Virus record (IMG/VR): IMGVR_UViG_3300015610_002171 | Reading direction: 5' to 3' (one strand) | DNA length: 20,000 nucleotides | Source: an uncultured virus (IMG/VR IMGVR_UViG_3300015610_002171) | Lineage: Duplodnaviria; Heunggongvirae; Uroviricota; Caudoviricetes | Shown: in pieces, positions 1-20,000 of the stretch | Position numbering within the stretch: position 1 is the first letter of the stretch | Layout of the letters: each line of letters begins with the position of its first letter | Made by a program: the position numbers and the translations under genes | Notes under the pieces: model-generated | What the model saw: only the letters and a program-made list of their open reading frames with translations | The model's database searches: none | What the model was told of the DNA's origin: nothing

Positions 1-242
1 GGCAAGATATTGCGTATATGGCTACTTTAATAGCCTTCTCTAATTCAAGATCTAATTTTGCGAAATGTTTGATTTTAAATGTTAAAATCATTTAATGGTA
101 ACAGTATATTGCAAATGACAAATAAATGTTAGCCAAAAAAAATCGTACAAATAAGATCAATCAAACCCTCCACCTCAATCTCAATCTGTTGGGGCACTAA
201 AAAACCAAGAATGGACTAGAAACCATTTAAAAAACTATAGAA

Positions 243-305
243 CTCTATGTGGTTTAACGGCAAAACATACCCAAATCCTCGGTTCAAGTCCGAGGCATAG
301 AGCCA
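243..305 (+). ncRNA. tRNA-like RNA lacking an anticodon arm
   Basis: Acceptor CTCTATG/CATAGAG ending CCA; D-arm GTTT-AACGGCA-AAAC; T-arm CTCGG-TTCAAGT-CCGAG; only ~10 unpaired nt (ATACCCAAAT) between the D- and T-arms. Confidence 0.7.
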
Positions 306-306
306 A

Positions 307-693
307 ATGCCTGATTCAAAAAGACAAAAGAGAAAACTCAAGGGCGACTTTCTTAAAACAAAAGAAAGAAACAAAACCAAACAAAGAACTTTCGATAAAG
401 TCAAAAAGGCGCAAGAAGAACTAAAAACAAAACCAACAACAACCCTCTGGTTCCAAGGATACTTACTAGAGGTTGAAGCTCACGATAAAAATTGGTTCCC
501 CGACCATAACAATATCTTTATTGGAAGAACCAAACGCGGATACAAACTTCTCCAGACTTTGTATTCTTCAAGCGGATTAATTGCCTTTCCTTATGAATTT
601 GGACCAGTCGCAAACACCTTCTCTCCAAAGAGCGATATTGTTGTTCTAAAAGTTAAAAACATATTAAAAGAAAAAACTTTAAGAAAAAAGTAA
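307..693 (+). CDS. hypothetical protein, basic N-terminus
   Basis: 128-aa ORF on the dominant strand. Confidence 0.65.
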   Translation: MPDSKRQKRKLKGDFLKTKERNKTKQRTFDKVKKAQEELKTKPTTTLWFQGYLLEVEAHDKNWFPDHNNIFIGRTKRGYKLLQTLYSSSGLIAFPYEFGPVANTFSPKSDIVVLKVKNILKEKTLRKK

Positions 694-743
694 AGTATAC
701 TACTATTTAACTTCTACCCTCTCACAAAAAATAATCAAGCAAG

Positions 744-771
744 TTGACAGACGAGCAAGACGAGTTAAAGT
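744..771 (+). promoter_or_regulatory. sigma70-like promoter upstream of tRNA array
   Basis: TTGACA-16 nt-TAAAGT. Confidence 0.5.
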
Positions 772-840
772 GAAGGGGCAACAAGAAAACAATCCGAAAA
801 ATGTTCGGAAAGGGTCTTTGACAACATTAAGTGAAACTTA

Positions 841-873
841 TGGCTGCGGCAAGTGCGATACTTGCCGCAGCCA
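841..873. repeat. perfect 14-bp GC-rich inverted repeat
   Basis: TGGCTGCGGCAAGT-GCGAT-ACTTGCCGCAGCCA. Confidence 0.85.
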
Positions 874-882
874 AACATATAA

Positions 883-955
883 AGGTTCTTAACTCAGTTG
901 GTAGAGTAGCTGGCTTTTAACTAGTTAGTCGTGAGTTCAAATCTCACAGAACCTA
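883..955 (+). tRNA. tRNA-Lys(UUU)
   Basis: AGGTTCT/AGAACCT acceptor; GCTGG-CTTTTAA-CTAGT anticodon arm; TTCAAAT T-loop. Confidence 0.92.
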
Positions 956-965
956 TAAAATCAAA

Positions 966-1037
966 GGAGTATTAGTCAAGTGGTTATGACACTGGCTTGT
1001 CACGCCAGAATCACGAGTTCAATTCTCGTATACTCCG
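966..1037 (+). tRNA. tRNA-Asp(GUC)
   Basis: GGAGTAT/ATACTCC with G73; CTGGC-TTGTCAC-GCCAG. Confidence 0.92.
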
Positions 1038-1069
1038 ATACCTTTCATAAACTTTCAGGAGGCTAGTAG

Positions 1070-1129
1070 ATGAAAAAAATGACAATAAACATGTCGGAAA
1101 AAGGAATATTTTCTTGTTCTGAGTGGTAA
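1070..1129 (+). CDS. possible 19-aa small peptide MKKMTINMSEKGIFSCSEW
   Basis: Perfect SD AGGAGG at 1057-1062, 7 nt before ATG. Confidence 0.35.
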   Translation: MKKMTINMSEKGIFSCSEW

Positions 1130-1138
1130 ACACCACAT

Positions 1139-1210
1139 GATCCTTTAGTTTAAGTAGAACCTGATCTGTCCAAGATCAAAGTTTTGGTGCAAATCCAAAA
1201 GGGATCACCA
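1139..1210 (+). tRNA. atypical tRNA, anticodon UCC (Gly?) with G33
   Basis: GATCCTT/AGGGATC-A-CCA; TGATC-TGTCCAA-GATCA; short D-loop; TGCAAAT T-loop. Confidence 0.7.
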
Positions 1211-1244
1211 AGTTGGTTAACGAATTGATTTGTTAATCAAGTAA

Positions 1245-1319
1245 CGCAGAATAGAGAAGTGGAAACTCATTTGGTTCATGCCCAAAAGATCGCAAGTTCG
1301 AATCTTGCTTCTGCTACCA
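1245..1319 (+). tRNA. tRNA-Met(CAU), initiator-like
   Basis: C1:T72 mismatch; TTTGG-TTCATGC-CCAAA; A-CCA end. Confidence 0.88.
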
Positions 1320-1436
1320 AATCTTGAAACCTAGCAGGTTGGGTTTCAAGTGTCTCTAATAACCTGTAAGGTCTGGGATTTAACCGCGGATATAAACCTT
1401 GGCTGCCGTAGTGGCAGTTAAATTATATCCAAAATA

Positions 1437-1505
1437 AAAGTGGGCCATAATCAAACTTACTTCTAAAGTACATCTTCACAACTAGTTTGATTGCTTTCCC
1501 ATTTT
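1437..1505 (+). ncRNA. repeated structured RNA, copy 1 (Y-RNA-like candidate)
   Basis: AAAGTGGG-CCAT-AATCAAACT-TACTTCTAAA...CT-AGTTTGATT-GCTTT-CCCATTTT. Confidence 0.7.
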
Positions 1506-1533
1506 GCCGCATTTATGCGGCTTTGAAGAGTTA

Positions 1534-1621
1534 GCGGAAATAAGGAAACTTTCTGTTTGCTGCGAAAACGCAGCTTTAAAGAAACTGAGTGTTACGGGTT
1601 CGAGTCCCGTTTTCCGCTCCA
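1534..1621 (+). ncRNA. tRNA-like RNA with Gly-type acceptor and replaced D/anticodon region
   Basis: GCGGAAA/TTTCCGC-T-CCA; T-arm ACGGG-TTCGAGT-CCCGT; central GCTGCG-AAAA-CGCAGC hairpin instead of a 7-nt anticodon loop. Confidence 0.65.
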
Positions 1622-1693
1622 TACAAGGCCATGAAGAAACTTACTTCTAAAAATTCAAAGGGTGAAAAACTAGTTTCTTCGCTTTCCTTGTAT
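1621..1693 (+). ncRNA. repeated structured RNA, copy 2
   Basis: ATACAAGG-CCAT-GAAGAAACT-TACTTCTAAA...CT-AGTTTCTTC-GCTTT-CCTTGTAT. Confidence 0.7.
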
Positions 1694-1709
1694 AATCTTT
1701 CATTTTATT

Positions 1710-1828
1710 GTGTATATGGCTAAAATTGGAATAAGCAAGAGAATGGGCCTTGAACCTAAAAAGGTGGGCAAGAGCGACTAAATTCCATCAACTCTGTCGC
1801 CATAACAGTTCGAATCTGTTTATACACA
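1710..1828 (+). ncRNA. tRNA-like RNA with greatly expanded anticodon arm
   Basis: GTGTATA/TATACAC acceptor; D-arm GCT..TGG..AGC; AGAG..ATGG-[~38 nt]-CCAT..CTCT; T-arm AACAG-TTCGAAT-CTGTT. Confidence 0.65.
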
Positions 1829-1914
1829 AACGATATTTGCAACTAAACCTAGTTGCAAGTTCTGATTAACTTCGTCAAGGTTAATACGTCGCGGGGACCG
1901 TATTCCGCTCCAAT

Positions 1915-1986
1915 GCGAAGATAGCTCAACGGCAGAGCACGCCCAATAAGGTAGGTATGGTTGTTCAATTCAACCTCTTTGCGCCA
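1915..1986 (+). ncRNA. tRNA-like RNA with shortened, degenerate anticodon arm
   Basis: GCGAAGA/TCTTTGC-G-CCA; canonical D-arm GCTC..GAGC and T-arm GGTTG-TTCAATT-CAACC; only 20 nt between the arms, with a weak GCC/GGT stem. Confidence 0.65.
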
Positions 1987-2059
1987 GAGTCGATCTTCTA
2001 GAAGTTAGGAAATGGTTTCGAGGACCATAACGTAGGTGCAAATCCTGCTCGATTCACCA
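1987..2059 (+). tRNA. atypical tRNA, apparent anticodon CGA without the Ser long variable arm
   Basis: GAGTCGA/TCGATTC-A-CCA; ATGGT-TTCGAGG-ACCAT; 3-nt variable loop; TGCAAAT T-loop. Confidence 0.6.
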
Positions 2060-2168
2060 CCAGTTCTGACGCTGCCCTTAGCTAGAGAACATAAATGGGA
2101 ATAAGGGTAAAACGACCAGGGGTTTCTGTTTCTTTAACGTCTGGGTGAAAATCGGGAACTCTTTCTTC

Positions 2169-2204
2169 TTTGAAGGAAAGAAAAGATCCTCGTGAGAGAA
2201 ACAA
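2169..2204 (+). repeat. 36-nt direct repeat, copy 1
   Basis: TTTGAAGGAAAGAAAAGATCCTCGTGAGAGAAACAA. Confidence 0.9.
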
Positions 2205-2208
2205 GCTA

Positions 2209-2284
2209 GGGCTATGGGACTGCATAGGGTGGTCGCCTGTTTTGCACACAGGACAGCAGTTTGGAGCATTACCAAAATAGTCCA
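2209..2284 (+). tRNA. tRNA-Ala(UGC) with non-canonical T-loop
   Basis: GGGCTAT/ATAGTCC with G3:U70 and A73; CCTGT-TTTGCAC-ACAGG; T-loop AGCATTA. Confidence 0.75.
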
Positions 2285-2408
2285 TTTTATTCTCAACAAC
2301 GCAAATTTTACGTCAAGAGATAACCCTTCGTTCGCCAACCAGGAAACCTTTTACGGTTTGAGAAAATCACTGATAATACGAAGTTAAATAACACAGAAGG
2401 CGGCCAAA

Positions 2409-2481
2409 CTGAGAAGGAGGCGTTAGAGTAGCCGATACGCTTTGGATGCGTATAGTTTGAGTTCAATTCTCAATTCTCAGA
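2409..2481 (+). tRNA. tRNA-Pro(UGG)
   Basis: CTGAGAA/TTCTCAG-A; TACGC-TTTGGAT-GCGTA; TTCAATT T-loop. Confidence 0.8.
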
Positions 2482-2498
2482 TCAACAGTCGAGGTTTT

Positions 2499-2534
2499 TT
2501 TGAAGGAAAGAAAAGATCCTCGCGAGAGAAACAA
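2499..2534 (+). repeat. 36-nt direct repeat, copy 2
   Basis: TTTGAAGGAAAGAAAAGATCCTCGCGAGAGAAACAA (1 mismatch to copy 1). Confidence 0.9.
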
Positions 2535-2538
2535 ATAT

Positions 2539-2612
2539 GGTTCCTTAGCTCAATTGGTTAGAGCGCTTGTTTGTTAAACAAGGGGTTTTCGGTTCAAGTC
2601 CGAAAGGTTCCG
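2539..2612 (+). tRNA. tRNA-Asn(GUU)
   Basis: CTTGT-TTGTTAA-ACAAG; canonical D- and T-arms; acceptor GGTTCCT/AGGTTCC has two U:U mismatches. Confidence 0.82.
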
Positions 2613-2646
2613 CTATATGAAATAAAAAAATCAAGTTGAGAAAACA

Positions 2647-3000
2647 ATGAGACTATACCTTGCAACTTTTATTATGGTTGACAGCAAAATCAAACCAGAG
2701 ATTTGCCCAGAAGACAATGTTAAACTTTATGGTATTTTTGAAAAAGAGGCAACAGCTATAGAAGTAATTGTTGAAGATATTCTTCAAGATAGGCTTGTAA
2801 AAAAAGCCATTACCGAACCAATTGAAACCCAATTAAAAAACATTGGGAGCTTTAAAGAGCTTTTGGCTTTTATGAAACAACATGATTGCTTTGAGCATCT
2901 GATGCCAGATCCATTTAGAGAAATTTATGGTGGATTTAATGTTAAAGAAATTGAGCTGGGCGAAATACTCGATGAATCTTTTGTTAAGTTTGGAAATTGA
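2647..3000 (+). CDS. hypothetical protein (local paralog family)
   Basis: 117-aa ORF; GIFEKEATAIEV and SFKELLAF motifs shared with other ORFs here. Confidence 0.75.
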   Translation: MRLYLATFIMVDSKIKPEICPEDNVKLYGIFEKEATAIEVIVEDILQDRLVKKAITEPIETQLKNIGSFKELLAFMKQHDCFEHLMPDPFREIYGGFNVKEIELGEILDESFVKFGN

Positions 3001-3015
3001 GATTAAATAAAATAA

Positions 3016-3474
3016 ATGATCGGAATCAATAAAATGGAAAATGATTTATACACATTGCACTACACTTCTTCTTTTGATAGGGCCGTTTATCTTGGAACAT
3101 TTTCTTCTGAATTAATCGCTCTTGATGTAGTCAAGGAATGCATTGAAAATGACCTTATTTTTTTTACTGCCAGAAATCTTAGATTAAGAGATACATATCT
3201 TTCTACCAATATTGGGAATCTTTCCGTTTTAGAAAAGGCAGACCTTATGCTTAAGGATCTAAAACAAGAGTTTAAAAAAACACTCCCTTCACTTGAAAGC
3301 TATAATTTATTGTTAAAAAATAAAGATTATTTGTCTTTGTTAAATCAGCAAAAAAAGTTTGTCATAACAAGACATAAGATTAATGAAATTATAAGTGAGT
3401 TTAAAACATCAGGAGAAGAGTTTGGGTACGGTTCCGCTAATTCAATAACAAGAAGGAGTTTGAATAATGTATAA
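3016..3474 (+). CDS. hypothetical protein (local paralog family)
   Basis: 152-aa ORF; GTFSSELIALDV motif. Confidence 0.75.
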   Translation: MIGINKMENDLYTLHYTSSFDRAVYLGTFSSELIALDVVKECIENDLIFFTARNLRLRDTYLSTNIGNLSVLEKADLMLKDLKQEFKKTLPSLESYNLLLKNKDYLSLLNQQKKFVITRHKINEIISEFKTSGEEFGYGSANSITRRSLNNV

Positions 3475-3859
3475 TGGTATAATACCACCACCACCAGGAT
3501 TAGAATGGCAAGAAGATAAAACAGCAGCAACAATTGGATTTGTGGTTTGTGCTGAGCAATTTTTAATGCAAAATCCAAAGTTTGAGTATGCTTCTGAACT
3601 TGAAAAGTTCATTAGCGAATTAAAGGTAGGAAAACAAGTTCTAACAAAATGGTTTACGATTCAGGATTTTATTAATACGTTTAAAACGTATATTGTATTT
3701 TCAAGTGCCCCAGGTGTTGGTAATTTTCCTTTAGCAGTGTTTAAAACTTTAGAAAAGGCAAAGACTTTCACAGGAGGAGATTGCTACTTTCAAATTGGGG
3801 AAGTTGTTTGGGATGGAGAGGGTAGGATTCCATTAGTTCGAGATTGCAAGATAATTTAA
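3467..3859 (+). CDS. hypothetical protein
   Basis: 130-aa ORF; AGGAG SD; overlaps the upstream stop. Confidence 0.75.
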   Translation: MYNGIIPPPPGLEWQEDKTAATIGFVVCAEQFLMQNPKFEYASELEKFISELKVGKQVLTKWFTIQDFINTFKTYIVFSSAPGVGNFPLAVFKTLEKAKTFTGGDCYFQIGEVVWDGEGRIPLVRDCKII

Positions 3860-3887
3860 TAGAAGCATTCGATTAAAAATTTGGAGG

Positions 3888-3916
3888 TTGACAACTTGCG
3901 CTGCGAGTTTTACACT
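3888..3916 (+). promoter_or_regulatory. sigma70-like promoter
   Basis: TTGACA-17 nt GC-rich-TACACT. Confidence 0.6.
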
Positions 3917-3938
3917 CTGTCCCCGAAAAGAGATAGCC

Positions 3939-4583
3939 GTGTACAATAGAATCCTCGCCAAAAAAATCTTTGAGACTGAACGTAAAAAAGATCTTGATGA
4001 ATTGGTGAGAGATTGGTCAAACTGTTGTTTTTCTAATAGTTCAAACAAAGACCAGGAAATTTTATCAGAAGAAGAAAAAATCGAGAGAGAAATCTCTCTC
4101 TCAATGGAAGAGGGTTTGATTAAGGCAATTAAAGAAAAAACGGCAGTTGTATACTGTTTATTTCTCGAAGAAAATAACAAACATGTTTTTAATATGGCTG
4201 TTGAAAGTGTCGAGCGTGCTAGAGAATTGGTAAATCAAAATTCCTTTTTGTCGATCGGTATATTGTTTGTTGATAAAATTAAACCAATGCAACCACCACA
4301 AGCACAAGATTGTTTCTTTTGTAATGGAGAACCGATGGTTAAAACTTTGCCAAATGATTTTAAATCACAGGTAATGGATTGGACAGATTATGATGTTGCC
4401 GAATTTTTTCTTGGAATCTCATTGGGTATATTTGAACCTAATGTAGATTTTTTGGATTGTAAAGATGTTATATGGTCCAACACTCCCATAGGAAACCTTT
4501 TGTGTGATATTATAAATTGCATGGTAAAAGAAGGCGTTCTTCTAAAAGAAGAAGGCAAAATTATGTGGGGTCTTCAAAAGTGA
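3939..4583 (+). CDS. hypothetical protein
   Basis: ORF 3888-4583; the TTG at 3888 coincides with the -35 box, so the in-frame GTG at 3939 is preferred. Confidence 0.7.
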   Translation: MYNRILAKKIFETERKKDLDELVRDWSNCCFSNSSNKDQEILSEEEKIEREISLSMEEGLIKAIKEKTAVVYCLFLEENNKHVFNMAVESVERARELVNQNSFLSIGILFVDKIKPMQPPQAQDCFFCNGEPMVKTLPNDFKSQVMDWTDYDVAEFFLGISLGIFEPNVDFLDCKDVIWSNTPIGNLLCDIINCMVKEGVLLKEEGKIMWGLQK

Positions 4584-4616
4584 AATAAGACGAATAAAAA
4601 AAGAATACGATGTTTT

Positions 4617-4693
4617 GGTCCCATCGTCTAAATGGCAAAGGACACATCCCTTTCAAGGATGAAATGCGAGTTCAATCCTCGCTGGGATCACCA
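4617..4693 (+). tRNA. tRNA-Glu(UUC)
   Basis: GGTCCCA/TGGGATC-A-CCA; CATCC-CTTTCAA-GGATG. Confidence 0.93.
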
Positions 4694-4725
4694 TTATGGT
4701 TAAGCAAAACAACCATAATACAACA

Positions 4726-4796
4726 AAACAGGCCATAAAGAAACTTACTTCTAAAAATTCAAGGTATGATAATCTAGTTTCTTTGCTTTCCTGTTT
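4726..4796 (+). ncRNA. repeated structured RNA, copy 3
   Basis: AAACAGG-CCAT-AAAGAAACT-TACTTCTAAA...CT-AGTTTCTTT-GCTTT-CCTGTTT. Confidence 0.7.
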
Positions 4797-4851
4797 CTTC
4801 TCAACCTTCAAACCGAAGAAAAAATTTTAGTCTTAGCAATTAATCTATTCT

Positions 4852-4920
4852 CTCGAATTCTTGTCTAATACTAGTGAAAGACAATGGATGCACAAGGTGC
4901 AAATCCTTGGTTCGGGACCA
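4852..4920 (+). ncRNA. tRNA-like RNA lacking an anticodon arm
   Basis: CTCGAAT/GTTCGGG-A-CCA; single arm TTGTCT..AGACAA; 8-nt linker; T-arm CAAGG-TGCAAAT-CCTTG. Confidence 0.6.
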
Positions 4921-4950
4921 TTCAAAGGTATGCCTTTGAAAACATAAAAT

Positions 4951-5063
4951 GGGCAGATAGTTTAAGCGGGCAATCGCGTAGATAAAACATCTCCACCGTT
5001 TTGAGATCGTATCAACAGCAAACGTCCGAGAAGTTGAAGATGCGAATACTTCTCTGCTCACCA
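4951..5063 (+). ncRNA. tRNA-like RNA with inserts in the D-loop and anticodon arm
   Basis: GGGCAGA/TCTGCTC-A-CCA; D-stem GTTT/AAAC enclosing GCGG-GCAA-TCGC; TCTC-[34 nt]-GAGA; T-arm GAAG..TGCGAAT..CTTC. Confidence 0.65.
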
Positions 5064-5073
5064 AAAGGTAAAA

Positions 5074-5316
5074 ATGAACATACTTGGAATAAAAACACTT
5101 TTCTATAAAGGGAAAGAGTGGAAATTTGAATGGGGCTGCGGGGCCGACAACATACAAAACATTGAGTTAAAAGAATTAGAGTTTTGTCCAGATAAAATTG
5201 TTAAAGCAGAATGCTCGCAGTCGTATGGTTGCACAGGACAACCTCCATGTTTGCATAAAGGAATTATTGCAAAAAGAAGATCTGACAATAAAATGTTTTT
5301 AATTTGTGTTGAATAA
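5074..5316 (+). CDS. small Cys-rich hypothetical protein
   Basis: 80-aa ORF; AAGG SD. Confidence 0.6.
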   Translation: MNILGIKTLFYKGKEWKFEWGCGADNIQNIELKELEFCPDKIVKAECSQSYGCTGQPPCLHKGIIAKRRSDNKMFLICVE

Positions 5317-5332
5317 TAAACTATTTATCTTT

Positions 5333-5950
5333 ATGAAAATAAAGAATTTAATTTATGGGTCAGACTTAGACGAAGGAATCATAGCAAATTTATCAAACAA
5401 AATAAAACAATCGTTCGGGTCGTCTGATAGTTCTTCTGAAAAACTAGTTACAGATCAAAACGGAGCAAAAGTTTTCGTAAAAGGAAAAAAGATTCACAGA
5501 GAAGGCGGTCCCGCAGTATTAGAAACAGATGGAACTCTTAAATGGATGGTAAATGGAAAATACCACAGAGAGGATGGCCCAGCAATTATTAGTCCAGACG
5601 GAACTGCACATTGGATGATTAATGGAAAACACCATCGTGAGAATGGTCCAGCCTATGTTGGTTTTATTTCTGGTAGAAATTGGGAACTTAAATGGATTAA
5701 AAATGGAGTATTAAATAGATATCCAGAACCAGCGGTTGTAAGTTACGCAGATACTCCAGTTTTTTATTATAATGGTAAACGAGTTTCAAATTTAGAAGGT
5801 TTAAGAACATTAGAAAAAACTGGAGTAAAATGGGAAGCTGATGAAGATTATAAAAATTATGGACCTGGCGTAACAAAAAATTTATGGAATCAAGAATACG
5901 AAAATCATAAAAGAGATTTTAGTGTTAAAGCTAGCAGTCCTTATAGATAA
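5333..5950 (+). CDS. HRxxGPA-repeat (MORN-like) protein
   Basis: Tandem HREGGPAV / HREDGPAI / HRENGPAY..W..NG repeats, typical of large viruses; ATG 5333 follows AAACTATTTAT. Confidence 0.8.
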   Translation: MKIKNLIYGSDLDEGIIANLSNKIKQSFGSSDSSSEKLVTDQNGAKVFVKGKKIHREGGPAVLETDGTLKWMVNGKYHREDGPAIISPDGTAHWMINGKHHRENGPAYVGFISGRNWELKWIKNGVLNRYPEPAVVSYADTPVFYYNGKRVSNLEGLRTLEKTGVKWEADEDYKNYGPGVTKNLWNQEYENHKRDFSVKASSPYR

Positions 5951-5967
5951 ACTATATATTTAAAGTT

Positions 5968-6447
5968 ATGAATTTAAAAAAATACATCTTTGAAGATTGC
6001 CCCACGCCAGAATCTCCATACCAACAATTAAATCAGATGATTACATCGACAGCACAAAGCTTACCTCAAACCGATTACGGCAAATTTGAACTATATTGTT
6101 ATGGTTTTGATAAAAAAGCTAATGTCCATAAATTTGATATAAGAACTGGAGCGAACGATACGGCAGGAAAAAATCCTTCTGCTGTTTTGTCGGTAGGAAT
6201 AAAGCAAGAACAAGATAAAACTTATACTGTGAGTGCGACAGGTTATACTGTTTTGGGTGCCGCAGGCAACCATGCTCAAGGTAAACGAGTTCAAAAAATT
6301 ACAAAAAACAAAATTCAATTTAGTGAATTAGATTCTTCAATTCATGAACTATCGTTTAAAACAGCCAATGAACTGGTGGCCTTATTGCCAAAAGTCGGAC
6401 TTGTTCAGAAAACAGTAAATGCGGTAAAAAATTTTATGAAAAAATAA
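5968..6447 (+). CDS. hypothetical protein
   Basis: 159-aa ORF preceded by AAACTATATAT. Confidence 0.75.
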   Translation: MNLKKYIFEDCPTPESPYQQLNQMITSTAQSLPQTDYGKFELYCYGFDKKANVHKFDIRTGANDTAGKNPSAVLSVGIKQEQDKTYTVSATGYTVLGAAGNHAQGKRVQKITKNKIQFSELDSSIHELSFKTANELVALLPKVGLVQKTVNAVKNFMKK

Positions 6448-6495
6448 TAAGATTTTATTTAGTTTGTGTTAAATACTTAAAGAGTAACTATATGA

Positions 6496-6662
6496 AACCA
6501 TAACCAAGAGGTTTTAGTTGAAAATCTATAACAATATATAATGAAAGTTTGCTGCTAACAACACGCAAGCTATAAAAACCAAACTATCTGAAAGGGATAG
6601 TAAGGGCAACAAGCAAGTAGTTATATAAAAGTATAGACAAGTAAACTAGAATAGTAATGGTT
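6496..6662 (+). ncRNA. candidate rod-shaped ncRNA (~170 nt)
   Basis: Nested helices AACCAT/ATGGTT, TTTTAGTT/AACTAGAA, TCTATA/TATAGA, TATATAAT/GTTATATA, GTTTGC/GCAAGT; no ORF. Confidence 0.5.
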
Positions 6663-6686
6663 ATCAAACTAGTATAGTGAAAATTT

Positions 6687-6772
6687 ACTTATGTAGTGTA
6701 ACGGGAGCACAGCGGAAAAAGCATTGCGCGTTAGGGAACCCGCCAGTAAAGGTTCGAATCCTTTCATAAGTA
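6687..6772 (+). ncRNA. tRNA-like RNA with 24-nt anticodon loop
   Basis: ACTTATG/CATAAGT; D-arm GTGT-AACGGGA-GCAC; GCGG-[24 nt]-CCGC; T-arm AAAGG-TTCGAAT-CCTTT. Confidence 0.7.
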
Positions 6773-6778
6773 AAGTTT

Positions 6779-6849
6779 GCCCTTTTAGTTCAACGGTAGA
6801 ACGCTAGTTTCTAAAACTGGATGAATAGGTTCAATTCCTATAAAGGGCG
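6779..6849 (+). tRNA. amber suppressor tRNA (anticodon CUA)
   Basis: GCCCTTT/AAAGGGC-G; CTAGT-TT-CTA-AA-ACTGG; canonical D- and T-arms. Confidence 0.88.
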
Positions 6850-6857
6850 CAAAATCA

Positions 6858-7271
6858 ATGAAGTTTCAAGAATATGTGAAATACTCTAATTGGTTCTCAG
6901 GAAAGGCTGACTCTGATTTTGAGTTAAAATTTAAAATAAAAGAAATAAGCAACCTTTCTGCAGAAAAAGCATTTTTTAAAATTGACACACTTGGAGAAAC
7001 ACCAGAAATTTCAAGTGCTGAAAAACAAAGTTTACTTTCGGCTTTAAAAGGTAAAGCTGCTTTTAACTTATGTATCAAACAAGTTTCTGAGCAAATTAAA
7101 ATTGCTCATAAAGAAAAATGGATTTGGATATTAGGAAACATTTCATTTGATGAAAAAATTAAAGATCTTATCTTGTATCAAGAAGTAATACAGAATTTAT
7201 TAAATTGTGATAATCGACAACTTTTTTTGACAGCTTGGAAACAATCAAGAGTCGAAAATAATTTAAAGTAA
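6858..7271 (+). CDS. hypothetical protein
   Basis: 137-aa ORF. Confidence 0.7.
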   Translation: MKFQEYVKYSNWFSGKADSDFELKFKIKEISNLSAEKAFFKIDTLGETPEISSAEKQSLLSALKGKAAFNLCIKQVSEQIKIAHKEKWIWILGNISFDEKIKDLILYQEVIQNLLNCDNRQLFLTAWKQSRVENNLK

Positions 7272-7281
7272 AATAACAAAT

Positions 7282-7306
7282 GGAAGTGTGGCCGAGTGGT
7301 CTAAAG
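7282..7306 (+). pseudogene. 5' fragment of a tRNA-Ser-like gene
   Basis: GGAAGTGTGGCCGAGTGGTCTAAAG = acceptor strand plus D-arm of a class II tRNA, truncated just before tnpB. Confidence 0.6.
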
Positions 7307-7312
7307 TAATAA

Positions 7313-8482
7313 ATGATAATTAAATCTTTCAAATATAGATTATATCCAACAATCGAACAACAAAAAGTTTTTGAAGAATGGATTTTACAGTTGAAAAATT
7401 TGTGGAACATAGCAAACAAACAAAGATTTTGGATGCTAAGTAAAATTCCAATCCAAAAAAGTTCAAGAACGGGTTTTGAAATTTGGCCGTCAAATAGAAA
7501 TCAAATATGTAAAAGAACAGGAAATAAAATTTATGGTCAAGAATACGAGGCGCAAGAATTAGCAAGGTTAGATCCAAATGGAATAGGTATTTTACCAGCT
7601 AAAATAAGAAATTCTTGTCTAGAACAATTAGATAAATCCTGGAAAAGGTTTTATAAAAACGTATCCAAAAAACCAAAGTTTAAAACAAAAAAAGATAAAA
7701 TTTCGTTTACAATAAAAAGTAATTGCAATTCTTTGTTGAAAAACATTAATAATGGGAAAATTCAAATTATTAAACTTGGATTTGTTAAAGTCAAAATACA
7801 TAGAAAATTAGAAGGAAGACCATTATATTTTACAATTACAAAAGATTCAATAGGTGAATGGTATGTTTCTATTACTTGTGAAATAATAAATTTCATAAAA
7901 AAAGAATCTAATCAAATAATTGGAATTGATAGAGGTGTTAAAAACATTGTTGCAGATTCAAATGGAAAAATAATACCAAGTATTAAAATACTAGAAAAAA
8001 GTAAGTTAAAACTTAACAAATTGAGAAGAAAATTTTCAAAGCAGAAAAAAGGATCAGAAAATTCTAAAAAAACATTATTAAAAATAAATAAGTTAAACAT
8101 TAAGCAAATTAATAGAAGAAATGATTTTTATCATAAAATAACCAGTTATTATTCAAATAATAATTCAACTATTGTTCTTGAAGAATTGAAAATTAAAGAA
8201 ATGACAAAAAAAGGTTCTAAAAAAACAAAACTTAATTCTTTAATAAGATCTTCTGCATGGAAATTATTAGAAAATCAATTTAAGTATAAGTTGAATTGGT
8301 ATCAAAAAAATGGAAAATTAATATTAATTAAACCATATAATACTTCAAGAATTTGTTTTAAATGCAAATATTGCGAAAAAACTAATAGAAAAGAAGACGT
8401 TTTTAAATGTTTAAAATGTGGGCATGAAGATCATGCCGATATAAATGCCGCAAAAAACATTTTGTTTTTTGGGACTAAATGA
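7313..8482 (+). CDS. tnpB: RNA-guided endonuclease TnpB (IS200/IS605 family)
   Basis: N-terminal KSFKYRLYPT; RuvC-I GIDRG; RuvC-II IVLEEL; Zn finger TSRICFKC..CLKCG; RuvC-III ADINAAKNI. Confidence 0.93.
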   Translation: MIIKSFKYRLYPTIEQQKVFEEWILQLKNLWNIANKQRFWMLSKIPIQKSSRTGFEIWPSNRNQICKRTGNKIYGQEYEAQELARLDPNGIGILPAKIRNSCLEQLDKSWKRFYKNVSKKPKFKTKKDKISFTIKSNCNSLLKNINNGKIQIIKLGFVKVKIHRKLEGRPLYFTITKDSIGEWYVSITCEIINFIKKESNQIIGIDRGVKNIVADSNGKIIPSIKILEKSKLKLNKLRRKFSKQKKGSENSKKTLLKINKLNIKQINRRNDFYHKITSYYSNNNSTIVLEELKIKEMTKKGSKKTKLNSLIRSSAWKLLENQFKYKLNWYQKNGKLILIKPYNTSRICFKCKYCEKTNRKEDVFKCLKCGHEDHADINAAKNILFFGTK

Positions 8483-8650
8483 ATACCGTTGGTTTAACGG
8501 AGAAACCTACAATATGCTGTAGGAACTGAAAAGTTTTTCAAAAGAAATGCTATGTCTGTGGAGATTTTTGATAAAAAATCAATGAAACAGAAAGAAGAAT
8601 TAGTAATAATCTTCCTTTAAATCAATGTTCGTTGATTTAAACATAAAACA
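8483..8650 (+). ncRNA. putative TnpB omega/reRNA scaffold and right end
   Basis: ACCGTTGG..ACGG and CTGTGGAG...ATGAAACAG elements resemble TnpB 3' scaffolds; terminal hairpin TTTAAATCAA/TTGATTTAAA at 8616-8641. Confidence 0.55.
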
Positions 8651-8687
8651 CGAATCTTTCTGATTCCGCTAAGAAAAGAAAACAAAT

Positions 8688-9050
8688 ATGATGATAGCAT
8701 TTGATATACTCAAACTAGATAGACTAACCGATGCTCAATTATTTGAATTTTGTATGGCAGTTGGGGCAGACCTTGAGAATCTCTGCTCTTATGTGAAATT
8801 GTTAAAATCTAACATTGGAGAAGGGGAGGCATCTTTTGAAGGGTGCTGGGGAACTTATAATTCCAATGAAATGGAAAAGTTTAAAGATTTGGTTGAGTAT
8901 CCAACAGCGATATCTAAACTTCAACAAATATTAAAAGAAAATCCGAAAAAACATTTTGTTTCTATTGCCGTTTCTCCAAGTGAAGTTTCTTATCAGATTT
9001 TCAACAGAGAAGATGGAATCAAACATTTAATAAAACATTTTGGAGTTTAA
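8688..9050 (+). CDS. hypothetical protein
   Basis: 120-aa ORF. Confidence 0.7.
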   Translation: MMIAFDILKLDRLTDAQLFEFCMAVGADLENLCSYVKLLKSNIGEGEASFEGCWGTYNSNEMEKFKDLVEYPTAISKLQQILKENPKKHFVSIAVSPSEVSYQIFNREDGIKHLIKHFGV

Positions 9051-9051
9051 A

Positions 9052-9453
9052 ATGACAACAGCAGAAACATCTCTTTTTAAAGAAAAAGCACTTAAAGATT
9101 TAAACATTCAAGAGCAAGCTTGGGAAGAAACTTGTGGCGTTGTTAGGGGCAGTTATAACGGAGGCATTCGTTATGCTTGCACAAGGTGTGAAATATTGGT
9201 AGAAATGGCCACAGACGAAATTAAAACTGAAATGGGAGAAGAATTGTACAATAAACATGAAACGATAAAAGATCCCATTACAGAAAAAGGATGGATTCCT
9301 GCACAAGAAATGGTTGTTAGAAACAAGTTTCTGGAAAAGGCAAAAGAACATAATTGCGGTCATTTTGAGAAAAGGCTGGAGTACGCAAAAGATCCAAAAA
9401 CTCATCAAACATTTGGGATACTAGCTTTGATGAAAATGATAAAAAACAAATGA
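9052..9453 (+). CDS. hypothetical protein
   Basis: ATG after GGAG SD; CTRC motif. Confidence 0.7.
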   Translation: MTTAETSLFKEKALKDLNIQEQAWEETCGVVRGSYNGGIRYACTRCEILVEMATDEIKTEMGEELYNKHETIKDPITEKGWIPAQEMVVRNKFLEKAKEHNCGHFEKRLEYAKDPKTHQTFGILALMKMIKNK

Positions 9454-9881
9454 GACTCTATCAAATAAATCTAGTTCCAAGAGAATATTCAGAAGATCTA
9501 ATTCACACAATTGGTGTCTTTTCTTCTAAAACACTTGCTGTCGAAGGGCTCTCTTTATATCTCCAGGAACGTTTAGTATTTGATTTTAAAAAACAACCCT
9601 CTCTTGGTCTTTCTTATCTTAAGGGAAAAGACACAACTGTAGCAAGAGAAGAAGTTTTTAAAGCGTTACAATCTGTGTCTTCTTTTGAAGACATGAGACG
9701 TTTGTTCACGTCGGGTTCTCTGTATTTTTTATTTTTAATGAGGGTTGTATTAGATGGTCACTATGCAGTTGTTGTCCCTTTGGAACTAGATGAACTAAAA
9801 GAGGCTGGTGTCTGTTTTGCTCGCCCTGGTCCTCGTCGGTTGCTCGCCGTGCACCCGCCCCGTAACTGTAAATTATTCTAG
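9450..9881 (+). CDS. hypothetical protein (local paralog family); 3' end uncertain
   Basis: GVFSSKTLAVE motif; C-terminus runs into the next gene, so the true stop may be near 9802. Confidence 0.65.
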   Translation: MRLYQINLVPREYSEDLIHTIGVFSSKTLAVEGLSLYLQERLVFDFKKQPSLGLSYLKGKDTTVAREEVFKALQSVSSFEDMRRLFTSGSLYFLFLMRVVLDGHYAVVVPLELDELKEAGVCFARPGPRRLLAVHPPRNCKLF

Positions 9882-10011
9882 ATGCTGCGACGGGACACCC
9901 GCAACCTGTACAGGTAGAGGATGTTGCTCGCACCACGGAGGAGTTTGTACATTTCAAAGAATTGAAGAACAACCTATTATGTGCCCCATAGATGCAAGTC
10001 AGGATCAATGA
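9808..10011 (+). CDS. small Cys-rich putative lipoprotein (DUF3761-like motif)
   Basis: Hydrophobic leader with LVGC lipobox-like site; CCDG..GRGCCSHHGGVC motif; start uncertain. Confidence 0.65.
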   Translation: MSVLLALVLVGCSPCTRPVTVNYSRCCDGTPATCTGRGCCSHHGGVCTFQRIEEQPIMCPIDASQDQ

Positions 10012-10331
10012 TAGAAAAGCTTACTGCGTTTAAAACTAGTCTAACTGAGATTCAACCCATGCTTGTTTCATTTGAAGCAAATTATCACCTTACCGCGGCA
10101 ACGACAAATCTTTCTAATGTAAAAGGTTTTCAAGATGAAACAGAACGGCAAAATCACCTGTTTCCAGTTGTTTTAAAAGCATTAAGATATGTTATGTGGC
10201 ATGAAGTTAAAGAACTTAATAGCCAAACGAATCTTTCTTCAAAAGAAAACCACCAGGTTCTGTTAAAATTAAACAAACTTTTTTTAGACTTCAAAACCTT
10301 TGCAGAAGAAAATGGGTATAGCGAAATATAA
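10008..10331 (+). CDS. hypothetical protein
   Basis: ATGA overlap with the upstream gene. Confidence 0.7.
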   Translation: MIEKLTAFKTSLTEIQPMLVSFEANYHLTAATTNLSNVKGFQDETERQNHLFPVVLKALRYVMWHEVKELNSQTNLSSKENHQVLLKLNKLFLDFKTFAEENGYSEI

Positions 10332-10370
10332 AATAGCAAAACAAATTAAGAAAACAACAAAACAAGGGTC

Positions 10371-10399
10371 TTGACAGACCTCCTCGCGGTGGTTAGACT
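10371..10399 (+). promoter_or_regulatory. sigma70-like promoter
   Basis: TTGACA-17 nt GC-rich-TAGACT. Confidence 0.65.
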
Positions 10400-10444
10400 A
10401 TCTCAATCCTAAGAGGAAATAACCCAAACAGAAAGTTCTTCAAA

Positions 10445-10687
10445 ATGGAAGAAGCCAGCCAAGGTTACAAAAAAGCTTGTGAGGTTGCTTCATTTCTTGC
10501 TTCTGATAAAGAACTGTCAGAAAAAGCGCATGGAATTTTAACCTCCGCAGATCTTGACGAAAAAAGTTTTATTGAACTTTTGTTTGAAACAGAAGAGGTA
10601 AAGGAGTCTTGTTCTCTTCAAGACGGAGACTATATTGACGGGGTTCTTATCAGAACCAGAGTTTTTGAATTGGCCTTTCCTTTGTAA
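10445..10687 (+). CDS. hypothetical protein
   Basis: 80-aa acidic ORF. Confidence 0.65.
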   Translation: MEEASQGYKKACEVASFLASDKELSEKAHGILTSADLDEKSFIELLFETEEVKESCSLQDGDYIDGVLIRTRVFELAFPL

Positions 10688-10703
10688 AACAAAGGACCTA
10701 TAA

Positions 10704-11240
10704 ATGGAAAATCAGACAAACAAGAAACTCCCTGTGGTTGACCTTAGTGATGTTAAATGTAAAACTTGTCAATATAAAAAAGAAACCAATTTTTGGTCAT
10801 CAGACGGATTTGATAGAATGTGCGATTGGGTTTGTTCTGCCCATAATAATGATACTATTGCTAAATCACTTGAATGGCACGAAGAATCTAGAGTTCAATT
10901 ACCAACATGGTGCCCAAGAATAAAAGTTTCTGCGACAGAAAAAGAATTGGTATATGTTGTTACTATTAACAAGGTTTCAAAACCATTTTCCAGTGAATCG
11001 TTTGCTTTTGATGCGGTAGTTGATTTCCTAAGACAACATTTTGAGTCATCAAAAAACGACTACCTTCTCAATCAATTGAATGAAATTGTTTCATTTAAAG
11101 AGCTCCTTTCTTTCGTTAAAAAGGAAAGGTATCCGTTAAATTGTAAGGTGGTGTGTTGTTATCTAAACAATGGATTTAAATATTCGGCAATAGGTTTGCC
11201 AATAGATGAAGAATATAATTCAGTCATATTCAGCACTTGA
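10704..11240 (+). CDS. hypothetical protein: Cys-rich N-domain plus paralog-family C-domain
   Basis: CKTC..C..C..PTWCP, then FSSESFAFDAV and SFKELLSF; AAGGA SD. Confidence 0.75.
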   Translation: MENQTNKKLPVVDLSDVKCKTCQYKKETNFWSSDGFDRMCDWVCSAHNNDTIAKSLEWHEESRVQLPTWCPRIKVSATEKELVYVVTINKVSKPFSSESFAFDAVVDFLRQHFESSKNDYLLNQLNEIVSFKELLSFVKKERYPLNCKVVCCYLNNGFKYSAIGLPIDEEYNSVIFST

Positions 11241-11462
11241 GGTATCAACTGCTTATAGCATAAGCTTGCAAATAATAATTTCTTATTATTCACGTTTGGG
11301 GGATTGACGGCACCCTGCCCCAAATACTAAGTTTGGGGATGAGTTTAAGAAACTAAGATTTCTTAAACTTTGATATTAAGTATTATATTATTTCGGTTCA
11401 AGGAATGTTACAAAAAAATGAATCGCACTCGCTTTCTGAGCATGGAGAATTCAAATAAAAAA

Positions 11463-11849
11463 ATGGCAACAAGATCAAGAATAGGCATACTAAACAAAGA
11501 CGGAACGGTAGAATCAGTTTACTGTCATTGGGATGGTTATCCTGATAATAACGGAAAAATATTATTAGAGTCTTATCAAACAAGAGAAAAAGTACAAGAA
11601 TTGTTTGTAAAGGGAGACATGTCTTCTCTTCACTATCCTGTTTCCAATTGTAAATATTATGCTGATAGAGGAGAAACAGATGTTTCTTCCAGACTAGATC
11701 TAACATTAGATCAATATCGTTCAATTAGAGAAGAATATCAATATTATATAGACCAAAATAACCAATGGTGGTATAATCATTTGGGATGTAATTTCACTCC
11801 TCTTGAAGATTACTTCAAAAACAAAAATATTGACGAAGACGAAAAATAA
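11463..11849 (+). CDS. conserved phage hypothetical protein
   Basis: MATRSRIG..VYCHWDGYP..NG..L motif commonly seen in phage proteins. Confidence 0.8.
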   Translation: MATRSRIGILNKDGTVESVYCHWDGYPDNNGKILLESYQTREKVQELFVKGDMSSLHYPVSNCKYYADRGETDVSSRLDLTLDQYRSIREEYQYYIDQNNQWWYNHLGCNFTPLEDYFKNKNIDEDEK

Positions 11850-11875
11850 ATTCAACACAATAATTAACGAAACAA

Positions 11876-11938
11876 CGGAAATGGGTGCGTTAGAGCAGCA
11901 CGCTCGTTTTGGGAACGAGAGGTTTCCTGTATTTCCGA
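11876..11938 (+). pseudogene. tRNA-Pro(UGG) lacking the T-arm
   Basis: CGGAAAT/ATTTCCG-A; D-arm GTGC..GCAC; CTCGT-TTTGGGA-ACGAG; only AGGTTTCCTGT before the acceptor 3' strand. Confidence 0.7.
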
Positions 11939-11942
11939 CTAT

Positions 11943-12013
11943 TCGGGTATCATCTAACAGTAGGATGACAGACTTTGACTCTGTTCGTGAAAGTGCGAAT
12001 CTTTCTACTCGAA
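11943..12013 (+). tRNA. tRNA-Gln(UUG)
   Basis: TCGGGTA/TACTCGA; ACAGA-CTTTGAC-TCTGT; TGCGAAT T-loop. Confidence 0.85.
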
Positions 12014-12022
12014 CTAATATAT

Positions 12023-12096
12023 GAAAACGTAGCTCGATTGGATACAGAGAAGCGGTTGTGAACCGCTATAAACGGGTTCAATTCCCGTACGTTCTA
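12023..12096 (+). tRNA. tRNA-His(GUG), somewhat atypical
   Basis: AGCGG-TTGTGAA-CCGCT; T-arm ACGGG-TTCAATT-CCCGT; possible G-1; one acceptor mismatch. Confidence 0.72.
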
Positions 12097-12144
12097 TAAT
12101 CAATGAGCGAGGCAAATACAAATAAAAACTGTAAGGAAATTAAA

Positions 12145-12492
12145 ATGAAATAGGCAATATACTTCAACTATTCAAGAGAACACTCTGATAGAGTTGATGG
12201 TTTTCTTGTTATACAAGAAGAGTGGGTTGAAAAACAACCGAAAGATGTAGTGGTTTTTAGCATATCTGATTTTGGCAGCATTATCAAACAAGATGGAAAG
12301 TATATTTCATATTTTGGGTGTATTGAAGATTTCTGGAATTATATGGACCCAAGAAACTTTGGGAATCCACAAACTAGTTTTAAACTTGCGTTGGAAGTTT
12401 TGGTGGAAGAACAGAACTATAAGATTGTTCTTAAACCTCCTTTCTATAGAAAAGAAGTTATTGAAAATAAAATAGAAGTTGAATTACCATAA
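12145..12492 (+). CDS. hypothetical protein with in-frame TAG at codon 3
   Basis: AAGGA SD, then ATG AAA TAG GCA ATA..., open and in frame with ORF 12250-12492. Confidence 0.6.
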
Positions 12493-12569
12493 TCTTCTTC
12501 TGGATATGATCCGAGACGGTTTCGGATATGGCTATAAATTTTTCGCTCCAAGCGTACACGGCTTTGGGG

Positions 12570-12597
12570 TTGACAGCGCCCGTTGAGGGCTTACAGT
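12570..12597 (+). promoter_or_regulatory. sigma70-like promoter
   Basis: TTGACA-16 nt GC-rich-TACAGT. Confidence 0.5.
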
Positions 12598-12641
12598 ATA
12601 ATGATAAGTTCAAGTATTTAACAAGTAACAAGGAAAATAAA

Positions 12642-12815
12642 ATGGCAAAAAAAACATCTACAACAAAGAAATCAATTCCTGCTTCAATCGCAGAAAAAGT
12701 GGCAAAGACAGCGATAAAACGTATTGAGAGAAACATTGTTTCTTCAATTGTCGATGCTGCTTTTGGAGCAGTTATTAATGGTGTCGCAAACATTTCCAAA
12801 AAGAAATCAAAATGA
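12642..12815 (+). CDS. small basic hypothetical protein
   Basis: AAGGA SD before ATG 12642 (MAKKTSTTKK...). Confidence 0.7.
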   Translation: MAKKTSTTKKSIPASIAEKVAKTAIKRIERNIVSSIVDAAFGAVINGVANISKKKSK

Positions 12816-13117
12816 TTAAACTGTTTGACTACTCGTGTGTACCTGCTGATGTGTTTAATTTAACTCCAAAAGAAAAAGACTTTATTTGGAGTAAAGTTAA
12901 AGAAGCAGGGATTAAAGTAGAGTTAGATACAACACATGAGATACATGTGATTACAGTGAATTGTGAAGAAATTAAAGAATCTGGATTATATAACGACGAT
13001 TATCCATCTTTGTTTTTTGTGGCTTTGTATCGGGAAATTTTTGTTAATAAAACGCGAAATTATATATTTGATAATGTCGAAAGAGACATTTCTCTTTTTA
13101 GAGAAAAAGTGGCTTAG
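12812..13117 (+). CDS. hypothetical protein (ends in TAG in frame with the next gene)
   Basis: 101-aa ORF; ATGA overlap. Confidence 0.7.
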   Translation: MIKLFDYSCVPADVFNLTPKEKDFIWSKVKEAGIKVELDTTHEIHVITVNCEEIKESGLYNDDYPSLFFVALYREIFVNKTRNYIFDNVERDISLFREKVA

Positions 13118-13120
13118 ACT

Positions 13121-13915
13121 ATGAAATGGATAATCCAATCAAACTTCCTAAAGGATGACAATATTGGAAAACTTGCATCCTTTTTGGATGTTCATAAAAT
13201 TCCTTGGGAACAAATTCAAATAGTTCCATTTGATGACTCTGAAATAACAGAAGTGTCGTCAGATGGAATTACTGTATTTTATGGATCTGTGGGATTAGCT
13301 CGCAGGGTTGCAAAAAACAACAAATGGAAACCTGGAGTTTGGTTTGAACCATCAAAGTTCAGTTTTCAAGGAATCTTAAATGGCTATAAAGAGCATTGTT
13401 TAAATGCTGATAGTCTGGTTCTTTCTCTTGAGGAGTTTGTTTCACTTAATGGCATCAAAGACGACAAAGTTTATTTTATGAGACCTGTTGAAGATAATAA
13501 ATCTATTACAGGGGCTTGCTTTACTGTAAAGCAAATAAAAGAACTTGTTGATGGTTTGAGGGAGGCAGATAAAACAAACAGGCTCCAACTTGGGTCTGTT
13601 ATGCAGTTTGCCTCCCCAAAAGAGATCGTTAAAGAAACAAGACATTTTATTGTGGATGGTAAAGTAAGTACCTCATCAAATTATGGTCACGGCAAACTTC
13701 TAGAAGAACCATCAGAAGATGATATTTCTTTTGCTCAGAAGATGGTTGAATTATACCAACCAGCAGATGTTTTTACTTTGGATACTTGTATCCTTGAAGA
13801 TGGTACACGAAAACTTGTTGAGTTAAATTGCTTTAACTCTTCTGGTTTTTATTGGGCAGATGTTCACAAGTTAACGAAAGATATAACAACCTTCTTGAAA
13901 AAGAAATATCCATAA
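13121..13915 (+). CDS. ATP-grasp domain protein (R2K / DUF4343-like)
   Basis: FMRPVEDNKSITG, ETRHFIVDGKV and FTLD..KLVELNCFNSSGFY motifs. Confidence 0.8.
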   Translation: MKWIIQSNFLKDDNIGKLASFLDVHKIPWEQIQIVPFDDSEITEVSSDGITVFYGSVGLARRVAKNNKWKPGVWFEPSKFSFQGILNGYKEHCLNADSLVLSLEEFVSLNGIKDDKVYFMRPVEDNKSITGACFTVKQIKELVDGLREADKTNRLQLGSVMQFASPKEIVKETRHFIVDGKVSTSSNYGHGKLLEEPSEDDISFAQKMVELYQPADVFTLDTCILEDGTRKLVELNCFNSSGFYWADVHKLTKDITTFLKKKYP

Positions 13916-13937
13916 ACAAACAGATCTGAGGGTTACG

Positions 13938-14441
13938 ATGACCGACAAAGATAAAATAAAAGAGCTTCACGCGGCTATCGCCGCGGACCTCGCCCCACAA
14001 GTCGAGACAGACGAAATTAGAAATAGGTTCGGGCAACATATAAAGTGTGCTCTTGAACTACTACCAGAAACAACGCACCAAGAGCTTCTAAAGCTTTTAG
14101 GAGTGGAAGATTTTGTATCTGGGTTTACTCTTTCAAAAAGATGGTCGGAAGGGAAGAACATCCCAGTTTATTACCGTTTCTGTTTATTTAATCTAAACTC
14201 TTATCTTGAAAGTTTGTTAAACAGTTATTATTTGGTTTCTGTATTTTCAAATAATCCGCCGACATGGAAAACCGTCAGAACAGAAAATCTTTCCAAAGCA
14301 ATTGAATTTCTTATGAAAGAAAAACTTACAGCACCATTTTCTTCAATGTTTCATATAGAGAAAATTGTAAATGGAGTTGTTGAAATAGGAACAAGAGATT
14401 TGTTGATGAATCTAAAAGAGGCAAAATATGGAAACTCCTGA
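13938..14441 (+). CDS. hypothetical protein
   Basis: 167-aa ORF; GAGG SD. Confidence 0.7.
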   Translation: MTDKDKIKELHAAIAADLAPQVETDEIRNRFGQHIKCALELLPETTHQELLKLLGVEDFVSGFTLSKRWSEGKNIPVYYRFCLFNLNSYLESLLNSYYLVSVFSNNPPTWKTVRTENLSKAIEFLMKEKLTAPFSSMFHIEKIVNGVVEIGTRDLLMNLKEAKYGNS

Positions 14442-14946
14442 AACAAAAACACAATACTATTTTGTTTTGGAATATTCAACACAATCAACTGGCGGCGACC
14501 GTACAAGTGATGAAGCTTATTCAAGTCGCACACCAAAATATTTAACACAAAACATTATTGGTCTTAAAAAATTTATTAATACATTAACAGAAACAAAAGA
14601 AAAAAATTATCGAAACGAATATAATTTTTATCGTAGTGATTCTCTCCTAGTAAAAGAAGAGACTTTTAATTTTGATAAAGTTTATTGTGTCTTAGTTTTT
14701 TATAGAGACGGAGATACGTTTGGTACAACACACGGAAACCTTCATTTTGATTCTGTTTACGGAACGCAAGAAGAGGCAACAAAACGGGCAGAACAAATTG
14801 AAGCCGAGAAAGATGATGGAGCCATAACAGATCCATGGAAAGGTTATTTTAACGAACTAGAATCTGTTGAAATTCATTGTTTTAAACCGTCAGATGAAAT
14901 AACTTCCGTGAACACGAAGTTCAAGTATGTGAATCACTTTGCTTGA
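14428..14946 (+). CDS. hypothetical protein
   Basis: 172-aa ORF; GAGG SD. Confidence 0.75.
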   Translation: METPETKTQYYFVLEYSTQSTGGDRTSDEAYSSRTPKYLTQNIIGLKKFINTLTETKEKNYRNEYNFYRSDSLLVKEETFNFDKVYCVLVFYRDGDTFGTTHGNLHFDSVYGTQEEATKRAEQIEAEKDDGAITDPWKGYFNELESVEIHCFKPSDEITSVNTKFKYVNHFA

Positions 14947-14965
14947 ATCAAGAAAAGAAGAAAAA

Positions 14966-15435
14966 ATGTATCTTCTGCGATCTCTACCAGAAACAGAGAA
15001 TTTTCTTTTTCATCCGAAGCCATCGCTGTTGAAGCTTTGATTGAAGGAGGAAAAGAATTTATCCAATTTGTTAAAGACCTTATTGATAACAACCCTGAAG
15101 AATTTAAAATAGAAGATTTGCCTGTTTTAAACAGGCAGTTAAAAGAACTGGAGATTTGTTTAGGAAAAATTCAAACTGTACAACAATTTAACGAGATAGG
15201 TAATCAATTAGAGCGTGTTCGATTAGGAAATCGGTTAATAACAATGTTTTCTGCTGAAAATAAAAAGGCTATAGAACTTGTGTCTGTATTTATTGCCCCA
15301 AATCAAAACGTTTATAATTATGGAATAATAACATCGTGCATGGTGACTTGGATATTAGAAGAGATAACGGAAAACGAACTTATTTCTCCTAAACTTAATA
15401 AACTGAAACGTGAATATATTGCAACGAAAGGTTGA
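14966..15435 (+). CDS. hypothetical protein (paralog family), apparently frameshifted near 15006-15010
   Basis: ATG 14966 (MYLLRSLPETENFLF) joins SSEAIAVEALIE... of the 15037 frame if one T is added to the T5 run. Confidence 0.55.
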
Positions 15436-15504
15436 GTTTATGTTTGTTTTAAGTTCAGATAATGTATTTTAAGTTTTAAAATTTCCTAATTTCCCTAGCG
15501 AGAC

Positions 15505-15533
15505 TTGACAGCGGGTTTTGCCGTGCGCAACCT
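15505..15533 (+). promoter_or_regulatory. possible sigma70-like promoter
   Basis: TTGACA-17 nt GC-rich-CAACCT (weak -10). Confidence 0.35.
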
Positions 15534-15546
15534 CGACCGAGGCACC

Positions 15547-16100
15547 ATGTACAGAAAATCACAGTCTGAGATTATTTTGGCAACTGAAACTAATCCTCAA
15601 AAAGATTCTTTTTGGTGTAGATGGTTTGGGCACAAAGTAAATGCTGCCTCTGAGAGTTATAGTAGTAGAATTACAGACTTGAATAATTTTTTCAAAATTA
15701 TCAATTGCTGGTATTTGACACACCAGATTGGACACAATTATTTTTGTTAACTACACATTGTTGCCGCTGCACGGAAAAAGTTTTTATATGTTCAAGAGCT
15801 GTTGGTTATTGTAGAAGGGTTCAAGTTTATAATGGCAAAAATGACGGACTTAGAATCCAAAACTGGTTTACGAGAGTAATAGAGGAACCTCCAGGATATA
15901 AACATGATTATAATGAATCTGGTGTTTTAAACCAATATTATACTCTCATTTCTTCATATGAAAAATATCAACAACTTCTTTTTGAAGGAAAACTTAAAAC
16001 AAAAACTTCTTGGTTTTCAAATTGGGAATCTATCCATTTCAAGAGTGGACAAAAAATGTTGTTTAACACAAAAACTTTTGAAGCAAAACTTTTGACCTGA
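15547..16100 (+). CDS. DUF1660-like protein split by a -1 frameshift
   Basis: CRWFGHK in frame 0 and CCRC in the -1 frame; frames overlap at 15687-15750. Confidence 0.5.
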
Positions 16101-16124
16101 GAAAAACAAAAAAGGAGAAAGCAA

Positions 16125-16766
16125 ATGAAGGAAGATGTGTACGATAACGGGACTTACGACGAAAAAACAGATTTCGCTGAAAAACATTTGTTTTCTCCAA
16201 TGAGGCAAAAGTTAAAAGAAATTGCAGGTCCTATTACTGGGAATGTTTTGGAACTTGCGGTTTCAACAGGTAAAGGGTTGAGCCTTTACGAAGGACAGGA
16301 TTGTAGAGTTATTGGAGCCGATTTTTCTGCTCCTGCCCTCAAAGAAGCGGCAAGAAAAGCCGCGGCAAAGAAAATTGAATTTAAACCAATGGAAGCAGAC
16401 GTGGAATGTTTGATTGACGTTCCAACAGAATCTGTTGACACCGTTGTTTGTCAACTTGGATTCTGTACGTTTTATAATCCTGAACGGGTTATGAACGAAG
16501 TGGATAGAGTCCTTAAACCAAAAGGAAGGATTCTGCTTCTGGAACATGTTGTTCCAGACTCGGTTATTATGAAACTTCTCTTGAAACTTATTGGAAAAAA
16601 GGCAAAACAAGAATTTGGGTGCAACGTTGACAGACAAACACTTCATATGTTTGGAAGAAGGTTTACTTGTTGTGCCGACACGTCAAAACTTGGTGGATTT
16701 TTGCACGCATCTGTTTTCTATAAGGACATGTATAAACAATCTGGAGTTGAAGGGATTGTTTGGTAA
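16125..16766 (+). CDS. class I SAM-dependent methyltransferase
   Basis: VLELAVSTG motif I variant; GADFS; ADVE; DTVV; RVLKPKGRILLLEH; AGGAG SD. Confidence 0.88.
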   Translation: MKEDVYDNGTYDEKTDFAEKHLFSPMRQKLKEIAGPITGNVLELAVSTGKGLSLYEGQDCRVIGADFSAPALKEAARKAAAKKIEFKPMEADVECLIDVPTESVDTVVCQLGFCTFYNPERVMNEVDRVLKPKGRILLLEHVVPDSVIMKLLLKLIGKKAKQEFGCNVDRQTLHMFGRRFTCCADTSKLGGFLHASVFYKDMYKQSGVEGIVW

Positions 16767-16780
16767 CGAAAAGGAATCAA

Positions 16781-17047
16781 ATGAGAGTAACATACGATCG
16801 TTTAGCCAATGCGGTTTATATTTATTTAACAACCAGCGTTAGTCCTCTTATAAAGACTTCTGCGCCAGTTGATTTGATTCCTGGCGGAACTGTTTTGGTT
16901 GATACTTCAAAGGCTCCAAAGGCGGCACCTGTTGGAATTGAAGTATTGGGAGCAAGAAGCGTGTTTTCGGAAGAGTTTCTTTCGCGTTGTGAACAACTAG
17001 AAAACGAAGGCATCGAAATCGAACAAGTGAAAGAAGAAGAGGAGTGA
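16781..17047 (+). CDS. DUF2283-like protein
   Basis: MRVTYD..ANAVYIYL...VLVD...PVGIEVLGA pattern. Confidence 0.72.
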   Translation: MRVTYDRLANAVYIYLTTSVSPLIKTSAPVDLIPGGTVLVDTSKAPKAAPVGIEVLGARSVFSEEFLSRCEQLENEGIEIEQVKEEEE

Positions 17048-17050
17048 CTC

Positions 17051-17965
17051 ATGGAAAGACAAAATCTTCCCTGGACATTCTCATCTCATTCAGAATTTCA
17101 AAAAGAACTAACCAGCGGCAGATTACTTACTGCGGAATTATCTTCAATCTATCAAGAAAATATTGTTCGTTATTCTTTTGAAACAAAGGAAAAAGATTGT
17201 CCTTCAAGTGTTTCCTTTAACACAAGTTTAAACGCTCCAGTCTACGAAGCATGGTATTATATTAGTCCAACCTCGGGTATGTTTCCGCACAGAGAAAATG
17301 GACCAGCAATAATATCGGCTAAAGGTTATACAACTTTAGAAGAAAAAGTTGAGTATTATTACTACGGAATATTGCACGGTGGGCCGTTTATAAACGGCCA
17401 TAAATGGTTTTATGGCAGAATTCATGGAGATACATATTCAAACTGGTATTATGGCTTAGAAGTTATTCCTCAAGAAAGATTTAGGATGTCAAAAGATTCA
17501 AAACTTCTTCTTTCAAAAGATTTAACACTTACTCTTTGTCAACCAGAAGAAGTTGAAGACATGCGAAATCAGTTTGATCAATATGCAACAAAGAAACTAT
17601 CAAAGACCAAGCCAAATAAAGCTCCAATTCATTCAGTTAAAGAACTTATAACATGGTTAAGGGATATTAGAGCTGATTTGAATTTTACTTCTGATGTTGC
17701 CGCCGCTGAGATGATTAAAGATGCAGCAATGAAAGTGTACCATCAAGTTACAGATGACGAACTAAAGGTGTTAAAACGATGGGGCTCTCAAGTTATGTTT
17801 TGGTATCGGGGCAATGTTAATAGAACAGATAAGAAGTTTTTGAAAAAGAAAATGGAAATTTATAACAATAACTTTGGAATATTTACTTTAAATAAATTTC
17901 CAAATGAATTAATAAATGAAATTTCAACTTGGTTAAAAGTTGAAGGTTTGGGATATGCGGTATAA
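17051..17965 (+). CDS. hypothetical protein with one HRENGPA repeat
   Basis: 304-aa ORF; GGAG SD. Confidence 0.75.
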   Translation: MERQNLPWTFSSHSEFQKELTSGRLLTAELSSIYQENIVRYSFETKEKDCPSSVSFNTSLNAPVYEAWYYISPTSGMFPHRENGPAIISAKGYTTLEEKVEYYYYGILHGGPFINGHKWFYGRIHGDTYSNWYYGLEVIPQERFRMSKDSKLLLSKDLTLTLCQPEEVEDMRNQFDQYATKKLSKTKPNKAPIHSVKELITWLRDIRADLNFTSDVAAAEMIKDAAMKVYHQVTDDELKVLKRWGSQVMFWYRGNVNRTDKKFLKKKMEIYNNNFGIFTLNKFPNELINEISTWLKVEGLGYAV

Positions 17966-17981
17966 GGAAAAAGAAAAAGAA

Positions 17982-18422
17982 ATGACAAGAAAAAGAGAAC
18001 CGCTAAATTTTGGTGATGACGTATTTTCAATTGATGTTGTTATTGGGGATTACCACGGTAAAGTACATGGAGATTATTCTATATCATCTATCGTGTCCAA
18101 TTTAACACAAGATCAAATTGTTGAAGCCTATCAAATAGGCTCTGAAAAAATAGGGTTTGATTTAATCAGAGACGCGGCAACAAAAGAAGGTGAACGATTT
18201 ATTAAAAAAGATATTGTTAAAAAATTAGTTGATTCTGGATATACTCGCTATGAAAATTTTAAACTAAATCCAAATGAAGACTTTTATTTAGATCCTCTCT
18301 CAAGAGAAGATATCTGGTTTGATATATGGTCTTATATTGTAAAACTTGGCAATCCAAGTTTTACTTTCACTTTTAGCGAACCTAATCCTTTGGAACTCGG
18401 TGGAATAGGACTGTTTGGATAA
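17982..18422 (+). CDS. phage hypothetical protein
   Basis: IGDYHGKVHG..SN..EAY motif; alternative start at 17955. Confidence 0.7.
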   Translation: MTRKREPLNFGDDVFSIDVVIGDYHGKVHGDYSISSIVSNLTQDQIVEAYQIGSEKIGFDLIRDAATKEGERFIKKDIVKKLVDSGYTRYENFKLNPNEDFYLDPLSREDIWFDIWSYIVKLGNPSFTFTFSEPNPLELGGIGLFG

Positions 18423-18738
18423 CATGGAAATGACACCCCTTCTCCTTAAAAGAATCAAACAGGTTGAACAATTTGCAAAGTCTCTTAACATAGAACCTTT
18501 AGAAGAACTCTTAGGTTCAAAAGACCTTGACGAAGACAACCGCTGTGTTCGGCTGTCTTATATGAAAAACAATCAACTTCTCCAGTTTGATGTTTTTATA
18601 AACGAAGACTACGAAACAGAGTGGTACTATAGAAATCATAACACAAAAGTTTCTGATGCTGAAGTTATAAGTGACACTGATAATGTTTCAGAAAAACTTA
18701 AGTCTTGTTTGTTTAAAATGGAGATAGAAAATGGATAA
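18415..18738 (+). CDS. hypothetical protein
   Basis: ~107-aa ORF; start could be ATG 18424. Confidence 0.7.
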   Translation: MDNMEMTPLLLKRIKQVEQFAKSLNIEPLEELLGSKDLDEDNRCVRLSYMKNNQLLQFDVFINEDYETEWYYRNHNTKVSDAEVISDTDNVSEKLKSCLFKMEIENG

Positions 18739-19786
18739 AAAACTTGAAATCTCTCTTTGTATGATAAACAGAAACGACTCAGAAAATCTTGATTATTTAT
18801 TAGATCGTGTAAAAGATTTGTTTCAGGAAATTATCATTGTTGACACAGGTTCAACAGATGATTCTGTTTCTGTTGCCCGCAAATATACGGATAAAGTATA
18901 CGAAGCAGGAAACAAATACTTAAACGAAGACGGAATGCTTTTATCTTTTTCTGATCCAAGAAATGAATCTTTTTCATATGCAACCCAACCTTGGATTATG
19001 TGGCTAGATACAGATGACGACATAGATGACTTTTCTTTGTTTCGAAAAGATTTTGAGGAATTAAAACTTTCTGGAGAAAAATCTGTGTTAAGAATGGATT
19101 ACCTTTATAGCTGGAATGAAGACCATACGGTTTGTTGTCAAGTCGGAAACAGAGAACGAATTGTAAAAAATAATATGGGCTGGAAATGGGAAACTCCAGT
19201 TCACGAATATTTGGAACATACAGACTATGACAGTTTTAAAGAAATATTTGGAAAGTCAAAAGTGATTCATAGATCAGTCGGGGCAAGAAACGCAAACGAT
19301 CGCAATTTCTTTATATTAAGAAATTGGTTTAAACAAGAAACAGACCCGAAACTGATCGATAGAATCAAGTATTACATTGCTGATGAAATGCTTCACAGCG
19401 AACCTGGCAAATATAATTTTAGAGAATATTTGGATATTTTTAAACAATTAGCAATGTCATCAAAATATAAAAATGAAGCCGCGTTTAATGCGTGTGCTGT
19501 TCTTTATAATGAAAGACTTGGGCATGAGTTAATTTCATTCTTAGAAAATTTTCTAGAGAATAATAAAGACCTTGACTGTTCTCAGTACAGAGAATTTCTT
19601 GCGGTAGTATATTTCTATCAAAATAATGATATTAAATCATCTATTGAAAACATAATGTTAAGCATGACTCTCCCTTTGCATAAAACTTTTAAATTTTCTT
19701 TGTTTCAAAACTCTTCGGATAAAGAAAATTGGATTAAAGAAATTAAAGGCATGAAAAATGAAACAAAAAATAAAAAAACTTCTTAA
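18731..19786 (+). CDS. glycosyltransferase family 2 with helical C-terminal region
   Basis: ISLCMI.RN, IIIVDTGSTDDS, FS..RN, WIMWLDTDD (DxD), W..PVHE. Confidence 0.9.
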   Translation: MDKKLEISLCMINRNDSENLDYLLDRVKDLFQEIIIVDTGSTDDSVSVARKYTDKVYEAGNKYLNEDGMLLSFSDPRNESFSYATQPWIMWLDTDDDIDDFSLFRKDFEELKLSGEKSVLRMDYLYSWNEDHTVCCQVGNRERIVKNNMGWKWETPVHEYLEHTDYDSFKEIFGKSKVIHRSVGARNANDRNFFILRNWFKQETDPKLIDRIKYYIADEMLHSEPGKYNFREYLDIFKQLAMSSKYKNEAAFNACAVLYNERLGHELISFLENFLENNKDLDCSQYREFLAVVYFYQNNDIKSSIENIMLSMTLPLHKTFKFSLFQNSSDKENWIKEIKGMKNETKNKKTS

Positions 19787-19880
19787 ATTTATTGTTGCAA
19801 TTCCATTAGCAATAGTCTATGTTATCGGTTATTTCGGATTATTCTTTTTTGGACTACTGAGAGGATTTGTGAGGGTCTAA
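19758..19880 (+). CDS. small membrane peptide (40 aa)
   Basis: MKQKIKKLLKFIVAIPLAIVYVIGYFGLFFFGLLRGFVRV. Confidence 0.55.
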   Translation: MKQKIKKLLKFIVAIPLAIVYVIGYFGLFFFGLLRGFVRV

Positions 19881-20000
19881 ACAAAACCCAATCTTAAAAT
19901 AAAGTACAAAAACTTCTTGAAAATTAATAAATATCTTTGTGATTGGTGAATCGTCTAAATATAAAGAAAGGGCTGGAAACTGACTGGTATAATAAAATCT

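Follow-up and report, generated by a model that had tools for sequence, protein, structure and literature searches.

Several tRNA-framed genes without a canonical anticodon arm in the rearranging tRNA island of a wastewater phage

The 20,000-nt stretch of an uncultured wastewater phage analyzed here (IMGVR_UViG_3300015610_002171; referred to as the window) contains seven or eight tRNA-derived genes that have both ends and the corner of a tRNA, with the decoding arm lost or replaced. Their anatomy, tRNA ancestry, and non-canonical anticodon region are demonstrated: what has been kept is the tRNA 'top half', consisting of acceptor stem and T arm, together with a canonical D arm completing the elbow in three cases and an encoded CCA in five. 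We give about even credence to the view that these are tRNA-framed non-decoding RNAs, predicted to be excised by the tRNA maturation enzymes, which recur in a fast-rearranging island and are dispensable as single copies. The elements (m1 to m7, in order of position) form a graded series that leads from a minihelix at 841-871 via the armless m1 to the insert-bearing m2, m3, m6, and m7.

All elements and their neighbors described in this and the following paragraph are on the plus strand. Element m1 (243..305) is a 63-nt tRNA without an anticodon arm, with an acceptor stem at 243-249/296-302 (or 244-250/295-301 with G302 as discriminator), a D arm at 252-266, a linker of about 10 nt, a T arm at 278-294, and CCA at 303-305, and it is called neither by ARAGORN nor by Rfam. 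An ORF begins with ATG at 307, 1 nt past the end of m1, and its likely Shine-Dalgarno sequence, GAGG, sits within the T/acceptor strand of m1. The preliminary description did not include the element at 841..871, 11 nt upstream of tRNA-Lys, a perfect hairpin of 12-13 bp with a loop of 7 nt that resembles a T loop; in shape, it corresponds to a 'minihelix' of acceptor plus T stem. The 88-nt m2 (1534..1621) is a tRNA-Gly derivative with an acceptor stem at 1534-1540/1611-1617, a T arm at 1594-1610, U73, and CCA at 1619-1621. Its last 40 nt (1582-1621) are 85% identical to an annotated phage tRNA-Gly (E 1e-3), and its D region, anticodon loop, and hairpin are all reworked, with a weak hairpin at the D position and a hairpin of 6 bp with a 4-nt loop (1559-1574) at the position of the anticodon arm. 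Copies of a structured repeat flank m2, the first (1438..1504) 29 nt upstream, with an outer stem of 7 bp, an inner stem of 10 bp, and an invariant 5' part of the loop, and the second (1622..1692) starting 1 nt past the CCA of m2 and ending 17 nt before m3; a third copy (4726..4796) lies 55 nt upstream of m5.

The 119-nt m3 (1710..1828) has an acceptor stem at 1710-1716/1821-1827, a partial D arm, a T arm at 1804-1820, and no CCA; its middle comprises about 87 nt with two hairpins, and the sole ARAGORN call of m3, below threshold, is Cys(gca) with an insert of 43 nt. An orphan tRNA-Gly-like 3' end without 5' partner follows at 1890..1912, where comparison by eye with the m2 3' end indicates a T-stem remnant, an acceptor strand, and CCA. 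In the 72-nt m4 (1915..1986), the acceptor stem (1915-1921/1976-1982) includes G3.U70 and is accompanied by a canonical D arm (1924-1938), a T arm (1959-1975), G73, and CCA, and the anticodon region spans 19 nt, in which about 3 bp enclose a loop of 6 nt; ARAGORN reports m4 only when its threshold is lowered, giving an 'anticodon' of two bases. Without any spacer, the CCA end of m4 at 1986 is followed by the next tRNA from 1987 on. The 69-nt m5 (4852..4920; A73, CCA) combines an acceptor stem with two G-U pairs (4852-4858/4910-4916) and a T arm (4893-4909) with the loop TGCAAAT; a single hairpin of 5-6 bp with a 12-14-nt loop (4861-4884) replaces the D and anticodon arms, and neither Rfam nor ARAGORN calls this element. 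The 113-nt m6 (4951..5063; acceptor stem 4951-4957/5053-5059, A73, CCA) has a long hairpin at the D position, a 5-bp hairpin with a 9-nt loop, and a long variable region, and its T arm (5036-5052) is imperfect, with an A.A mismatch at 53:61 or else a 13-nt loop; ARAGORN does not arrive at a tRNA after any single deletion from m6. An ORF starts at 5074, 10 nt past the CCA of m6. Finally, the 86-nt m7 (6687..6772) has an acceptor stem at 6687-6693/6765-6771, a canonical D arm at 6696-6710, a T arm at 6748-6764, no CCA, and an anticodon stem interrupted by an insert of about 14 nt, with an 8-nt loop; it ends 6 nt upstream of an amber-suppressor tRNA. Judged from the sequence, the tight packing of m4 with a tRNA, m2 with a repeat, m7 with the suppressor tRNA, and m1 and m6 with ORF starts would fit co-processing.

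The frame is real and strand-specific. A scanner demanding a 7-bp acceptor stem (no mismatch, at most two G-U pairs) and, directly following, a 5-bp T stem with the loop TNCNANN gave 17 matches on the plus strand of the window and none on the minus strand, compared with 0.77 on average and never more than 4 on both strands together in 100 Markov shuffles. Ten of these matches are in nine canonical tRNAs and six in claimed elements (at 244, 1534, 1710, 1915, 4852, and 6687); the remaining one, at 17981, is AT-rich and dubious. A T-arm-only scan with G53-C61 required found 18 matches on the plus strand and none on the minus strand (shuffles, 0.06 per strand), namely 11 canonical tRNAs, six claimed elements, and, as the sole match outside known elements, the hairpin at 841-871, which also appears as a 31-nt match when short lengths are allowed. 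Both scans missed m6, and the well-paired acceptor stems and T arms that had been ascribed to seven elements thus hold for six, the flawed T arm of m6 being the exception; the 7-bp acceptor stems are free of mismatches in all seven (G-U allowed) and the T stems in six. ARAGORN identifies 11 ordinary tRNAs, all on the plus strand, among which the elements are scattered as described before, and at default settings it calls none of the seven, an outcome that had been anticipated. The Rfam tRNA gathering score is reached by three (m7, 49.2 bits, with 24 nt in place of the expected 9; m4, 39.8 bits, with the anticodon arm skipped; m2, 29.6 bits), in all of which the anticodon arm is skipped or stretched, and the other four have no Rfam tRNA match even at E≤10. 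Neither ARAGORN at default settings nor Rfam finds a tmRNA in the window. The preliminary description was right that the anticodon arm is absent, shortened, or replaced, as a 5-bp/7-nt arm is present in none of the seven, that five encode CCA (m1, m2, m4, m5, and m6, not m3 and m7), and that the elements differ in sequence, with only generic T arms in common. Its statement that most keep a D arm was generous, as our reading of the sequence finds a canonical one in three (m1, m4, and m7), a partial one in m3, and an atypical one or none in m2, m5, and m6.

The top half is the part of a tRNA recognized by bacterial RNase P, by the CCA and 3'-end trimming enzymes, and by the enzymes that modify the T loop, and the elements should therefore be cut from a transcript like tRNAs. 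From this enzymology, we infer that they would be excised from a polycistronic tRNA-mRNA transcript. Among the roles proposed in the preliminary description, a scaffold released by RNase P processing fits the anatomy best. In the engineered 'tRNA scaffold', a cargo RNA is placed where the anticodon arm would be, and acceptor, T, and D arms secure processing and stability; the elements resemble this laboratory construct in the replaced anticodon arm, and their inserts would be the putative cargo. A natural precedent for this anatomy is rnaC of phage T4 (species 1 RNA, 139 nt), likewise part of a tRNA cluster and encoded on the same strand as the tRNAs there. Its canonical T arm immediately precedes a 3' strand paired with a 7-mer farther upstream; rnaC is annotated as a small stable RNA, and ARAGORN at default settings does not call it a tRNA. 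We know of no function for rnaC. T4 has one such gene compared with seven or eight here, the middles appear unrelated, and the 3' end of rnaC in the record is ...GUA, in contrast to the CCA of five elements; in T4 rnaD, no T arm is evident. In XacN1, like Xoo-sp13 a jumbo phage, we found seven unannotated acceptor-plus-T-arm elements on the tRNA strand alongside 28 ARAGORN tRNAs. Like the elements described here, those of XacN1 and Xoo-sp13 have an acceptor stem, a T arm, often CCA, and non-canonical middles, spanning 64-149 nt, and are found between tRNA genes, in the same orientation as these. Two elements from one unannotated XacN1 gap, one belonging to the seven and the other found only by ARAGORN with introns allowed, have conserved counterparts in Xoo-sp13, where the acceptor stem is changed on both sides in each of them and the T stem likewise in one. 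We saw no sequence relationship to the elements of the window, whose conservation, unlike that of the XacN1/Xoo-sp13 pair, is judged against one near-identical strain. The consulted part of the XacN1 paper gives 29 tRNA-like sequences per repeat, one of them a pseudogene, and does not mention these elements. The combination of acceptor stem and T arm without anticodon is also shared with the tRNA-like domain of tmRNA and with aminoacylatable minihelices. G3.U70 is the main alanine identity mark, also used by tmRNA, and is present in m4, which differs in having G73, not A73; tag reading frame and pseudoknots are lacking, and one G.U at 3:70 in a total of 18 stems could easily be coincidental.

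A single relative of about 95% identity, present in public runs, permits a strain comparison, for which the figures derive from the differences listed; its RNA-library contigs may contain DNA and cannot prove transcription. At the two shared loci, m2 and m4, this relative has no ordinary tRNAs, and both elements remain non-tRNA by ARAGORN default. In m2, five substitutions and a 12-nt insertion all fall within 1543-1567, the hairpin keeping its stem and changing its loop, and acceptor stem, T arm, and 3' end (35 nt) are unchanged, as are 61 nt when 1568-1593 is included. The changes in m4 comprise two in its middle and a third in the T stem that preserves the pair (U-A to U.G). How strongly this argues for conservation depends on the choice of the neutral yardstick. 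For the assessable stretch 1350-1690, all 17 substitutions and four indels of the piece are listed. By the local spacers, with 10 substitutions in 172 assessable nt (5.8%), the probability of no change is about 0.12 for the 35 nt of m2 and about 0.03 for the 61 nt. Of the 10 substitutions listed for the ORF at 307-693, compared on another contig, eight affect third codon positions (about 18% of such positions in 501-633), and by this yardstick the probability of the unchanged m2 frame is about 0.001.

The same comparison feeds a serious rival explanation, which we consider less likely: the elements could be functionless tRNA pseudogenes or recombination products of a hyper-variable island, with frames that are intact owing to youth and to the way the elements were selected. 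Indeed, m3 is absent in the relative (joint 1721->1912), through an imprecise deletion that spared the first 12 nt of m3, a pattern in line with neutral loss, and m7 is absent in relatives (joints 6475->6766 and 6475->6753). Furthermore, 3449-4844, with two ORFs, tRNA-Glu, and one repeat copy, is swapped for 352 other bases, 211 bases are added at 1078/1087, and 6946-8678 is missing. At the tRNA-Asp locus of the relative, 29 nt are deleted internally and G53-C61 is disrupted by a G-to-C change, which is ordinary decay in progress. The middles are unlike in each element, and by a rough estimate about half of random 10-30-nt deletions in a tRNA gene leave acceptor stem and T arm intact. The described concentration of damage on one arm is in part an effect of ascertainment, as elements with a broken frame would go unlisted and three or four fragments with other damage are present: the orphan 3' end at 1890-1912, a piece at 7279-7304 (92% to a tRNA-Ser 5' part), an orphan tRNA 3' part at 8651-8672, and the candidate remnant at 2217-2284 with a perfect anticodon arm and an odd T loop. 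Against mere relics, however, stand the mismatch-free acceptor stems of all seven and T stems of six despite repeated reworking of several middles, the changes in the relative that avoid the m2 and m4 frames or keep the pair, the ratio of orphans to tRNAs of 6:11 (eight orphans with m6 and the minihelix), which is far above 1:38 in Phosso and 1:8 in T4, and the compensated stems of the comparable elements in XacN1 and Xoo-sp13.

It is improbable, in our view, that the top-half RNAs titrate host factors or defense toxins that bind the acceptor end, CCA, or elbow. Toxins that target the tRNA 3' end exist, five elements end in CCA, three have a full elbow (D loop with GG plus T loop), and the location is an accessory region of the phage; however, no defense or counter-defense gene was recognized adjoining the elements, and single copies are dispensable in the relative. 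The proposed decoys for anticodon nucleases are the worst fit among the suggested roles, because PrrC, RloC, and VapC recognize the anticodon stem-loop and the anticodon loop is precisely the missing part.

Even less probable is that m2, m3, and m7 are true decoding tRNAs, from which the extra hairpin is removed as an intervening sequence or in which the ribosome tolerates the expansion. With introns allowed, ARAGORN calls m7 at default threshold as Pro(ggg) with a 15-nt insert at 31/32, and in silico removal of 16 nt (1559-1574) from m2 or 14 nt from m7 yields ARAGORN scores of 109.7 and 117.5, within the range of the phage's own tRNAs (101.8-120.3) and equaled in one of 40 and none of 40 shuffled interiors, respectively, a test that is lenient because the shuffles also wreck the D arm. 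XacN1 also has a tRNA-Trp-like gene with a 33-nt insert. Yet Rfam finds no group I intron or other ribozyme, and the inserts, at 14-43 nt, are too short to hold one. Moreover, the window shows no splicing endonuclease, the inserts of m7 and m2 lie at 31/32 in the ARAGORN models and not at 37/38, and the resulting m7 loop has an A at position 33 or comprises 8 nt. For m3, no unique solution emerges, since many different deletions have similar scores, and insert length varies between strains (12 nt more in m2; in another variant of m7, one A more after 6715).

In conclusion, the elements are real and unable to decode, and they are a mixed, strain-variable set whose role as a decoy system is unproven. 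That they are tRNA-derived, non-decoding, and without a usable anticodon stem-loop agrees with the preliminary description, whereas its coherent 'system' or 'repertoire' is unsupported because the elements share no sequence apart from generic T arms, their middles are idiosyncratic, two of the seven are absent in the relative, and tRNA genes are deleted and shuffled. The strain comparison suggests that tRNA-framed non-decoding RNAs have originated more than once in a rapidly rearranging tRNA island, when internal sequence was deleted, inserted, or replaced, and that the frame may be retained as the middle diverges, single copies being dispensable. Their excision would punctuate the transcript and release stable small RNAs that end in CCA and could vary freely in the middle, and such RNAs would be a natural counterpart of the laboratory 'tRNA scaffold'.

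The seven elements described between positions 243 and 6772 (m1 to m7) are real, tRNA-derived and non-decoding, and our analyses show both their anatomy and their ancestry. A scan for 7-bp acceptor stems without mismatch, in which the 3' strand comes directly after a 5-bp T stem with a TNCNANN loop, gave 17 matches on the plus strand of the window and none on the minus strand, compared with 0.77 on average and at most 4 (both strands summed) in 100 Markov shuffles; the non-canonical tRNA-like elements of the preliminary description thus exist far beyond chance. Ten of the matches came from nine canonical tRNAs and six from m1 to m5 and m7 (at 244, 1534, 1710, 1915, 4852 and 6687), and the remaining one at 17981 was discounted as weak and AT-rich. 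A stricter scan for the T arm only, with 0.06 matches expected per strand, resulted in 18 matches on the plus and none on the minus strand, of which 11 were canonical tRNAs, six the elements already named and one an additional hairpin. ARAGORN identified 11 ordinary tRNAs, all on the plus strand (nine within 883-6850, two at 11943-12096), and its default run called none of the seven elements, as had been anticipated. The expectation of well-paired acceptor stems and T arms held for the 7-bp acceptor stem throughout (7/7 without mismatch, G-U allowed, m6 read from the sequence), and for the T arm with a 5-bp stem, 7-nt loop and G53-C61 in six elements; the T arm of m6 has either a mismatched A.A at 53:61 or, if paired in a different register, a loop of 13 nt. 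Most elements had been said to keep a D arm, which by reading of the sequence is canonical only in the three at 243, 1915 and 6687, whereas the encoded CCA in five of the seven was borne out. An anticodon arm with a 5-bp stem and a 7-nt loop (U33, purine 37) is found in none, in agreement with the original claim. The gathering threshold of the Rfam tRNA model RF00005 (29 bits) was reached by three elements (6687, 49.2 bits; 1915, 39.8; 1534, 29.6), and only with the anticodon arm skipped or stretched; the other four had no match to this model even at E<=10.

The elements, all on the plus strand, are seven different things rather than variants of a single one. In m1 (243-305), a canonical D arm and T arm are joined by about 10 nt in place of the anticodon arm and variable loop (about 22 nt). 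Its CCA ends 1 nt upstream of the ATG of ORF 307-693, and the likely ribosome-binding GAGG of this ORF lies within the T and acceptor strand of m1. The ORF is a real gene, as 8 of the 10 differences listed against a closely related strain fall at third codon positions. The second element, m2 (1534-1621), is a tRNA-Gly derivative with U73 and CCA, which over its last 40 nt shares 85% identity with annotated phage tRNA-Gly genes; bacterial tRNA-Gly contigs align at 1582-1621. Its positions 10-38 are reworked, and a hairpin at 1559-1574 with a perfect 6-bp stem and a 4-nt loop takes in the former 5' strand of the anticodon stem. In m3 (1710-1828), the D arm is partial, and the middle of about 87 nt holds two hairpins. 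Nearly a tRNA, m4 (1915-1986) has an anticodon region that is 2-3 nt short (about 3 bp, 6-nt loop), carries G3.U70, and is followed by the next tRNA without any spacer. This neighbor, a 73-nt tRNA at 1987-2059 with the Ser anticodon CGA (ARAGORN; 36.6 bits in Rfam), has no long variable arm, no GG in its D loop, and the T loop TGCAAAT. In m5 (4852-4920), a single hairpin with a 12-14-nt loop lies between acceptor and T arm, while m6 (4951-5063) combines a good acceptor stem and CCA with a long hairpin at the D position and a further hairpin of 5 bp that has a 9-nt loop. Finally, the D arm of m7 (6687-6772) is canonical, and an insert of about 14 nt splits its anticodon stem, the loop of which has 8 nt. 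None of the seven was seen to be a recent copy of the phage's own tRNAs, and blastn searches for the isotype ancestry of m4 and m7 gave only generic D-arm or T-arm matches (E >= 0.2).

We treat the window as part of an uncultured phage of bacteria. It is AT-rich (34% G+C), its sizeable ORFs are without exception on the plus strand, and a few of them match phage protein families. A blastn comparison with 50,697 phage records yielded no matching cultured phage, only generic tRNAs, and the same DNA was found in sequencing runs of 10 wastewater, activated-sludge and marine studies. Searches of viral_contigs with two proteins of the region gave no locus. The homologues obtained for ORF 5306-5950 belong to repeat-domain proteins and are not orthologues. 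A metagenome scan returned a single 1189-nt contig of the same phage. A sigma-70 promoter scan was uninformative (21 found, 21.0 expected), and none of the 14 terminators found (4.2 expected) helps account for the seven elements. The cluster also contains an amber-suppressor tRNA (anticodon CTA, 6779-6850). TAG is the stop codon of only 2 of the 32 plus-strand ORFs, and read-through of the TAG of ORF 12812-13117 leads in frame into an ATP-grasp ORF (13121-13915), so that the reading frames are compatible with a possible read-through fusion.

A strain with about 95% identity could be read from contigs of four public runs placed on 1-7200; it has about 150-fold depth in two RNA-labelled libraries and is partly present in a DNA run. 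Contigs of the RNA libraries (X17 and X18) span most of the region and can say nothing on transcription, ends or levels, and gaps in their coverage have no meaning. The comparison is among the differences listed, which lie more than about 30 nt inside the aligned pieces. This relative lacks 1722-1911, which is m3 beyond its first 12 nt together with the spacer, and it lacks 6476-6765, which contains m7, with 43 other bases instead. The DNA run has a similar joint in the m7 region (6475 to 6753), and in a further variant m7 is retained, its insert being longer by one A. Furthermore, 3449-4844 is swapped for 352 other bases, 211 additional bases are present at 1078/1087, and the TnpB cassette (6946-8678) is absent, with a loose end at 6945 leading to the sequence at 8689. 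The gene for tRNA-Asp (966-1037) has lost 29 nt (975-1003), which removes its D arm together with half of the anticodon arm (the 5' side), and the G at the G53 position is changed to C. The tRNA island is thus in rapid flux, with ordinary tRNA genes being gutted from inside, and two of the seven elements, m3 and m7, are dispensable. The island also has a direct repeat of 39 nt at 2166-2204 and 2496-2534, with 95% identity between the copies and the end of the second 4 nt upstream of tRNA-Asn. In the relative, one contig runs from 2501 back to 2181, with different sequence beyond the first copy, and tRNA cassettes may recombine at these repeats.

For m2, the list of differences is complete in the assessable part (17 substitutions and 4 indels, corresponding to the 17 substitutions and 16 gap letters of the aligned piece). 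Five substitutions and a 12-nt insertion all lie within 1543-1567, and there is no change in the 35 nt of the acceptor, T arm and 3' part, or in 61 nt if 1568-1593 is included; the loop of the m2 hairpin is altered and its stem retained. In m4, the middle has two changes, and a single change in the T stem leaves its pair intact. Rebuilt by script, the relative's m2 and m4 are still no tRNAs, and therefore the two loci that could be judged do not hold the ordinary tRNAs that the preliminary description had named as evidence against it. If the neutral rate is taken from the third codon positions in ORF 307-693 (about 18%, on a different contig with comparable depth), the probability of 0/35 changes is about 0.001; with the 5.8% of local spacers (10/172 nt), it is about 0.12, and that of 0/61 about 0.03. 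These values are suggestive of constraint on the frame of acceptor stem and T arm, for one relative and depending on the neutral rate chosen. That the elements are plain relics remains a strong explanation, and of the three features of a tRNA pseudogene, derivation from a tRNA gene and a missing part are present; the third would be a lack of constraint on the remainder, where the single relative suggests some.

The damage had been described as focused on one arm, and this argument is weakened by remnants that are damaged in other ways: a 3' end resembling that of tRNA-Gly at 1890-1912, a 5' part of tRNA-Ser at 7279-7304, a tRNA 3' part at 8651-8672, and the sequence 2217-2284. The tRNA-Ser part is 92% identical to tRNA-Ser of XacN1 and ends 8 nt before the tnpB ATG. 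The gene for the TnpB (OrfB_IS605) transposase (7313-8482) is thus bracketed by a tRNA 5' fragment and a tRNA 3' fragment (7279-8672). The 68-nt sequence 2217-2284 has a perfect 5-bp anticodon stem, a canonical loop with the Ala anticodon TGC and a 6-bp acceptor stem; its T loop is non-canonical, its D arm is shrunken, and ARAGORN calls it only at the 80% threshold. This sequence may represent a compact tRNA, or else a relic damaged in the converse way. A hairpin at 841-871, absent from the preliminary list, lies 11 nt upstream of the first tRNA of the cluster; with its perfect 12-13-bp helix and T-loop-like 7-nt loop, it has the shape of an acceptor/T minihelix, which is the extreme of the series.

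Repeats of about 71 nt lie just upstream of m2, m3 and m5 (1438-1504, 1622-1692 and 4726-4796, respectively). They fold into an outer stem of 7 bp and an inner stem of 10 bp, 7 of the 17 pairs are changed on both sides across the three copies, and the loop does not vary in its 5' part. In the relative, the substitutions among the differences listed are confined to the variable part of the loop. Rfam gave no match for the repeat, and an exact pattern derived from it had zero matches in viral_contigs; six loci found with a looser pattern were considered chance, as they had no flank similarity and no tRNAs. No target of the invariant loop was found, since the only perfect matches (3/11) are the repeats themselves. 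The shape may resemble that of phage RNase III processing sites, and the repeats are possibly processing hairpins or a small-RNA family.

A comparison with known phages was made using the same scanner. Beside its 8 tRNAs, T4 has a single orphan, by which we mean a match of acceptor stem and T arm that is no ARAGORN tRNA. This is rnaC (species 1, 139 nt), an annotated stable RNA in which a canonical T arm adjoins the 3' strand, whereas T4 rnaD has no T arm. Like rnaC, the elements of the window lie among phage tRNA genes and on the same strand as these, and they have the T arm at the 3' side and no anticodon arm. In the jumbo phage XacN1, the first 50 kb contain 28 ARAGORN tRNAs and 7 orphans of 64-149 nt, which are on the tRNA strand in unannotated gaps, several with a terminal CCA; the opposite strand has two scanner matches that have one T arm in common. 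Two elements from one XacN1 gap recur in the jumbo phage Xoo-sp13 (at 1872-2345), one being a scanner orphan and the other picked only by ARAGORN with introns allowed. In each of them, two acceptor-stem pairs are changed on both sides between the phages, and in one element this also applies to two T-stem pairs. The unannotated elements of XacN1 fall within 30282-47865, where 30282-30386 resembles a tRNA-Trp carrying a 33-nt insert. An 18-kb stretch of phage Phosso has 38 tRNAs and one orphan on the tRNA strand, and the ratio of orphans to tRNAs is highest in the window among the four genomes compared, which is a small sample. The tRNA-framed kind thus recurs and is at least sometimes conserved. 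The XacN1 paper reports 29 tRNA-like sequences per terminal repeat, one of them a pseudogene, and a term search of the SegB paper (PMC2330249) found no mention of the stable RNAs. Our literature search found no description of families of anticodon-less tRNA frames in phages.

The best-supported mechanism would be that the elements keep what the tRNA maturation enzymes need and could therefore be excised as CCA-ended small RNAs, whose processing and stability we infer. Excision would punctuate the tightly packed tRNA-mRNA transcript, and the middles between the frame parts could drift or hold inserts, with single copies being gained and lost. Besides plain relics, a role as decoys is possible, limited to factors recognizing the acceptor end or elbow. 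A minor alternative is that some of the elements are tRNAs with intervening sequences. With introns allowed, ARAGORN called m7 as tRNA-Pro with a 15-nt insert at 31/32, the only element to pass at the default threshold, and m3 as tRNA-Cys with a 43-nt insert at the 85% threshold. In a single-deletion scan, m2 without exactly its hairpin scored 109.7 and m7 without 14 nt 117.5, compared with 101.8-120.3 for the phage's own tRNAs; shuffled interiors reached these scores in 1/40 (m2) and 0/40 (m7) cases, and the shuffles destroy the D arm as well. However, many deletions of m3 score equally well, the insert positions are unusual, the loops left after insert removal are non-canonical, including that of m7 in the ARAGORN intron model, and insert lengths vary from strain to strain. 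Rfam revealed no ribozyme or group I intron, and inspection of m3 by eye found no bulge-helix-bulge motif.

Other RNA classes found no counterpart: neither the ARAGORN default nor Rfam detected a tmRNA, tmRNA calls at the ARAGORN 80% threshold were permuted and implausible, and the sole match to a bacterial Y RNA (YrlA; 818-935, 18.9 bits versus a gathering threshold of 69, E 3.4) overlaps none of the seven elements. The inserts were rejected as scars or miniature ends of the neighboring TnpB element, as they align to its ends no better than shuffles do (best case m2 versus the right end, p ~0.04 among 22 tests). Nothing supports a coordinated system, and decoys of anticodon nucleases do not fit.

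A wider reading, which we consider unlikely when all of its parts are taken together, would be that large phages maintain a class of tRNA-framed RNAs, from the minihelix via armless forms to forms with 15-90-nt inserts. These would use the host machinery for tRNA maturation and protection to become stable non-decoding RNAs, here nearly as many as true tRNAs, and would act with the covarying 71-nt hairpin RNAs as processing modules or as sponges of tRNA-end factors, and T4 rnaC would be the long-unexplained founding member of the class.

If the elements are relics, the window is a snapshot of the gain, gutting and loss of tRNA genes in a phage population, and it cautions against scoring "tRNA-like" matches as decoding capacity. 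If the frames are under selection, an acceptor stem and T arm without anticodon arm would become an annotation rule, for which XacN1 and Xoo-sp13 offer culturable test cases, and the T4 species 1 RNA would gain a context. Phage tRNA clusters would then encode more than decoders, and they would represent a reservoir of small RNAs that use the tRNA processing pathway.
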